Shown: positions 1 to 51,742 of the stretch, in pieces
Layout of the letters: every line of letters begins with the position of its first letter
Numbering within the stretch: position 1 is the first letter of the stretch
Assembly (NCBI GenBank): GCA_018826075.1
Contig: JAHKAJ010000018.1
Span: forward strand, 1-51,742
Origin: Candidatus Omnitrophota bacterium
GTDB lineage: Bacteria; Omnitrophota; Gorgyraeia; Duberdicusellales; 4484-171
Reading direction: 5' to 3'
Length of the DNA stretch: 51,742 nucleotides
The notes under the pieces: generated by a model
Told to the model about the DNA's origin: nothing
Seen by the model: only the letters and a program-made list of their open reading frames with translations
The model's database searches: none
Translations under genes and position numbers: made by a program

Positions 1-7
1 AGTAGAT

Positions 8-703
8 ATGCTGCCAGAGGCCTATATACCTACCAAGCCTATACGTGATGCAAGATATCTAATGAGATATCGACAAAACTTAATCTATCTGCGTACAAGC
101 ATTAAGAATAGAATACATTCAATAATTGATAATGCCGGTATCCAACAATCATTCTCAGACCTTTTCGGTAAAGGAGGTAGGCAATTCCTTATTCAATTAG
201 ACTTAAGGCAACCTTATAAATCTATAATTGATAATTACCTGTCTGTAATAGCTGACTTAACTAACCGGATAAATAAAGTCGATAGCCAATTACGCCAATC
301 TTTAAGAAAAGATAAACAAGTCCAGCTTTTAACTACTATTCCCGGCATAGGTGTTATTACCGCTCATGTAATTTTAGCCGAAACCGGAGATATCAATAGA
401 TTCCCTAATCATCATAAGTTTGCCAGATACATTGGTATAGTTCCTTCTCTGCACCAGAGCGGGCAGGTATTACATAGCGGCCATATAACTAAACAAGGTA
501 ATAAATATCTAAGAACTGCCTTTGTTGAATCAGCTCAAACAGCTATCCGTAGAGATCCTTATTTAGCGGTTAAGTTTAATAAAATAAAAGCTAAGAAAGG
601 CTATGGTGTGGCAATAGTTGCCATAGGGCATAAATTAGCTAAATCAGCATATGTGGTTTTAAAGAATAAAGAAGAATATAGGTATCGTTCTCTTAATGGG
701 TAA
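8..703 (+). CDS. IS110 family recombinase/transposase, 5'-truncated by the window edge
   Basis: TIPGIG, QSG catalytic-serine motif, GNKYLR. 23 differences in 231 aa from the copy at 2667 (manual count). Confidence 0.93.
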   Translation: MLPEAYIPTKPIRDARYLMRYRQNLIYLRTSIKNRIHSIIDNAGIQQSFSDLFGKGGRQFLIQLDLRQPYKSIIDNYLSVIADLTNRINKVDSQLRQSLRKDKQVQLLTTIPGIGVITAHVILAETGDINRFPNHHKFARYIGIVPSLHQSGQVLHSGHITKQGNKYLRTAFVESAQTAIRRDPYLAVKFNKIKAKKGYGVAIVAIGHKLAKSAYVVLKNKEEYRYRSLNG

Positions 704-830
704 GGCCGTTAACAAGTCTGGCTCAATTTAGAAGCCGTTGGATTGATTGGCATACCCTGTCATGATCATTATAGTGCGCATAAGTTCGCCTTGTGAGCGG
801 AATATAGCGCGAATAGATGAATTGGCTGAT
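698..830 (+). ncRNA. Bridge RNA/seekRNA of IS copy 1
   Basis: GGGTA/TACCC-closed stem with TAACAAGTC (710-718) and TGGATTG (739-745) matching the attC target. Second stem carries ATAGATG (813-819) matching the element's own end. Boundaries approximate. Confidence 0.8.
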
Positions 831-898
831 TTTATTTAGTTGTATTAATGCTTAGGAGGTTTTTATGTGATTCTGCTTGACAGGTGTTTTCATAGATG

Positions 899-909
899 AT
901 TTGTTATGC
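899..909 (-). other. attC inverse core (R'') and spacer of the Fic cassette, interrupted by IS copy 1
   Basis: Minus strand reads TAG-CATAAC AAAT CA. The fic stop codon overlaps GCATAAC, the usual position for a cassette ORF stop. Confidence 0.8.
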
Positions 910-2255
910 TATTTTTTAAAAAGCTCTTTTATCTTCTCGGTGGCAAAATAGCATGCCTTTTTCCGATTTCTTTTTAAAAAAACAAAATTTTGCTCTAGTA
1001 AATTTTGCAAATCTCTAATAGCTGTACTTTTAGAAATCTGATAATGATTCATGTGCATTGTTGGGGTTGTATACTCATCTTCATTTTCGTAATAATATTG
1101 TAAAAGTTGTATCTGACGCTCATTCAAATCGTAGTTGGATTTTGCTTTCATATTCATTCTTTTGTTTCTATAAGATACTTTTTGTATGTATCTCTCAAAA
1201 TCCTTCATAGCTAATTTAACCTTTCTGACATTATAGTCAATAAAATAAGTCAAATCTAAATCATCCTGTTCGCTATATACATAAGATTTAGCGTATTGAG
1301 AAGGAGATTTTCTAATCATTGTTGATATAGGAAGATATGAAAACGCCCAATAACCTTTACTTAATAGGTACCAGTAAAATATTAAACGAGCTAATCTTCC
1401 ATTGCCATCAGTAAATGGATGTAAGTATCCAACCCAAAAGTGTAACATAATTGCTTTGATTACTGGGTGAAGGAAATGACCTTCTGAACTGTCGTTAGCA
1501 AAATCTATAAAGCGTTTAATTTCGCTTTCCACAAAGGTAATTTTTGGAGGCGTGTGGTATGTAAATTGCCCTAAGGTATCTTCAACTACAATATTATCGC
1601 TATCTTTTCTAAAACAGAATAATTCTTTTTTCGAAACAGTATTTTTTACAATCATTGAGTGTAGTTCAAACAATAGATCTATGCCTAATGGTTTATTTTT
1701 GAAATCTTCTTTAATAGCTTTCATGGAGTTGTAATTATTTAAAATCATGTGTTCGTTTTCCGTATGTGGTTTTCTTCCCTCAGAAAGAAATTTCTTGGCG
1801 AGCTTACGCGTTGTGCTCGCGCCTTCGAGTTGTGATGAAGCGATAGCTTCTTCAATTATTCCACGGGAAATAAATTTCATTTCATTTTTTTCATCTATAT
1901 CAGAACCGCTTAAAGATAAATGTCCTCCTGTATTTAAGTCTATTCTGTGAATGAATTCCTCCAGTTTTGGTAAATGCGCATACCAACGAAAAAACTTACC
2001 GTCTTCATTCATTATTACAGTGGGAGATGATTTAAGCCATCGAGAGAATTTAATTGCTGCCCATATTTTTTCGATGGGAGCCTTAGAGGAAAACTTTTTG
2101 TATTTTATTTTATCCCAATACAAGTAAGAAGGGTGCGATGTTTCAAATAGAATTTGATCAAAATTATTTTTTTCTTTTTCAAACATGTAATCAAAAATTT
2201 CTTTTTGATCAAATATTGAAATATCAGGTTTTTCTAAAATGTATGGTTGAGACAT
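909..2255 (-). CDS. Fic family protein (class II-like) with C-terminal HTH
   Basis: HPFTDGNGRLAR catalytic motif, N-terminal SSQLEG inhibitory motif, C-terminal ISKSTAIRDLQNL HTH. Confidence 0.92.
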   Translation of the reverse strand: MSQPYILEKPDISIFDQKEIFDYMFEKEKNNFDQILFETSHPSYLYWDKIKYKKFSSKAPIEKIWAAIKFSRWLKSSPTVIMNEDGKFFRWYAHLPKLEEFIHRIDLNTGGHLSLSGSDIDEKNEMKFISRGIIEEAIASSQLEGASTTRKLAKKFLSEGRKPHTENEHMILNNYNSMKAIKEDFKNKPLGIDLLFELHSMIVKNTVSKKELFCFRKDSDNIVVEDTLGQFTYHTPPKITFVESEIKRFIDFANDSSEGHFLHPVIKAIMLHFWVGYLHPFTDGNGRLARLIFYWYLLSKGYWAFSYLPISTMIRKSPSQYAKSYVYSEQDDLDLTYFIDYNVRKVKLAMKDFERYIQKVSYRNKRMNMKAKSNYDLNERQIQLLQYYYENEDEYTTPTMHMNHYQISKSTAIRDLQNLLEQNFVFLKRNRKKACYFATEKIKELFKK

Positions 2256-2269
2256 AGCTTATGTGATTT

Positions 2270-2445
2270 TAGGTGTCATTGTTGTTCATTTGACACCTAA
2301 ATAATAACATATAGACATTTTTTTGTCAAGATGAGTTTCTTTGACACCTATATGACACTTATACGAGACTCATTTCGGGGGGCGATAATAGAGATTTCGT
2401 ATTATAGGTGTCATTGATATCTATATGACACCTATTTGACACCTA
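2270..2445. repeat. Cluster of TGACACCTA 9-mers in direct and inverted orientation
   Basis: Inverted copies 2270-2278 and 2405-2413. Direct copies at 2291, 2342, 2426 and 2437. Variants at 2353 and 2415. Confidence 0.85.
2301..2329 (-). promoter_or_regulatory. sigma70 promoter of fic
   Basis: Minus strand TTGACA-17 bp-TATTAT with TGn extension. Confidence 0.75.
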
Positions 2446-2452
2446 TTTTCGT

Positions 2453-2523
2453 GTATAACATAGAAATCAGCGGCTGGACGAACCCGCGAACCTAGAGAGC
2501 AGCAAATACAGTCCGCTGGATTG
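2453..2523 (-). other. attC site (L'', L', R'); its R'' is displaced to 3868-3878 by IS copy 2
   Basis: Reconstructed 82-bp minus-strand site: GTCTAAC aaagc AATCCAGCGGACTG...CAGCCGCTGATT tctat GTTATAC. Contains the two unpaired bases (extra C and A on the top strand) typical of attC. Confidence 0.9.
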
Positions 2524-2666
2524 ATAGTATGAAAACGCCTCCTGTCAGCGGGTCGTGCCAGACCTCGTAGAACGAGGTACAATATTTACGAGCTCGTAAG
2601 GACAGGCCTTACGGCTCACTAGGTTTAACCTAAACGGCCTCTTCGCCGCTAAACCAGGAGGTGTAT

Positions 2667-3680
2667 ATGCATTACATTGGTGTTGACCAGCACAAGAAAT
2701 ACAGCTACGTAGTTGTAAAAGATCAACGAGGCACTAAGCTTAATCAAGTAAAATTATACCACGCAGATAAGGAGAATATGAAGGATTATTTTAAGGCTAT
2801 ACCGGAAGGCTCAATTGTAGCCCTGGAAACCTGCGGTTTTGACCATTGGCTGACCGATATGTTTGGAGAGCTGGGCCTATCGGTGAAGCTGTCTCATACT
2901 GCTAAGACTAAGGCTATTGCCGAGGAGAGAATCAAAACCGACAAGATAAGCGCTTCTGTATTAGCTGATTTACTTAGAGTAGACATGCTGCCAGAGGCAT
3001 ATGTACCTACTAAGCCTATACGTGATGCAAGATACCTAATGAGATACAGACAAAACTTAATCTATTTACGTACCAGTATTAAGAATAGGGTACACTCAAT
3101 ACTAGATAATTCCGGCATCCAACAATCTTTTAGCGATCTATTCGGTAAACAAGGTAAGCAATTCCTTATTCAGTTAGATCTAAAACAACCTTATAAGTCT
3201 ATAATTGATAATTACCTGTCGGTAATAGATGATTTAACCGGCAGAATTAATAAAGTCGACAACCAATTACGTCAGAAACTAAAGAAGGATAAACAAGCAC
3301 AGCTCTTAACTACTATTCCAGGAATCGGAGTTATTAGTGCTCATGTGATTCTTTCCGAAGTAGGCGATATTAACCGATTTCCTAATCACCATAAGTTTGC
3401 CAGGTATATCGGCATAGTGCCTTCCTTGCATCAGAGCGGTCAGATACTCTACCATGGCCATATAACCAAGCAAGGCAACAAGTACCTAAGAACTGCTTTT
3501 GTTGAATCTGCTCAAACCGCAATAAGAAGAGACCCTTATTTAGCGGTTAAGTTTAATAAGATTAAAGCCAAAAAAGGCTATGGAGTAGCTATTGTGGCTA
3601 TAGGGCATAAGCTGGCTAAATCAGCTTTTGTTGTTCTAAAGAAGCAATGTGAGTATAGATATCGTTCTCTTAATGGGTAA
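2667..3680 (+). CDS. IS110 family recombinase (RuvC-like N-terminal domain plus Tnp domain)
   Basis: YIGVDQHK, VALET, KTDKISA, QSG. Start moved to ATG 2667, 5 nt after AGGAGG. Confidence 0.95.
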   Translation: MHYIGVDQHKKYSYVVVKDQRGTKLNQVKLYHADKENMKDYFKAIPEGSIVALETCGFDHWLTDMFGELGLSVKLSHTAKTKAIAEERIKTDKISASVLADLLRVDMLPEAYVPTKPIRDARYLMRYRQNLIYLRTSIKNRVHSILDNSGIQQSFSDLFGKQGKQFLIQLDLKQPYKSIIDNYLSVIDDLTGRINKVDNQLRQKLKKDKQAQLLTTIPGIGVISAHVILSEVGDINRFPNHHKFARYIGIVPSLHQSGQILYHGHITKQGNKYLRTAFVESAQTAIRRDPYLAVKFNKIKAKKGYGVAIVAIGHKLAKSAFVVLKKQCEYRYRSLNG

Positions 3681-3805
3681 GGCTGTTAACAAAGCTGGCT
3701 AGATATAAGCCGTTGGATTGATTGGCATACCCGGTCATGATCATTATAGTGCGCATAAGTCCGCTCTTTACGCGGAATATAGCGCGAATAGATGAATTGG
3801 CTAAT
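3675..3805 (+). ncRNA. Bridge RNA/seekRNA of IS copy 2
   Basis: TAACAAAGC (3687-3695) is the reverse complement of the right target flank 3867-3875. TGGATTG (3714-3720) equals the left flank 2517-2523. ATAGATG (3788-3794) equals the donor end. Confidence 0.85.
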
Positions 3806-3871
3806 TTATTATTTAATTCAGAAGGAGGTTTTTATGTGACTCTGCTTGACAAGCGTTTTCATAGATGCTTT

Positions 3872-3906
3872 GTTAGACATTTTTTATTCATTTTATTATG
3901 TCTAAC
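3872..3906 (-). other. Minimal ORF-less cassette GTTAGAC-21 nt-GTCTAAC
   Basis: Perfectly complementary core and inverse-core pair 21 nt apart; the inverse core belongs to the IS-split attC. Confidence 0.6.
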
Positions 3907-3971
3907 AATTAATATCCGACCATTTTGATTTATGGGTTAGAGGTAAGATAGGGCCGTTTGCCCTTAAAATT

Positions 3972-4000
3972 AATATACCTCTAAAAGTGAATAAATTCAA
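3972..4000 (-). promoter_or_regulatory. Pc-like sigma70 promoter facing the cassette array
   Basis: Minus strand TTGAAT-17-TATATT; near-identical copy at 51018-51046. Confidence 0.65.
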
Positions 4001-4159
4001 GCCTTTTAAGTTTTTTTGAAAAATTCTGAAAGAATTTTACTTTCCAAAACGTCTGCATATATGGAGATAGCCATAAAAAAGGATGATCCGGACATCCTAA
4101 AAGAGGTTGAGAAACCGGCCGCAGTATGGTATCTTATTAGCGGTACAAAGGATTGAATC

Positions 4160-4915
4160 ATGAAGCAAGCTAAAGCCCAAGTCAAAGAAGCGGTTAAAAT
4201 AAAGAGTAATATTTACCTTCTGAAAATCCATTCGCCTTATTTGGCTAAAAAATCACAACCCGGCCAATTTCTCCATTTGAAAATAAGTTCGGTAATCCTG
4301 CGGCGGCCTTTTAGTATTCACAAGGTAGAAGGCAATACAGTTTTTATTCTGTTTCGGGTTCGCGGCCGGGGCACTAAAGCTCTTTCGCAGATTAAAAAGG
4401 GAAAAGTTTTAGACATCATCGGTCCCCTGGGTAAAGGGTTTGATTTCAAAAATAACCGGGAAAATATTTTAATAGCCGGAGGGATCGGAGTCGCTCCTTT
4501 AGTTTTTCTGGCCCAAAAATTAAAAGGAACTAAAAATTTAGTTTTGTTAGGCGCTAAAAATAAATCCGAAGTTATTTGCGAGAACGAATTTAAGAAATTA
4601 GGTTTTGCGGTAAAATTAGCCACTGACGACGGCTCGCGCGGTTACAAAGGTACAGCAATCAGTTTGTTAAAACATATTCTACGGACGACGGACGACGGAC
4701 GACGGACGACGATTTACGCTTGTGGCCCCAAAGAGATGTTTTTAGAAATAAGTAAAGTTTTAAAAAAGTACCCGCGGATTAACTGCCAGGTTTCCTTTGA
4801 GCAGTTTATGGGCTGCGGCTTAGGCATTTGCTGTGCCTGTGTGATTGAAACCAAGAATGGATATCAGAAAGTCTGTAAAGATGGCCCAGTATTTGACATT
4901 AAAGATATATGGTAA
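4160..4915 (+). CDS. pyrK: Dihydroorotate dehydrogenase electron transfer subunit
   Basis: LRRPFS, AGGIG, CGP, MGCGLGICCAC...VCKDGPVF. Confidence 0.93.
   Translation: MKQAKAQVKEAVKIKSNIYLLKIHSPYLAKKSQPGQFLHLKISSVILRRPFSIHKVEGNTVFILFRVRGRGTKALSQIKKGKVLDIIGPLGKGFDFKNNRENILIAGGIGVAPLVFLAQKLKGTKNLVLLGAKNKSEVICENEFKKLGFAVKLATDDGSRGYKGTAISLLKHILRTTDDGRRTTIYACGPKEMFLEISKVLKKYPRINCQVSFEQFMGCGLGICCACVIETKNGYQKVCKDGPVFDIKDIW
4681..4712 (+). repeat. Tandem heptamer (ACGGACG)x4 inside pyrK
   Basis: acggacg acggacg acggacg acggacg acga, encoding RTTDDGRRTT. Confidence 0.9.
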
Positions 4916-4960
4916 AAGGCACTAAACTATTGTTTGAAAGACGAGCCAAAATAGAATAGA

Positions 4961-5875
4961 ATGGGGAAGATGAGTTTGAAAGTAAAATTGGGCAAATTGG
5001 AACTTTCCAGCCCCCTGATTTCGGCTTCCGGGACTTTTGGTTTTGGCGAAGAGTTAAGGGGGTTGGCTGATTTTAAAGCCATTGGGGCAATTACGACTAA
5101 AACTCTAACTCTCTCTCCCCGAAAGGGTAACCCACCGCCACGCATCTATGAAACTGAACAGGGGGTAGTCAATTCGATCGGCTTAGAGAATCCAGGGGTA
5201 GATGTTTTTATCAAGGATAAACTGCCTTTAATCCGCAAACTCCCCACTAAATGCCTTGTTAGCGTAGGCGGTTTTTCTCGAGAGGAATACCAGGAGTGCT
5301 TAACTAAGCTGGATAAGCAAAAGGGTGTGGATGGTTTTGAAGTAAACCTTTCCTGTCCTAACTTACGGTTAAAAAAATTAGTTTCTCAAAGTGCCCAGGC
5401 AACTTATAAACTGACCAAGGCTTTACGGAAAGCGACCAGAAAGACTTTGATCGTAAAAATTACCCCTGAGGTGACTGATGTCGCGGAGGTGGCTAAAGCC
5501 GCTGAGCGTGCTGGAGCCGATGGTATTGCCTTGGTGAATACTTTTTTTTCGATGGCCATCAACATTGATACTAAAAAGCCTTATTTGGGTAATATCTACG
5601 GTGGTTATTCAGGCCGGGCAATCAAGCCAATGAGTCTTTATCGAGTCTGGAAGGTAGCTGGATCAGTGCGGATACCAGTAATCGGCGGCGGTGGAATAGA
5701 AACAGCTCAGGATGTAATAGAATTTATTTTAGCCGGGGCAACTGCAGTGAGTCTGGGAACCATAAACTTGGTTGAACCCAATGCAGCCGCAAAAATCCTT
5801 AAAGGGATTAAGAGTTATTTAACCAGGAAAAAGATAAAAGATATAAAAAGCTTAAGAGGAGGCTTGATTGTCTAA
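4961..5875 (+). CDS. pyrD: Dihydroorotate dehydrogenase family 1B
   Basis: ASGTFG, NSIGLENPG, NLSCPN, GGYSG. Confidence 0.95.
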   Translation: MGKMSLKVKLGKLELSSPLISASGTFGFGEELRGLADFKAIGAITTKTLTLSPRKGNPPPRIYETEQGVVNSIGLENPGVDVFIKDKLPLIRKLPTKCLVSVGGFSREEYQECLTKLDKQKGVDGFEVNLSCPNLRLKKLVSQSAQATYKLTKALRKATRKTLIVKITPEVTDVAEVAKAAERAGADGIALVNTFFSMAINIDTKKPYLGNIYGGYSGRAIKPMSLYRVWKVAGSVRIPVIGGGGIETAQDVIEFILAGATAVSLGTINLVEPNAAAKILKGIKSYLTRKKIKDIKSLRGGLIV

Positions 5876-6527
5876 ACCCTGGAATAAACTCATTGTCGCC
5901 TTGGACGTAACTTCGGAGAAGAAGTTTAAAAAGATAGTGGCCCAACTTTCGCCGAAAGTTAAATGCTTCAAGATCGGTTTAATCGCCTACACTCGGTTTG
6001 GACCTAAGATCATCCGGGAGGTTAAAAGAAGAGGCGGTAAAGTATTTTTGGATTTTAAACTTTATGATATCCCTAACACCATGGTAGAAACCGCTAAGGC
6101 CTTTGTTGATTTGGGAGTTTGGGCTTTTACCGTGCATCTAAAGGCCGGAGAAGCGGCCTTAAAATATTTAAAGCGAGAAGTCAGAAAGCAAGCTAAGCAC
6201 AAGAAGAAAAAGGCGCCTTTAATTATCGGAGTGACTGAATTAACTTCTAAAAAGGCATCCTTAAGCCAGGTTTTAAAATTAGCTAAGGTAGCCAAACGAT
6301 CCGGAGTAGATGGGGTAGTTTGTAGCGTCTGGGAAGCTAAGAAAATTAAACAAAAGTTCGGCTTAAAAACCATAACCCCGGGGATAAGGGTAAGGAAAAC
6401 TGGGGATGATCAGAGAAGAGTGGCTACCGTTAAGGAAGCTTTGCAGAATAAAGTTGATTACTTTGTAGTTGGCCGGCCAATCGTAGCCAAGAAAAACTAT
6501 TTGCAAGCAGCCAGAGAGCTTATATAA
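5868..6527 (+). CDS. pyrF: Orotidine-5'-phosphate decarboxylase
   Basis: DFKLYDIPNT, TPGIR, VVGRPI. Confidence 0.95.
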   Translation: MSKPWNKLIVALDVTSEKKFKKIVAQLSPKVKCFKIGLIAYTRFGPKIIREVKRRGGKVFLDFKLYDIPNTMVETAKAFVDLGVWAFTVHLKAGEAALKYLKREVRKQAKHKKKKAPLIIGVTELTSKKASLSQVLKLAKVAKRSGVDGVVCSVWEAKKIKQKFGLKTITPGIRVRKTGDDQRRVATVKEALQNKVDYFVVGRPIVAKKNYLQAARELI

Positions 6528-6536
6528 TTAGATACT

Positions 6537-7139
6537 ATGGATGTAAAGCTAGATAGCCTGATTGCCAAGATCAAGAAAGACGGAATAGAGGAAGCTAGGA
6601 AAGCCTCCCGGGAAATTACCGAGCAGGCCCAAAAACAGGCTTCAGAAATCATTGCTTTAGCCCGTAAGCAAGCCGAGGCCATAGTCTTTCAGGCAAAAGA
6701 AGAGGCTGGAAAAGTTAAGTTTAACGGCGAGAGCTCTTTAAGACAGGCAGCCAGGGATTTGCTGCTTACCTTGAAAGTTGAGATTTCCAGTCTTCTTGAA
6801 AGCCTGATCAAGCAGCGGGTTTCCCGGGAGCTTGAGCCGGATTTTTTGCAAAAATTGATCATCAAAATCGTTGAAGCCTGGACTGATAAAAAAGACGCAG
6901 TTTTAGAGGTTTTGGTAAGCAAGCAGGATAAGATTAAGCTTGAATCTTTGCTGCAGAGCGAATTAAAGGCCAAAGCCAAGGAAAAAGTAGAGATAAAAAT
7001 CAACCCGGCGATTGATAAGGGGTTTCGGATCGGTTTGAAGGGAGAAGATTTGCATTATGATTTTACCGAGGAAACCCTCAGCGATACTTTTAAACAATTT
7101 TTAAATCCCGCCATAGCTGCAATGCTTGATGCTAAATAA
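6537..7139 (+). CDS. V/A-type ATPase subunit E
   Basis: Coiled-coil N-terminus; GFRIG...YDFT C-terminus; first gene of the operon. Confidence 0.85.
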   Translation: MDVKLDSLIAKIKKDGIEEARKASREITEQAQKQASEIIALARKQAEAIVFQAKEEAGKVKFNGESSLRQAARDLLLTLKVEISSLLESLIKQRVSRELEPDFLQKLIIKIVEAWTDKKDAVLEVLVSKQDKIKLESLLQSELKAKAKEKVEIKINPAIDKGFRIGLKGEDLHYDFTEETLSDTFKQFLNPAIAAMLDAK

Positions 7140-7633
7140 TGGATAAATATTATTATTTTGTATCTCAGCTGCCGGCTTTAATCTTTGACCAAAAGCCCCA
7201 GGTAAGCCGGGATTATTTTTTAAGTCAGGCCAGCCAGTGGTTGGGAGAAGGCGAATTCAAGCATTTTGAGTCTATCAGCCTCAATAATTTCATGATGGTT
7301 AGTGGAGAACCGAAAGCCCTGACTGCTTATAAACAGTTTGAGCTCAACTTACGCCGGGAATTAACACTTTTCCGCCAAGCTAAACAACAAGGTGGCAGTT
7401 ATCAGAGCAGCGGGTTTAATTTAGTAGTAGATAATAGTTCACCGCTGGAAGCCGAAAGGAAATTGTTGTTATTGCGTTGGAATTTTATTCAGGAACAGGA
7501 GTCTGGCCACCATTTTGATTTAACCTGGCTTATTCTCTATTTTTTAAAACTGCAAATTTTAGAAAGGTTATTCAGTTTCGATAAAGATAAAGGCTTAGTT
7601 CTTTTTGATCAGCTTTCGGTAGCGAGAATATGA
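7139..7633 (+). CDS. V/A-type ATPase subunit C-like protein (DUF2764)
   Basis: YYYFVSQLP, HHFD, YFLKLQILER; position between subunits E and A. Confidence 0.75.
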   Translation: MDKYYYFVSQLPALIFDQKPQVSRDYFLSQASQWLGEGEFKHFESISLNNFMMVSGEPKALTAYKQFELNLRRELTLFRQAKQQGGSYQSSGFNLVVDNSSPLEAERKLLLLRWNFIQEQESGHHFDLTWLILYFLKLQILERLFSFDKDKGLVLFDQLSVARI

Positions 7634-9378
7634 GTAAACGTTTAGGAAAAATCAATTTGATCCAGGGTAATATCATCGCGGTTAGCTGTCAAGGAGACAT
7701 TGTCCAGAATGAAGTCGGTTATGTTTCCTGTGGTAAAGAGCGGTTGATGGCTGAAGTTATTCGGATAAATTACGGCATTGCTTACATGCAGGTTTTTGAG
7801 GATACCAAGGGGGTGAGAGTAGGAGACCAAGTAGATTTTAGCGGTCAGATGCTTTCAGTCAAACTCGGACCGGGACTCCTGGGACAGATTTTTGATGGTT
7901 TGCAAAATCCGCTTCCCGAGCTGGCTGAGAAGTTTGGTTTTTTCCTGCCGCGGGGAGAGCAGATAGAAGCTTTAAATTCTAAACGTAAGTGGGATTTTCA
8001 GCCTTCAGCAACCTCTAAAAAGGATAGAATGGTTAAGGGTTCAAATTTGGGATTTGTTCAAGAGGGAGTATTTAAACATCAGATCATGGTACCCTTTTAC
8101 TTGTCTGGAGATTATCAGGTAGAAACAATTGCTCCAGCCGGTAGTTATAAAATTACCGATACTATAGCTAAGCTGAAAAATTCAAGAGGTGAGATCGTCG
8201 ATATCACCATGGCTTTTAACTGGCCGATAAAGATACCAATACAGGCCTATAAGGAAAAATTTACTCCCCAGGAACCGCTGATCACTAAAGCCAGGATCAT
8301 CGATACTTTATTCCCGGTAGCCAAAGGCGGCACTTATTGTATCCCCGGGCCGTTTGGTTCGGGTAAAACCGTTTTACAGCAGCTTACCAGCCGCTACGCC
8401 GAAGTAGATATCGTAATTATTGCTGCTTGCGGAGAACGGGCCGGCGAAGTGGTTGAAACTTTAAGAAAATTCCCGGAGTTAGTCGACCCGCGTACCAGCC
8501 GGCCGCTGATGGAAAGAACGATTATAATCTGCAATACTTCTTCTATGCCGGTAGCTGCCCGGGATGCTTCAGTATATACTGCCGCCACTCTTGGTGAATA
8601 CTATCGCCAGATGGGCTTGGATGTTCTACTTTTAGCTGATTCTACTTCTCGTTGGGCTCAAGCTATGCGGGAAGTTTCCGGCCGCTTAGAGGAGATCCCC
8701 GGTGAAGAAGCTTACCCGGCTTATCTGGAGTCGCGGATCGCCGAGTTTTATGAGCGTTCAGGGCTGGTCGGTTTAAACAACGGCCAGAAAGGTTCGCTGA
8801 CTATCGGCGGAACAATTTCTCCGGCCGGCGGAAACTTTGAAGAACCGGTTACCCAAGCCACCCTTAAAGTGGTTGGTGCTTTTCACGGGCTTTCCCGCGA
8901 TAGGGCTAATGCCCGGCGGTTTCCTTCGATAGATCCCTTAGACAGCTGGTCGCGCTATACCGGATTTATTGATCCGGGGCAGAGAGGTAAAGTCAAAGCT
9001 ATTTTGGCTGCCGGCGATGAAGTATATCAGATGATGAAGGTGGTTGGAGAAGAAGGCACTTCAATGGAAGATTTCATCGTCTATTTAAAATCAGAATTTA
9101 TTGATAGCGTATACCTGCAGCAGAACGGTTTTGATAAAGTAGATGCGGCAACTGATTTAGAGCGGCAGAAATATGTTTTTGGAAAACTTTGTTCGATTCT
9201 GGACGAGGAGTTTAAGTTTAGCCAGAAAGAAAAGGCCCGCTATCTTTTTTATGAGTTAAGGCAGATATTTATCGATTGGAATTACAAACAGAAAGACAGT
9301 GATGAATTTAAACAGCAGGAGAGAAAAATCGATGAGTTTATAAAACAAAAGATGTTAAAAGATGAAAAAAGTACATAG
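7630..9378 (+). CDS. V/A-type ATPase subunit A
   Basis: [28 protein letters not shown]. Confidence 0.97.
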
Positions 9379-10660
9379 TAAAATATTAAGCGTTGCCGGA
9401 AACGTCATCACCGTAAAGGCAAAAGATGTAGCCTATGAGGAGTTAGCAGAAGTAAGGTCCTCGAGGGGTTCTTCTTTGGCCCAGGTAATAAAGCTTGAGG
9501 CCGACATCGTGTCTTTACAGGTTTTTTCGGGAAGCCGAGGAATCTCTACTGATGATGAAGTGCGTTTTTTGGGCCATCCGATGCAGGTGGCTTTTTCCCA
9601 AAACATGCTGGGCCGGATCTTTGACGGTTCAGGTAACCCTCGCGACAAAGGTCCGGCTTTAACCGAAAACCTGATCGATATTTCCGGGCCGGCAGTCAAC
9701 CCGGCTAAACGGATCATTCCTGAACGGATGATCCGTACCAATATCCCGATGATCGATGTGTTCAATTCTTTAGTGGTTTCCCAAAAGCTGCCAATATTCT
9801 CAGTGTCCGGAGAGCCCTACAATGAACTTTTAGCCAGGATCGCCATGCAGGCAGAAGTAGACATGATCGTTTTAGGCGGTATCGGCCTGAAGTTCGACCA
9901 ATATATGTTTTTTAAAAATACTCTTGAGCAGGCCGGCTCTCTTTCCCGGTCAATATTTTTTATTCATACCGCTTCTGACCCGATAGTCGAAGGTCTTATG
10001 GTTCCGGATTTGTGCCTGGCAGTTGCCGAGAAGTTTGCTTTGGGCGGAAAAGACGTATTGGTGTTGCTTAGCGATATGACTAATTTCGCTGATGCTTTAA
10101 AAGAAATCGCTATTACTATGGAGCAAGTGCCTTCTAACCGCGGCTATCCCGGCGATCTATATACCCAGTTAGCCCGCCGCTATGAAAAGGCAGTTGATTT
10201 CCAAGGCGCTGGTTCGATTACCGTATTAGCGGTGACCACTATGCCCGGAGATGATGTGACTCATCCGGTGCCGGACAATACCGGTTATATTACCGAGGGC
10301 CAGTTTTACCTACGTAACGGCAGGATCGAGCCTTTTGGTTCTTTGAGCCGTCTGAAACAGCAGGTCAATGATAAGACCCGCAAAGACCACCGGGCAATCA
10401 TGGACGCAATGATCCAGCTTTATGCTCAATACCGGGAATCCGAAGAAAAAAGAGCCATGGGTTTTCGGATGAGTGACTGGGATAGAAAGTTATTAAAATA
10501 CGGAAAACTGTTTGAATCTCAGATGATGGATCTATCAGCTAAAGTTTCTTTAGAGGAAGCTTTGGACCAAGGCTGGAATATTTTAGCTCAATGTTTTGAA
10601 CCCAAGGAAACCAGTTTTCGCAGTGAGTTGGTAAAAGAATTCTGGCCGAGCAAGCCTTAA
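9362..10660 (+). CDS. V/A-type ATPase subunit B
   Basis: [27 protein letters not shown]. Confidence 0.97.
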
Positions 10661-10675
10661 AAATGGAGAAGGGAA

Positions 10676-11281
10676 ATGATAAAATCATTTACTCTCATCG
10701 AACTGATTGTAGTTATCGCCATCATTGCAATATTGGCGGCAATCATCGCTCCCAATGCCTTTAAAGCGATTGAGAAAGCTAAAGTCGCAGAAGTAATAGC
10801 TAATTTTAAGACTTTAAAAACAGCCGTTGGAGCTGTTTATGCTGATACCGGACGTAAGGTCATGGATAATTGTCGGTGGGGAACAATGCATTTGTTTCCG
10901 GGCCAGACCCCTTTGGATACTGACCCGTTTGAAATAGATCGGACTGAATGGACAAAGGAAGAATGGCCGGGATGGGATGGCCCCTATGTAGAAAAAATTA
11001 ACGGAATACATCCTTGGGGGGGAACTTATGCTTTTTCCCGTTGGCAGGATTTCAGCTTTCCTCCCAACGGAATAATGGAGTTAGTCTTAGAGATCGACGA
11101 CTGCCGTTATCCCTGCCCTGATATTTCTTATAACGGCCAACGTCCTATGCCGCGCAATGCGGCGGAGATAATGGACGCAATGATCGATGATGCTGAGGAT
11201 TGGCCGTTCAATACCGGCGGATTCCGAGGCAACAGCGACTACCACTGGATAATGTTTTGGGATTATGAATTTTGGCCTTAA
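10676..11281 (+). CDS. Type IV pilin / GspG-like pseudopilin
   Basis: S|FTLIELIVVIAIIAILAA prepilin motif; WDGPY and PWG motifs. Confidence 0.88.
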   Translation: MIKSFTLIELIVVIAIIAILAAIIAPNAFKAIEKAKVAEVIANFKTLKTAVGAVYADTGRKVMDNCRWGTMHLFPGQTPLDTDPFEIDRTEWTKEEWPGWDGPYVEKINGIHPWGGTYAFSRWQDFSFPPNGIMELVLEIDDCRYPCPDISYNGQRPMPRNAAEIMDAMIDDAEDWPFNTGGFRGNSDYHWIMFWDYEFWP

Positions 11282-11284
11282 TTT

Positions 11285-11896
11285 ATGCCTAAGATCAGGT
11301 TGACTAAAAACGAGTTAAAAGGGCAAAAGGATGGTTTAGCCAGGTTTCGGCGTTATCTGCCGATGTTGTTATTGAGAAAAAAACAGCTTCAACTGGAGAT
11401 AATCAAAGTTCACCAAATTATCAAAGACCTCGGCGTAAGGATTGATAATTTGAGAAGTCAGGTAATTTCCTGGGTTGATGTTTTTGCTGAAGAAGTTCCG
11501 ATCCAAGACATAGTAAGTTTAAAAGCGGTTGAAATCGAGAAGGGAAATGTCGCCGGGATAGATTTACCGGTGTTTATCCAAGCAGTAATCAAAGAAGAGC
11601 CTTATGATTTTATGTTTACTCCGCTTTGGGTCGATGCCGCTATTTTAGCCATAAAACAAACCTTAACCTTAAAGGCCAGGCTGGCAGTGTACCATCAGCA
11701 GATGGATATTTTAAAAGAGGAGTTACGAATAGCTACCCAGCGAGTCAATCTTTTTGAAAAGATCAAGATCCCCGAGGCCAGGGAGAATATCAGGGTTATC
11801 CAGATTTATTTGGGAGAACTTCAGACTGCCGGAGTAGTCCGGGGTAAAATCGCTAAAGCTAAACTTCAGAAAAAGAAACTGTTTGAGTTATCATGA
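11285..11896 (+). CDS. V/A-type ATPase subunit D
   Basis: LTKNELK, QRVNLFEKIKIP. Confidence 0.93.
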   Translation: MPKIRLTKNELKGQKDGLARFRRYLPMLLLRKKQLQLEIIKVHQIIKDLGVRIDNLRSQVISWVDVFAEEVPIQDIVSLKAVEIEKGNVAGIDLPVFIQAVIKEEPYDFMFTPLWVDAAILAIKQTLTLKARLAVYHQQMDILKEELRIATQRVNLFEKIKIPEARENIRVIQIYLGELQTAGVVRGKIAKAKLQKKKLFELS

Positions 11897-13665
11897 TAGT
11901 TAAAATGAAAAAGCTTACTATTTTGGTTTCCCAAAAAGATTTAGGGCATGCCATTTGGGAACTGCGGAAAACCGGCCTTTTACATATTAAACCTATTCAA
12001 AAACCCCACGCCGATTTTATAACTTCCTTAGAGCACAAACTGGCTTTATTGGAAAAGGCCCTATCTTTCTTAAGCGATTCAGAGAAGCCGAGAAGAGCTG
12101 TACCCGATGAAGTGCTTACTTCGGTGATTAAAGATGTTTTAACTTTGAAACAGAAAGAACAGGAGTTTTTAGAAAGTAGTAAAATTATTGAAGAAAGACT
12201 GGCTTGGGTGAAACAACTGGGGCATATTTCTTGCGCTGATCTGGAGAGTTTAGAGTCGGCTGGTCTCCGGGTAAAGCTTTATAAATGCCGAAAAAAAGAT
12301 TTAAAAAAAATTCCTCCCGATAAGATTATCCGGGTTATTGCCGAGAAAGGTAGAGAGATCTACCTGGTTTCGATCGGCAAGGCCGGCGAGGAGGGTTTGA
12401 ATTTTCCGGAAGTTGCGATTCCTCATGAGACACTTCAGGCTTTGGAACGAAAGATTCATCACAACCAAAAAGAATTAGCCGCGATTAAATCGCAATTGGA
12501 AGAGCTCTCAATCTATAAACAGGATTTGAAAGCCTACCAGAAGGAATTAAATAAACGTTTGGAGTTCGGCCGGGTTCGTTTCAGCACAGGCTTAAAAGAA
12601 GAGATTGCTTATTTAGAAGGTTTTTGCCCTAAAGATTCAGTGGAAAAAATCAACCAGTCAGCTTCCCGGGAAGGTTGGGCGGTTTTGGTTGAGGAGCCCC
12701 AAAACTCAGGCGAAGTCCCGACTTGGATCAAAAACCCCCGCTGGGTAGAGATCATCCGGCCGGTGTTTAAATTTATGGGAACCTTGCCGGGATATGCAGA
12801 ACATGATATCAGTTTTTGGTTTCTTTTATTCTTTAGTTTATTCTTTGCCATGCTCATCGGCGACGCCGGTTACGGCCTGTTATTTTTGACTACTACTTTT
12901 TTGATCCGCAGGAAATTCAAGAAACTTCCGGCTCAGCCATTTTTCTTGATGTATATTTTATCTGCCGGCACGATCATCTGGGGAGCTTTGTCCGGAACCT
13001 GGTTTGGAGTTGAAAAACTGGCTCAACTTCCGGTATTCCGTTCCCTGGTGATCGGAAAGATTAACAGTTTTTCAGGGACCAACCAGAATTTCATGATCCA
13101 GCTTTGCTTTATTATCGGAGCAGTACATCTTTCTATAGCCCATGCGATAATGGTTTATCGGTTTATCAACAGCCGTATAGCTTTATCACATCTGGGCTGG
13201 ATAGGAATTGTCTGGTCGGCTTTTTTTCTGGCCGGCAATTTAGTTTTAGGCAAACCTCTGTCTGGGTTTACTTATTTTTTAGCCATAGTTTCTGCAGCCC
13301 TGGTAATTTTATTTTCCAGCCCCGAAAAAAACATAATTAAAGGGATCTTTCAGTCTTTAGCCGATTTCCCCTTAAAGGCTATCGGTTCTTTTTCTGATGT
13401 CGTATCTTACTTAAGGTTATTTGCTGTAGGCTATGCTACGGTGGTTTTAGCGGTGACCTTTAACAGCATGGCTGCTTCATCAGGCTCGGGAAGCCTTTTA
13501 GGAGGATTTTTAGCGGCAATCATTCTTTTTATCGGGCACGCTTTGAATATAGTTTTAGGGCTGATGGCAGTAATAGTCCATGGAATAAGATTAAATATGC
13601 TTGAGTTTTCCAGCCACTTGAATATGGAGTGGTCAGGGATCGAATATAAGCCGTTTAAGGAATAA
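11893..13665 (+). CDS. V/A-type ATPase subunit I
   Basis: GDAGYG, SDVVSYLRLFA, HGIRLNMLEF. Confidence 0.95.
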   Translation: MIVKMKKLTILVSQKDLGHAIWELRKTGLLHIKPIQKPHADFITSLEHKLALLEKALSFLSDSEKPRRAVPDEVLTSVIKDVLTLKQKEQEFLESSKIIEERLAWVKQLGHISCADLESLESAGLRVKLYKCRKKDLKKIPPDKIIRVIAEKGREIYLVSIGKAGEEGLNFPEVAIPHETLQALERKIHHNQKELAAIKSQLEELSIYKQDLKAYQKELNKRLEFGRVRFSTGLKEEIAYLEGFCPKDSVEKINQSASREGWAVLVEEPQNSGEVPTWIKNPRWVEIIRPVFKFMGTLPGYAEHDISFWFLLFFSLFFAMLIGDAGYGLLFLTTTFLIRRKFKKLPAQPFFLMYILSAGTIIWGALSGTWFGVEKLAQLPVFRSLVIGKINSFSGTNQNFMIQLCFIIGAVHLSIAHAIMVYRFINSRIALSHLGWIGIVWSAFFLAGNLVLGKPLSGFTYFLAIVSAALVILFSSPEKNIIKGIFQSLADFPLKAIGSFSDVVSYLRLFAVGYATVVLAVTFNSMAASSGSGSLLGGFLAAIILFIGHALNIVLGLMAVIVHGIRLNMLEFSSHLNMEWSGIEYKPFKE

Positions 13666-13679
13666 ACCGGGAGGTTATC

Positions 13680-14126
13680 ATGATTCAGGGATTTGGTGAT
13701 TTGAATCTATCTTTAACTTTAGCGGCGGTTGGTTCAGCTTTAGGTACTGGAGTTGCCGGCATGGCCGCTGTCGGAGCCTGGAAGAAGGCTTTTTTACAGA
13801 ATAAAGCCGCTGCCTTTTCTTTAGTGGCTTTTGTCGGTGCCCCTTTAACTCAGACTATTTACGGGATGATTTTAAGGAATCAAATCATTGCCGCCAAATT
13901 ACCGGCAGATCCGCAAATCTATACTTACCTTATGATTTTAGGTTTAGCTGCCGGATTAGCTATTGGAACATCAGCTTATATGCAGGGTAAGGCTGCAGCC
14001 AAGGCTTGTGATGCTTTGGGTGAAACCGGCAAGGGTTTCGGCCAATATATAATAGTTTTGGGAATTATTGAGACGGTGGCTCTTTTCGTTATGGTTTTTT
14101 GCATGATGGCTATACCTAAGGTCTGA
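13680..14126 (+). CDS. V/A-type ATPase proteolipid subunit K
   Basis: Four TM helices; PLTQTIYG; IETVA. Confidence 0.93.
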   Translation: MIQGFGDLNLSLTLAAVGSALGTGVAGMAAVGAWKKAFLQNKAAAFSLVAFVGAPLTQTIYGMILRNQIIAAKLPADPQIYTYLMILGLAAGLAIGTSAYMQGKAAAKACDALGETGKGFGQYIIVLGIIETVALFVMVFCMMAIPKV

Positions 14127-14179
14127 ATTTTTAAGCCTTGATTTTTTGGTATTATTTAGTAAGATAAGCAGGCACAAAC

Positions 14180-14255
14180 GGGCGGTTGGCGCAGTTGGAA
14201 GCGCATCTCGTTTACACCGAGAGGGTCGTGGGTTCGAGCCCTACACCGCCCACCA
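14180..14255 (+). tRNA. tRNA-Val (anticodon TAC)
   Basis: GGGCGGT/ACCGCCC acceptor stem, TCTCG-TTTACAC-CGAGA anticodon arm, TTCGA T-loop, encoded CCA. Confidence 0.96.
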
Positions 14256-14269
14256 GTTTTTATAAAATT

Positions 14270-15976
14270 ATGGATTTAGAAATTTTAAGGCACTCATGTT
14301 CGCATGTTATGGCTCAGGCAGTAAAGGAGCTTTACCCTGAAGCTAAACTGGGTATTGGCCCGGCAATCGAAGCCGGCTTTTACTATGATTTTGACCTACC
14401 AGTCCAACTAGTACCCGAAGACTTAACTAAAATCGAAGCAAAGATGAAGGAGATTATCAAGGCTGATCAGAAATTTGAACGTATCGAGGTCAGTAAAGAA
14501 GAAGCTGTTAGGTTGATGCAGGAAAGAAATGAAAACTATAAGCTCCAACTTATCCAGTCCCTAACTGATGAAAGGGTGAGTTTTTATAAAAACGGCAGCT
14601 TTCTTGATTTTTGTCGCGGGCCGCATCTTGGTTCAACCGGAGAAATAAAAGATTTTAAGCTTCTGTCGGTAGCCGGAGCCTATTGGCGGGGAATCGAGAC
14701 TAATCCGGTTTTACAAAGGATCTACGGCGTTGCTTTTGCCAGCAAAAAAGAGTTGGATGAGCATCTCAAAAATTTAGACGAGATCAAAAAACGCGATCAC
14801 CGTAAAATAGGTAAAGAACTCGATCTTTTTTCTATCCATGAAGAAGCCGGAGCTGGATTCGTTTATTATCATCCCCGGGGGGCAGTGATTAAAAATATAA
14901 TTGAAGATTTTTTGCGTCGGGAGAATTCAAAGCGCGGCTACGAATTGGTTTCAATACCGCATATTGCTAAAATCGACCTTTATGATACTTCCGGCCACAC
15001 TAGTTACTACCGGGAAAATATGTATTTTATGAAAATCGACCAGCAGGATTATGTTATCAAACCGATGAACTGTCCCGGCCACATCCTTATTTATAAACGT
15101 AAACTGAACAGTTACCGGGATCTCCCGATAAGGTTTTTTGAATTGGGAACAGTCTATCGGTACGAGAAAAGCGGGGTTTTGCACGGACTATTAAGGGTCA
15201 GAGGATTTACCCAGGACGATGCTCATATTTTCTGTCGGCCCGACCAGCTTAAAGAGGAAATTATTTCAGTGCTTGAGTTTATTGACTACACCATGAAGAA
15301 GTTCGAATTTAACTATGAAGTCAACCTTTCTACTCGTCCAGAAAAGTTTACCGGGCAGGCCGAAGATTGGGACCGGGCAGAAAAGGTACTTAAAGAAGCT
15401 TTGGAAGAAAAGAATATTCCTTTTGCTGTTGATCCGGGGGCCGGAGTATTCTACGGCCCAAAAATAGATGTTAAACTTAAAGATGCTTTGGGCCGCCTTT
15501 GGCAGGGCCCGACAGTCCAGGTTGATTTTAATCTTCCTCAACGATTTGATTTATCTTATATTGATGAAGATAGTTCAAAGCAACGGCCGGTAATGATCCA
15601 CCGGGCTATTTTAGGAAGCATCGAGCGGTTTCTGGGAGCCTTGATTGAGAACTATGCCGGAAAATTTCCCCTCTGGCTTTCGCCGGTTCAAATAAGTATT
15701 TTAAACGTCACCAAAGAATCTAAGGATTACGCTTTGAAGATAGAAGAAGTCCTTAAAACTAAAGGTTTGCGTGTTGAAGCCGATACCAAGGATGAGACTC
15801 TTCAGAAAAAAATCCGCGAAAAAGAGCTTCTTAAAGTTCCCTATATGGCCATTGTCGGAAAAATTGAGCAGGAGTCGGGGAAAATATCTTTGCGCGCTCG
15901 CGGAATGAAAAACCTGGGGACTATGGAGATAGAGCAATTAGTGGAAAAGTTAAAACAGGAGGAAGGCCTAACGTGA
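14270..15976 (+). CDS. thrS: Threonyl-tRNA synthetase (no TGS domain)
   Basis: LRHSCSH, RDHRKIG, KPMNCPGH, FYGPKID. Start corrected to ATG 14270, after the tRNA. Confidence 0.96.
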   Translation: MDLEILRHSCSHVMAQAVKELYPEAKLGIGPAIEAGFYYDFDLPVQLVPEDLTKIEAKMKEIIKADQKFERIEVSKEEAVRLMQERNENYKLQLIQSLTDERVSFYKNGSFLDFCRGPHLGSTGEIKDFKLLSVAGAYWRGIETNPVLQRIYGVAFASKKELDEHLKNLDEIKKRDHRKIGKELDLFSIHEEAGAGFVYYHPRGAVIKNIIEDFLRRENSKRGYELVSIPHIAKIDLYDTSGHTSYYRENMYFMKIDQQDYVIKPMNCPGHILIYKRKLNSYRDLPIRFFELGTVYRYEKSGVLHGLLRVRGFTQDDAHIFCRPDQLKEEIISVLEFIDYTMKKFEFNYEVNLSTRPEKFTGQAEDWDRAEKVLKEALEEKNIPFAVDPGAGVFYGPKIDVKLKDALGRLWQGPTVQVDFNLPQRFDLSYIDEDSSKQRPVMIHRAILGSIERFLGALIENYAGKFPLWLSPVQISILNVTKESKDYALKIEEVLKTKGLRVEADTKDETLQKKIREKELLKVPYMAIVGKIEQESGKISLRARGMKNLGTMEIEQLVEKLKQEEGLT

Positions 15977-16476
15977 AATATGTAAGAGTTAATCAGAGGA
16001 TCATCGCTAAAACCTTAAGAGTCATCGGCCCTGAAGGAGAACAGCTGGGGGTGTTTCCACGCGATATCGCCATAAAGAAAGCCGAAGAGCTGGAATTGGA
16101 TTTAGTGGAAGTGGCGGCAGCAGCTAATCCTCCGGTATGCCGGATAATTGACTTTTCTAAATATAAATATGAGCAGGAAAAGCGCGAGCGGGAAGTTAAA
16201 AAACATCAGAAACAGGCTCAACTAAAAGAGATAAGGATCAGCCCGCGGATAGGGATCCATGATTACGAGATTAAACTCAAGCATGTAAAAGAATTTTTAG
16301 AAAAACGCCATAAGGTAAGAATAAGGATGTGGTTTCGGGGCAGGGAGATTGCCCATAAAGATATCGGAAGCCGTCTTATTGACCAGCTCATAAAAGATGT
16401 GCAGACTGTGGGCCGGATCGACCGCGAGCCGCACATGCTCGGCAAAACCCTGGTCTTAACTTTAAGTCCCAGATAG
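15973..16476 (+). CDS. infC: Translation initiation factor IF-3
   Basis: LDLVEV, PPVCRIID, FRGRE. Confidence 0.96.
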   Translation: MKYVRVNQRIIAKTLRVIGPEGEQLGVFPRDIAIKKAEELELDLVEVAAAANPPVCRIIDFSKYKYEQEKREREVKKHQKQAQLKEIRISPRIGIHDYEIKLKHVKEFLEKRHKVRIRMWFRGREIAHKDIGSRLIDQLIKDVQTVGRIDREPHMLGKTLVLTLSPR

Positions 16477-16502
16477 ATTGTGATATAATCAAAGGAGATC
16501 GT

Positions 16503-16703
16503 ATGCCTAAATTGAAAACTAAGAAATCGTTAGCCAAAAGAGTAAAAATAACCAAGAAAAAAAAGGCCCTTTACTCTAAGCCCGGCCGCCGCCATCTTTT
16601 GAGCTCCAAGAGCCGCAAAAGAAAACGTTCATTGAAACGCAAAGGCGTTGTGCCTGCCGGTTTCAGAAAAATGATCAGACAGGGTTTGCCTTATTCAGGA
16701 TAA
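16503..16703 (+). CDS. rpmI: 50S ribosomal protein L35
   Basis: MPKLKTKKS..KR, RHLL; synteny. Confidence 0.95.
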   Translation: MPKLKTKKSLAKRVKITKKKKALYSKPGRRHLLSSKSRKRKRSLKRKGVVPAGFRKMIRQGLPYSG

Positions 16704-16715
16704 AAAGGAGACAAG

Positions 16716-17066
16716 ATGAGAGTTAAACACGCAGCAGCATCTAGGCAGAAAAAGAAGAAAGCTTTTAAAGCGGCCAAAGGTTTCTGGGGCGATCGTTCCC
16801 GTAAGTACCGCCGGGTAGCTGAAACTTTACGCCGAGCCGGGGTTTATTCCTATCGCGACCGGCGCACCAAGAAGAGAAATTTCCGTTCCCTCTGGATCGT
16901 AAGGATAAACGCGGCCGCCCTTGAGAGAGGAAGCTCTTACCACCAGCTTATCCACGGGCTTAAGGAAAAGAAAATTTTGCTTTCCCGGGATATCCTGGCC
17001 AAAATAGCGGCGGAATATCCGGAGATTTTCGATAAAATCGTTGAAGCGGTTAAGAAACCCCGATAG
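16716..17066 (+). CDS. rplT: 50S ribosomal protein L20
   Basis: YRDRR, FRSLWIVRINAA. Confidence 0.96.
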   Translation: MRVKHAAASRQKKKKAFKAAKGFWGDRSRKYRRVAETLRRAGVYSYRDRRTKKRNFRSLWIVRINAAALERGSSYHQLIHGLKEKKILLSRDILAKIAAEYPEIFDKIVEAVKKPR

Positions 17067-17105
17067 TAATCGGGATTTCACTGAATAAATACATTAAGGA
17101 GTTCA

Positions 17106-17501
17106 ATGAAATATGTAGTGATAGTTGGCTGCGGTCGGACCGGTAAGGAACTGGCTTTCGAGCTTTCCAAAACCGAAAACGTTGTAGTCGTCGACAAGGA
17201 TCTAAAAAAACTGGATTCTTTAGGCGATGATTTCAATGGCAAAAAGGTTTGGGCTGACGCCTTGGACATCAATACTCTGGATAAAGCCGGGATAGCCGAA
17301 GCAACTGCGGTTTATCTTTTGACCGGAAATGACAATCTTAATTTGGTGGTCGGCAAAGTAGCCCGGAGAAAGTACCAGGTTAAAAAAGTAATCCTTCAGG
17401 TCGGCGACACTATCAAGAAAAAAATATTCAGCGAAGAAGGCTTGACTATAGTCAATCGGACTTACTTAATTGTTGAGGTGCTCAAGAAATGTATATCGTA
17501 A
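17106..17501 (+). CDS. Stand-alone TrkA-N (RCK) domain protein
   Basis: GCGRTG Rossmann motif; TGNDNLN. Confidence 0.85.
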   Translation: MKYVVIVGCGRTGKELAFELSKTENVVVVDKDLKKLDSLGDDFNGKKVWADALDINTLDKAGIAEATAVYLLTGNDNLNLVVGKVARRKYQVKKVILQVGDTIKKKIFSEEGLTIVNRTYLIVEVLKKCIS

Positions 17502-18154
17502 TCGCCGGAGCCGGAAGGCTGGGCTTGGTGCTGGCCAAAAAATTGGAAGAAGACAAACATCAGATCTGTCTTATCGATAAAAACGAAAACCTCTGTAACC
17601 GTCTAGCCTCGGAATTAAAAGATATAATGATCGTTTGCGGCGACGCGACTTATCCCGATGTTCTCAAAGAAGCAAGAATAGAGAAAGCTGACGTCTGCGT
17701 CAGCGCGGCCTCAAGCGATGAGGATGGCACGATTATTTGTTACCTGGCTAAAGAGCTTTTTGGCGTCAAAAGGACAGTAGCCAGGGTCAATGACCCTAAG
17801 CATATACCTTTATATAAGTATATGGAGGTGGACAATCCCGTAGATTCTACATCGATTATCGCCCGGATTGTCGAAGAAGAGGCTTCTTTCAGTGATGTGA
17901 TCAGCCTTTTAAGTATAAAAAAAGGGCGGCTTTCTATTGTCCGAGTGGATATACCTGAAGGTTCCCCGGTTGCCAATAAATCCTTAAAGGAGATAACCCT
18001 TCCAGCCAACTCAGTGTTAGTGTCGATATTGCGAGGTCCCGACATTATTATACCCTACGGTTCAACTGTAATCCTGCCTGGCGATGAGGTCATTGCGGCA
18101 ACTCTTATTGATATCGAGAAAGACTTAGTTAAAGCGCTGATAGGAAAAATTTAG
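17489..18154 (+). CDS. trkA: Trk K+ uptake regulatory subunit (TrkA-N plus TrkA-C)
   Basis: GAGRLG, GDAT, C-terminal IIP.GSTVILPGD. Confidence 0.9.
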   Translation: MYIVIAGAGRLGLVLAKKLEEDKHQICLIDKNENLCNRLASELKDIMIVCGDATYPDVLKEARIEKADVCVSAASSDEDGTIICYLAKELFGVKRTVARVNDPKHIPLYKYMEVDNPVDSTSIIARIVEEEASFSDVISLLSIKKGRLSIVRVDIPEGSPVANKSLKEITLPANSVLVSILRGPDIIIPYGSTVILPGDEVIAATLIDIEKDLVKALIGKI

Positions 18155-18155
18155 C

Positions 18156-18245
18156 ATGCGGGTAATAACCGGAATAATAACCGAAATTATTTTTTGTATT
18201 TTTGTTATCGGGTTAGGATACCTGCTTTCTTTTGTTTTTCAATGA
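18156..18245 (+). CDS. Putative 29-aa single-TM peptide
   Basis: ATG 1 nt after the trkA stop; MRVITGIITEIIFCIFVIGLGYLLSFVFQ. Not in the ORF track. Confidence 0.5.
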   Translation: MRVITGIITEIIFCIFVIGLGYLLSFVFQ

Positions 18246-18307
18246 GACTTGTCCGCCTTCGGCGGACTTAGTCGAATTGATATCGAGAACGCGAAGCGTT
18301 CGAGATA
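18246..18307. repeat. Pair of REP-like hairpins with GAA/TTC triloops
   Basis: GTCCGCC-TTC-GGCGGAC (18251-18267) and GAACGC-GAA-GCGTTC (18287-18301). Confidence 0.7.
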
Positions 18308-18334
18308 TTCCAGTAAACCAGTTTTTAGAAATCT

Positions 18335-19822
18335 ATGATTATTTCACCGGACAGAAAAGATTTTTCCACAATCTTTAATATCCTCGGCCGGCTCAGCGTG
18401 GTCTTAAGTTTTTTCATGCTCATCCCGGTAGTAGTCGCTTTTTTAAAAAATGAATTTTCGCCTTTTTTTGACTTCCTGATCGGATTTTCGGCCAGCGCTA
18501 TCCTAGGATTTGTTTTATTGATAGTTTTTCCAATTAAAAAAGAAGTTGGCTGGATCCATGCCTTTTTCACAGTCAGCGCCTCTTGGATATTGTTTTCGCT
18601 TCTGGGGGCAATACCGCTTTGGCTTTCTTCACACTTTGTTTCTTTTCTTGATGCCTGGTTCGAAGCCATGAGCGGGTTTGCCACTACCGGATTGACTCTG
18701 ATCCAAGATTTAGACCATCTTTCTTTTGCCCATAATACCTGGCGCCACCTGACCATGTTTATCGGCGGCCAAGGTATTATTTTAGCCAGCCTTTCAGTTT
18801 TAGTCCGTTCCCGCTCAGTGGCTTTAGGTTTTTATGTCGGTGAAGCCCGGCAGGAAAAGATTCTTCCCAATGTAGTGGGAACTGCTCAGTTTATCTGGAA
18901 GGTGAGTTTTGTCTACCTGATTCTGGGGGTAGTTACTTACTTTACTATTCTTTTTCGCCAGGGTCAGGGAGTCGAGAAATCTCTCTACCATGCTTTTTGG
19001 CTTTTTTTCGCTTCCTTTGATACCGGAGGTTTTGCCCCTCAGGCTCAAAATATAGCCTATTATCATTCGCTTAATTTAGAACTGGCTACAATCATCTTCA
19101 TGATCCTGGGAGCGATTAACTTTAATTTGCACTTTTGGGTTTGGAATAAGAGCAAAAAGGAAATTTTTAAAAACTTTGAGATCAAGACATTTTTATTCAC
19201 TTTGTTTTCTCTGGTTTTGATCCTTTATTTTTCATTTAGAGGTTTGGGTTCTTCTCTAAGCGCTTTTCGGGGAGGGTTTTACCAGCTGGTCTCAGCCCAC
19301 TCCGGTTGCGGCTTCACCAACCTTTCTCAAACCCAGCTATTGAGCTTTCCCGGTTTAGGGTTATTGGCGGTAATTTTTGCCATGATGATCGGCGGCGGCG
19401 TATGTTCGACTACCGGTGGGATAAAACTGATGCGGTTAGGGATTATTTTTCGGACTTTTTCTATGGAAATTAAACGTTGGATGATGCCGGTCAAAGCGGT
19501 TTATCGGGACCGCTTTCATCACCTGCAGGATTTAACGCTTTCCGATAAAAGGATAAAAGAGGCTTATGTTTTCTTTGCTTTTTTTATGTTCACCTATATT
19601 TTAGGGGCATTGGTGGGTATGGCTTACGGGTATCCGGCCCGCCTGGCTTTGTTTGAATCGGTTTCGGCAACGGCCAATGTCGGGCTTTCCACCGGAATAA
19701 CTCAAAGCTCTATGCCGACGGTGCTGAAGCTGGTTTATATTTTCCAGATGTGGGCCGGTCGTTTAGAGTTTATTGCGATATTTGTTTCCTTGGGGCTTCT
19801 TTTGTCATTATTTAAAAAATGA
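18335..19822 (+). CDS. trkH: Trk K+ uptake membrane subunit
   Basis: FEAMSGFATTG, TGGF, STTGGIK, ANVG, WAGRLE. Confidence 0.93.
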   Translation: MIISPDRKDFSTIFNILGRLSVVLSFFMLIPVVVAFLKNEFSPFFDFLIGFSASAILGFVLLIVFPIKKEVGWIHAFFTVSASWILFSLLGAIPLWLSSHFVSFLDAWFEAMSGFATTGLTLIQDLDHLSFAHNTWRHLTMFIGGQGIILASLSVLVRSRSVALGFYVGEARQEKILPNVVGTAQFIWKVSFVYLILGVVTYFTILFRQGQGVEKSLYHAFWLFFASFDTGGFAPQAQNIAYYHSLNLELATIIFMILGAINFNLHFWVWNKSKKEIFKNFEIKTFLFTLFSLVLILYFSFRGLGSSLSAFRGGFYQLVSAHSGCGFTNLSQTQLLSFPGLGLLAVIFAMMIGGGVCSTTGGIKLMRLGIIFRTFSMEIKRWMMPVKAVYRDRFHHLQDLTLSDKRIKEAYVFFAFFMFTYILGALVGMAYGYPARLALFESVSATANVGLSTGITQSSMPTVLKLVYIFQMWAGRLEFIAIFVSLGLLLSLFKK

Positions 19823-20337
19823 AAACAAATAAATCAACGATAATTTTTTCTATTTCTTTGCTTTTTTGCCTCTCTGTTTTTTTGCCGTTTGTTTACAGCC
19901 AGTCAACTTCACTCAAAGACTTGATGGTTGACCCGGAGCTTTTTGATCAAAAAGAAGTCAGAGTCTCTGGAGAAGCTATCGGAGAGATCCTCCAGTCCGA
20001 CGGTGGTTTTTGGGTTAATCTTTTGTCTTCAGGCTACAATTTGGGGATATTTTCGCAAAACAAAAGCGACTTCGAAGATATCAGCCATTGGGGAAGCTAT
20101 GCTGAAACCGGCGACCAGATAGAAGTTCAAGGCCGCTTTTATAAGAACTGTTTTCAACATCAAACAACCGATATCCATATGGAAAGTTTAAACGTTGCTA
20201 AGCCGGGCCACAAGAATAGCCGGGTGGTTTCCTCCCGGAAGGTTAAAACCGCCAGGTTAGCTTTAATTATTTGTTTTTTAGTGGCTTTGATGTATTTTTT
20301 AAAGGAAAAAATATGGAACAAGAGCTCAAAAAATTAA
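19819..20337 (+). CDS. Exported membrane-anchored hypothetical protein (possible OB-fold)
   Basis: Signal peptide, beta-rich core (GEAIGE, GDQIEVQGRF), C-terminal TM. Confidence 0.6.
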   Translation: MKTNKSTIIFSISLLFCLSVFLPFVYSQSTSLKDLMVDPELFDQKEVRVSGEAIGEILQSDGGFWVNLLSSGYNLGIFSQNKSDFEDISHWGSYAETGDQIEVQGRFYKNCFQHQTTDIHMESLNVAKPGHKNSRVVSSRKVKTARLALIICFLVALMYFLKEKIWNKSSKN

Positions 20338-21362
20338 AGGAAGACTTTGAGCGGGATTTAGCTGAAGCCAAATCGGGAACCGAGCTGGAAACTCTGAAGG
20401 TAAAATACTTGGGGAGAAATTCCCGCTTGGCCGAGTTGTTTTCGCAGATCCCGGCTTTGTCCGGAGACCAAAGAAGTTTTTGGGGCCGGCGGCTTAACCA
20501 AGTAAAAAAAGATTTAGCGGCTGCCTGGGAAAAAGCAACTGGTTCAACGGATGGCCAACAGGAATCTTTGGATGTTACTTTTCCTTCCTCAGCAGTCAAC
20601 AGCGGCTCCCGCCATATCATCAGTTCGACCAGTCAGAAAATATGTTTGATTTTTCAAAAACTCGGGTTTGACATTGTCGAGGGAAACGAGATCGAGGATG
20701 AGCAGCACAATTTCGAAGCGTTAAATATCCCTTTAGAGCATCCTTCTCGGGATGCTTTCGATACCTTCTATCTAAATTTAGCCGAAAAAAACAACGGTAA
20801 ATATCTTTTAAGAAGCCACACTTCACCTTCCCAGATCCGGGTGATGCAGAAAAACAAACCGCCTTTAGCGGTGATTTCCCCGGGTAGAGTTTACCGGCCA
20901 GATGTAGTAGATGCGACGCATTCTTTTATGTTTCATCAGATCGAAGGTTTCGCTGTTGACACCGAGATAAATTTTTCCCAGCTCAAAGGCGTACTTTTAT
21001 GTTTTGCCCGCGAATTTTTCTCTCAAGATGTCAATTTACGTTTCCGGCCGCATTTTTTTCCTTTCACCGAACCTTCGGCTGAAGTAGATGTATCGTGTAT
21101 TATTTGTAAGGGCCAAGGGTCAAAAACCAAAACTCAAGGCAAGAGATGCAGTGTTTGTAAAGGTAAAGGCTGGCTTGAGATCTTAGGTTGCGGAATGATC
21201 CATCCCAAAGTTTTAGAAGCCTGCGCAATCGATTCTAAAAAATACCGCGGCTTTGCCTTTGGCATGGGAGTTGAACGGATTGCCATGCTTAAATATGGTA
21301 TAGATGATATCCGTCTTTTTTATGAAAACGATTTACGGTTTTTAGAACAATTTTCTTTATGA
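20313..21362 (+). CDS. pheS: Phenylalanyl-tRNA synthetase alpha subunit
   Basis: HPSRD, RSHTS, FPFTEPS, FAFGMGVER. Start set at MEQELKK. Confidence 0.96.
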   Translation: MEQELKKLKEDFERDLAEAKSGTELETLKVKYLGRNSRLAELFSQIPALSGDQRSFWGRRLNQVKKDLAAAWEKATGSTDGQQESLDVTFPSSAVNSGSRHIISSTSQKICLIFQKLGFDIVEGNEIEDEQHNFEALNIPLEHPSRDAFDTFYLNLAEKNNGKYLLRSHTSPSQIRVMQKNKPPLAVISPGRVYRPDVVDATHSFMFHQIEGFAVDTEINFSQLKGVLLCFAREFFSQDVNLRFRPHFFPFTEPSAEVDVSCIICKGQGSKTKTQGKRCSVCKGKGWLEILGCGMIHPKVLEACAIDSKKYRGFAFGMGVERIAMLKYGIDDIRLFYENDLRFLEQFSL

Positions 21363-23359
21363 AGTTTAGTTTAAATTTTATTCAGGAATTTTTAAAAGTC
21401 AACCTGCCGCCCGAACAGTTGGCTAAAAAGTTGACTATGGCTGGTATGGAGGTGGAGGGGTTTGAAAAATCCGGATCGGATTGGATTTTTAATATTGAAG
21501 TAACTACCAACCGGCATGATTGGCTTTCTATAGCCGGCATAGCCCAAGAAATAGCCGCAATTCTGGGCAAAAATTTAAGGATCAAGAGCCCCCAAGATAA
21601 AAAGCAGCCATTGCTTTTGGAGCGCAAAGTCATTATTGAAAGCAACCAAGATTGTTCTTACTATCTTGGACGATCGATTAAAGGGGTAAACATCGGCCCT
21701 GGCAGCCAAAAGATCCAAAGCTTAGTGGTTAATTGCGGCTTAGCTTCAATCAACAACGTGGTGGATATAACCAATTACTGCATGCTTAAGTGGGGAAACC
21801 CCTTGCATGCTTTTGATCAGGATAAGTTAGAGGGAAATATTTATGTCCGCCGGGCTAAAAAGAACGAATTTTTTATCGGTATCGACGGTAAAGAGAGAGT
21901 CTTAGATAAAGAAAACTTAGTTATTGCCGACAGCAAAAAAATAATCGCTCTGGCCGGAGTCATCGGGTCTAAAAATACCGAGGTAGATGATTCAACCAAA
22001 AATATTTTTTTAGAAGCAGCCATTTTTTCGCCGCTTACTGTTCGTCGTTCCCGCCGCCGAGCCGGAGTGGATACTGAATCTTCCTACCGCTTTGAACGCA
22101 GGGTAAGCCCGGAATATCTTGAGTTTGCTTCGCAAGAAGCCACCCGGTTGATAAAAGAAATTGCCGGCGGTGTCCTTAAGGGGGTAACCAAAGCCGGCCA
22201 GAAACCAAAAATCTCACCAAAGAAAATAAATATCAGCTTAAACGGCTTGGAAACTTATTTAGGGGTTAAGGTTCCCGAGGAAAAATTTAAAACTATTATT
22301 GCCTCTTTGGGGTTTAAGTTTCAGGCAAAAGCTAAAGGCCAATACCTTCTTTTTCCACCTTTGCAGCGTTTTGACCTAATCAGGGAAGTAGATGTTTATG
22401 AAGAGGTCAGCCGCATCTATGGTTATGAAAAAATACCGCCGCAGATCCCTTTTTTGCGCAAAGCCATGGATTCCCGAGTAGTTGACCGAGGCAAGGATAT
22501 TTACCGATTCAATAGTGAATTAGCTGATTATTTGGCCCGTTTAGGGTTTAAAGAGATTATTAGCTATAGCCTCCAAGGCCGCGAGGAATTAGGTTCAAAC
22601 AGCACCCTTTTAGGGATCGAAATCATTAATCCTTTGCGTAAACAGGAAAATAGTTTGCGGTTTAGCCTTTTAACCGGGATGATCAAAAGTCTCGGCCATA
22701 ATTTAAACCGCAGCCAATCTGGTTTACAGTTTTTTGAAGTCGCCCATATCTATTTAAATGATCGAAAAGGATTCTCTGAGTTGCCGGCTTTAGCTTTGGG
22801 CCGCAGCGGTAAAGAAGATGAGTTTTTCCTGCTTAAGGGGGCTGTGGAGAAAGTCCTACAATACGCCAGCGTTCAGATTTTTGAGTTCAGAGAAGAAAAG
22901 TTACCTTTTTTTAGTGATGGTTTGACTATTTTATCTAAAGGCAAGGTTTTAGGATTCCTAGGCAAGCTGGACCAGGAAACAGTTAAGCGGTTTAGCTTAA
23001 AGGAAGATCTTTTTTTCGCTCAACTTAACCTGGAGGAACTGGCAAAGATTTCTGGAGAAAAGAGATATAAACCGATCAGTCCCTATCCGGCTGTTTGGCG
23101 CGACATAAGTATAGCTTTAAAAAAACAAGTAAGCTTTAAGGAAGTCGAAGAAGTCATAAAAGCCAGGTGTAAGCACTTGGTTGATTTGCGGATAGTCGGC
23201 TTCTATCAAGGGAAAAACATTCCTGCGCAAACCACTGCTTTTACCTTAAGGATTTTCTATCAGTCAACCGATAAAACCTTGACCGCGCAAGAAGTCGATA
23301 TTTTTCACAATGACGCCCGTCAGGCTCTAAGCCAGATAAAGGGTCTAGAGCTGCGCTAA
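21359..23359 (+). CDS. pheT: Phenylalanyl-tRNA synthetase beta subunit (short form)
   Basis: TNRHDWLS, INNVVDITNY, SSYRFER, C-terminal FDX-ACB domain. Confidence 0.95.
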   Translation: MKFSLNFIQEFLKVNLPPEQLAKKLTMAGMEVEGFEKSGSDWIFNIEVTTNRHDWLSIAGIAQEIAAILGKNLRIKSPQDKKQPLLLERKVIIESNQDCSYYLGRSIKGVNIGPGSQKIQSLVVNCGLASINNVVDITNYCMLKWGNPLHAFDQDKLEGNIYVRRAKKNEFFIGIDGKERVLDKENLVIADSKKIIALAGVIGSKNTEVDDSTKNIFLEAAIFSPLTVRRSRRRAGVDTESSYRFERRVSPEYLEFASQEATRLIKEIAGGVLKGVTKAGQKPKISPKKINISLNGLETYLGVKVPEEKFKTIIASLGFKFQAKAKGQYLLFPPLQRFDLIREVDVYEEVSRIYGYEKIPPQIPFLRKAMDSRVVDRGKDIYRFNSELADYLARLGFKEIISYSLQGREELGSNSTLLGIEIINPLRKQENSLRFSLLTGMIKSLGHNLNRSQSGLQFFEVAHIYLNDRKGFSELPALALGRSGKEDEFFLLKGAVEKVLQYASVQIFEFREEKLPFFSDGLTILSKGKVLGFLGKLDQETVKRFSLKEDLFFAQLNLEELAKISGEKRYKPISPYPAVWRDISIALKKQVSFKEVEEVIKARCKHLVDLRIVGFYQGKNIPAQTTAFTLRIFYQSTDKTLTAQEVDIFHNDARQALSQIKGLELR

Positions 23360-23377
23360 ATCAGGCGTTGCCAGTTC

Positions 23378-23406
23378 TTGAAACTGACAGACAGGGGTGC
23401 TATAAT
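23378..23406 (+). promoter_or_regulatory. sigma70 promoter for the 6S RNA
   Basis: TTGAAA-17-TATAAT with TGn extension. Confidence 0.8.
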
Positions 23407-23412
23407 TTAAAC

Positions 23413-23572
23413 ATACCCTGCCTGTTGCGTTTTTGGGTAAAGATCGCTACAGCTAACAACTAATTCAAGGGAGCTAAATTCTCCTGCTGTCTTTTGGGCA
23501 ACAGGATGCAGCACCCACTTGTATGAGTATCGAACTAGTAGCGGTCACCCAGACGGACTTATGGCAGGGTAT
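23413..23572 (+). ncRNA. ssrS: 6S RNA
   Basis: Closing stem ATACCCTGCC/GGCAGGGTAT, inner GATCGCTAC/GTAGCGGTC stem, central bubble with AAGGGAGC and CACCCAC. About 160 nt, downstream of pheT, with its own promoter. Confidence 0.8.
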
Positions 23573-23581
23573 TTTTAATGA

Positions 23582-23696
23582 GGCCAATATTTTTTTTACG
23601 TTTTTGGAGCCTAAAAAAATATTAGGCCGAATTAATCCCGCCGAGCTCGAGATTAATTTCCTCCGGAAATTAATCTATATATAGGCGAGGCGGGAT
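23582..23696. repeat. Two adjacent palindromic elements
   Basis: GGCCAATATTTTTT...AAAAAATATTAGGCC, then ATCCCGCC...AGATTAATTTCC-TCC-GGAAATTAATCT...GGCGGGAT. Confidence 0.65.
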
Positions 23697-23707
23697 ATGG
23701 TATCACA

Positions 23708-24946
23708 ATGCAAGACCAAAATATTCCTTTAGCAGCCAGGATGCGGCCGAAAAACTTAAATGAGTTTGTTGGCCAAAGTCATGTTTTAGGGCAGAATCGT
23801 CTTTTACGCCGGGCGATAATTTCTAAAAAAATAACTTCTTTGATCCTTTCCGGGCCAGCCGGCTGCGGAAAAACTAGTTTAGGTTTTATAGTTGCCGGAG
23901 AATTAGGCGCTGATTTTCAATATCTAAACGCCGCTTTCAGTTCAGTCTCGGAAGTCAAAAAAGCGATTGCCTCGGCAAAGCAAAAATTAGCCGGGCAGGG
24001 TATAAAGACCGCTATTTTTATCGATGAAATACACCGTTTCAGTAAGCTCCAACAAGAAGCTTTGGTCCCTGACACTGAGTCAGGCAGCATAATCTTAATC
24101 GGCGCGACTATCTATAACCCTTTTTATTATCTGATCCCTTCGCTTATTTCTCGTTCGATAGTGGCCAGGTTTAAACCTTTAATCCGGGAAGATGTTTTGA
24201 TCTTATTAAAGCGGGCCCTGACTGATAAAGAGAGGGGGTTGGGTGGTTTAGATATCGAAGTCACCGACAAAGCTTTAGAACACATTGTAGAAATTGCTGG
24301 CGGTGACGCCAGGAGCGCCTTAGGAGCTGTGGAGGTGGCAGCCCAAAGTACCCAAAGCGACAACCGGGGCAAGATCATGATCAATTTAGAAGTAGCCAAA
24401 GAAAGCATCCAGAAAAAGATTCTCTATGACCGTAAAGATTCTTACCATTATGATACTATTTCAGCATTCATAAAATCAGTGCGCGGCAGCGATCCGGACA
24501 GCGCTCTTTACTGGCTGGCAAAAATGCTTAAGGCCGGAGAAGACCCCAGGTTTATTGCCCGTCGGTTGGTGATTTTAGCTTCTGAAGATATCGGCAATGC
24601 TAATCCTTTTGCTTTAGTTTTGGCTACTAGTTGTTTTCAGGCAGTTGAATTCATCGGCCTTCCCGAAGCTCAGTTAAACCTGGCCCAGGTCACTATATAT
24701 TTGGCAGCTTCCCCTAAATCCAACAGTGCCTATTTAGCGATTAAAAATGCCTCTGAGGATGTAGAAGAGGAAGAAACTCAGGAAGTCCCCGAACATATAA
24801 AAACCCACTCTAAAGATTACAAGTATCCGCATAAGTTTGGCGGCTATGTCCAACAGGCTTACGGAGCCAAAAAGAAATACTATTTTCCTAAAGCGATCGG
24901 AGAAGAAAACAGGCTAAAACAATTTCTGGAAAATCTGAATACCTAG
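23708..24946 (+). CDS. rarA: Replication-associated recombination protein A
   Basis: PLAARMRP, GPAGCGKT, DEIHRF, SAFIKSVRGSDPD. Confidence 0.96.
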   Translation: MQDQNIPLAARMRPKNLNEFVGQSHVLGQNRLLRRAIISKKITSLILSGPAGCGKTSLGFIVAGELGADFQYLNAAFSSVSEVKKAIASAKQKLAGQGIKTAIFIDEIHRFSKLQQEALVPDTESGSIILIGATIYNPFYYLIPSLISRSIVARFKPLIREDVLILLKRALTDKERGLGGLDIEVTDKALEHIVEIAGGDARSALGAVEVAAQSTQSDNRGKIMINLEVAKESIQKKILYDRKDSYHYDTISAFIKSVRGSDPDSALYWLAKMLKAGEDPRFIARRLVILASEDIGNANPFALVLATSCFQAVEFIGLPEAQLNLAQVTIYLAASPKSNSAYLAIKNASEDVEEEETQEVPEHIKTHSKDYKYPHKFGGYVQQAYGAKKKYYFPKAIGEENRLKQFLENLNT

Positions 24947-24955
24947 ATTTTTTTT

Positions 24956-25118
24956 GGGGACAGGTCCCACTCAAATCACCCCAGTAAAATAAAGGGTTAT
25001 TTAAGGTATTTTTCAAAAGTCAGAAATAACCGGATTGAAAAAAGAAGATTTTGCAGATTTGAAAAATAGCTCAAAAAATCATTGAAAACGTTAGCTTTGT
25101 AAAGCGGGACCTGTCCCC
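24956..25118. repeat. 163-bp MITE-like element with 13-bp perfect terminal IR
   Basis: GGGGACAGGTCCC (24956-24968) / GGGACCTGTCCCC (25106-25118) around an AT-rich interior. Confidence 0.6.
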
Positions 25119-25171
25119 TTATTTTGCTCCCTGTCTTGTGTTTTTCCGGGTATGTGGTAAGATTTATAAAT

Positions 25172-26143
25172 ATGATTAAAGAAATTTCAACTCCTAAGCT
25201 CAAAAATCCCATTTTTATTGCTGCTTGGCCGGGAATGGGCGAGGTGGCTTACCGGACCGTTCTTTTTTTAAAGGAGGTTTTGGGGGCTAAAGTTTTTGCT
25301 AAATTAGAGCCTTACCGTTTTTTTAAACCAGCGGCAGTGACTGTTCAGAAAGGGGTACTTTCGATGCCTTCGCAACCGGCCGGATTTTTCTATTATTACA
25401 AGGGTAAGGATGCTCCGGATATGATTATTTTTTTGGGAGAGATCCAGCCGCCCTTAGAATACGCTGAAACGCTTTCCGCAGCCATAGTTAACTATATAAA
25501 ACGCTACAAAGTAAACACGATAGTTACTTTCGCTGCAAAACCTGAACCAATTGACCACAAGAACGAATCACGGGTTTGGGTAGCGGCAACTCACAACGAA
25601 GCGATTAAAAGTTTCGATAAAGCAGGAGTAAAAGCTTTACCAGAGGGCCAGATCAGTGGCTTAAACGGGATTATTTTAGGTGTAGGCAAACGAAGAAATC
25701 TAAAAGGTATATGCTTTTTGGGGGAGATCCCTTTTTATACAGTTCAAATCGAAAACCCCAAAGCAACGGCTAAGATCTTGGAAGTATTGAACACTTATTT
25801 AAAGATGAGTTTAAACCTGGCCCCTTTGTTTGAGCGGGCAAAATTTATCGAGGAAGAGATCGATAAACTGATAAATTATATTAAAGGTGATGCCCCACAG
25901 AATATTCCTTCGCCTTTAAATGAGGAAGATATCGATAAGATAAAAAAAGACCTGGCGGCTTATACCAAACTGCCGCAATCGGCAAGGGAAAAGATCGAAA
26001 GCCTTTTTAAAGAATCTGAAAAGGATATAAGTTTGGCCAACCAGCTAAAAACTGAGCTGGATCACTGGAATGTCTACAAAGAGTATGAGGATAAATTTCT
26101 GGATTTGTTTCGTAAAAAGCACAGGAAGGAAGACACCCACTAA
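25172..26143 (+). CDS. PAC2 family protein
   Basis: PKLKNPIFIAAWPGMGEVA, GQISGLNG, ENPKA. Start set at MIKEIST. Confidence 0.8.
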   Translation: MIKEISTPKLKNPIFIAAWPGMGEVAYRTVLFLKEVLGAKVFAKLEPYRFFKPAAVTVQKGVLSMPSQPAGFFYYYKGKDAPDMIIFLGEIQPPLEYAETLSAAIVNYIKRYKVNTIVTFAAKPEPIDHKNESRVWVAATHNEAIKSFDKAGVKALPEGQISGLNGIILGVGKRRNLKGICFLGEIPFYTVQIENPKATAKILEVLNTYLKMSLNLAPLFERAKFIEEEIDKLINYIKGDAPQNIPSPLNEEDIDKIKKDLAAYTKLPQSAREKIESLFKESEKDISLANQLKTELDHWNVYKEYEDKFLDLFRKKHRKEDTH

Positions 26144-26152
26144 GAATCTGCC

Positions 26153-26818
26153 ATGACAAGCCGCAAAGGTTTACCGGTCGATAAGATAAGAGAACTGGAG
26201 GCTAAAGCTAAAGAAATAGGTTTAAGCGAGAGTCTGCTTATCGAAAATGCCTCCAGCAACCTTTTTGAAATCATTCAAAAATTAAATTTAGGCACTAAGG
26301 CCATGGTTGTTGCCGGAAGGGGCAATAACGGTGCCGATGTGTTAAGCTGCGCAAGAAAGTTATTAAGCCGTGGTTTTGAAGTCAAGGTGATAGTTTTAAG
26401 TGAAAAACCCCCAGGTCAAGAAGCTCTGCGCCAGAAAAATATTTTAGAAAAACTAGGTATACTGATTTATGACCTTAAAGTAGGGGCAATCCATGAATTG
26501 CCCCTACTGTTAGAGGAATCCGATTTTATCTTGGAGGGTATTTTTGGAATTGGCATCAAGGGTGAGGTTTCTTTTTTCCACAAAGAGGTTATCGCGGCCA
26601 TAAATGAGAGCGGTAAGAAGATAGTTTCTTGCGATATTCCTTCGGGTCTTTCACCGGATGAGGGACTAGTCTTAGGCCAGGCTGTAGAAGCCGACTACAC
26701 CATAACTTTTCTGGCTGCTAAAAAAGGATTTTATCTGAACCAGGGCCCTGAATATTGCGGTAAGATTTTCGTGGTTGACATAGGTGTATCCAGGCAAATG
26801 TTGGAGGAGCCAGTTTAA
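26153..26818 (+). CDS. nnrE: NAD(P)H-hydrate epimerase (YjeF N-terminal domain)
   Basis: LIENA, GRGNNGAD, DIPSG, VDIG. Confidence 0.9.
   Translation: MTSRKGLPVDKIRELEAKAKEIGLSESLLIENASSNLFEIIQKLNLGTKAMVVAGRGNNGADVLSCARKLLSRGFEVKVIVLSEKPPGQEALRQKNILEKLGILIYDLKVGAIHELPLLLEESDFILEGIFGIGIKGEVSFFHKEVIAAINESGKKIVSCDIPSGLSPDEGLVLGQAVEADYTITFLAAKKGFYLNQGPEYCGKIFVVDIGVSRQMLEEPV
26480..26507. repeat. GTAG-type REP palindrome inside nnrE
   Basis: GTAGGGGCAATCCATGAATTGCCCCTAC. Confidence 0.85.
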
Positions 26819-26828
26819 AAAATAAAAG

Positions 26829-27545
26829 ATGTATCAAGAACGTTTTTATCGTGAGCAAATCAGCTCAAAATTTAAACTGGAAGTAGCCTATAAAGAAAGC
26901 GACCTTTTAATTTTAAGTGACGCCCAGCTGGATGAAGGAACCACCCGCGATATTTTGGTGAAACACTATGAGACAGTAGAGGGGTATTTAAAAAAAACCC
27001 CTTTGTTTTTTAAATCGCTTTCTCCATTAGCTGATGACGATTCAGCACCGCCTATTGTCCGCGAGATGATCGCCGCAGCCAGGCTTTCAGGCATAGGCCC
27101 TTTTTCAGCGGTAGCCGGAGCAATCGCTACTTATGTCGGAAGAGACCTGCTTAAATTTTCCCGGGAAATTATCGTAGAAAACGGCGGCGATATTTTTTTA
27201 AGGATTAATTCGGATAAGTCCTTGGGTGTTTATTTAGGGGATGATTATCAACCCTCGGTTATTAAACTTAAACTAAGTAAACGAGACCAGCCTTTTGGAA
27301 TAGCCTCTTCTTCAGCGACTATCGGCCCGAGTTTAAATTTCGGCAACGCCGATTTGGTCAGCGTAATTTCTAAAGATGCGATTGCCGTCGATAGTTTTGC
27401 TACCGCTTTTTCTAACCAGATAAAAACTTTAGCCGATAGCCGTCTGGTAATCGAGTCGGCTAAAGCTAACCCTGCGATTGAAGGAATTCTGGTTGCTTTT
27501 TCGGGAAAGATTTTTCTTTGGGGAGATTTAGAGCTGGCCGAATAA
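26829..27545 (+). CDS. UPF0280 / ApbE-like protein
   Basis: MYQERFYR, GPFSAVAGAIA, ENGGDI, GPSLNFGNAD. Confidence 0.85.
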   Translation: MYQERFYREQISSKFKLEVAYKESDLLILSDAQLDEGTTRDILVKHYETVEGYLKKTPLFFKSLSPLADDDSAPPIVREMIAAARLSGIGPFSAVAGAIATYVGRDLLKFSREIIVENGGDIFLRINSDKSLGVYLGDDYQPSVIKLKLSKRDQPFGIASSSATIGPSLNFGNADLVSVISKDAIAVDSFATAFSNQIKTLADSRLVIESAKANPAIEGILVAFSGKIFLWGDLELAE

Positions 27546-27564
27546 AATCCAACTTAATAATTTA

Positions 27565-27648
27565 TGCGGAAGGGGGGATTTGAACCCCCACAGTATTGCT
27601 ACCGTTAGCCCCTCAAGCTAATGCGTCTGCCAGTTCCGCCACTTCCGC
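27565..27648 (-). tRNA. tRNA-Leu (anticodon GAG)
   Basis: GCGGAAG/CTTCCGC acceptor stem, TTAGC-TTGAGGG-GCTAA anticodon arm, long variable arm; CCA not encoded. Confidence 0.96.
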
Positions 27649-27674
27649 AAGAACTTTTTCCGCCACCCTCGTGC

Positions 27675-28604
27675 CTATTCTTTTCTTCGGTCAAAAATAT
27701 ATTTACTGCCGTTAAACTTTTTGGCGAGGTTTTTTGTTTCTGCGCTCAAGCTACTTATTTGAGCAGTATGAGTAAACTCCCGTTCGGTATTAGTGATGAT
27801 ACCGATGGAGATAGAGGGGAAGCCGAATTTGTGGATTTCGTTATCGCGCCCTTTAGTCTCGATATAACCTTTAATCCGGTCTTTTTCCTGGAAGAACAAA
27901 GGAGCTTGAGCATCAAAATCAGCAATTATTTTTTTAGCTATTTCTTCGGCGGCTTCAGGGGTAGTTACGATTAGGAAATCATCGCCTCCGATATGGCCGA
28001 TAAAATCATCGAGATTTCCCTTTTTTTGAATACTGTTAATAAGAATCCGAGCAGTGGTTTTTATGGCGCTGTCGCCCTGCTCAAATCCGTAATAGTCATT
28101 CAGGGCTTTGAAATTATCGATGTCGATGCTTAATACGGCTATTTTCTCTTTAGCCTCTATTTTTTCCCGAAGCTCTTTAGTTATTGAAGCATTGCCGGGC
28201 AGACGGGTTAAAGGGTTGGCATCTAAATTGGCTCTTGAGCGGCGGATAAGCATTCTGATTCGGGCTACCAGTTCTTGGGGTACAAACGGTTTAAGCATAT
28301 AATCATCAGCCCCGGCTTCCAAGCCTTCAACTTTGTCTTCGGTCTCGCCTTTACCGGTAAGCATAAGTATCGGCGTATTGGATGCCAGAGTATCTCCGCG
28401 TATGGCTCGGCAGATATCTGGCCCTTTGAGGTCAGGCAGCATATAGTCTAAAACCAAAAGGTTCGGGGACTCGGTTTTAACTTTTTCTAAAGCCTGATTT
28501 CCGGTGGCAGCCCTCACTACGTCAAACTCGCCGCTAAGAGTAGCTTCGAGCAGGTCCAAAATATCGAGGTCATCATCAACGATCAGGATTTTTAATTCAG
28601 CCAT
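27675..28604 (-). CDS. Response regulator with GGDEF-family domain
   Basis: REC domain (VDDD, LDYMLP, KPF) plus NPLTRLP, DIDNFKALND.YG, GGDDF. Confidence 0.9.
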   Translation of the reverse strand: MAELKILIVDDDLDILDLLEATLSGEFDVVRAATGNQALEKVKTESPNLLVLDYMLPDLKGPDICRAIRGDTLASNTPILMLTGKGETEDKVEGLEAGADDYMLKPFVPQELVARIRMLIRRSRANLDANPLTRLPGNASITKELREKIEAKEKIAVLSIDIDNFKALNDYYGFEQGDSAIKTTARILINSIQKKGNLDDFIGHIGGDDFLIVTTPEAAEEIAKKIIADFDAQAPLFFQEKDRIKGYIETKGRDNEIHKFGFPSISIGIITNTEREFTHTAQISSLSAETKNLAKKFNGSKYIFDRRKE

Positions 28605-30066
28605 TTTTTGCCAGTTTTAAGGTAAAGTAGAAAGCCGTGCCTTTTCCGGCTTCAGACTCTACCCATATTTTTTCTTTATGGGTTTCGATTATCCGTTTCA
28701 CTAGAGAAAGTCCCAGACCGCTTCCTTTAGCGCCCATATTGACCGGGTTAGGTACGGTGAAAAATTCCTGGAATACTTTTTCCAAGTTGTCCTTTTCGAT
28801 GCCGCAGCCAGTGTCAGCTACCGAGATTATAACTTGATTCTCGCTGGTTTTGCAACTAATTTTTATCTGGCCTCCTGAACCGGTAAATTTTAAAGCATTG
28901 TTGATCAGGTTAATAAAAACCCGTTCAATCATGCTCTTATCCATATAGACATTTAATTTATCAGGAAGGTCAAAGGCGAATTTTATGCCTTTAGCCTCGG
29001 TTTGAGGGGCGAGAAAGTCAGTGGCTTCGGTAATCACCTTTACGATTTCATGCACAGTGATATGGGTTTCGGTTTTTCCGGATTCGATGCGTGAAATATC
29101 CAGAAGCGTGTTCACTATGTCCATAAGTTTATTTACGTTAGTATCGATTTTAAGCAGGCGGTCTTTTGCCTCTTTGGGCAATTTGCCGAATTTTTCGTCA
29201 AGCAGCAGTGAGGAAAATCCTTTTACCGAAGTAAGGGGGGTGCGTAATTCATGAGAAACGCTGGAGACAAAATCAGTTTTCGATTTACTGATAGTTTCAA
29301 CCGCCCTTAAGGATTTAACCAGTTCATTGGTCCGTTCCTTGATTTTTCTTTCCAAATCATCCTTAGTGTGATAGAGGTCTTCAAACAGCTGGATGTTATT
29401 GAGGCACTGGCCTAAATAGGTGCAGACGGTTATAAAGGCTTCACTTTCCGACTTAGATATCTCGATTGAGACCAAAGGATCGGCGACCAAAAATATAGCG
29501 TAGGCAGAATCGCGGGATTTTATCGAAGCTGCCAGCATATGTTCGACTTGGGCTCCGGTTTTAAGCTGTTTATAAAGCTCGGATTCGCCAATCAGCAGCT
29601 CGGTTTCTTTAAAAGTTTCTTTTTTGTATTGGAGTATGTTTCTTACGGCTTCGGTTTCCTGGGGGGTGAAGCCAACATTTATTTTTGGTATCAAGGTTGT
29701 AAAATCCAGGACCAAGCCTCTTTTAAATCCCAGGTTTTCAATAAGTTGTGCATCGATTTGGAACAAAAGTTTTTCTTTATCCAGGATCTGCACCGAAGAG
29801 GAAATCAAATTTTTTATTAAAGTTAAACGATGCAGCTCTGACTCGATTTCCTGCTGGTAAAGTTTCACTTCCATGTCGCTTTTTATGATCAGCTTTGCCT
29901 GCTGGTCTAAATCTTTAATTATTCGGTTACGGTGTCGGAGTTCTTTTTCAAGAGTCGAGAGGCTTTGTTTCTTTTTTATCAGGTAGAGGGTTAAAAAAAC
30001 CAGCGCCACGAAGAATAAAATCGTCAGGCCGGCCAAAGGGTTGATTGTTGGGAGCAGTTTAAACAT
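28597..30066 (-). CDS. Membrane-anchored sensor histidine kinase
   Basis: N-terminal TM; SHELRTPL; NLINNA; DTGCG; GSGLGL. Confidence 0.93.
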   Translation of the reverse strand: MFKLLPTINPLAGLTILFFVALVFLTLYLIKKKQSLSTLEKELRHRNRIIKDLDQQAKLIIKSDMEVKLYQQEIESELHRLTLIKNLISSSVQILDKEKLLFQIDAQLIENLGFKRGLVLDFTTLIPKINVGFTPQETEAVRNILQYKKETFKETELLIGESELYKQLKTGAQVEHMLAASIKSRDSAYAIFLVADPLVSIEISKSESEAFITVCTYLGQCLNNIQLFEDLYHTKDDLERKIKERTNELVKSLRAVETISKSKTDFVSSVSHELRTPLTSVKGFSSLLLDEKFGKLPKEAKDRLLKIDTNVNKLMDIVNTLLDISRIESGKTETHITVHEIVKVITEATDFLAPQTEAKGIKFAFDLPDKLNVYMDKSMIERVFINLINNALKFTGSGGQIKISCKTSENQVIISVADTGCGIEKDNLEKVFQEFFTVPNPVNMGAKGSGLGLSLVKRIIETHKEKIWVESEAGKGTAFYFTLKLAKNG

Positions 30067-30069
30067 ATT

Positions 30070-31197
30070 TTAATCCCACAAAGTTAATAAAATATTTCCG
30101 GTTTCCAGATCGACGAAACCTTTTTCCTGATTATTGGATAAAGCGTAATCTGAATAAATCCCGATTATTTTTGATTCTTTTCCTAAAGTTTGTTTTATGA
30201 ATCTTATTTCTTCAACCGCCAGATCCTTCAAGATATTTTTTCGGGACAAAGAGTTAACGATAAAAACTAATCCCTGCCCTTTACGCTGTAAAGATAAAAG
30301 CCCGGCCCGGGCGTCATTAAACAAAGAAGTTGTATCCAGAAACATCATATGGGCCTGGGAACCTTCTTTTAATTCACCGGTATACATCAAAGAACCGTCT
30401 TGGAGATATTCTATTACATTTACCAGCTGAAGAGAACCATTTTTTTTAATGCCTAAGGGGTAGAGCGAGAATATTTTTTTTTTCATAAAGTCGTTATATT
30501 TTTCTTCGGCGTAATAGCGGTAGATTTCAACCGCCGGGTTTCCGTTTATTTCCATGATCAGATTGCGGCTGGGAATAATTTTAGTGATGGTAAAAGGTTT
30601 GCCTAAAGGTACATAGCCGCCTAGCTGTAGAAAATATACATCCAGCCCTTTTAAGGCAATAGCGGCCATGCCCTCTTCAATATTATTATTGACTATTTGG
30701 TAGCTGTTGGCTGCGTATTTTTTCATATAACCGGCCCCCAGCAGGCCGAATACTTCTCCCATGGATAGTTTTAACCCGTTCAGGTACTGGCTGGGATTGA
30801 TCGCCGGGGAAAGAAAGGAGAGGAAAAAGTAATCCTTCTTTCTGATGTTTTTGAAGGCAGTGTGGAAAAAACTTTCGATTTCTTCTGATTTTTTTGCTTC
30901 CAGGGACGCTTCGTGTAAAAACAACTCATTTTTGTTGATACAGCAGACAACGATTCCTTTTGAGAGTGTTTTGTCTTCAAAGATCAGCCAGGGAGCCTGA
31001 AGGCCAAAAAGTTTTTCGGGGTTTAAGGTAAAGTTTATGGTTTTTAAAATCTGGGCCGGAGAGTAGCCAGGAGTGAAAAGAACGATTAAGCAGTATATTT
31101 TTTTAGGGAAAATCCGCTTAATTTTCAAAGAAACTTCTTTGATCGCTTCTTCGGCTTCTTTTTCGCTGAAGGCTATGGCAAAATCTTCACGGTTCAT
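30070..31197 (-). CDS. FIST domain protein
   Basis: GYVPLGKPFTITK, IMEINGNPA, YPLG, DGSL. Confidence 0.8.
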   Translation of the reverse strand: MNREDFAIAFSEKEAEEAIKEVSLKIKRIFPKKIYCLIVLFTPGYSPAQILKTINFTLNPEKLFGLQAPWLIFEDKTLSKGIVVCCINKNELFLHEASLEAKKSEEIESFFHTAFKNIRKKDYFFLSFLSPAINPSQYLNGLKLSMGEVFGLLGAGYMKKYAANSYQIVNNNIEEGMAAIALKGLDVYFLQLGGYVPLGKPFTITKIIPSRNLIMEINGNPAVEIYRYYAEEKYNDFMKKKIFSLYPLGIKKNGSLQLVNVIEYLQDGSLMYTGELKEGSQAHMMFLDTTSLFNDARAGLLSLQRKGQGLVFIVNSLSRKNILKDLAVEEIRFIKQTLGKESKIIGIYSDYALSNNQEKGFVDLETGNILLTLWD

Positions 31198-31306
31198 GCT
31201 GCACTTAAATTACCATAAAGACCATGAAAAATCAATAGATTTACCATTGGCAAAGGTTTTCTTGACATTTTTTTATCTATATGCTATATACTATTAATTA
31301 TAAAAA

Positions 31307-31894
31307 ATGGAGCCAACTACTGTGGCAGTCCTTATAGACTTAGTATTTATAATTCTTTGGGTGAGAATTCTTTACGTTGCAGTTTCTCGGGGAATTTTAG
31401 CCGAGATTATCAAGATAGCCGGCCTGTTGGCCGGAATTTTCTTTGCTTTTCAATACTATACATTCAGCGGCGAAAAATTAGGGTATTCAATACCGTTCTT
31501 AGGCAAAGAGTATTTCAATCTTGCTGCTTTTTTGATAATTTTTTTAGGCACCAGGGCGATTTTCAGTTTTTTGGGGCTGATCACGCGCTTGCTTTTTAAG
31601 AGTCGGGACATAGCTATCTTTGAGCGGTGGTTATCATTATTTGCCGGGACAGTCAGGGCGATCTTACTTTCTAGTGTAATTGTTTTTGCTTTCCATTTAT
31701 CACCTTTTGATCTATTAGTTGTTCAGAAGAGCAGAGCAGTTCTTTTTGCTAAACCAGCCCCCTGGAGTTATTTGGCGATCTATAGGTTTTTTTCTACAAC
31801 TAATGCTAAGATGAAGGTAAATCCAGGTGTAGAACAGTATCTTGATTTTTTCAAACCAGGGAACAGGGTAAAAGGAGGAGGTTTAGAAAAATGA
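31307..31894 (+). CDS. CvpA family membrane protein
   Basis: IDLVF..I, RGILAE, ERWLSLFAGTVRA; four TM segments. Confidence 0.75.
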   Translation: MEPTTVAVLIDLVFIILWVRILYVAVSRGILAEIIKIAGLLAGIFFAFQYYTFSGEKLGYSIPFLGKEYFNLAAFLIIFLGTRAIFSFLGLITRLLFKSRDIAIFERWLSLFAGTVRAILLSSVIVFAFHLSPFDLLVVQKSRAVLFAKPAPWSYLAIYRFFSTTNAKMKVNPGVEQYLDFFKPGNRVKGGGLEK

Positions 31895-32850
31895 AACTTA
31901 AAGAACTTTATCGGGAGATTGTGAATAAAGGTATCCAGGAAGATGTTCGTAGCAGCAAAGAAATAGCGGCTTTATTGGCTGGCAAGAAGAATGAATTTGA
32001 AGCTTTAAGAAAATCCCGAAAAGAGTTTTTTGACCAGGACGCTTTATTTAATCCTTTCGATGATAGCCGGATTATCTGGGGAAATCCCGAGGCCAAGATA
32101 AGATCGATGATTGTCGGCATTGATGTTGACGGAGCAGAGCTGTTGTTGGTCGACCGGCTAAAAGGTAAAGGTGAAAATATAGATTTAGCGGTTTCACATC
32201 ATCCCCAAGGCGCAGCCTACGCTCAGTTTTACGGAGTCATGGATTTGCAGGTCAATGTGTTTTCTCAGGAAGGGATATCTTTGAGTGTTTCCGAAAACTT
32301 GCTTAATAACCGCAAAGCCGAAGTAGCCCGCCGGGTAAGCGCTGCCAATCATTTGAGGGGTCCGGACGTAGCCCGCTTGCTTAAAATAAATTTTCTCTGT
32401 ATGCATACACCCTGCGATAACTGCGCTTATCAGTATCTTAAGAGAGCTCTCGGTAAAACTAAGCCGAAAAATTTAGGCGAAATAATCGATTTACTTTATG
32501 TTATTCCTGAATATGCCCAGGCGGCTAAGAATAATAATCCTCCGGAGATAACTTTGGGCAATAGAAAGTCCGGCTGCAAAAAGATTCATCTGGAGTTTAC
32601 CGGCGGCACCGAAGGGCCCAAGGAGATCTATAAGGAGTTGGCTTCCCAAGGGGTGGACACGATTATTGCCATGCATCAGTCTGATGAGCATTTTCAAAAG
32701 TGCAAAGAACACAATATAAATGTGGTTATTGCTTCACATATAGCCTCAGATAATCTAGGCGTGAATATCATGCTTGATCATCTTGAGAAAAAAGGTAAAT
32801 TTAAAGTTTACGAATTCGGCGGCTTCCGGCGCTTTACCCATAAAAAATGA
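31891..32850 (+). CDS. NIF3-like dinuclear metal protein
   Basis: VGID, SHHP, HTPCDN, HIASDNLG. Confidence 0.8.
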   Translation: MKLKELYREIVNKGIQEDVRSSKEIAALLAGKKNEFEALRKSRKEFFDQDALFNPFDDSRIIWGNPEAKIRSMIVGIDVDGAELLLVDRLKGKGENIDLAVSHHPQGAAYAQFYGVMDLQVNVFSQEGISLSVSENLLNNRKAEVARRVSAANHLRGPDVARLLKINFLCMHTPCDNCAYQYLKRALGKTKPKNLGEIIDLLYVIPEYAQAAKNNNPPEITLGNRKSGCKKIHLEFTGGTEGPKEIYKELASQGVDTIIAMHQSDEHFQKCKEHNINVVIASHIASDNLGVNIMLDHLEKKGKFKVYEFGGFRRFTHKK

Positions 32851-34619
32851 TTCCTCAAACATTTATAGATGAGGTCCAAGCTCGGACAGACATAGTAGAG
32901 CTTATCTCAGGGTATTTGTCTTTAAAAAAGGCCGGCAGAAATTTTAAAGGCCTTTGCCCTTTCCACGGTGAAAAGACCCCCTCGTTTATGGTCAGCCCCC
33001 AGAAACAAATCTTTCATTGTTTTGGCTGTGGTCAAGGCGGCGGTATTTTTCAATTTCTTACTTTAGTGGAAAAGATATCTTTTCCCGAAGCCGTAGAGAT
33101 GCTGGCCAAGCGGGCAGGCTTGGAGATTCCTTACCAGAAAGGAAATCAGTTAAAGGAGAAAACAACCCTTTACGATGCCGTCAACGAAGCCGCCTCTTTC
33201 TTTCACCATAACCTCAAAAACGATAAAAACTGCCAAAGAATGCGTCAATACCTGGCTAAAAGAGGGATCGGCCCGGGAACTATTGATAAGTTTAGGCTGG
33301 GCTATGCTCCGGCCGGAAATCTACTGATGAATCATTTGCGTAAATCCGGATTCACCCTCGAGGTTTTAGAAAAAACCTCTTTGATTACTTCTTCAAGGTC
33401 AGGATTTTCCGATGTTTTCCGCGACCGGATAATCTTTCCTATTTTTGACGCCAGGTCCCGGGTGATCGCTTTTGGCGGCCGTACCCACGTTAATGATTCC
33501 CAAGGCCCAAAATATATCAATTCTTTGGAGAGTGTTTTGTACAGTAAAAGAAATCACCTTTTCGGCTTAAGTTTAGCTAAAGACGATATTATAAAACAGC
33601 AGGCAGTCATAGTGGTCGAAGGCTATTTAGATATGATCATTCCGTTTATGGAAGGGGCAAGTAACATAGTCGCTTCTCTGGGAACCGCACTTACCGAAGA
33701 ACAGATCCGTTTGATCAAGCGCTACTGCTCTAAAGTGATCTTGGCTTACGATTCGGATAAAGCTGGCCAAAGCGCCAGCTTGCGTTCCCTGGATTTACTT
33801 ATCGAGCAAGGCATTGAGACAAAAGTCCTTAAATTACCGGAAGGTTACGACCCGGATTCTTTAGTCAGAGAAAAGGGTAAGGATTTCTTTTTGGAGTTAG
33901 TCAACGAAGCCGGGGATTTTTTTGATTATAAATTAAGTGTGCTTAATTATCTTTACCGCAAGGAGAGTATTGATGGTAAGACTAAAATCGCTCAAGAGAT
34001 GCTTTTGACTATAGACAGACTTCCTTCAGAAATTCAAAAGTATGAATATATCCGAAAACTTTCTTCAAGCTTAAACGTTAAAGAAGAGATTATGATCGCT
34101 GAATTTCAGAAAAAAGTTTCAGCCAAAAATAACAACCAAAGAAAAAGGTTCTCCGGACCTGAGAGCCCGCAGATTTCGCAGGCAATAGCCCGGGAACCCC
34201 TCCCGGTCACCGAGAAAGTGATTTTAAAATTCATCCTGACTAATCCTAAAGCTTTTTCACTGGTGAAAAAAAATTTAAAACCGGAATATTTCAGCACCCA
34301 TTTTTCGCGAAAAGTGATCTCATTATTTTTTGACAAATATGCCGAAGATGGAGAATTTTCTCCTTCCAAATTTATCAGCGCCGAGAGCGATAAGGAAATC
34401 AGTGGTTTTCTTTCCCGGATTCTGATCGATGACGATATACCTTTGGATAAAAATATCTTTAAAGATAGCCTGCTTAAATTAAAAGAAAAAAGGAACGATC
34501 ATTTTAAAAGCTTGCTTCGCGAGGAGATCCGCGATGCCGAATCCCGGGGTGATAAAAAAAAGGTGAAGGAGTTAATTGCTGAACACGGAAAGTTTAATCG
34601 AGGGGTAAGAAATGCTTAA
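32847..34619 (+). CDS. dnaG: DNA primase
   Basis: CPFH..CFGC zinc finger, FGGR, EGYLD, DSDKAG, DPD. Confidence 0.97.
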
Positions 34620-36156
34620 GAAGAAACTTTTAGAAAGAAGCATCGGCCAGTTGATCGATTTGGGCAAAAAGAAAGGCTACCTGACTTACGATGAAATAAA
34701 CCATTTTCTTTCCGAAGAGGTTACCAGTGCTAAAGACTTGGATACTATTTTTGAGCGTCTGGATTCAAAAGACATAAGCGTTTTGGAAACCAAAGAAGTT
34801 CCGGAATGGGAGAAGGTCAAAAAGAAACAGGCTTCGGGAACTTCCCAGCCGATCGATGATCCGGTCAAGATGTACCTTAAACAGATGGGTCAGATTCCCT
34901 TGCTTTCCCGCGAAGAAGAGATCCGGCTGGCTAAAAAGATCGAAGATGCTGAAGAGGTTTTACGCGAGGAAATATTCTCAACCGGGATCTCCCGGGATAT
35001 GTTTTTGAATATTTCCCGTCAGATTGTCAAAGATGAATTAAATGCCGACGATTTTGTCAAGGGAGAGATCAAGAGCAAAGAAAAGGAAATCCGGCGTCTG
35101 AGAAGCCTGCAGGCTAAACTGTCCAAGACTAAAAAACCGGAAAGTCAGAAAAAGATACTTCAGGAGTTTAATTTTACTATCGGCATCATCGAGCAGATAA
35201 TTTACAAAGCTAAAAATATTTCCCGAGAAGTAGAAAAGTTACTTCGGAGAATCGAAAAAAGTAAAGGCAAAGGTAAAGCTAAAGCTACCCAGCGGCGAAA
35301 ACTTGCTTTGGCCAAAGGAAAGCTGATGCGTGAACTTGGCTTTCCGGAAAGCCAGCTAAAAGACAGGATGCGGGCGGTTAATGATAAAACCAGACTTTAC
35401 AACCAGGCTAAACGGACTTTGGTGGAAGCAAATCTAAGGCTGGTGGTAAGTATAGCTAAAAAATACGTAAACCGTGGCCTTTCCTTTTTGGACCTGATCC
35501 AGGAAGGTAACATCGGCCTGATCAAAGCGGTTGAAAAGTTCGAATACAAGCGGGGGTATAAGTTTTCTACTTATGCCACTTGGTGGATACGCCAGGCAAT
35601 AACCCGGGCTATTGCTGATCAAGCCAGGACAATCAGGATCCCGGTACATATGACCGAGACGATTAACAAGATTATCCGGATATCCCGGTTGTTTATCCAG
35701 GAAAAAGGAAGGGAACCAACGCCGGATGAATTATCCAAAGAGCTTAAGTTGCCGGTTTCCAAAATAAAAGATATCATTAAAGTTTCCCAGCAGCCGATCT
35801 CGATACATACACCTATCGGTGACGACGGCGATACTTCTTTCGGAGATTTTATCGAAGATAAAAAAGCGGTCTCACCGGCTAACGCTACGGTATTTTCTAT
35901 GCTTAAAGAAGAACTGGAGCAGGCAATGGAAAGTCTGACTGACCGGGAAAAAAACATCCTTACTCTAAGGTTTGGCCTTCAGGATGGAAGCCCAAAAACT
36001 TTGGAGGAAGTGGGAACTATCTTTCGGGTCACCCGGGAGCGCATTCGCCAGATAGAAGCTAAAGCTTTAAAAAAGCTGCGTCACCCCAGCCGTTCGCGCC
36101 GTCTTCAGACCTTTTTGGAGCTTACTCTTTTCCGGGGTAAATTTAAACCGTCATGA
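34612..36156 (+). CDS. rpoD: Primary sigma factor
   Basis: Region 1.1; DDPVKMYL; [10 protein letters not shown]; TRERIRQIE. Confidence 0.96.
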
Positions 36157-36443
36157 GTAAAGTAGATAAGAAAACCGTTGAATATGTGGCTGAATTAGCC
36201 AGGATCAACCTGACCGAAGAGGAAAAAGAATCTTTGGGACAGGAACTTTCTAAAATTATCAGTTATGTCGACCAGTTGAAAGAACTGGATACCCAAGAAG
36301 TAGAGCCGTTAAGAGAGCTTCAGGCTAAAGGGGATGTTTTTCGCCCGGACAAAGTTTCACCTTCAGGCTGCCGCGCTGAAATTTTAAACAATTCCCCGCT
36401 TTCTGAGGGAGATTATTTTAAGATCCCTAGAGTAATTGAATAA
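36153..36443 (+). CDS. gatC: Asp/Glu-tRNA amidotransferase subunit C
   Basis: [15 protein letters not shown]. Confidence 0.93.
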
Positions 36444-37787
36444 ATGCAAGATTTAAAAAAACTAGATCAGCCTTTAAGTAGTTTTGTTCAAGTTTTTGAT
36501 CAACCGATTAAAGGCGAGGGCAAGTCACCTTTGGCCGGATCGGCAATTGCGATCAAAGATAATATCTGCATAAAAGGTAAAACTATAACTTGCGCTTCCA
36601 AAATTTTAGCTGGGCATAAGGCTGTATACAACGCTACGGTTATCGATAAATTAAAAGCAGCCGGTTTAGTTATAGTTGGTACCACCAACTTAGATGAGTT
36701 TGCTTTTGGTTCATCTACGGAAAATTCCTGTTACGGCCCGACAAAAAACCCTTGGGATCTGACCCGGGTCCCCGGCGGTTCAAGCGGCGGTTCAGCTGCA
36801 GCTGTTGCGGCTCGGCTAGTTCCTTTTGCTTTAGGCTCAGATACTGGAGGTTCGATCCGCCAGCCGGCCGCTTTTTGCGGCGTAGTCGGGTTCAAACCGA
36901 CTTACGGCAGGGTTTCCCGCTACGGGTTGATTGCTTTTGGCTCAAGCCTTGACCAGATCGGGCCGTTGACCACTAATTTTTCAGATTGTGCCGAACTGCT
37001 TAATATAATTTCCGGACATGACCCGAAAGATTCTACTTCAGCTTTTTTAGAAACCCCTGATTTTACCAAAAGCCTCAAAGTCCCGGTAAAGGAAATAAAG
37101 GTAGGACTGCCTAAGGAATATTTTAGCCAGGGATTAGATGCCCAGGTTAAAGAAGCGATTTCCTCGACAGCCGATATTTTAAAAAAGAAAAAAGTAATTT
37201 TTAAGGAAATCAGCCTTCCCCATAGCCGGTACGCAGTGGCAACTTATTATATTATTGCTTCTTCAGAAGCCAGTTCTAATTTGCAGCGCTTCGACGGCGT
37301 AAGGTATGGGTTGCGGGCCGTAACTAAAAGCTTAGCTGATCTTTATGCACGAACCCGCCAACAGGGTTTTGGCCTCGAGGCTAAGCGGAGAATTTTTTTA
37401 GGGACTTACAGCCTTTCCAGCGGCTATTATGATGCTTATTATCTTAAAGCTCTAAAAGTAAGAAGGCTGATTAAAAGCGATTTCGATAAAGCGTTTGAAG
37501 AGGTCGATGCTGTTCTTACACCTACTTCTCCTACGGTGGCCTTTAAGCTTGGCGAGCGGGTTAAAGACCCTTTGAGCATGTATTTATCCGATGTCTATAC
37601 TATTCCGGCTAACCTATCTGGTTTGCCGGCTGTATCGTTTCCCTGCGGTTTTGATAAACAGGGTTTGCCGATCGGCGCCCAGCTTATCAGCCGGGCCTTT
37701 GATGAGGAAACATTAATTAAATTAGGTTCAGCCTTTGAGGAGTCAACCGATTTTCATAAGCAAATACCGGTTTTTAAAGAAAAATAA
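36444..37787 (+). CDS. gatA: Asp/Glu-tRNA amidotransferase subunit A
   Basis: KDN, GGSSGGS, SDTGGSIRQPA, RFDGVRYG. Confidence 0.96.
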   Translation: MQDLKKLDQPLSSFVQVFDQPIKGEGKSPLAGSAIAIKDNICIKGKTITCASKILAGHKAVYNATVIDKLKAAGLVIVGTTNLDEFAFGSSTENSCYGPTKNPWDLTRVPGGSSGGSAAAVAARLVPFALGSDTGGSIRQPAAFCGVVGFKPTYGRVSRYGLIAFGSSLDQIGPLTTNFSDCAELLNIISGHDPKDSTSAFLETPDFTKSLKVPVKEIKVGLPKEYFSQGLDAQVKEAISSTADILKKKKVIFKEISLPHSRYAVATYYIIASSEASSNLQRFDGVRYGLRAVTKSLADLYARTRQQGFGLEAKRRIFLGTYSLSSGYYDAYYLKALKVRRLIKSDFDKAFEEVDAVLTPTSPTVAFKLGERVKDPLSMYLSDVYTIPANLSGLPAVSFPCGFDKQGLPIGAQLISRAFDEETLIKLGSAFEESTDFHKQIPVFKEK

Positions 37788-37790
37788 CCT

Positions 37791-39209
37791 ATGAGTGAAT
37801 TTGAAACTGTGATTGGTTTAGAGGTTCACGTTCAGCTTAAAACAAAATCAAAGATTTTCTGCGGCTGTTCTGTTGATTCTCAAAGCCGGCCCAATACCAA
37901 TATCTGCCCGGTTTGCTGCGGTTACCCCGGGGTATTGCCGGTTTTCAATTTCCAGGCTTTCAAGTTAGCTACCCGGGTTTGCCTGGCTTTCAATTGTAAA
38001 ATCAATCCCAGCATCTATTTTGAGCGTAAAAATTATTTTTATCCTGACCTTCCCAAGAATTATCAGATCTCACAATATCAAAGGCCTTTGGGAGAAAAAG
38101 GGTCGTTGAAATTACTTTCCGGAAAACCAATAGGTATAAACCGGGTGCACCTCGAAGAGGATGCCGGAAAACTTATCCATAAGGACAATTACTCCCTGGT
38201 TGATTACAACCGTACTGGTACCCCGCTTTTGGAAATAGTTTCCGAAGCCGAGATCAACAGTTCCCAGGAAGCCTTCGAATATCTGACGTACTTAAAACTG
38301 ACTCTTCAATATATCGGGATCTCTGACTGCGACATGGAAAAGGGTTCGCTTCGTTGTGATGCCAATATTTCTTTAAGAGCTAAAGGCAGCCCTAAGCTGG
38401 GAGTAAAAGTGGAAATCAAAAATATGAACAGTTTTAAAGGGGTAAAGGCAGCTTTGGAATATGAGATAAAAAGGCAGGCCGTTGTTTTAGAAAAGGGAGA
38501 AAAAGTTATTCAGGAGACCCGGCTTTGGGATCAAGAGCTTTCAAAGACCACTCCTATGCGTAGTAAAGAGAAAGCCCATGACTATCGTTATTTTCCCGAA
38601 CCGGATCTATTGGATTTTTCCCTGCCGCCAGGGCTTGTTGCCGAAGAAAAGAGTTCTCTCGGCGAGTTACCGCTGGATAAAAGAAAGCGGCTTTTGGAAA
38701 GCTATTCCTTAGGCGAGAAAGAAACTGATGTCTTGATCGCCTTGCGCGAGCTCTCCGATTTTTTTGAGACCGCAGTGAAAAGATATGCTCATCCCAAAGA
38801 AGTGCTTAACTGGCTGATCGGCCCTTTTCTTGAGCAGGTCAATAATCTGGAGGGTGGTTTTTCGGCAGTAAGGATATCAGCCGAAAATTTCGTTAAAATT
38901 GTAAGGTATTTTTCTGAAAATAAGCTGAATAATCTGGCGGCTAAAAAAGTTCTTTCTTTGGCTTTGGAGACTGACCAGGATGTTGATGAGATAATAAATA
39001 GCCATCAGCTTACCCAGATGTCAGATCAAGGAGAACTGGAGAAATTTATCGAGGAAGCCCTTAGCGATAATCCTAAGGCAGTTGAAGAATATTTAAGCGG
39101 GAAATCCCAGGCGATGCAGTTTTTGGTAGGCCAGGTTATGAAAAAGACCAAAGGCAAGGCCAACCCTAAATTAGCCCGGGAAATGTTGGAGAGGAGGTTA
39201 GAAAGATGA
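37791..39209 (+). CDS. gatB: Asp/Glu-tRNA amidotransferase subunit B
   Basis: IGLEVH, YFYPDLPK, HLEEDAGK, DYRYFPEPDL. Confidence 0.97.
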   Translation: MSEFETVIGLEVHVQLKTKSKIFCGCSVDSQSRPNTNICPVCCGYPGVLPVFNFQAFKLATRVCLAFNCKINPSIYFERKNYFYPDLPKNYQISQYQRPLGEKGSLKLLSGKPIGINRVHLEEDAGKLIHKDNYSLVDYNRTGTPLLEIVSEAEINSSQEAFEYLTYLKLTLQYIGISDCDMEKGSLRCDANISLRAKGSPKLGVKVEIKNMNSFKGVKAALEYEIKRQAVVLEKGEKVIQETRLWDQELSKTTPMRSKEKAHDYRYFPEPDLLDFSLPPGLVAEEKSSLGELPLDKRKRLLESYSLGEKETDVLIALRELSDFFETAVKRYAHPKEVLNWLIGPFLEQVNNLEGGFSAVRISAENFVKIVRYFSENKLNNLAAKKVLSLALETDQDVDEIINSHQLTQMSDQGELEKFIEEALSDNPKAVEEYLSGKSQAMQFLVGQVMKKTKGKANPKLAREMLERRLER

Positions 39210-40414
39210 AGAAGAGAATGGTGGTTTCTGCGATACTGGCGGTAATGGTGGTAGCTTCTTATACCATGGGTTTTTCTTTTGGAAAGGAAAGAGACGATGT
39301 CTATAAGGAATTGGAGATATTTTCTGAAGGGCTTGCAGTGATTGAGAAAAAATACGTTGAAGATAAAGCCCCTCAGGATTTAGTTTATGGCGCAATGCGC
39401 GGTATGCTTTTTTCCCTGGATTCTTACAGTCAGTTTTTGACCCCGGAGGATTACAGAAATCTTCTTATTGAAACTGAAGGCCAGTTCGGCGGTTTGGGGA
39501 TCGAGATTACTATCCGTCAGGGGCTCCTGACCATAGTTTCTCCGATCGAAGATACCCCGGCTTGGGCTTCCGGCTTAAAGCCCGGAGATCTGATTATTAA
39601 AATTGACGGGGAATTAACTAAAGATATTACTATCAACGAGGCAGTTAAGAAACTTCGGGGTGAACCCGGCAGCGATGTTACCATAACCATTTTACGGGAG
39701 GCAACTCGCAAAGTTCAGGATGTAACCATTACCCGGGGCATCATTAAGATAAAAGATATTAAGCGGGCAGTGATTCTAGATAATAGCATCGGTTATATCC
39801 GGATAGCCGAATTTCGGGAAACCACCGCTAAGGATTTAGGCAAAGGTTTGGAAGATTTGGATAAGCAGGGTTTAAAAGCTTTGATTCTTGATGTGCGCAA
39901 TAATCCCGGAGGCTTATTAAATTCGGCGATTGATGTTTCTAGCCGGTTTTTGGAAACTGGGAAAGTGGTGGTTTCGACTAAATCCCGGGATGAAGCCGAA
40001 AATTTCTATAAATCTTTGGCTTTTCAGAAAAAATACCTGGATATCCCGATGGTAGTTCTGATCAACCAGGGAAGCGCTTCAGGAAGCGAGATCGTGGCCG
40101 CGGCCTTAAGAGAAAATAACCGGGCAATCCTTCTTGGCGAAACTACTTTTGGTAAAGGCTCGGTCCAGACGATAATTCCCCTTTCCGACGGTTCGGCTTT
40201 GAGGTTGACCACTTCTAAATATTATACTCCTTCCGGTGCCAGCATCCATGAAAAAGGGGTTAATCCTGATATCGAAGTGGCTGAAACCGCAGTCAAAGAA
40301 GAGGCAGCAGATGTGTTCAATAAACTCCAGGAAGTCGAATTTGATTACACGAAGGATTATCAGATCGTCAGAGCTATAGATCTTATCAAGGGGATCATGG
40401 TACTAAAGAAGTAA
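39206..40414 (+). CDS. ctpA: S41 C-terminal processing protease
   Basis: PDZ domain (GGLGI), DVRNNPGG, SASGSE, TFGKGSVQ. Confidence 0.92.
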   Translation: MKKRMVVSAILAVMVVASYTMGFSFGKERDDVYKELEIFSEGLAVIEKKYVEDKAPQDLVYGAMRGMLFSLDSYSQFLTPEDYRNLLIETEGQFGGLGIEITIRQGLLTIVSPIEDTPAWASGLKPGDLIIKIDGELTKDITINEAVKKLRGEPGSDVTITILREATRKVQDVTITRGIIKIKDIKRAVILDNSIGYIRIAEFRETTAKDLGKGLEDLDKQGLKALILDVRNNPGGLLNSAIDVSSRFLETGKVVVSTKSRDEAENFYKSLAFQKKYLDIPMVVLINQGSASGSEIVAAALRENNRAILLGETTFGKGSVQTIIPLSDGSALRLTTSKYYTPSGASIHEKGVNPDIEVAETAVKEEAADVFNKLQEVEFDYTKDYQIVRAIDLIKGIMVLKK

Positions 40415-40415
40415 G

Positions 40416-41405
40416 ATGTATACCTTAGGTATAGAGACTTCCTGTGATGAGACTTCTTGTGCAGTTTTAAAAGGCTATCGGGTTCTTTCTAATGTCACCC
40501 TTTCTTCTTTGCGCGAACATAAAAAGTATGGAGGAGTTATCCCGGAGATAGCGACCCGTGCGCACCTGGTTAATATCGACCAAGTCACTCGCCTGGCTTT
40601 GGAGGAAAGCGGTTTGTCACTGGCTAAGATCGGTTTGATCTCCGTCACCGCTAAACCGGGCTTGATCGGAGCCTTGGTGGTCGGCTTAAATTTTGCCAAG
40701 GCCCTTTCCTTTGCCCTTAAAAAACCCTTTATCGGCGTCGATCATCTCCTGGCTCATCTTTTTGCTCCTTTTTTGGATCATCAAGAAACTTTAAAGTTTC
40801 CTTTTCTGGGGGTAGTGATTTCAGGAGGCCATACTGAAATCTACCGGGTTGATGATTTTAATAAAGTCAAGATGATCGGGGCTACCCGGGATGATGCTTG
40901 CGGAGAAGTCTTTGATAAGGTAGCGGTAAGTTATGGTTTGGGGTATCCCGGCGGTCCGCAAATAGATAAGTTGTTTAACCCGGCATACTGCAGAGACTTT
41001 AAGTTTAAATGCGGCCGGATTGGTTTTGATTTGAGCTTCAGCGGCATAAAGACCGCTTTGATGTATAAAAAGATCGAATTTGAAAAAAAAGGTACGGTTG
41101 ACGGCAGGCTTAGGCAGAGGCTTATTTCTTCTTTTCAGCATACGGTATTTGAAACAGTCGTTTCAACAATCCAAGAGGCAGCGGAAAAATTAAAAATTAA
41201 AACCATAGTTTGTGGTGGAGGAGTTTTGGCCAATAACTATTTACGCCGGCTGCTTAAAGCTAAAGAAAAACAAGGCCTTAAAATGTTGATTACCCCCCGG
41301 CAGTTTTCCGGGGACAACGCGGCAATAGTTGCAGGATTGGGGTTTTACTTGTATAATAAAAGAGGTTTAAGCAGCAGTTTTCGCCTGGAGGCAGGGGCCA
41401 GTTAA
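40416..41405 (+). CDS. tsaD: tRNA N6-threonylcarbamoyltransferase
   Basis: LGIETSCDET, HLLAH, SGGHT, FDKVA, SFSGIKT. Confidence 0.95.
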   Translation: MYTLGIETSCDETSCAVLKGYRVLSNVTLSSLREHKKYGGVIPEIATRAHLVNIDQVTRLALEESGLSLAKIGLISVTAKPGLIGALVVGLNFAKALSFALKKPFIGVDHLLAHLFAPFLDHQETLKFPFLGVVISGGHTEIYRVDDFNKVKMIGATRDDACGEVFDKVAVSYGLGYPGGPQIDKLFNPAYCRDFKFKCGRIGFDLSFSGIKTALMYKKIEFEKKGTVDGRLRQRLISSFQHTVFETVVSTIQEAAEKLKIKTIVCGGGVLANNYLRRLLKAKEKQGLKMLITPRQFSGDNAAIVAGLGFYLYNKRGLSSSFRLEAGAS

Positions 41406-41406
41406 G

Positions 41407-41832
41407 ATGATAGATACTTTCACCACTATTTTCCGTTTGGTTTTAGCTTTTTGTTTATGCAGTGTTATTGGTTTTGAGCGTGAACGAAAGGGCGGTTCAG
41501 CAGGATTACGGACCCATATTTTAGTCGGCACTGGATCGACATTGATAATGCTGGTTTCCCTTTATATTTTCCAGATGTATCATGACCAGGTGGCTGTTGA
41601 CCCCGGACGGATTGCCGCCGGAGTAGTTACCGGTATAGGTTTCTTAGGTGCCGGAACGATTATTCGCAGCCGGGAAGGAGTCAAAGGGTTGACTACCGCT
41701 GCCAGTGTTTGGGTAAGTTCAGGCATTGGTTTAGCCATAGGTTGCGGTTATATCAGTGCCGCTTTGGCGACCACGGCCATTGCTTATTTATCGCTTTCTT
41801 TTTTAAAGAAACTTGAAAAAACGAACGAGTGA
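41407..41832 (+). CDS. MgtC/SapB family protein
   Basis: IGFERE, AGLRTH, GIGFLGAG, GLTTAA. Confidence 0.93.
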   Translation: MIDTFTTIFRLVLAFCLCSVIGFERERKGGSAGLRTHILVGTGSTLIMLVSLYIFQMYHDQVAVDPGRIAAGVVTGIGFLGAGTIIRSREGVKGLTTAASVWVSSGIGLAIGCGYISAALATTAIAYLSLSFLKKLEKTNE

Positions 41833-41873
41833 TTGCAACCAGGCCAACCGATAAATAGAGAGGGGGTATAAAA

Positions 41874-42365
41874 ATGGTGAAACGCAGAGTCGATGAAAAA
41901 ATTCTTGATGTAAGTGCTGCGATGCAAGGGAGTTTGGTTTTTTCTGACCCCGTAAATTTGCGGATTAACGGAAAGTTTGAAGGTAATTTGGCTACCAAGG
42001 GAAGTTTGACTATTGGTTCAAACGCTGATGTGCGGGCTGATATTTCAGGAGAAGAGGTCATTGTTTCAGGAACGGTTAGAGGAAATATCCGGGCCAGTGA
42101 AGGTATCCGGTTGACTTCTACAGCCAAAGTTTTCGGCGATATCGATGTGGCCCAGGTCACTATCGAGAAGGGTGCGATCTTTAACGGAAAATGCCGGATG
42201 AATGAAGGAAAGATTTCTTTGGAAGAGTTGTCCGACTATCTAGCTGTTGAAGAGAAAAAAATAATGGAATGGGTTGAAGGCGGAAAGATTCCGGTAGAAA
42301 AAGAAGGAAGCAAATTTTTATTTGACCGGGCTCAGGTAGAAGACTGGATAGCCCATAAATTTTAG
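41874..42365 (+). CDS. Bactofilin fused to a C-terminal excisionase-like HTH
   Basis: Beta-helix repeats ending IEKGAIFNGKCRM, then ISLEELSDYL...GKIP...FLFDR. Confidence 0.85.
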   Translation: MVKRRVDEKILDVSAAMQGSLVFSDPVNLRINGKFEGNLATKGSLTIGSNADVRADISGEEVIVSGTVRGNIRASEGIRLTSTAKVFGDIDVAQVTIEKGAIFNGKCRMNEGKISLEELSDYLAVEEKKIMEWVEGGKIPVEKEGSKFLFDRAQVEDWIAHKF

Positions 42366-42682
42366 TGATGAAAGAGAAACTTTTGAGCACCCGCGAGGTG
42401 TCTCAGATTTTAGGGATTTCCGAAAAAGACATAATCGAGCTGGCTAATTCTCGCCACATACCGCATTTTAAAGTGGCCGGGGAATTTTTGCGGTTTCGGC
42501 GGGATGACGTTGTCAAGATCAAGCCGACCATCAGGAAAAAATACAATATTCCCGAAAAGCAGAGCCGGCGTACCGAAAGTTTTAGGGAATTTTTCTATTT
42601 TAATGATTTCTATATTTTAACCGCAGTTATTATCATCGCCCTTCTCTGGGTAATTTTCAAAGACTTGTTTTTTTTCGCCTAG
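42365..42682 (+). CDS. Excisionase-like HTH protein with C-terminal TM helix
   Basis: LLSTREVSQILG..IPHFKVAGEFLRFRR; ILTAVIIIALLWVIF. Confidence 0.8.
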   Translation: MMKEKLLSTREVSQILGISEKDIIELANSRHIPHFKVAGEFLRFRRDDVVKIKPTIRKKYNIPEKQSRRTESFREFFYFNDFYILTAVIIIALLWVIFKDLFFFA

Positions 42683-42872
42683 CCGTCAACCCCCCCCAGA
42701 CTTACAAAATAATCGATGTAAACCGCAATTAGCTCGAGTGAACTATAACGGTTTTGTTTGTTTTGCAACCAGGCTTTGAATCAAGAAGTCTAAATAGAAG
42801 GCTAGTAATAAATAATTTGCTTTAATCATGATAATTGGTAAAATCGGGTGATACTTAAACTAAAGGGGGGCT

Positions 42873-43193
42873 ATGATAACTTTTGATGATTTTTCCAAGC
42901 TGGATCTAAGAGTCGGTAAGATCCTGGCTGTTGAACCGCATCCTAATGCCGAGAAACTATATTTAGTAACTGTCGATATCGGTGAAAAAACCCTGTCTTT
43001 GGTAGCCGGGATAAAACCGTTTTATCCGGCCGAAGATCTGATCAGCAAATACGTGGTGGTTTTGATAAATCTGGAGCCAAAAACTATTCGAGGGGTTTTG
43101 TCTCAAGGGATGATCCTGGCTGCTCAAAGCCCGGATGATTTAAGCCTGATCGTTTGCGATAAAAAAGTAGAGCTGGGAAGTAAAGTCAGATAA
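42873..43193 (+). CDS. Stand-alone tRNA-binding OB-fold (Trbp111/CsaA/MetRS-C type)
   Basis: ITFDDFSKLDLRVG, HPNAEKL, SQGMILAA. Confidence 0.9.
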   Translation: MITFDDFSKLDLRVGKILAVEPHPNAEKLYLVTVDIGEKTLSLVAGIKPFYPAEDLISKYVVVLINLEPKTIRGVLSQGMILAAQSPDDLSLIVCDKKVELGSKVR

Positions 43194-43204
43194 GGCTTTT
43201 AAGG

Positions 43205-43615
43205 ATGAACACCCATCATATAAAGGTAAAGACCAGGGGTAATTGCGATGTTATCAATATTACTCCTGAAGTTAAAGCCTTGGCCGATAAAGAAAAGTTA
43301 GAGGAGGCAGTTATCTTTCTTACGGTAATCGGCTCAACTGCCGGCCTTACTACCATGGAATACGAGCCGGGCCTTAAGCAAGATTTAAAGCAGGCCTTTG
43401 AGCAGCTGCTGCCTTATAAAAAGGATTACGCTCATAATTCTACCTGGTCGGATGACAATGGTCACTCGCATCTGCGCAGTTCTTTTATCAAGACCGGTTT
43501 ATTTGTTTCGGTTACCGCCGGTTCACTCGACTTAGGGACTTGGCAACAGGTGGTTTTAATTGATTTTGATACCCGGCCCCGCGAGCGAAAGATAGTAGTT
43601 AAAATATTAACCTAA
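43205..43615 (+). CDS. YjbQ/UPF0047 family protein
   Basis: GSTAGLTTMEYE, NGHSH, LGTWQ. Confidence 0.9.
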   Translation: MNTHHIKVKTRGNCDVINITPEVKALADKEKLEEAVIFLTVIGSTAGLTTMEYEPGLKQDLKQAFEQLLPYKKDYAHNSTWSDDNGHSHLRSSFIKTGLFVSVTAGSLDLGTWQQVVLIDFDTRPRERKIVVKILT

Positions 43616-43620
43616 ATTAT

Positions 43621-43647
43621 GTAGGGGCGGGTTTTAAACCCGCCCTA
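43621..43647. repeat. GTAG-type REP palindrome
   Basis: GTAGGGGCGGGTTTTAAACCCGCCCTA, intergenic. Confidence 0.8.
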
Positions 43648-43663
43648 AAATAATCAAATAAAT

Positions 43664-44482
43664 ATGGATTTAAGCCGCAGGCTTGAAGATTACCCCTTAG
43701 TAATTCTGGATTTAGAAACCACTGGTTTAAATGCCGTTTTGGGTGATGCTATCTGTGAGATCGGAGCCTTAAAAGTCAAAGACAGAAAAGTTATCGATAA
43801 GTTTCATAGTCTGGTAAATCCCCAGAGAAGCATGCCCCCAGAAGCTTATCAGGTTCATAAAATATCTGAAGCTGATCTAAAACAGGCTCCCAGCTTTGAA
43901 CAGGTAGCTGCTGAGCTGGTTAATTTTTTAAACGGCTGTGTGCTTTGCGCTTACAATGTCGAATTCGACCTGGGCTTTATTGACCAGAGTTTAAAGAAAA
44001 TCAACCAGAAACCTTTAGCTGTGGCCGCTGTTGATATTTTAATTATGGCCAGAGACGTGCTTACTTTACCCCGCTATAACTTGGAAGCCGTAGCCAGGTC
44101 TTTGGGTATTGATTGCGGGGTAAATTTACACCGGGCTTTAGACGATGCATTAATAGCTTATCAGGTATTTACTAAATTGATTGATAGTTTAAAAAGTAAA
44201 AATATTGAAAGCCTCGAAGATTATATTTCTCTTTACAGCTGCAACAATCAATTTTATCGGGCCAAAGAAGATGTAAAGATCGAGGCACTAAAAACGGCTA
44301 TCGACAAGAATCTAAGATTGGAAATAAAATATTTTTCCAGCCATAAGGATATCAGGAGCGAACAGATAGTGCCGTTACGGATTTTTGAGGAAGGAAGGTT
44401 TTACTATCTTTTGTACCAGGGCCAGGCTGAAGCCGCCCGCCGGCTGCGCCTAAGAAAGCTGCTTGATATCCAGCCTGTTTAG
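43664..44482 (+). CDS. DEDDh 3'-5' exonuclease (DnaQ-like) with WYL-like C-terminus
   Basis: DLETTG, YNVEFD, HRALDD; C-terminal AI...LEIKY...IVPLRI...RRLRL. Confidence 0.85.
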   Translation: MDLSRRLEDYPLVILDLETTGLNAVLGDAICEIGALKVKDRKVIDKFHSLVNPQRSMPPEAYQVHKISEADLKQAPSFEQVAAELVNFLNGCVLCAYNVEFDLGFIDQSLKKINQKPLAVAAVDILIMARDVLTLPRYNLEAVARSLGIDCGVNLHRALDDALIAYQVFTKLIDSLKSKNIESLEDYISLYSCNNQFYRAKEDVKIEALKTAIDKNLRLEIKYFSSHKDIRSEQIVPLRIFEEGRFYYLLYQGQAEAARRLRLRKLLDIQPV

Positions 44483-44563
44483 AGAGTATTAATTTACAGC
44501 AGCCGGATATTTTGATAGAATAAATGAAGCTATAAGTGACCTAGGCATTAAAGGAGGTAGAAT

Positions 44564-45046
44564 ATGGAAGAGATTTTAGAGATATTAGAGAATAACGCCA
44601 GGGTTTCTTTGGAAGACCTTGAAAAGTTGACCGGAAAAAGCCAAAAGGAGATCAGTCGGGCGATAAAGGATTATGAAAAAAAGGGAGTCATTGTAAAGTA
44701 TAAAACAGTGGTTAATCGCCAAAAAATCAAAGGCCAGCGGGGTGTCCGGGCTTTGATCGAGGTCAAAGTAGCCCCACAGAAAGATGTCGGGTTTGACTTG
44801 GTAGCTGAGCGGATTTACCGTTTTCCGGAGGTAAAAAGCTGTTACCTTCTTTCGGGAACTTATGACTTGTTGTTAGTAGTTGAAGGTGACGATATTAATA
44901 CCGTAGCCAGTTTTGTTTCCGAAAAACTGGCTCCCTTAAGCCAGGTAAGAGGTACAGCCACTCACTTTATGCTTAAGAAATACAAAGAAGATGGCGTAAT
45001 CTTGACTAAGCTTGAGAAAAGTCAGCGCTTGGCAATAACTTATTAG
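44564..45046 (+). CDS. Lrp/AsnC family regulator
   Basis: N-terminal HTH; SGTYDL; THFMLKKYK. Confidence 0.9.
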   Translation: MEEILEILENNARVSLEDLEKLTGKSQKEISRAIKDYEKKGVIVKYKTVVNRQKIKGQRGVRALIEVKVAPQKDVGFDLVAERIYRFPEVKSCYLLSGTYDLLLVVEGDDINTVASFVSEKLAPLSQVRGTATHFMLKKYKEDGVILTKLEKSQRLAITY

Positions 45047-45056
45047 AAAATCGACC

Positions 45057-46208
45057 ATGATATCTAAACGTGTTAAGAAAGTACCCCCTTCGGGGATCCG
45101 TGAATTTTTTGACCTGGTTTTAGGGATGCCGGAGGTAATTTCTTTGGGGGTCGGAGAACCCGACTTTATTACCCCCTGGAGGATCAGAGAGAAGGCTATT
45201 ACTGCTCTTGAAGAAGGCCTGACTTCTTATACTTCCAACAAAGGCCTTTTTGTCTTACGCCGCGATATAGCCGGGCACTACCGTGAAAAATATTCTTTGG
45301 TCTATGATCCCGAGGATGAGATCTTGATAACTGTCGGGGTGAGTGAAGCTTTAGACTTGGCCTTAAGGGCTATCCTTGATCCCGGAGATAAAGTTGTTGT
45401 AGCCAGCCCTCATTATGTGGCTTACCCGGCCCTGGTTGAGATTTCAGGAGGCAAGGTTTTACCTCTGGTTACTACCCCTGAGGAAGGTTTTAAGATCAAT
45501 ATAAGTAAATTGAAGAATTTGCTGAAATTGGAACCCAAAGCGATTATTTTTAACAATCCGGCTAATCCTACCGGAGTCCACTATTCTAATGAGGAGTTGA
45601 AAAAAATCTGGCAGGTCCTTTCCGGCAAAAAGACTTTGATTATCAGCGATGAGGTTTATGATGAATTAGTTTACGATCAGAAACATTCTCCTTTTTCTTC
45701 CTTTTCTCAAGAGGCAAAGAAAAGGACAATTCTTCTCAACGGATTTTCTAAAGGCCATGCTATGACCGGTTTTCGGGTAGGTTTTGTCTGTGCCAATAAG
45801 GAAATCATCGAGGCTATGACTAAGATCCATTCTTTTTCGATAATGTGCGCTCCGATCATCGCTCAAATCGCGGCTTCGGAAGCCCTCTTGGCTCATAAGG
45901 ATATCAACTATATGCAATCAGCCTATCGGCGGCGGAGAGATTATATAAATAAAGAGTTGAACCGGTTGGGCTTGGATAATAAGTTGCCTCAAGGAGCCTT
46001 TTACTGTTTCCCTTCGATTAAAAAGTTTAAGCTAGGCTCTTTAGAATTCGCTAAAAAGCTTTTGTTTCAAGAAAAAGTAGCAGTAGTTCCCGGTGTGGCT
46101 TTCGGTAAAGAGTTTAACTCCCATGTCCGGATCTCTTATGCTAATTCTTTGGAAAATTTAAAGGAAGCCATAGTGCGAATAGAAAAATTTTTGGCTAAAT
46201 TGAAGTGA
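45057..46208 (+). CDS. PLP-dependent aminotransferase class I/II
   Basis: GEPDF, NPANPTG, SDEVY, SKGHAMTGFRVG. Confidence 0.93.
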   Translation: MISKRVKKVPPSGIREFFDLVLGMPEVISLGVGEPDFITPWRIREKAITALEEGLTSYTSNKGLFVLRRDIAGHYREKYSLVYDPEDEILITVGVSEALDLALRAILDPGDKVVVASPHYVAYPALVEISGGKVLPLVTTPEEGFKINISKLKNLLKLEPKAIIFNNPANPTGVHYSNEELKKIWQVLSGKKTLIISDEVYDELVYDQKHSPFSSFSQEAKKRTILLNGFSKGHAMTGFRVGFVCANKEIIEAMTKIHSFSIMCAPIIAQIAASEALLAHKDINYMQSAYRRRRDYINKELNRLGLDNKLPQGAFYCFPSIKKFKLGSLEFAKKLLFQEKVAVVPGVAFGKEFNSHVRISYANSLENLKEAIVRIEKFLAKLK

Positions 46209-46211
46209 TCA

Positions 46212-46502
46212 ATGGTTGATTCCCAGACAATCAAGGCCGGCAAGAAAAAAATCAGGGCTTTTTCGCTAAACTTGGGTAAAAATAACCTAATCGTGCTTTT
46301 GGGCCGGCGCGGCTATTGTATGTGCGGCTATTTAAATTTAGGGGTTGCCAGAAAGTTTGCAGACGCGGCCGTCAAAATAACCGGAGTTTCCAGCATTCAA
46401 GATGCTTTGAAAGCTCGAGTCCACTCCTTAACTCCAGCGGCAAAGCGCTTAGGCTTAAAAAAAGGTCAGGCCATAAAAGATGTTCTTAAAATCATCGCCT
46501 AA
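46212..46502 (+). CDS. YunC/DUF1805 family protein
   Basis: GYCMCGYLN, AVKITGV. Confidence 0.8.
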   Translation: MVDSQTIKAGKKKIRAFSLNLGKNNLIVLLGRRGYCMCGYLNLGVARKFADAAVKITGVSSIQDALKARVHSLTPAAKRLGLKKGQAIKDVLKIIA

Positions 46503-48837
46503 ATTAATAATTTATCTGTTAACGGTTTTGCTTTTAGGTTGCAGCCAGCCTAAAGCTGTGCCTGTCGAGCCAGGCTCTTTGGAAAAACTGACTGTTCAAT
46601 ACCAGGATTTAATCCAAGAGCACGAACAGCTTCTTGAAAATAACCCGGCCGACCTAGCTCTCCGTTTGAAACTGGCCCGGTTTTACTATGATTTTAAAGA
46701 TTACCGGAAGGTGAGCCAACTTTTAACCGGCCAGGAATCTCCAGAAGCAAAAATTCTTTTAGCTAAAGCTTTTTCCCGGCTTAAAGATTACGATTATGCC
46801 ATCGCTGTCTTTGAACAGTTAAAGCCTTTTCCCGAGGATCCCGAGAGTCTTTATCTTTACGCCGAAGTTTTAGAAAAAAAGAACCTTTTTCCCAAGGCTT
46901 TGGAAACCTATGCCCAAGTCAAAGGAGCTTTATCAGCACAAGCCAGAGAAAGAATAATCGCTATCCGGGCTGAGGAAGTCGGTGACCAGGTACCCCAAGA
47001 GATAAGCCAGCTTTTACAAGATTCAGAAGATTTTTTAAGTCAATCCCAGGACGATGCCGCAGCTTACCTTTTAGTCGATGAACAAAGCGAAATTTTTCCG
47101 GATAATACTTCTGTTTCTATAGTGCACGTAATCGAGAAAGTTTTAAAAGAGCGCGGTAAAGAATTGGCTGAAGTCGATATCGGCTACGATTCCACCTATC
47201 AACGGGTTGAACTTGAATTTGCCCGGACAATAACCAAAGAGGGCAAAGTCCGTTATACTGCCGGTGAAAATATCCGTGATGTAAGCCGTTATCTAAACTT
47301 TCCGCTTTATAGTAATTCCCGGGCTTTTATTATTTCTATGCCCTCGGTAGACGTGGGGGCATTGATCGAATATAAAGTAAAGATCTATTCGTCAAAATTA
47401 GTCAACGATGAAGATTTTTCTTTCATTTACCGTTTGCGAGAAGAGTACCCGGTGTGTAAAGCCCGCTTTAAACTGGCTATTCCTAAAAAATCAGAGATAT
47501 TTTTTAAATTTTTAAATCGAGAGTATGCCGAAGGAGTTAAGCTCCAGCCTTCGGTTTCAGAAACCGGGGATAAGAAAACTTACACCTGGGAATTCCAGCA
47601 GATAAAACCGATTATCCCCGAATATGCTATGCCGCCGCAAAGTTACCTTAATCCGGCAGTGTTAATATCCAGCTTTTCTTCCTGGGATGAGATCTATGGC
47701 TGGTGGCAGCCTTTATACCAGGATAAACTTGCTTTAAGCCAGGAGATGAAAGAATTTTTAAATCAGCGGATCAAAGGGGTTACTTCTGATATCGAAAAAG
47801 CTAAGAAAATCTATGAATTTGTGGCTAAAAATATCCGTTATGTAGCTATAGAATACGGCCAAGGCGGCCACGAACCTCACCGAGTCGAAGAAGTCTTTAT
47901 CAACCGCTATGGGGACTGTAAAGACCAGGCAATACTTTTAGTCTCACTTTTGCGCCAGGCTGGCTTAAAAGCTTACCCGGTACTTATTTCTACTGACCGG
48001 ATATATCCGATAGATAAGGATTTCCCTTCGATTAATTTTAACCATGCTATTTGTGCTGTTCAGATAAATGAAGATCTGATTTTTATGGACCCTACTGCCG
48101 AGACAACTCCGTTTGGAGAGATACCGCTGGGTGATCAAAACCGGCCGGTAATGGTATTCTTTGACGATCATTGGCAAATCGTTTTGACTGATACTTCTAA
48201 GGATAGCCGGGTCAGTTACCAGATGGAAATTTCAATTGACCAGGAAGAAAACGCAAACATCAGGCGCCAGGTTAGGAGTTTTGGATTTTTCGCTTCCAGT
48301 TACCGCGGGTATTTAAAATATACTCATCCTGAGCTGATTGAAGAGGATATCCGCCAGAAGATGAAAGAGATATCTTCTTTATCCAGCCTGATTGATTATA
48401 ATATAGAAAATGCTGATGATTTTGATCTAAATCCGGTGCTCACCTACAATTTTAGGGTTGAGAAATTTTTTAACCCGGCCGGTAATTTAAGAATCGTTCC
48501 GGCCTTAGACCAGATCCAGCTCGATCGTAAATTGATCAGTAAAGACACGAGGCAATTCCCTATAGATTTTAGCGGATTATATAGTAAAGATGCCAAGATC
48601 AAGATAAACCTGCCTAAGAATTTAAAGGTTAAATATTTGCCTAAACCTTTCAGCTTAGAGAATCCCTGGTTTAAGCTGGAAGTTTCCTATCGCAATCTTA
48701 ATCAGGCAGTTGATTTTTACCAAAACTTAAATGTTAGAAAGCGTTTTGTCGAGGTGAAAGATTACGATAAATTTGTAGGATATCTCGAAGAGGCGATTTA
48801 TCTCCTGCGTGAAGAGGTAATTTTAGAAGCCAGATGA
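46480..48837 (+). CDS. Lipoprotein with TPR, DUF3857 and transglutaminase-like domains
   Basis: LLGC lipobox; TPR helices; GDCKD, FNHAI, MDPT triad. Confidence 0.85.
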   Translation: MFLKSSPKLIIYLLTVLLLGCSQPKAVPVEPGSLEKLTVQYQDLIQEHEQLLENNPADLALRLKLARFYYDFKDYRKVSQLLTGQESPEAKILLAKAFSRLKDYDYAIAVFEQLKPFPEDPESLYLYAEVLEKKNLFPKALETYAQVKGALSAQARERIIAIRAEEVGDQVPQEISQLLQDSEDFLSQSQDDAAAYLLVDEQSEIFPDNTSVSIVHVIEKVLKERGKELAEVDIGYDSTYQRVELEFARTITKEGKVRYTAGENIRDVSRYLNFPLYSNSRAFIISMPSVDVGALIEYKVKIYSSKLVNDEDFSFIYRLREEYPVCKARFKLAIPKKSEIFFKFLNREYAEGVKLQPSVSETGDKKTYTWEFQQIKPIIPEYAMPPQSYLNPAVLISSFSSWDEIYGWWQPLYQDKLALSQEMKEFLNQRIKGVTSDIEKAKKIYEFVAKNIRYVAIEYGQGGHEPHRVEEVFINRYGDCKDQAILLVSLLRQAGLKAYPVLISTDRIYPIDKDFPSINFNHAICAVQINEDLIFMDPTAETTPFGEIPLGDQNRPVMVFFDDHWQIVLTDTSKDSRVSYQMEISIDQEENANIRRQVRSFGFFASSYRGYLKYTHPELIEEDIRQKMKEISSLSSLIDYNIENADDFDLNPVLTYNFRVEKFFNPAGNLRIVPALDQIQLDRKLISKDTRQFPIDFSGLYSKDAKIKINLPKNLKVKYLPKPFSLENPWFKLEVSYRNLNQAVDFYQNLNVRKRFVEVKDYDKFVGYLEEAIYLLREEVILEAR

Positions 48838-49196
48838 AGAGAAAAGATTTTGAAATATTTTTTTACGAAAACATTTTGAAGGAACGTCCGGAATTTGTCG
48901 GGGCCCTGATTTCCCTGGGTGATGCCTATACCCGTAGAGGCCTTTATCAGGAAGGCTTGGCTGTTGACCGAAAATTGGCTGATTTGCGGCCGGACGATCC
49001 GATTATCCACTACAATCTAGCTTGCAGTCTTTCTTTAGTCGGCAATCCCCAAGAGGCCTTGAGAGAGTTAAAAAAAGCTATTTTGTTGGGCTATGATGAT
49101 TTCTCTTATATTATGGAAGATGCTGATTTAAAAAATGTAAGAGACCTTCCTGAATTCAAGACCTTGCATTTAAAACTAAAAAAAATAGAAGATTGA
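48834..49196 (+). CDS. TPR protein
   Basis: LGDAYT, HYNLACSLS, DADL. Confidence 0.8.
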   Translation: MKRKDFEIFFYENILKERPEFVGALISLGDAYTRRGLYQEGLAVDRKLADLRPDDPIIHYNLACSLSLVGNPQEALRELKKAILLGYDDFSYIMEDADLKNVRDLPEFKTLHLKLKKIED

Positions 49197-49323
49197 ACGT
49201 ATTAAGTTTTCCGGAAAACATTTTAACTTTTTCCAAGCGACCACCACCGCTTATTTTGTGCTCACTTACTACGGTTATAATCCTCTCCGGGTAAATGCCC
49301 GGCAATATTTTTAGATAAACCGG

Positions 49324-50253
49324 ATGCTAAATATGCCGACAGCCAATAAAGATAATTCTTTTCGTTCAGGGTTTGTAGTCATTTTAGGCCGTCCCAATGT
49401 AGGTAAATCCACCTTGCTTAATACCCTGGTTGAAAGCAAGGTCAGTATTGTTTCAGCTATTCCTCAAACCACGCGTCACCAGATAAGAGGGGTATTGAAC
49501 TTAAAAAATGCCCAGGCAGTTTTCGTGGATACGCCGGGAATCCATTCTTTTAAGGATAGCTTGAGTTCCCAACTTAACTTAGTAGCCAAAAAATCAATCG
49601 AAGGCTGCGATTTGATCATCTATTTGGTTGATGTTTCTCGCCGGCCGGGGCTGGAAGAAAAAGAGGTAGTAAAAATCATTACCGCCCAAAAAATAAAAGC
49701 TTTGATGGTTTTAAATAAAATTGACCGGGGAGTAAAATTTCTTAACGATTATATCTCTTTATGGCAGGAAGGAAAAAACACATCCCCGGAAAATCTAATC
49801 TACTATATACCACTTTCTGCTAAGACTGGAAAGAACCTGGATAAGCTTAAAACTGCTATTATTGAGAATCTGCCGGCAGGCCCTAAATATTATGATACCA
49901 AAACCCTTACTGATTTTCCCGATAAGTTCAGAGTTGCTGATATAATCCGCGAAAAATTATTTCGTAAATTAGATAAAGAACTGCCACATTCCTTAGCTGT
50001 GGAAGTGGCTGAAATCAAAGATAAGAAAAAGGTTGTTTACATTAAGGCAAATATCTATGTTAAACGAAACTCTCAGAAGAGAATAGTGGTCGGTAAAAAC
50101 GGCGAGAGCCTTAAAACTGTCGGCGTTCAGGCCCGCTCGGAATTGGAAAAGATGTACGATAAGAAGGTTTTCTTAGATATCTGGGTTACGGTTTTAAAAG
50201 ACTGGCCAGAGCGCCCGCGAATAATCGAACAGTTGGGTTACAGCGCCGAGTAA
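49324..50253 (+). CDS. era: GTPase Era
   Basis: GRPNVGKS, QTTR, DTPG, NKID, KH domain. Confidence 0.96.
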   Translation: MLNMPTANKDNSFRSGFVVILGRPNVGKSTLLNTLVESKVSIVSAIPQTTRHQIRGVLNLKNAQAVFVDTPGIHSFKDSLSSQLNLVAKKSIEGCDLIIYLVDVSRRPGLEEKEVVKIITAQKIKALMVLNKIDRGVKFLNDYISLWQEGKNTSPENLIYYIPLSAKTGKNLDKLKTAIIENLPAGPKYYDTKTLTDFPDKFRVADIIREKLFRKLDKELPHSLAVEVAEIKDKKKVVYIKANIYVKRNSQKRIVVGKNGESLKTVGVQARSELEKMYDKKVFLDIWVTVLKDWPERPRIIEQLGYSAE

Positions 50254-50263
50254 AGAGTCTTAC

Positions 50264-50318
50264 ATCTAACACAAAAATCAGCCGCCTCTGCGAAGCCCGC
50301 CAGATTGCTTTGTTAGAT
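50264..50318 (-). other. Orphan attC-like site
   Basis: Minus strand ATCTAAC aaagc AATCTGGC...GCTGATT tttgt GTTAGAT. Cores are perfectly complementary and the layout matches the array attC; the inner stem is imperfect. Confidence 0.65.
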
Positions 50319-50454
50319 GATTTTATCAGAAAGTGTTACCTATCTACTTGGGTGATTCACTACTCTCTTATAACCACTCCTTCCTACTTAAATAATCTCA
50401 AGCCGGCTTTAACAAAAGTAAAATAGTAAAATAAGAATTGTTCCTTATTGCTTA

Positions 50455-51000
50455 TCACAAGCTACTAACCAAATATTCGGTTGAATCTGTGAAGCCGGCA
50501 GATAAAGGGGCAAAAATGCTCTGGTTATTCAACTTATTAACTATTGTGTTAGGCAAGCCGCGTAGGCCTATGTATACACCCGGGCCAAGATTATGGCGGC
50601 CATTTGGCCAATAATCATAATCGTAGCCGTCACCCCAAGGGCAAGCTGCTGGATATGTATCCAGATAAGGTCCGTCCCAAGAAGCATTTACCATATCTTT
50701 CCAGTTTGAAGGATGGGTGGTGGCAGCTGAGGTAGATTCCATACCACTTCCATTTATAGCGCTATAAGGTAAGGGTTTTACAAAGCCAGGGTCAACGTCT
50801 TTAACAACATCGGGCGGAAAAAAACCCATATCGGCATAATAGGTAAGGGTCGCACTACCCATAGCTTTTACATCGCCGATTACTTCGCTTATCTTCGCCT
50901 TTTCAATAGCCTTAAAAGCATTGGGAGCAATGATTGCTGCTAGAATAGCAATGATAGCAATGACTACAATCAATTCGATTAAAGTAAATGATTTTTTCAT
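50455..51000 (-). CDS. Type IV pilin / GspG-like pseudopilin
   Basis: S|FTLIELIVVIAIIAILAA; WDGPY; PWG. Start set at ATG 51000 after GAGGG. Confidence 0.88.
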   Translation of the reverse strand: MKKSFTLIELIVVIAIIAILAAIIAPNAFKAIEKAKISEVIGDVKAMGSATLTYYADMGFFPPDVVKDVDPGFVKPLPYSAINGSGMESTSAATTHPSNWKDMVNASWDGPYLDTYPAACPWGDGYDYDYWPNGRHNLGPGVYIGLRGLPNTIVNKLNNQSIFAPLSAGFTDSTEYLVSSL

Positions 51001-51017
51001 TTTTTCCCTCAAATGTT

Positions 51018-51046
51018 AATATACTCCTAAAAGTCAATAAATTCAA
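51018..51046 (-). promoter_or_regulatory. sigma70 promoter of the pilin gene
   Basis: Minus strand TTGAAT-17-TATATT. Confidence 0.65.
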
Positions 51047-51120
51047 GCCGGAAAAGTATTATTTGAAATCAGAGTGATTATGGAATACAATGAGCAATTA
51101 ACATAATCAGGGTAAAAGAT

Positions 51121-51630
51121 ATGGGTATTTTAGGGTTAGTAAAAGATCGAAGATCAATACGAAAGTTTAAGAAAAAGACTGTTTCTAAACAGATAGTTGA
51201 GAAAATTTTAGAAGTCGGACGCTGGGCACCTTCGGGGCTGAATAACCAGCCTTGGCGGTTTATGGTTTTGGCCGGAGCCGAGAAAGAGGCTTTGGCGCAA
51301 TTTACTCATTACCGAAATATCATCAAAGGGGCGAATAAAGTTATTTTGGTATTTTTAGATAAAAAAGCATCTTATAACTACGAAAAAGATCTGATGGCTA
51401 TTGGCGCCTGCATTCAAAATATGCTGCTTTCTATTCATTCTCTCGGCCTGGGTGCCTGCTGGCTGGGTGAGATTTTAAACCAGAGAAGCCGTCTGCAAAA
51501 GTCTTTGAAACTACCCGGGCATTTACAGTTAGAAGCAGTGGTGGCTTTGGGTTACCCTTTGTCTTCGGCTAATAAGGGTAGACGTAGACCGTTAAGAAAT
51601 TTATTACTTCGCAAAAACAAATTGTATTAA
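51121..51630 (+). CDS. Nitroreductase family protein
   Basis: RRSIRKF, APSGLNNQPWRF, LGLGACW, LGYP. Confidence 0.93.
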   Translation: MGILGLVKDRRSIRKFKKKTVSKQIVEKILEVGRWAPSGLNNQPWRFMVLAGAEKEALAQFTHYRNIIKGANKVILVFLDKKASYNYEKDLMAIGACIQNMLLSIHSLGLGACWLGEILNQRSRLQKSLKLPGHLQLEAVVALGYPLSSANKGRRRPLRNLLLRKNKLY

Positions 51631-51669
51631 GATATATAAACTATATATTTTTTCCGGCCAATGTAATTT

Positions 51670-51692
51670 TTCCTTGCTTATTCAGCAAGGAA
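51670..51692. terminator. Possible terminator hairpin
   Basis: TTCCTTGCT-TATTC-AGCAAGGAA downstream of the nitroreductase; no clear U-tract on the + strand. Confidence 0.35.
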
Positions 51693-51742
51693 CGATAAAA
51701 ATGTCCTAAAAATCGGCTCCCAGCGCTTCGCGGCTCGCCGAT

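Follow-up and report, generated by a model that had tools for sequence, protein, structure and literature searches.

IS1111-type elements with predicted guide RNAs occupy integron attC sites in an uncultured Omnitrophota bacterium

Do two closely related insertion sequences (IS) in one genome carry RNA guides that lead them to different variants of an integron attC site? This question is raised by a 51,742-nt stretch of DNA from a Candidatus Omnitrophota bacterium (GCA_018826075.1 JAHKAJ010000018.1:1-51742; hereafter, the window). The host, an uncultured bacterium from groundwater, has a genome of 1.5 Mb. Its assembly consists of 36 contigs, the ends of which hold most of the IS copies (about five, from at least three sublineages). 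Because the copies sit at contig ends, the linkage between left and right ends is missing for four of the about five copies in this genome. The runs carrying the element sequence are DNA contigs throughout. The comparison of guides with flanks covered 12 insertions from five lineages, a small and related set, half of which (6/12) come from the genome G423.

Element anatomy and recombinase

Copy 2 is complete and spans positions 2524-3867 of the window (plus strand, 1344 bp). Its bounds were set by five junctions on the left and five on the right, all of which hit the same point of the same site type. Copy 1 (1-898, plus strand) is incomplete: the contig start cuts it, and it therefore lacks the left end and the flank on that side. 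When aligned with four other right ends, copy 1 terminates in ATAGATG (892-898, plus strand), with the TG core at 897-898. The TG core is common to both junctions, in keeping with site-specific insertion at a short core and without a long target duplication. The noncoding ends of copy 2 follow the IS1111-type layout, in which the right end (187 nt, 3681-3867) is longer than the left end (143 nt, 2524-2666, plus strand). Subterminal inverted repeats, as in the IS1111 type, are present at 2529-2538 (ATGAAAACGC) and 3853-3862 (GCGTTTTCAT), both given on the plus strand. The hexamer TTGACA (3846-3851, plus strand) lies 16 nt from the right end of copy 2, and the geometry of TTGAC[A/G] at 16 nt from the right end is kept in 6/7 sequences. 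Circularization would set TTGACA 17 nt from TAGTAT (2525-2530), and a circular intermediate with a junction promoter of this kind may form; neither a circle junction nor an empty site was seen in the run contigs examined.

The copy 2 transposase, or bridge recombinase (337 aa; 2667-3680, plus strand), matched both Pfam and NCBIfam models. It carries an N-terminal DEDD domain (DEDD_Tnp_IS110, PF01548, 52 bits) and a C-terminal Transposase_20 domain (PF02371, 92.5 bits), the combination found in the IS110/IS1111 family, and scored 237 bits with NF033542, “IS110 family RNA-guided transposase” (cut-off 140). Copy 1 retains the C-terminal 233 aa of its transposase (2-703, plus strand; Transposase_20, 97.1 bits), its N-terminus being lost at the contig start. 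With Pfam and NCBIfam scores above their cut-offs, both copies are IS1111-type elements with DEDD transposases, and the IS1111 assignment made in a first-pass annotation of the window was upheld. So was the stated identity of about 90% between the two proteins, which was 90% over 233 aa; the protein of a third copy (C16) was 91% identical to copy 2 over 233 aa. Across the five lineages the recombinases are 67–100% identical, and one RNA architecture is common to all. The nearest plasmid-borne transposase relatives reached 39.6% identity at best (Rhizobium), and enterobacterial IS110-family matches to the copy 2 transposase reached 23–27%.

The target sites

The right flank of copy 1 (ATTTGTTATGC; 899-909, plus strand) forms the R-box arm of the attC located after a Fic-domain cassette. 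This cassette ORF (448 aa; 909-2255; Pfam Fic, 56.4 bits) has the minus-strand direction of the cassette array and lies between two occupied sites. The attC arm to the left of copy 2 (2453-2523, plus strand) consists of a GTATAAC R-box, a variable middle and GCTGGATTG, which ends in the TG core at 2522-2523; its build matches the left flanks on C4, C13, C15 and C18. The right flank of copy 2 (CTTTGTTAGAC; 3868-3878, plus strand) forms the R-box arm of the attC that copy 2 interrupts, with GTTAGAC at 3872-3878; in the contigs of runs X1 and X5 this flank enters other sequence after 3877.

An attC site combines L boxes and an unpaired spacer with R''/R' boxes of the consensus RYYYAAC / GTTRRRY. 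By this consensus GTCTAAC, ATCTAAC, GTTAGAC and GTTAGAT fit, and GTATAAC is off by one base. An uninterrupted site at 50264-50318 folds into a 9-bp R stem, a 4x4 internal loop and an L stem, so that boxes and fold together form the imperfect palindrome of an attC. An integron integrase (TIGR02249, 423.5 bits, cut-off 265) lies about 850 bp from the C16 copy, and a 104-aa ORF in cassette orientation stands between the integrase and the site which that copy occupies. Minus-strand cassette ORFs directly precede the interrupted sites, and the sites are thus associated with both an integrase and gene cassettes, as attC are. The earlier claim that the targets are integron attC is supported by the adjacent integrase, the cassette ORFs and the attC-like fold.

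The transposase genes run along the plus strand, opposite to the minus-strand cassette ORFs. Read in cassette direction, the insertion point is 4 nt past the R'' box, which places the elements near the attC 5' end and antisense to the cassettes, the position known for the IS1111-attC group. To compare occupied with unoccupied sites, we used the sites that carry the 14-nt 5'-arm motif exactly, 10 in all, of which four are occupied and six unoccupied. A perfect left-target 7-mer was present in 4/4 occupied sites vs 1/6 unoccupied sites (one-sided Fisher 0.024), and a perfect match over both halves in none of the six unoccupied sites.

A structured guide RNA in the right end

By consensus structure and column mapping, a two-domain RNA is encoded 3' of the transposase gene in both copies. 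The predicted bridge RNA/seekRNA of copy 2 (3675-3801, plus strand) folds at -42.2 kcal/mol (z = -2.61), and its first stem overlaps the transposase stop codon. Its target domain (3675-3732, plus strand) comprises a right-target guide (RTG, 3687-3695), a hairpin (3696-3712) and a left-target guide (LTG, 3714-3720). The donor domain (3734-3801, plus strand) comprises a candidate right-donor guide (RDG, 3743-3747), stems (3750-3786) and a left-donor guide (LDG, 3788-3794). The RNA of copy 1 (698-826, plus strand) was placed by covariance model R1 (151.1 bits) and column mapping. On the same strand, it has its RTG at 710-718, its LTG (TGGATTG) at 739-745, a candidate RDG (ATTAT) at 768-772 and its LDG (ATAGATG) at 813-819.

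The order of guide, hairpin and guide followed by a second stem-loop domain, as first described, was recovered in the RNAalifold consensus of 7 sequences. Among these sequences, 98.8% of the stem-pair cells were paired, while only 26–40% were paired when the partners were slid. Both sides had changed in 7/25 pairs, a value equalled by 0/500 shuffles. Loops were said to vary while stems are kept, and compensatory changes are indeed seen in the distal hairpin of the second domain (copy 2, CCGC/GCGG; copy 1, TCGC/GCGG; C16 copy, CTGA/TCAG). The consensus fold and the compensatory changes support a structured two-loop guide RNA encoded in the right end, and this RNA would presumably be made and bound by the recombinase. 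The covariance model of the right end that had been called for was built and detected all three assembled copies here, seven in G423 and one in G054. When the right end was searched against 72,556 plasmids (blastn, E <= 1), no match covered more than 24% of the query.

The copy 2 guide TAACAAAGC (3687-3695) is the exact reverse complement of the flank GCTTTGTTA (3867-3875), and the copy 1 guide TAACAAGTC (710-718) pairs with the flank GATTTGTTA (898-906) at 8/9 positions, with one G-T wobble. The TGGATTG at 3714-3720 (739-745 in copy 1) equals 2517-2523, which is the copy 2 left flank plus the TG core. The ATAGATG at 3788-3794 (813-819 in copy 1) equals the last 7 bases of the element (3861-3867; 892-898 in copy 1). 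These matches had been reported in the first-pass annotation, and every string it quoted was found where it had been placed. When the copy 2 right end was mononucleotide-shuffled 200,000 times, the 9-mer was contained in 100 shuffles, TGGATTG in 4,400, ATAGATG in 3,973 and all three in 0. The 9-nt and 7-nt matches of copy 2 form a guide pair directed at opposite strands, as in a bridge RNA or seekRNA. The right-donor guide had been only partly located, and it was narrowed here to a candidate of only 5 nt, with one wobble in this genome.

Herein, we describe how such an RNA would act. The first domain would form an internal loop, whose 5' strand (TAACAA plus 3 nt) would pair with the target top strand to the right of the TG core, and whose 3' strand (TGGATTG) would pair left of the core with the target bottom strand. 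In the second domain, the joined ends of the element would be read likewise, with ATAGATG corresponding to the right end and ATTAT (5 nt) being complementary to the left end. The elements target the spacer that separates the R'' and L'' boxes at the attC 5' end. Since the element lands antisense to the cassettes, the attC is split.

Guides across relatives

That the guides act as guides was claimed on the two copies, and the relatives support it. The LTG TGGATTG occurs with the flank TGGATTG in copy 2 and in the insertions L143 and L144, and the LTG TGTAGTG with the flank TGTAGTG in five of the six G423 copies, so that two substitutions are mirrored in the target. The LDG (ATAGATG or ATGGATG) is identical to the end of its own element in 12/12 insertions. 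Ahead of the second-domain stem stands a 5-mer, ATTAT, GTTAT, ACTAT or GCTAT; the left end is ATAGT or ATAAT, and the two can pair in every lineage. For the RTG, position g9 paired with the core G in all 12 insertions (11 Watson-Crick, 1 wobble). Position g8 and the first flank base formed 10 Watson-Crick pairs and 2 mismatches, and g7 and the second flank base formed 6 Watson-Crick pairs, 2 wobbles and 4 mismatches. Right-target pairing is imperfect in L143, L144, L014 and 3/6 G423 copies. In this small and related sample, then, the expected covariation of guides with targets and ends held for the LTG and the LDG, with Watson-Crick pairing at g8 in 10/12 insertions and at g7 in only 6/12.

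Considering the anatomy, the covarying RNA, the occupancy bias, the integron context and, in five lineages, the matches of guides to flanks and element ends, copies 1 and 2 are very probably IS1111-type elements with a DEDD recombinase and a bridge RNA/seekRNA of about 127 nt, targeted to attC. If the sites were instead genome-specific intergenic palindromes (REP-like or terminator-like), as for other IS1111 members, this would fit the uninterrupted site at 50264-50318, which is solitary and lies directly after an era-like gene without a cassette array. It would also fit the spread of sites across at least eight contigs, the R-boxes that deviate from RYYYAAC (GTATAAC) and an Rfam search of 1-4200 (E <= 1), which gave no hit beyond a chance-level IS605-orfB-I match. 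We consider this improbable, because an integron integrase well above its cut-off adjoins one occupied site with only the cassette-oriented ORF in between, ORFs precede the occupied sites on the same strand, and the fold is built like attC in its R stem, unpaired spacer and L stem. G423 also has four copies within 12 kb and an integron integrase, and single attC outside integrons are a recognized class. More improbable still is that the matches are not guides at all, being a captured piece of the target or incidental to a recombinase that reads folded attC directly, RNA-free. Recognition by structure has a precedent in IntI, which recognizes attC in this way. However, the two matches stand in opposite senses with a hairpin between them, a layout unlike an attC copy; the RNA stems covary; and the LTG changes with the flank in G423, as the donor guide does with the element's end. 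Moreover, in the part of PMC11187229 drawn on here, experiments show RNA guidance in attC-targeting relatives.

Accepting RNA-guided targeting of attC, it remains to be asked whether each copy is tuned to an attC variant of its own. Their guides differ by two bases, g7 and g8, beside the core, and copy 1 differs at both from copy 2 and from the C16 copy as well. The g8 difference (G vs T) mirrors a flank difference (C vs A), and this is the only guide-flank position that separates copy 1 from copy 2. Of the proposed differently tuned pair, one covarying base (g8) therefore stood, while g7 gave only a G-T wobble. The six near-identical G423 copies (five are 0–4 nt apart; for the sixth, the last 127 nt and the end were compared) share one guide, and yet three have AG flanks (perfect) and three have AC flanks (C-C mismatch at g7); hence, g7 is not selective. 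From three guide-flank pairs, and with first-flank bases that are mostly C or A in this genome's attC, we estimate that the within-genome agreement at g8 would arise by chance about 1 time in 7. With the same mechanism, the guide difference may be drift within mismatch tolerance, with close-enough sites of one attC family being used, and we judge the chances of this to be only slightly short of even. Besides the mixed flanks in G423, the g8 mismatches in L144 and L014 speak for drift. So does copy 1, whose guide is perfect for GACTTGTTA but which sits in GATTTGTTA, and so does the fifth right end, which sits in CCTTGTTA, a site that no guide seen in this genome fits perfectly. On the other side, the Watson-Crick pairs at g8 take both forms, G-C (2) and T-A (8), and g8 agrees in all three linked guide-flank pairs of this genome. 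We regard the g8 agreement as a weak hint that copies 1 and 2 have been retuned to different attC variants, and the difference between their guides may have a functional effect.

Discussion

The core of IS621 is CT. Unlike IS621, the elements described here have a TG core, long subterminal inverted repeats (at least 10 bp) and a right-donor pairing of only 5 nt. As in the IS621/IS110 bridge RNA, in the sections of Durrant et al. 2024 that concern its architecture (PMC11208160), there is a target loop, a donor loop and a dinucleotide core, and the two sides of each loop read opposite strands. Unlike IS621, again by these sections, the RNA is in the right end, not the left, and the guide order is reversed (PMC11208160). 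The same source, to the extent used here, predicts that 93.0% of IS1111 elements have a bridge RNA in their right end (PMC11208160).

Our guide order, with the top-strand match 5' of the bottom-strand match, is that of IS1111 members including the attC-targeting ISKpn4, according to excerpts of Siddiquee et al. 2024 (PMC11187229). As with the seekRNAs of ISKpn4, ISPst6 and ISPa25, compared by their description in these excerpts, one end of attC is targeted (PMC11187229); in contrast to those elements, ours have as their host an uncultured bacterium from groundwater, with a 1.5-Mb genome. Transposases that have diverged to 46% identity may share one target, and ISEc11 and ISXne4, whose transposases are 72% identical, have the same base at 3/13 target positions, both by the same excerpts (PMC11187229). 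Our copies resemble the ISEc11/ISXne4 pair as described there, in that the stems are kept and the target-matching bases change together with the target (PMC11187229), whereas they are 90% identical, share a genome and a target family, and are set apart by 2 guide bases and 1 target base. Insertion near the attC 5' end and antisense to the cassettes is described for ISPa21 and ISPst6 in the portion of PMC3001079 consulted, and our elements are inserted likewise. In that portion, the IS1111-attC group (Tetu & Holmes 2008) is a monophyletic transposase set (PMC3001079); the likeness of our elements to this group is by insertion position, with low identity to plasmid-borne relatives.

Thus, the mechanism is already known from seekRNA/bridge RNA and IS1111-attC behavior, and the locus is a new environmental lineage. 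Right-end seekRNA/bridge RNA, attC-targeting IS1111 members and natural reprogramming have been published, as taken from parts of two papers (PMC11187229, PMC11208160). The locus brings no new mechanism, and its value is as a clean set of natural data for a known one. In five lineages, target and donor guides can be read against known junctions. In the complete genome G423, six near-identical copies reveal that a mismatch is tolerated at guide position g7, which lies two bases away from the core. With three sublineages and both occupied and empty attC, the Omnitrophota genome makes it simple to test at what number of guide mismatches insertion is blocked.

RNA-guided elements split attC in the chromosomal integron of a small-genome, uncultured groundwater bacterium, and the insertions that split attC probably immobilize cassettes. 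A wider reading, which we put forward tentatively and think rather unlikely, is that an IS1111 lineage not closely related to the clinical IS1111-attC group independently reached the same attC position by guide change, that its sublineages within one streamlined groundwater genome split the attC repertoire via near-core guide bases, and that the elements saturate the chromosomal integron and freeze its cassettes. Under this reading, saturation and freezing would follow from all attC that are perfect for both guides being occupied. Retuning, if true, would represent natural reprogramming on a finer scale than has been seen elsewhere in this IS family.

The elements and their guide sequences

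The transposase ORF of the complete element, copy 2 (2667-3680), contains the Pfam domains DEDD_Tnp_IS110 and Transposase_20, and it passed the NCBIfam model NF033542, 'IS110 family RNA-guided transposase', with 237 bits versus a cut-off of 140. Copy 1 (1-898) lost the N-terminus of its protein at the contig start; its remaining C-terminal 233 aa are 90% identical to copy 2, in agreement with the roughly 90% claimed by the first-pass annotation. TG are the only bases common to both junction types, and copy 2 was accordingly delimited as 2524-3867, bounded by a TG core at either end; subterminal inverted repeats are located at 2529-2538 and 3853-3862. The host genome (1.5 Mb in 36 contigs, 92.7% complete) has five right ends, two on this contig (C25), one on C16 and two on C36, and five left-end junctions, on C4, C13, C15, C18 and C25. 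Element ends in this genome lie mostly at contig ends. By sequence, the copies form at least three sublineages: the nucleotide identity of copy 2 is 82% with copy 1 and 83% with the third assembled copy on C16, and the latter two are 88.5% identical. The left ends at C15:29056 and C18:189 begin with ATAACATG, not ATAGTATG.

All guide strings and positions reported by the first-pass annotation proved correct. The 9-nt right-target guide of copy 2, TAACAAAGC (3687-3695), is the exact reverse complement of its flank GCTTTGTTA (3867-3875), and that of copy 1, TAACAAGTC (710-718), pairs with GATTTGTTA (898-906) using one G-T wobble. The left-target guide TGGATTG is found in both right ends (3714-3720 and 739-745) and is identical to the left flank of copy 2 taken together with its core (2517-2523). 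The left-donor guide ATAGATG (3788-3794 and 813-819) equals the terminal seven bases of each element. When the right end of copy 2 was shuffled 200,000 times, the 9-mer occurred in 100 shuffles, TGGATTG in 4,400 and ATAGATG in 3,973; all three matches together occurred in none.

RNA structure and covariance model

The region following the stop codon was aligned for seven sequences: three copies from this genome, two metagenome contigs (L143 and L144) and the elements of two related genomes (G054 and G423), with protein identities of 86%, 72%, 67% and 67%, respectively. Their consensus is a two-domain fold. In copy 2, the first domain (3675-3732) is comprised of a closing stem, an internal loop with the 5' strand TTAACAAAGC and the 3' strand TTGGATTGAT, and a hairpin. 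The second domain (3734-3801) is built in the same way, and its 3' strand bears AATAGATGAAT. The structure was scored with the guide strands kept unpaired. It has 25 pairs, 98.8% of the cells are paired, and seven pairs changed on both sides; none of 500 shuffles matched the observed pairing and covariation values, and sliding the partners by 1-3 columns left a pairing of only 26-40%.

The covariance model of the right end, which the first-pass annotation had proposed as a check, was built from this alignment and recovered the three assembled copies of this genome, seven places in G423 and one place in G054. In the class sample it matched one of 151 genomes, this one, and none of the other 150. 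The seventh G423 copy, L162 (G423:C1:1761621-1761719), has an RNA region interrupted after ~99 nt; the interrupting sequence is unrelated and contains another transposase-like ORF. A weak match in a further genome, L156 (G003:C16:33546-33655; 26.9 bits, E 0.007), may be either a diverged bridge RNA or chance; the nearest transposase in G003 is only 45% identical. At E <= 1, no Rfam family was identified, the sole match (IS605-orfB-I) being at chance level.

Because the stop codon and the first stem overlap, processing of the transposase mRNA at its 3' end is the probable source of the RNA. A promoter scan (7 sites versus 4.4 expected) did not yield a convincing candidate for driving the RNA. 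TTGAC[A/G] is positioned 16 nt from the right end in six of seven sequences, and the left end begins A-TAGTAT (or A-TAATAT). With this geometry, a circular form of the element would bear a -35 and a -10 box 17 nt apart, a junction pair described for the IS110/IS1111 family, and would thereby have a putative junction promoter; in G423, the distance on circularisation would be 22 nt. Neither a joint across 2524-3867 nor a circle junction was found in the contigs of four metagenome runs, a result that is uninformative either way. These contigs diverge into other sequence before 2511 and after 3877, and thus the element and its nearest flanks are present in other contexts in those metagenomes. The runs containing the sequence are DNA contigs of groundwater metagenomes from several studies, with no RNA runs among those listed.

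Comparison of guides with flanks and element ends

Guides, flanks and ends were compared in 12 insertions, 11 of them tabulated and the twelfth (L014, the locus of the G054 element) inspected by eye. For the left-target guide, TGGATTG accompanies the flank TGGATTG in copy 2, L143 and L144. In G423 the guide is TGTAGTG and the flank is TGTAGTG for five of six copies (TGGAGTG for the sixth), so that guide and target share two substitutions. In L014 only 5/7 positions match. This element has an internal deletion (2190-2240), its transposase ending at residue 231 with the C-terminal third gone; both element ends and the RNA are retained despite the deletion, and the RNA may be decaying. At a distance of 900 bp downstream (L014 3395-3480) is another attC-like site, this one uninterrupted, in which a GGTCTGGTG(G/A)ATTG segment is duplicated.

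The right-target guide core TAACAA pairs with TTGTTA in all insertions, and since both are invariant, these positions provide no test of covariation. Such a test is left to the last three guide bases, g7, g8 and g9. Opposite the core G, g9 forms 11 Watson-Crick pairs and one wobble. Against the first flank base, g8 forms ten Watson-Crick pairs (two G-C, eight T-A) and two mismatches (L144 and L014). Against the second flank base, g7 forms six Watson-Crick pairs, two wobbles and four mismatches. The guide-flank covariation that had been proposed for testing among homologs is seen in the left-target guide and, with Watson-Crick pairs in 10 of the 12 insertions, at g8; at g7, Watson-Crick pairing is limited to half of the insertions. 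The insertions compared are few and come from related elements.

The left-donor guide, ATAGATG or ATGGATG, equals the element's own terminal seven bases in 12/12 insertions. Its G form (ATGGATG), found in L144, L014 and G423, may derive from one ancestral change. The right-donor guide had been only partly located. A candidate for it is the 5-mer that precedes the second-domain stem by two bases: ATTAT in this genome (3743-3747), GTTAT in L143, ACTAT in L144, and GCTAT in L014 and G423. In every lineage it can pair with the first five left-end bases (ATAGT; ATAAT in L143), but it is only 5 nt long and includes one U-G pair in this genome. With the C15 and C18 left ends, four of the five bases of ATTAT would pair; contig breaks separate those left ends from right ends. 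CATAC (3728 region) was dropped as a right-donor guide because it is not conserved in L014, L143, L144 or G423, though the left end is the same.

Target sites and their occupancy

The left flanks (5/5) share one build, namely an R-box-like YTAAC, ACAAAAATCAGC-like bases, a variable 40-60 nt and GCTGGATTG, and the right flanks (5/5) read NYTTGTTA followed by purine-rich bases, the two C36 copies having the flank bases CT and CC. The C16 copy has an integron integrase gene ~850 bp away (ORF, 423.5 bits; genome search, 410.8 bits; cut-off 265), with a 104-aa ORF between the two. Both this ORF and a Fic ORF (909-2255) are on the minus strand and end just before an interrupted site, so the cassettes run along the minus strand of the window, antisense to the elements. 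On the cassette strand, the insertion point lies four bases past the R'' box. Insertion near the attC 5' end and antisense to the cassettes, as described for ISPa21 and ISPst6 in PMC3001079, is shared by the present elements. The uninterrupted site at 50264-50318, folded with DNA parameters, forms a 9-bp R stem and an L stem separated by a 4x4 internal loop. Together, the integrase beside the C16 copy, the cassette-orientation ORFs and this attC-like fold support the claim of the first-pass annotation that the targets are integron attC sites. G423 also encodes an integron integrase (393.6 bits), ~200 kb from the nearest cluster of copies; none was found in G054, a genome 77% complete.

An era-like GTPase gene (49324-50253) ends 10 bp before the 50264-50318 site, a lone attC-like hairpin outside any cassette array, which is unoccupied and has two mismatches to the left-target guide. 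A ~200-bp repeat is present at 3900-4100, at L023 (C16) 1231-1426 and at C36:32310-32493, and in part at 51002-51068 upstream of a pilin-like gene (identities of 85%, 73% and 80%). The C16 occurrence separates the integron integrase from the first cassette; on this contig the repeat adjoins copy 2, with a pyrK-like operon in the integrase's place; on C36 it is ~900 bp from the right end at the contig's end. Its minus strand reads TTGACT, 17 nt, TATATT. The repeat may be a strong promoter or an attI-like platform, present three times with the integrase present once only. Copy 2 is followed directly (3872-3908) by the perfect 11-bp inverted repeat TTGTTAGACAT ... ATGTCTAACAA, whose arms are 17 nt apart; on the cassette strand, this resembles a cassette that is almost empty, flanked by the attI-like region and the attC of copy 2. 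The region upstream of the Fic cassette gene (2256-2450) has four direct copies of the 9-mer TGACACCTA and two inverted ones (TAGGTGTCA), and these repeats look like operator sites for autoregulation.

Site occupancy in this genome was evaluated on ten sites with an exact 14-nt 5'-arm motif, which is independent of the guide-read arm. The left-target 7-mer was perfect at 4/4 occupied versus 1/6 empty sites (one-sided Fisher 0.024), and no empty site (0/6) was perfect over both the 7-mer and TTGTTA. TTGTTA was perfect at all five right junctions. Copy 2 sits in the fifth occupied site, which departs from the 14-nt motif at two positions and falls outside this count; the left-target 7-mer of this site is perfect as well. 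Occupancy fits guide-directed site choice, and any sequence-specific mechanism would give the same result.

Retuning versus neutral drift

The first-pass annotation considered the two copies to be tuned to different attC variants. At g7-g8, copy 1 has GT versus AG in copy 2 and the C16 copy, and the first flank base, A for copy 1 versus C for the other two, agrees with g8. At g7, copy 1 forms only a G-T wobble. Decisive evidence on this position comes from G423, in which five copies are 0-4 bases apart over 1,253 bp and a sixth has the same RNA and end. These six copies carry one guide, TAACAACTC, yet three are inserted in AGTTGTTA, with perfect pairing, and three in ACTTGTTA, with a C-C mismatch at g7. 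Since one guide is found in both flank types, g7 does not decide the target and the copy 1 wobble carries no weight.

Retuning is left with the support of a single covarying position, seen across three linked guide-flank pairs. The first flank base is mostly C or A at the attC sites of this genome, and the chance of a three-pair agreement at g8 is estimated at ~1 in 7. Retuning of copies 1 and 2 to different attC variants is thus possible but not demonstrated: g8 matches the flank difference, but g7 confers no selectivity. Retuning and neutral drift appear about equally likely.

Distribution and relation to known systems

A single-protein search of genome contigs gave 204 pattern matches, none of which was confirmed. 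A 17-nt degenerate right-end pattern gave no right end in genome contigs among the matches listed (at least 118), and two stretches that passed a loose right-end filter are not element ends. A metagenome scan with alignment A1 reduced 148 pattern matches to two confirmed loci. Protein searches, with this genome included in the counts, matched 10/85 genomes of the order at E <= 1e-40, only one relative exceeding 60% identity, and 4/401 genomes of the phylum sample at E <= 1e-70. The elements are rare in the order, phylum-sample, class-sample and metagenome searches. Among 72,556 plasmids, no right-end match was found beyond one chance-level 48-nt match, and no ISKpn4- or ISPa21-like reference copy was identified. 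Enterobacterial IS110-family plasmid matches were 23-27% identical; a Klebsiella match (27%) is not in an attC. The best plasmid-borne transposase relatives were 39.6% identical, and judged against these it is the lineage that appears new.

PMC11187229 describes a reprogrammable seekRNA produced from the region after the transposase gene in IS1111 members, among them the attC-targeting ISKpn4 and ISPst6, in which the top-strand match is 5' of the bottom-strand match; it also reports target and guide segments shared by ISKpn4 and ISPa25 (46% identical transposase), and natural redirection in ISEc11/ISXne4. For 93.0% of IS1111 elements, PMC11208160 predicts a bridge RNA with target and donor loops in the right end. 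The present locus fits these descriptions throughout. No report of guide covariation with attC variants inside one genome was found in the literature searched.

Overall, the initial observation was confirmed and the RNA-guided mechanism and attC target are supported, but the fine retuning is not demonstrated. These elements, carried by an uncultured groundwater bacterium, are of value mainly as a natural data set for studying guide tolerance and the effects of such elements on chromosomal integrons.

Follow-up and report, generated by a model that had tools for sequence, protein, structure and literature searches.

Probable RNA-guided insertion of an IS1111-type element into attC sites of an integron-type array in a Candidatus Omnitrophota bacterium

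Results

We analyzed a 51,742-nt stretch of DNA from a Candidatus Omnitrophota bacterium (assembly GCA_018826075.1, contig JAHKAJ010000018.1, positions 1 to 51,742), referred to here as the window. The locus at its left end has the following features.

1-898, plus strand: IS copy 1, right two-thirds only, since the contig begins inside it (from alignment to copy 2)
899-909, minus strand: start of attC2, the fic cassette's own attC, with spacer 899-902 and R'' GCATAAC, the complement of 903-909 (direct reading)
909-2255, minus strand: ORF of cassette 2, a Fic-domain protein of 448 aa (Pfam PF02661 Fic, 56.4 bits, cut-off 24)
2256-2452, minus strand: 5' region of the fic cassette, with ~8 copies of TGACACCTA / TAGGTGTCA (repeat search)
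2453-2523, minus strand: larger part of attC1, comprising R' (complement of 2453-2459), L', the variable loop, and L'', and ending in ...GGATTG (fold, profile)
2524-3867, plus strand: IS copy 2, complete, 1344 bp, IS1111-type (Pfam, NCBIfam)
3681-3867, plus strand: 3' non-coding region of copy 2, a predicted seek/bridge RNA (folds, alignments, guide/target covariation)
3868-3878, minus strand: small part of attC1, with spacer 3868-3871 and R'' GTCTAAC, the complement of 3872-3878 (direct reading)
3879-3905, minus strand: body of cassette 1, without an ORF (direct reading)
3900-3921, minus strand: attI-type junction, ...GGTCGGATATTAATT then GTTAGAC (alignment)
3907-4108, minus strand: integron platform without intI (similarity to the platforms on contigs C16 and C36)

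Read on the minus strand, the array begins with the platform and continues with the ORF-less cassette and then the fic cassette. The fic ORF lies on the minus strand whereas both transposase genes lie on the plus strand, in agreement with an earlier note on this DNA that had described the IS copies as antisense to a minus-strand array. The array is 253 bp (3907-4159) from pyrK (4160-4915); the earlier note had this spacing right, at only ~250 bp, but the interval is not empty, as it holds the attI/promoter platform at 3907-4108. With the IS left out, the entire cassette 1 runs from 3905 to 2459 (~103 nt), and its body is similar to the 5' leader of the first cassette of a same-genus genome, G145. 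The C terminus of the Fic protein gave a weak match to Sta1-type regulators (E = 6e-4). Several of the TGACACCTA / TAGGTGTCA copies 5' of fic form palindromes, and these repeats are possibly operators. Synteny places the insert between pabBC, on contig C18, and pyrK, and on the same synteny the off-contig left flank of IS copy 1 is probably C18:126-192, an attC remainder.

The core sites at the two ends of attC are imperfectly inverted and have the consensus RYYYAAC (R'') and GTTRRRY (R'). Between them, as reportedly described by Bouvier et al. and MacDonald et al., the folded bottom strand forms an L''/L' helix with two extrahelical bases on one arm. Scripted excision of 2524-3867 joined 2453-2523 to 3868-3878 and yielded an attC of 82 nt; excision of 2522-3865 is equivalent, because TG is common to the left flank and the right IS end. 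With DNA parameters, the rejoined attC1 folded at -12.5 kcal/mol (z = -2.4 relative to 300 shuffles), with the L box paired along with a 7-position R box having one mismatch (6/7 pair), and the minimum-energy fold had two single-base bulges on one arm, T at ~2512 and G at 2518/2519, 6 nt apart. R'' (GTCTAAC) fits the consensus, and R' (GTTATAC) is off GTTRRRY at one position. A profile made from only the eight attC sites adjoining intI in G145 scored the rejoined site at 46.8 bits (positions 2-74 of 74), compared to 31.9 bits (positions 2-66 of 74) for the left half of the split site alone. The true excision was the best of nine variants by this profile, the eight shifted excisions giving 25.8-39.8 bits, and the best score among 20 shuffles was 2.7 bits. 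A second model, R1, was built on 13 attC-like sites of this genome, so that both attC models stem from this genus; it scored the larger part of attC1 at 56.9 bits, but that site belonged to its training set. The fold and the profile score agree with the earlier note, which had stated that deletion of 2524-3867 restores an 82-bp attC with both extrahelical bases.

One base of the fic stop codon is shared with the R'' of attC2. Both IS copies end on the right in ...TTTTCATAGATG, after which come a 4-nt spacer and GTTAnnn (CTTT at 3868-3871 and GTTAGAC at 3872-3878 for copy 2; ATTT at 899-902 and GTTATGC at 903-909 for copy 1). This shared layout, found also at three further right junctions in the genome, bears out the proposal that IS copy 1 sits at the identical point in the next attC.

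Comparison across the genome supported the two-bulge structure, under which 80.6% of positions in the 13 attC-like sites were paired, versus 19-42% when the partners were slid. In the variable helix of these sites, five of seven pairs were compensatory, with a covariation score reached by none of 500 shuffles. R-box pairing over the attC family was just 62.5%, and the TAAC/GTTA parts paired in most intact sites of the family. A whole-genome search with the G145 profile recovered the same 13 sites as the R1 set, and all six IS-split sites ended at profile position 66. Model R1 found no sites in the genome past its 13 training sites, so that attC of another sequence type, if any, would be uncounted. 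The sites are spread in ones and twos over 10 contigs, and 6 of the 13 in this 1.5-Mb genome are occupied by the IS. A ribosome-binding site and ATG lie 10-30 nt past R' on C34, C13, C15, C33, and C18. In G145, model R1 found 12 sites at E ≤ 6.5e-4, 8 of which form one array (G145 C5:39206-44575) on the expected strand beside intI (G145 C5:36422-37381). Rfam searches of positions 1-6000 at E ≤ 10 gave no meaningful match, attC and bridge-RNA families included; the top match, IS605-orfB-I, was rejected at 18.5 bits versus a gathering score of 94.

The window contains no intI. The earlier note had called the array integrase-less, which held for the window but not for the genome: the genome search for IntI that it had suggested was run and showed that the genome is not integrase-free. 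The sole intI of the assembly lies on C16 (ORF 1438-2745; TIGR02249, 423.9 bits, cut-off 265), and none of 14 control genomes scored above the cut-off. Since the genome is a 36-contig metagenome bin, the assignment of this intI to the organism rests on binning. On C16, intI is followed by a first ORF and then by the first attC, in which the same IS sits. The platform at 3907-4108 matched C16:1217-1434, which abuts the intI start, at 83% over 221 nt and matched C36:32310-32512 at 73% over 220 nt. Scans for promoters and terminators identified in it a cassette-directed promoter-like site (4000 to 3972, TTGAAT-17-TATATT) and a terminator-like hairpin (4098 to 4080). The homology of the genome's three platforms ends exactly at GTTA, and in G145 a ATATTAATT-GTTAGAT core is found next to intI, as at the attI-type junction of the window. 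These observations suggest that the platform beside pyrK lost its intI and that the C16 IntI could act on it in trans. We found no orphan attI platforms in the accessible portions of the literature on Omnitrophota integrons or on CALIN with attI in trans.

IS copy 1 consists of a transposase fragment (2-703) and a 3' non-coding region (704-898) and shares 82% nucleotide identity with positions 455-1344 of copy 2. The transposase gene of copy 2 is listed as beginning at GTG 2661 and ends at 3680; from its position behind AGGAGG, ATG 2667 is the likelier start. The transposase is of the DEDD type (PF01548, 52 bits; PF02371, 92.5 bits) and matched NCBIfam NF033542, "IS110 family RNA-guided transposase," at 237 bits (cut-off 140). 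The element has 187 nt of non-coding DNA downstream of the transposase gene versus 137-143 nt upstream, and it is the downstream stretch that holds the target matches. Subterminal inverted repeats of 10-12 bp with compensatory changes were present in all five complete elements (ATGAAAACGC / GCGTTTTCAT in copy 2). IS1111 family members, according to the accessible portion of PMC11187229, have 11-13 bp subterminal repeats with 7-bp left and 3-bp right extensions; here, assigning the ambiguous TG to the left end gives extensions of exactly 7 and 3 beyond the repeats. The circle junction would carry a promoter of the form TTGAC(A/G)-17-TAnnAT in 5/5 complete elements (TTGACA-17-TAGTAT in copy 2). 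The transposase is 23-24% identical to those of the named IS1111 members IS5075, IS4321, and ISEc11 and at most 39.7% identical to that of any plasmid-borne relative. A sample of 300 genomes from the phylum yielded its closest transposases in G060 (46%) and G269 (45%); these sit in other targets and so do not help to date the attC habit. No close transposase relative emerged from the genome-contig search for related loci. A relative on a Klebsiella plasmid (27% identity) was set aside; it lies between blaCTX-M-14 and IS903B, outside attC.

All of the IS junctions in the genome, six left and five right, fall in attC sites, near R'', with the IS running antisense to the cassettes. The sequence is ...G(G/A)ATTG at the six left junctions and nnTT-GTTAnnn at the five right junctions; the latter were located with a 12-mer, which also gave one unrelated match, on C5 of this genome. 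The same attC insertion point was used in all four metagenome contigs that carry relatives (81-86% aa identity). At least nine contig ends of the genome lie in this IS.

We examined the 3' non-coding region of copy 2 as a candidate guide. Positions 3687-3695 (TAACAAAGC) are complementary to the target plus strand (G, CTTT, GTTA), 3714-3720 (TGGATTG) are identical to the left target flank, and 3788-3794 (ATAGATG) are identical to the right IS end. In the seven elements for which both guide and target are known, the first spacer base is paired with the guide base facing it in every case, as C-G in three and A-U in four, and the second spacer base forms five Watson-Crick pairs, one G-T pair, and one mismatch with the guide. 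The 7-nt copy of the right end in the predicted second stem-loop is found in all seven elements and covaries in one (L038, where copy and IS end both change from A to G). The left IS end is matched weakly in the RNA region, exactly in three of five elements. As a fold, the single sequence was no better than its shuffles (z = -1.0), and just 5 of 39 predicted pairs covary over seven sequences. Taken together, these matches suggest that an RNA is made from the 3' non-coding region and guides insertion. One segment of it would pair with the strand carrying G-spacer-GTTA (the R'' side) and a second with the opposite strand at TGGATTG (the L'' side, including the position of the bulged G). The DEDD transposase would then insert a circular copy of the IS at the common TG, always antisense to the cassettes, and attC sites split in this way would be unusable by IntI until the IS leaves. 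The earlier note had suggested likewise that the cassettes may be immobilised until the IS is precisely excised, or else that recombination between IS ends may mobilise them.

Independent Logan contigs from groundwater metagenomes bridged both junctions of copy 2 and showed no differences from the assembly. For the left junction this contig is X1 record 4 (1871-2795); for the right junction, runs of three studies contribute X1 record 7, X3 record 15, and X6 record 24 (3773-4086/4150), and the X1 and X3 contigs run on, through 4061-4400, into pyrK. In Logan contigs of four groundwater runs, we found no empty site (2523 to 3868), no IS circle, and no IS-fic circle; since assembled contigs drop rare forms, this absence is uninformative with regard to excision. 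The three joints listed in that search (907 to 3903, 907 to 3965, and 3938 to 4058) are consistent with paralogy to the platforms of C16 and C36.

Discussion

We conclude that positions 1-4108 very probably represent the promoter-proximal end of a chromosomal integron-type array whose attC sites have been invaded by members of one RNA-homing IS1111-type family. Formally, the repeats could instead belong to a REP-like or other palindromic family targeted by the IS, with the array consisting of ordinary genes that lie between repeats. REP-type palindromes are frequent targets of IS1111 and IS110 elements, as stated in the accessible portion of PMC11187229, and ISPa11 targets REP sequences; the scatter of the sites in ones and twos over 10 contigs and the imperfect R-box pairing are in keeping with such a family. 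However, G145 has eight co-oriented sites in one array beside an integrase, with an attI-type junction; on C16, the first site comes after the first ORF past intI; and the sites show ends of the RYYYAAC/GTTRRRY type together with two bulged bases, with an ORF beginning just past R'. We therefore regard the REP-like reading as extremely unlikely.

Two same-direction IS copies flanking a single toxin-type gene with its own 200-bp regulatory region also resemble a composite transposon, in which case the attC halves would be carried along or would be accidental flanks. The copies are just 82% identical, however, and each occupies a separate attC at the usual point, with the halves around copy 2 rejoining fully. 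IS1111-type elements are described in the available part of PMC11187229 as moving as single circles, not as composites, and the Logan contigs of the four groundwater runs contain no IS-fic joint; a composite transposon thus seems very improbable. An artefact of assembly or binning, i.e., a chimera of repeated IS and attC sequences from several strains, could be suspected from the start of the contig inside an IS, from the breaks of five other contigs in the same IS, and from the spurious joints (907 to 3903 and 907 to 3965) to which related platforms give rise. The independent coverage of both junctions without differences leaves such a chimera with only the slightest probability.

An attC-targeting group of IS1111 elements has been known since 2008 (Tetu & Holmes 2008; Post & Hall 2009; via the accessible portions of PMC3001079 and PMC11187229). 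For ISPa21 and ISPst6, insertion is described close to the 5' end of attC and in antisense orientation relative to the cassettes (PMC3001079, in part), and in ISKpn4, ISPst6, and ISPa25 a seekRNA lies downstream of tnp and has two overlapping matches to both target strands (PMC11187229, in part). As far as those portions describe the group (ISPa21, ISPst6, ISKpn4, and ISPa25), the element studied here shares with it a DEDD transposase, a fixed insertion point near R'', the antisense orientation, subterminal repeats, and a guide region downstream of tnp in which two opposite-strand matches overlap at the insertion point. It differs in its host, an uncultured groundwater bacterium (Candidatus Omnitrophota) rather than a proteobacterium, and in having a second conserved non-coding stem-loop that holds a copy of the right IS end. 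Since the IS behaves as IS1111-attC elements are already known to do, no new kind of element is involved here; by insertion habit and IS1111 features, the IS is a further member of that known kind.

The predicted RNA can also be compared with the bridge RNA of IS621/IS110, reportedly described by Durrant et al. in 2024 and by Hiraizumi et al. in 2024. Like that RNA, it is predicted to have two internal-loop domains, the first with both target guides and the second with the right-end copy, and here too target and IS ends have a dinucleotide (TG) in common. Unlike in IS621/IS110, the RNA lies 3' and not 5' of the transposase gene and the left-end match is weak, and the subterminal repeats present here are absent from the IS110 type. 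Natural covariation between guide and spacer offers independent comparative support for the seekRNA model and suggests that the IS finely tracks variants of a structured recombination site.

A CALIN (cluster of attC sites lacking an integron integrase), as reportedly defined by Cury et al. in 2016, comprises two or more attC sites without an integrase nearby. The earlier note's description of a CALIN-type array fits in that two attC sites at 899-3878 share one cassette direction and have no intI nearby. The array differs from a CALIN in that both attC sites are interrupted and in that it has kept an attI-type junction along with a promoter platform, whose homologue belongs to the complete integron elsewhere in the genome. 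That orphan attI platforms adjoin housekeeping genes while the genome has just one IntI suggests that integron platforms can be duplicated or stripped of their integrase and yet kept.

A broader proposal, which we advance tentatively and consider rather unlikely to hold in all its parts jointly, is that this IS lineage retuned its guide RNA and came to home to attC separately from the proteobacterial IS1111-attC group, that the orphan platforms (at pyrK and on C36) may be functional sites for both docking and expression served in trans by the sole intI, and that IS copies in the first attC of each platform may act as reversible locks on cassette exchange. On the subject of an independent origin, we note that the nearest relatives within the phylum occur in other targets and that individual guides match the spacer of their own attC.

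Standard attC searches can miss integron arrays that an attC-seeking IS has entered, and such an IS can also break assemblies; for these reasons censuses of integrons and cassettes in uncultured bacteria may undercount. Group IIC-attC introns, as described in the accessible portion of PMC3001079, are likewise mobile elements near the 5' end of attC and antisense to the array, but they are retroelements (ribozyme plus reverse transcriptase) and do not use a DEDD transposase with a guide RNA.

Two attC sites in the window are split by IS copies

The presence of IS-split attC sites at the left end of the window was confirmed. The features concerned are as follows.

1-898, plus strand: IS copy 1, IS110/IS1111-type, right two thirds only (the contig begins inside the IS)
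899-909: spacer and GTTAnnn after IS copy 1
909-2255, minus strand: Fic-domain ORF (fic) of 448 aa between both IS copies, from a domain search
2524-3867, plus strand: IS copy 2, complete, 1,344 bp, 82% DNA identity to IS copy 1
3868-3878: spacer and GTTAnnn after IS copy 2
4160: start of pyrK, right of the array

IS copy 2 splits attC1, and its left flank terminates in ...GCTGGATTG at 2523. Scripted removal of 2524-3867 fused 2453-2523 with 3868-3878 into 82 nt; the earlier note had claimed that this excision restores an 82-bp minus-strand attC, and its coordinates and length were exact. Folded as single-stranded DNA (-12.5 kcal/mol; z = -2.4 against 300 shuffles), rejoined attC1 showed an R box of 7 positions, one of them mismatched, then a central spacer that is open in part, and an L box. 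On the R''-adjoining arm, T and G bulge out singly at a distance of 6 nt and account for the two extrahelical bases that had been claimed. The plus strand takes the part of the folded “bottom” strand, which makes the minus strand, with fic on it, the attC top strand. IS copy 1, as had also been proposed, occupies the same position in attC2, the site of the fic cassette: both copies have the right end ...TTTTCATAGATG, and next to it a 4-nt spacer and GTTAnnn. The earlier structural interpretation of a split array was thereby supported.

The junctions were covered without differences by Logan contigs from groundwater metagenome runs: the left junction of IS copy 2 (1871-2795; run X1), its right junction with the platform described below (3773-4086 or 3773-4150; X1, X3, and X6, from three studies), and the passage from the platform into pyrK (4061-4400; X1 and X3). 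They revealed neither an empty site nor an IS circle, forms beyond the reach of assembled contigs.

About eight copies of TGACACCTA / TAGGTGTCA fill the 200 bp upstream of fic (2256-2452), several of them 9- to 11-bp palindromes with arms 10 to 12 nt apart, and the C terminus of the Fic protein weakly matched Sta1-type regulators (E = 6e-4). The cassette looks like an autoregulated, self-promoted one.

The attC family is shared with a genome of the same genus

The source assembly contains 13 sites of one design, starting xxxTAAC-ACAAA-AATCA and ending, after a variable loop, in GGTCnGnTGGATTG-nnTT-GTTAnnn. Over the 13-site alignment the two-bulge structure was 80.6% paired, compared with 19 to 42% when the partners were slid; of the 7 pairs in the variable helix, 5 have changed at both partners, and none of 500 shuffles attained the covariation score of the alignment. 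Adjoining ORFs start 10 to 30 nt past R' and are encoded on the complement of the strand displayed.

The strongest test of attC identity was the comparison with G145, a genome of the same genus in which a search with the window transposase gave no match at E <= 1e-40. A covariance model (R1) trained only on the source genome's own sites found 12 sites there (E <= 6.5e-4). Eight form a single array (C5:39206-44575) adjoining intI (C5:36422-37381), on the strand expected for cassettes diverging from intI, and in each of the eight, G(G/C)AT(T/C)G runs straight into a 4-nt spacer and then GTTA, which makes them natural “empty sites.” These eight sites, which come from the same genus as the source genome, were used to build a profile HMM; it scored the window as follows.

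Scores with the G145 profile HMM
Rejoined window site: 46.8 bits, profile positions 2-74
Left half without rejoining: 31.9 bits, profile positions 2-66
Eight excisions displaced by 3 or 6 nt: 25.8-39.8 bits
Best of 20 shuffles: 2.7 bits

Run over the whole source genome, the profile recovered the same 13 sites; the IS-split ones stop at profile position 66 in 6 of 6 cases, and intact ones reach 69 to 74. Four further attC sites of G145 cluster on another contig (C13:153593-159134), far from intI, and make up an ordinary CALIN without IS.

An integron platform precedes pyrK

The earlier note had described an array without an integrase. This held for the window but not for the genome: contig C16 of the source assembly encodes an IntI (TIGR02249, 410.8 bits for the DNA and 423.9 bits for the ORF; cut-off, 265). 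That cut-off was passed by none of 14 control genomes and by 15 of the 301 genomes sampled from the phylum, the source genome included. The intI ORF on C16 (1438-2745) encodes 435 aa with ~105 extra residues at the N terminus, where the beginning of the IntI model (positions 11-80) matched weakly a second time (E = 5.4e-4). Open frames of 403 to 475 aa recur among the other IntI hits of the phylum, with one hit of 323 aa, which suggests a duplication of the N-terminal domain in this clade.

Likewise, the 253 bp before pyrK lack intI, as noted earlier, but are not blank; they hold an integron platform homologous to that of C16. Positions 3889-4108 share 83% identity over 221 nt with C16:1217-1434, the stretch from the first cassette to the intI start codon, and 73% over 220 nt with C36:32310-32512, a second platform without intI. 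Cassette-side homology of the three platforms ends exactly at ...ATATTAAYT, followed by GTTA, where the attI crossover would lie; the same attI-type core adjoins intI in G145. On the other side, homology ends within a few bases of the intI start on C16. We conclude that the window keeps an integron platform without its integrase. A cassette-directed promoter-like site (TTGAAT-17-TATATT) runs from 4000 to 3972. In all three platforms (C16:900-1434 with intI; the window and C36:32310-33389 without) an IS lies in the first cassette's attC. Next to the C36 platform, where intI would begin, the sequence reads ATG TTT and soon meets a stop codon. The window also has a minus-strand terminator-like hairpin at the platform edge (4080-4098) and, within the 50 nt between platform and pyrK, a promoter-like site on the plus strand that has an extended -10 (4107-4135).

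A pabB/pabC fusion gene stands immediately before pyrK in G145, with 14 nt between them; going by this one related genome, the pyr operon here appears severed from its former upstream gene. The pabBC orthologue of the source genome lies at C18:934-2322; at the start of C18, a partial attC abuts the left end of an IS. By comparison with G145 alone, pabBC is probably followed, in order, by one further cassette, attC2 split by IS copy 1, fic, attC1 split by IS copy 2, the platform, and pyrK.

A second, single-cassette relic lies near the right end of the window, between era and a nitroreductase-like gene (50264-51068).

50264-50320: shortened attC, 40.3 bits with R1, L' arm largely missing
50455-51012, minus strand: prepilin-type ORF
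51002-51068: 67-nt piece, 80.6% identity to the platform promoter block

A similar pilin-like cassette follows an IS end at C36:229-840.

The IS lineage homes to attC, with a predicted guide RNA

IS1111-family elements homing to attC have reportedly been known since 2008-2009, from Tetu and Holmes and from Post and Hall. As described in PMC3001079, they insert near the attC 5' end, antisense to the cassettes, and the window copies share this insertion point and orientation; IS1111-group transposases are named as common invaders of environmental cassettes in PMC11089894. The habit is thus already known, and the window lineage belongs to that kind, perhaps as part of the monophyletic IS1111-attC subgroup or perhaps by an independent route to attC. 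The protein of IS copy 2 (339 aa) matches Pfam DEDD_Tnp_IS110 and Transposase_20 and NCBIfam NF033542, “IS110 family RNA-guided transposase” (237 bits; cut-off, 140). It is only 23 to 24% identical to the named IS5075, IS4321, and ISEc11, and its best plasmid match reached 39.7%. Particular to the present case are the Omnitrophota host, a transposase distant from its named relatives, the high attC occupancy, the guide/spacer covariation, and the orphan attI platforms.

All junctions found for the family lie in attC at one common point: five right junctions (C16:899, window 898 and 3867, C36:129, and C36:33389), located with a 12-mer that also had one unrelated match, on C5, and six left junctions (window 2524, C4, C13, C34, C15, and C18). 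By these junctions, 6 of the 13 attC sites of the 1.5-Mb assembly are occupied, and at least nine of its contig ends lie within IS. Four of four metagenome contigs with whole IS relatives (81 to 86% amino acid identity) have both flanks at the same attC position.

The elements bear the marks that PMC11187229 gives for the IS1111 family. All five complete elements have subterminal inverted repeats of 10 to 12 bp (ATGAAAAC plus 2 to 4 variable bases) with compensatory changes. TG occurs both in the left flank and at the right end of the IS; given to the left end, it leaves terminal extensions of 7 and 3 bp. Downstream of tnp lie 187 nt of non-coding sequence. Joining the right to the left end creates TTGAC(A/G)-17-TAnnAT in 5 of 5 elements, a promoter-like sequence of the same kind as the ISEc11 junction promoter (PMC11187229).

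The IS 3' region is predicted to fold into two stem/internal-loop domains. In the first, 3687-3695 complements the plus strand of the target (G, spacer, GTTA), and 3714-3720, being identical to the left flank TGGATTG, would pair with the other target strand. At the insertion point these matches overlap, like those in the seekRNAs of ISEc11, ISPa11, and ISKpn4 (PMC11187229). Among the seven elements with both guide and target known, C at the first spacer position faces guide G in three (copy 2, C16, and metagenome contig L036), and A faces guide U in four (copy 1 and contigs L037, L038, and L039); the second position gave five Watson-Crick pairs, one G-T, and one mismatch. In all seven elements the second domain repeats 7 nt of the right IS end, and in L038 the repeat and that end changed together (A to G in both); a match to the left end is exact in only 3 of 5. 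The region might thus form a full two-loop bridge RNA. The single-sequence fold of the 3' region was not better than shuffles (z = -1.0), and only 5 of 39 predicted pairs covary. The predicted guide RNA is therefore supported by guide logic, not by folding energy.

The nearest transposase relative in the phylum (46% identity), on contig C14 of phylum genome G060, belongs to an element flanked by copies of a different, GGTACCAGTTCTAAAAGTGCC-like repeat (at ~1290-1400 and ~2640-2690 of the locus examined), so its target is apparently a different family of repeats.
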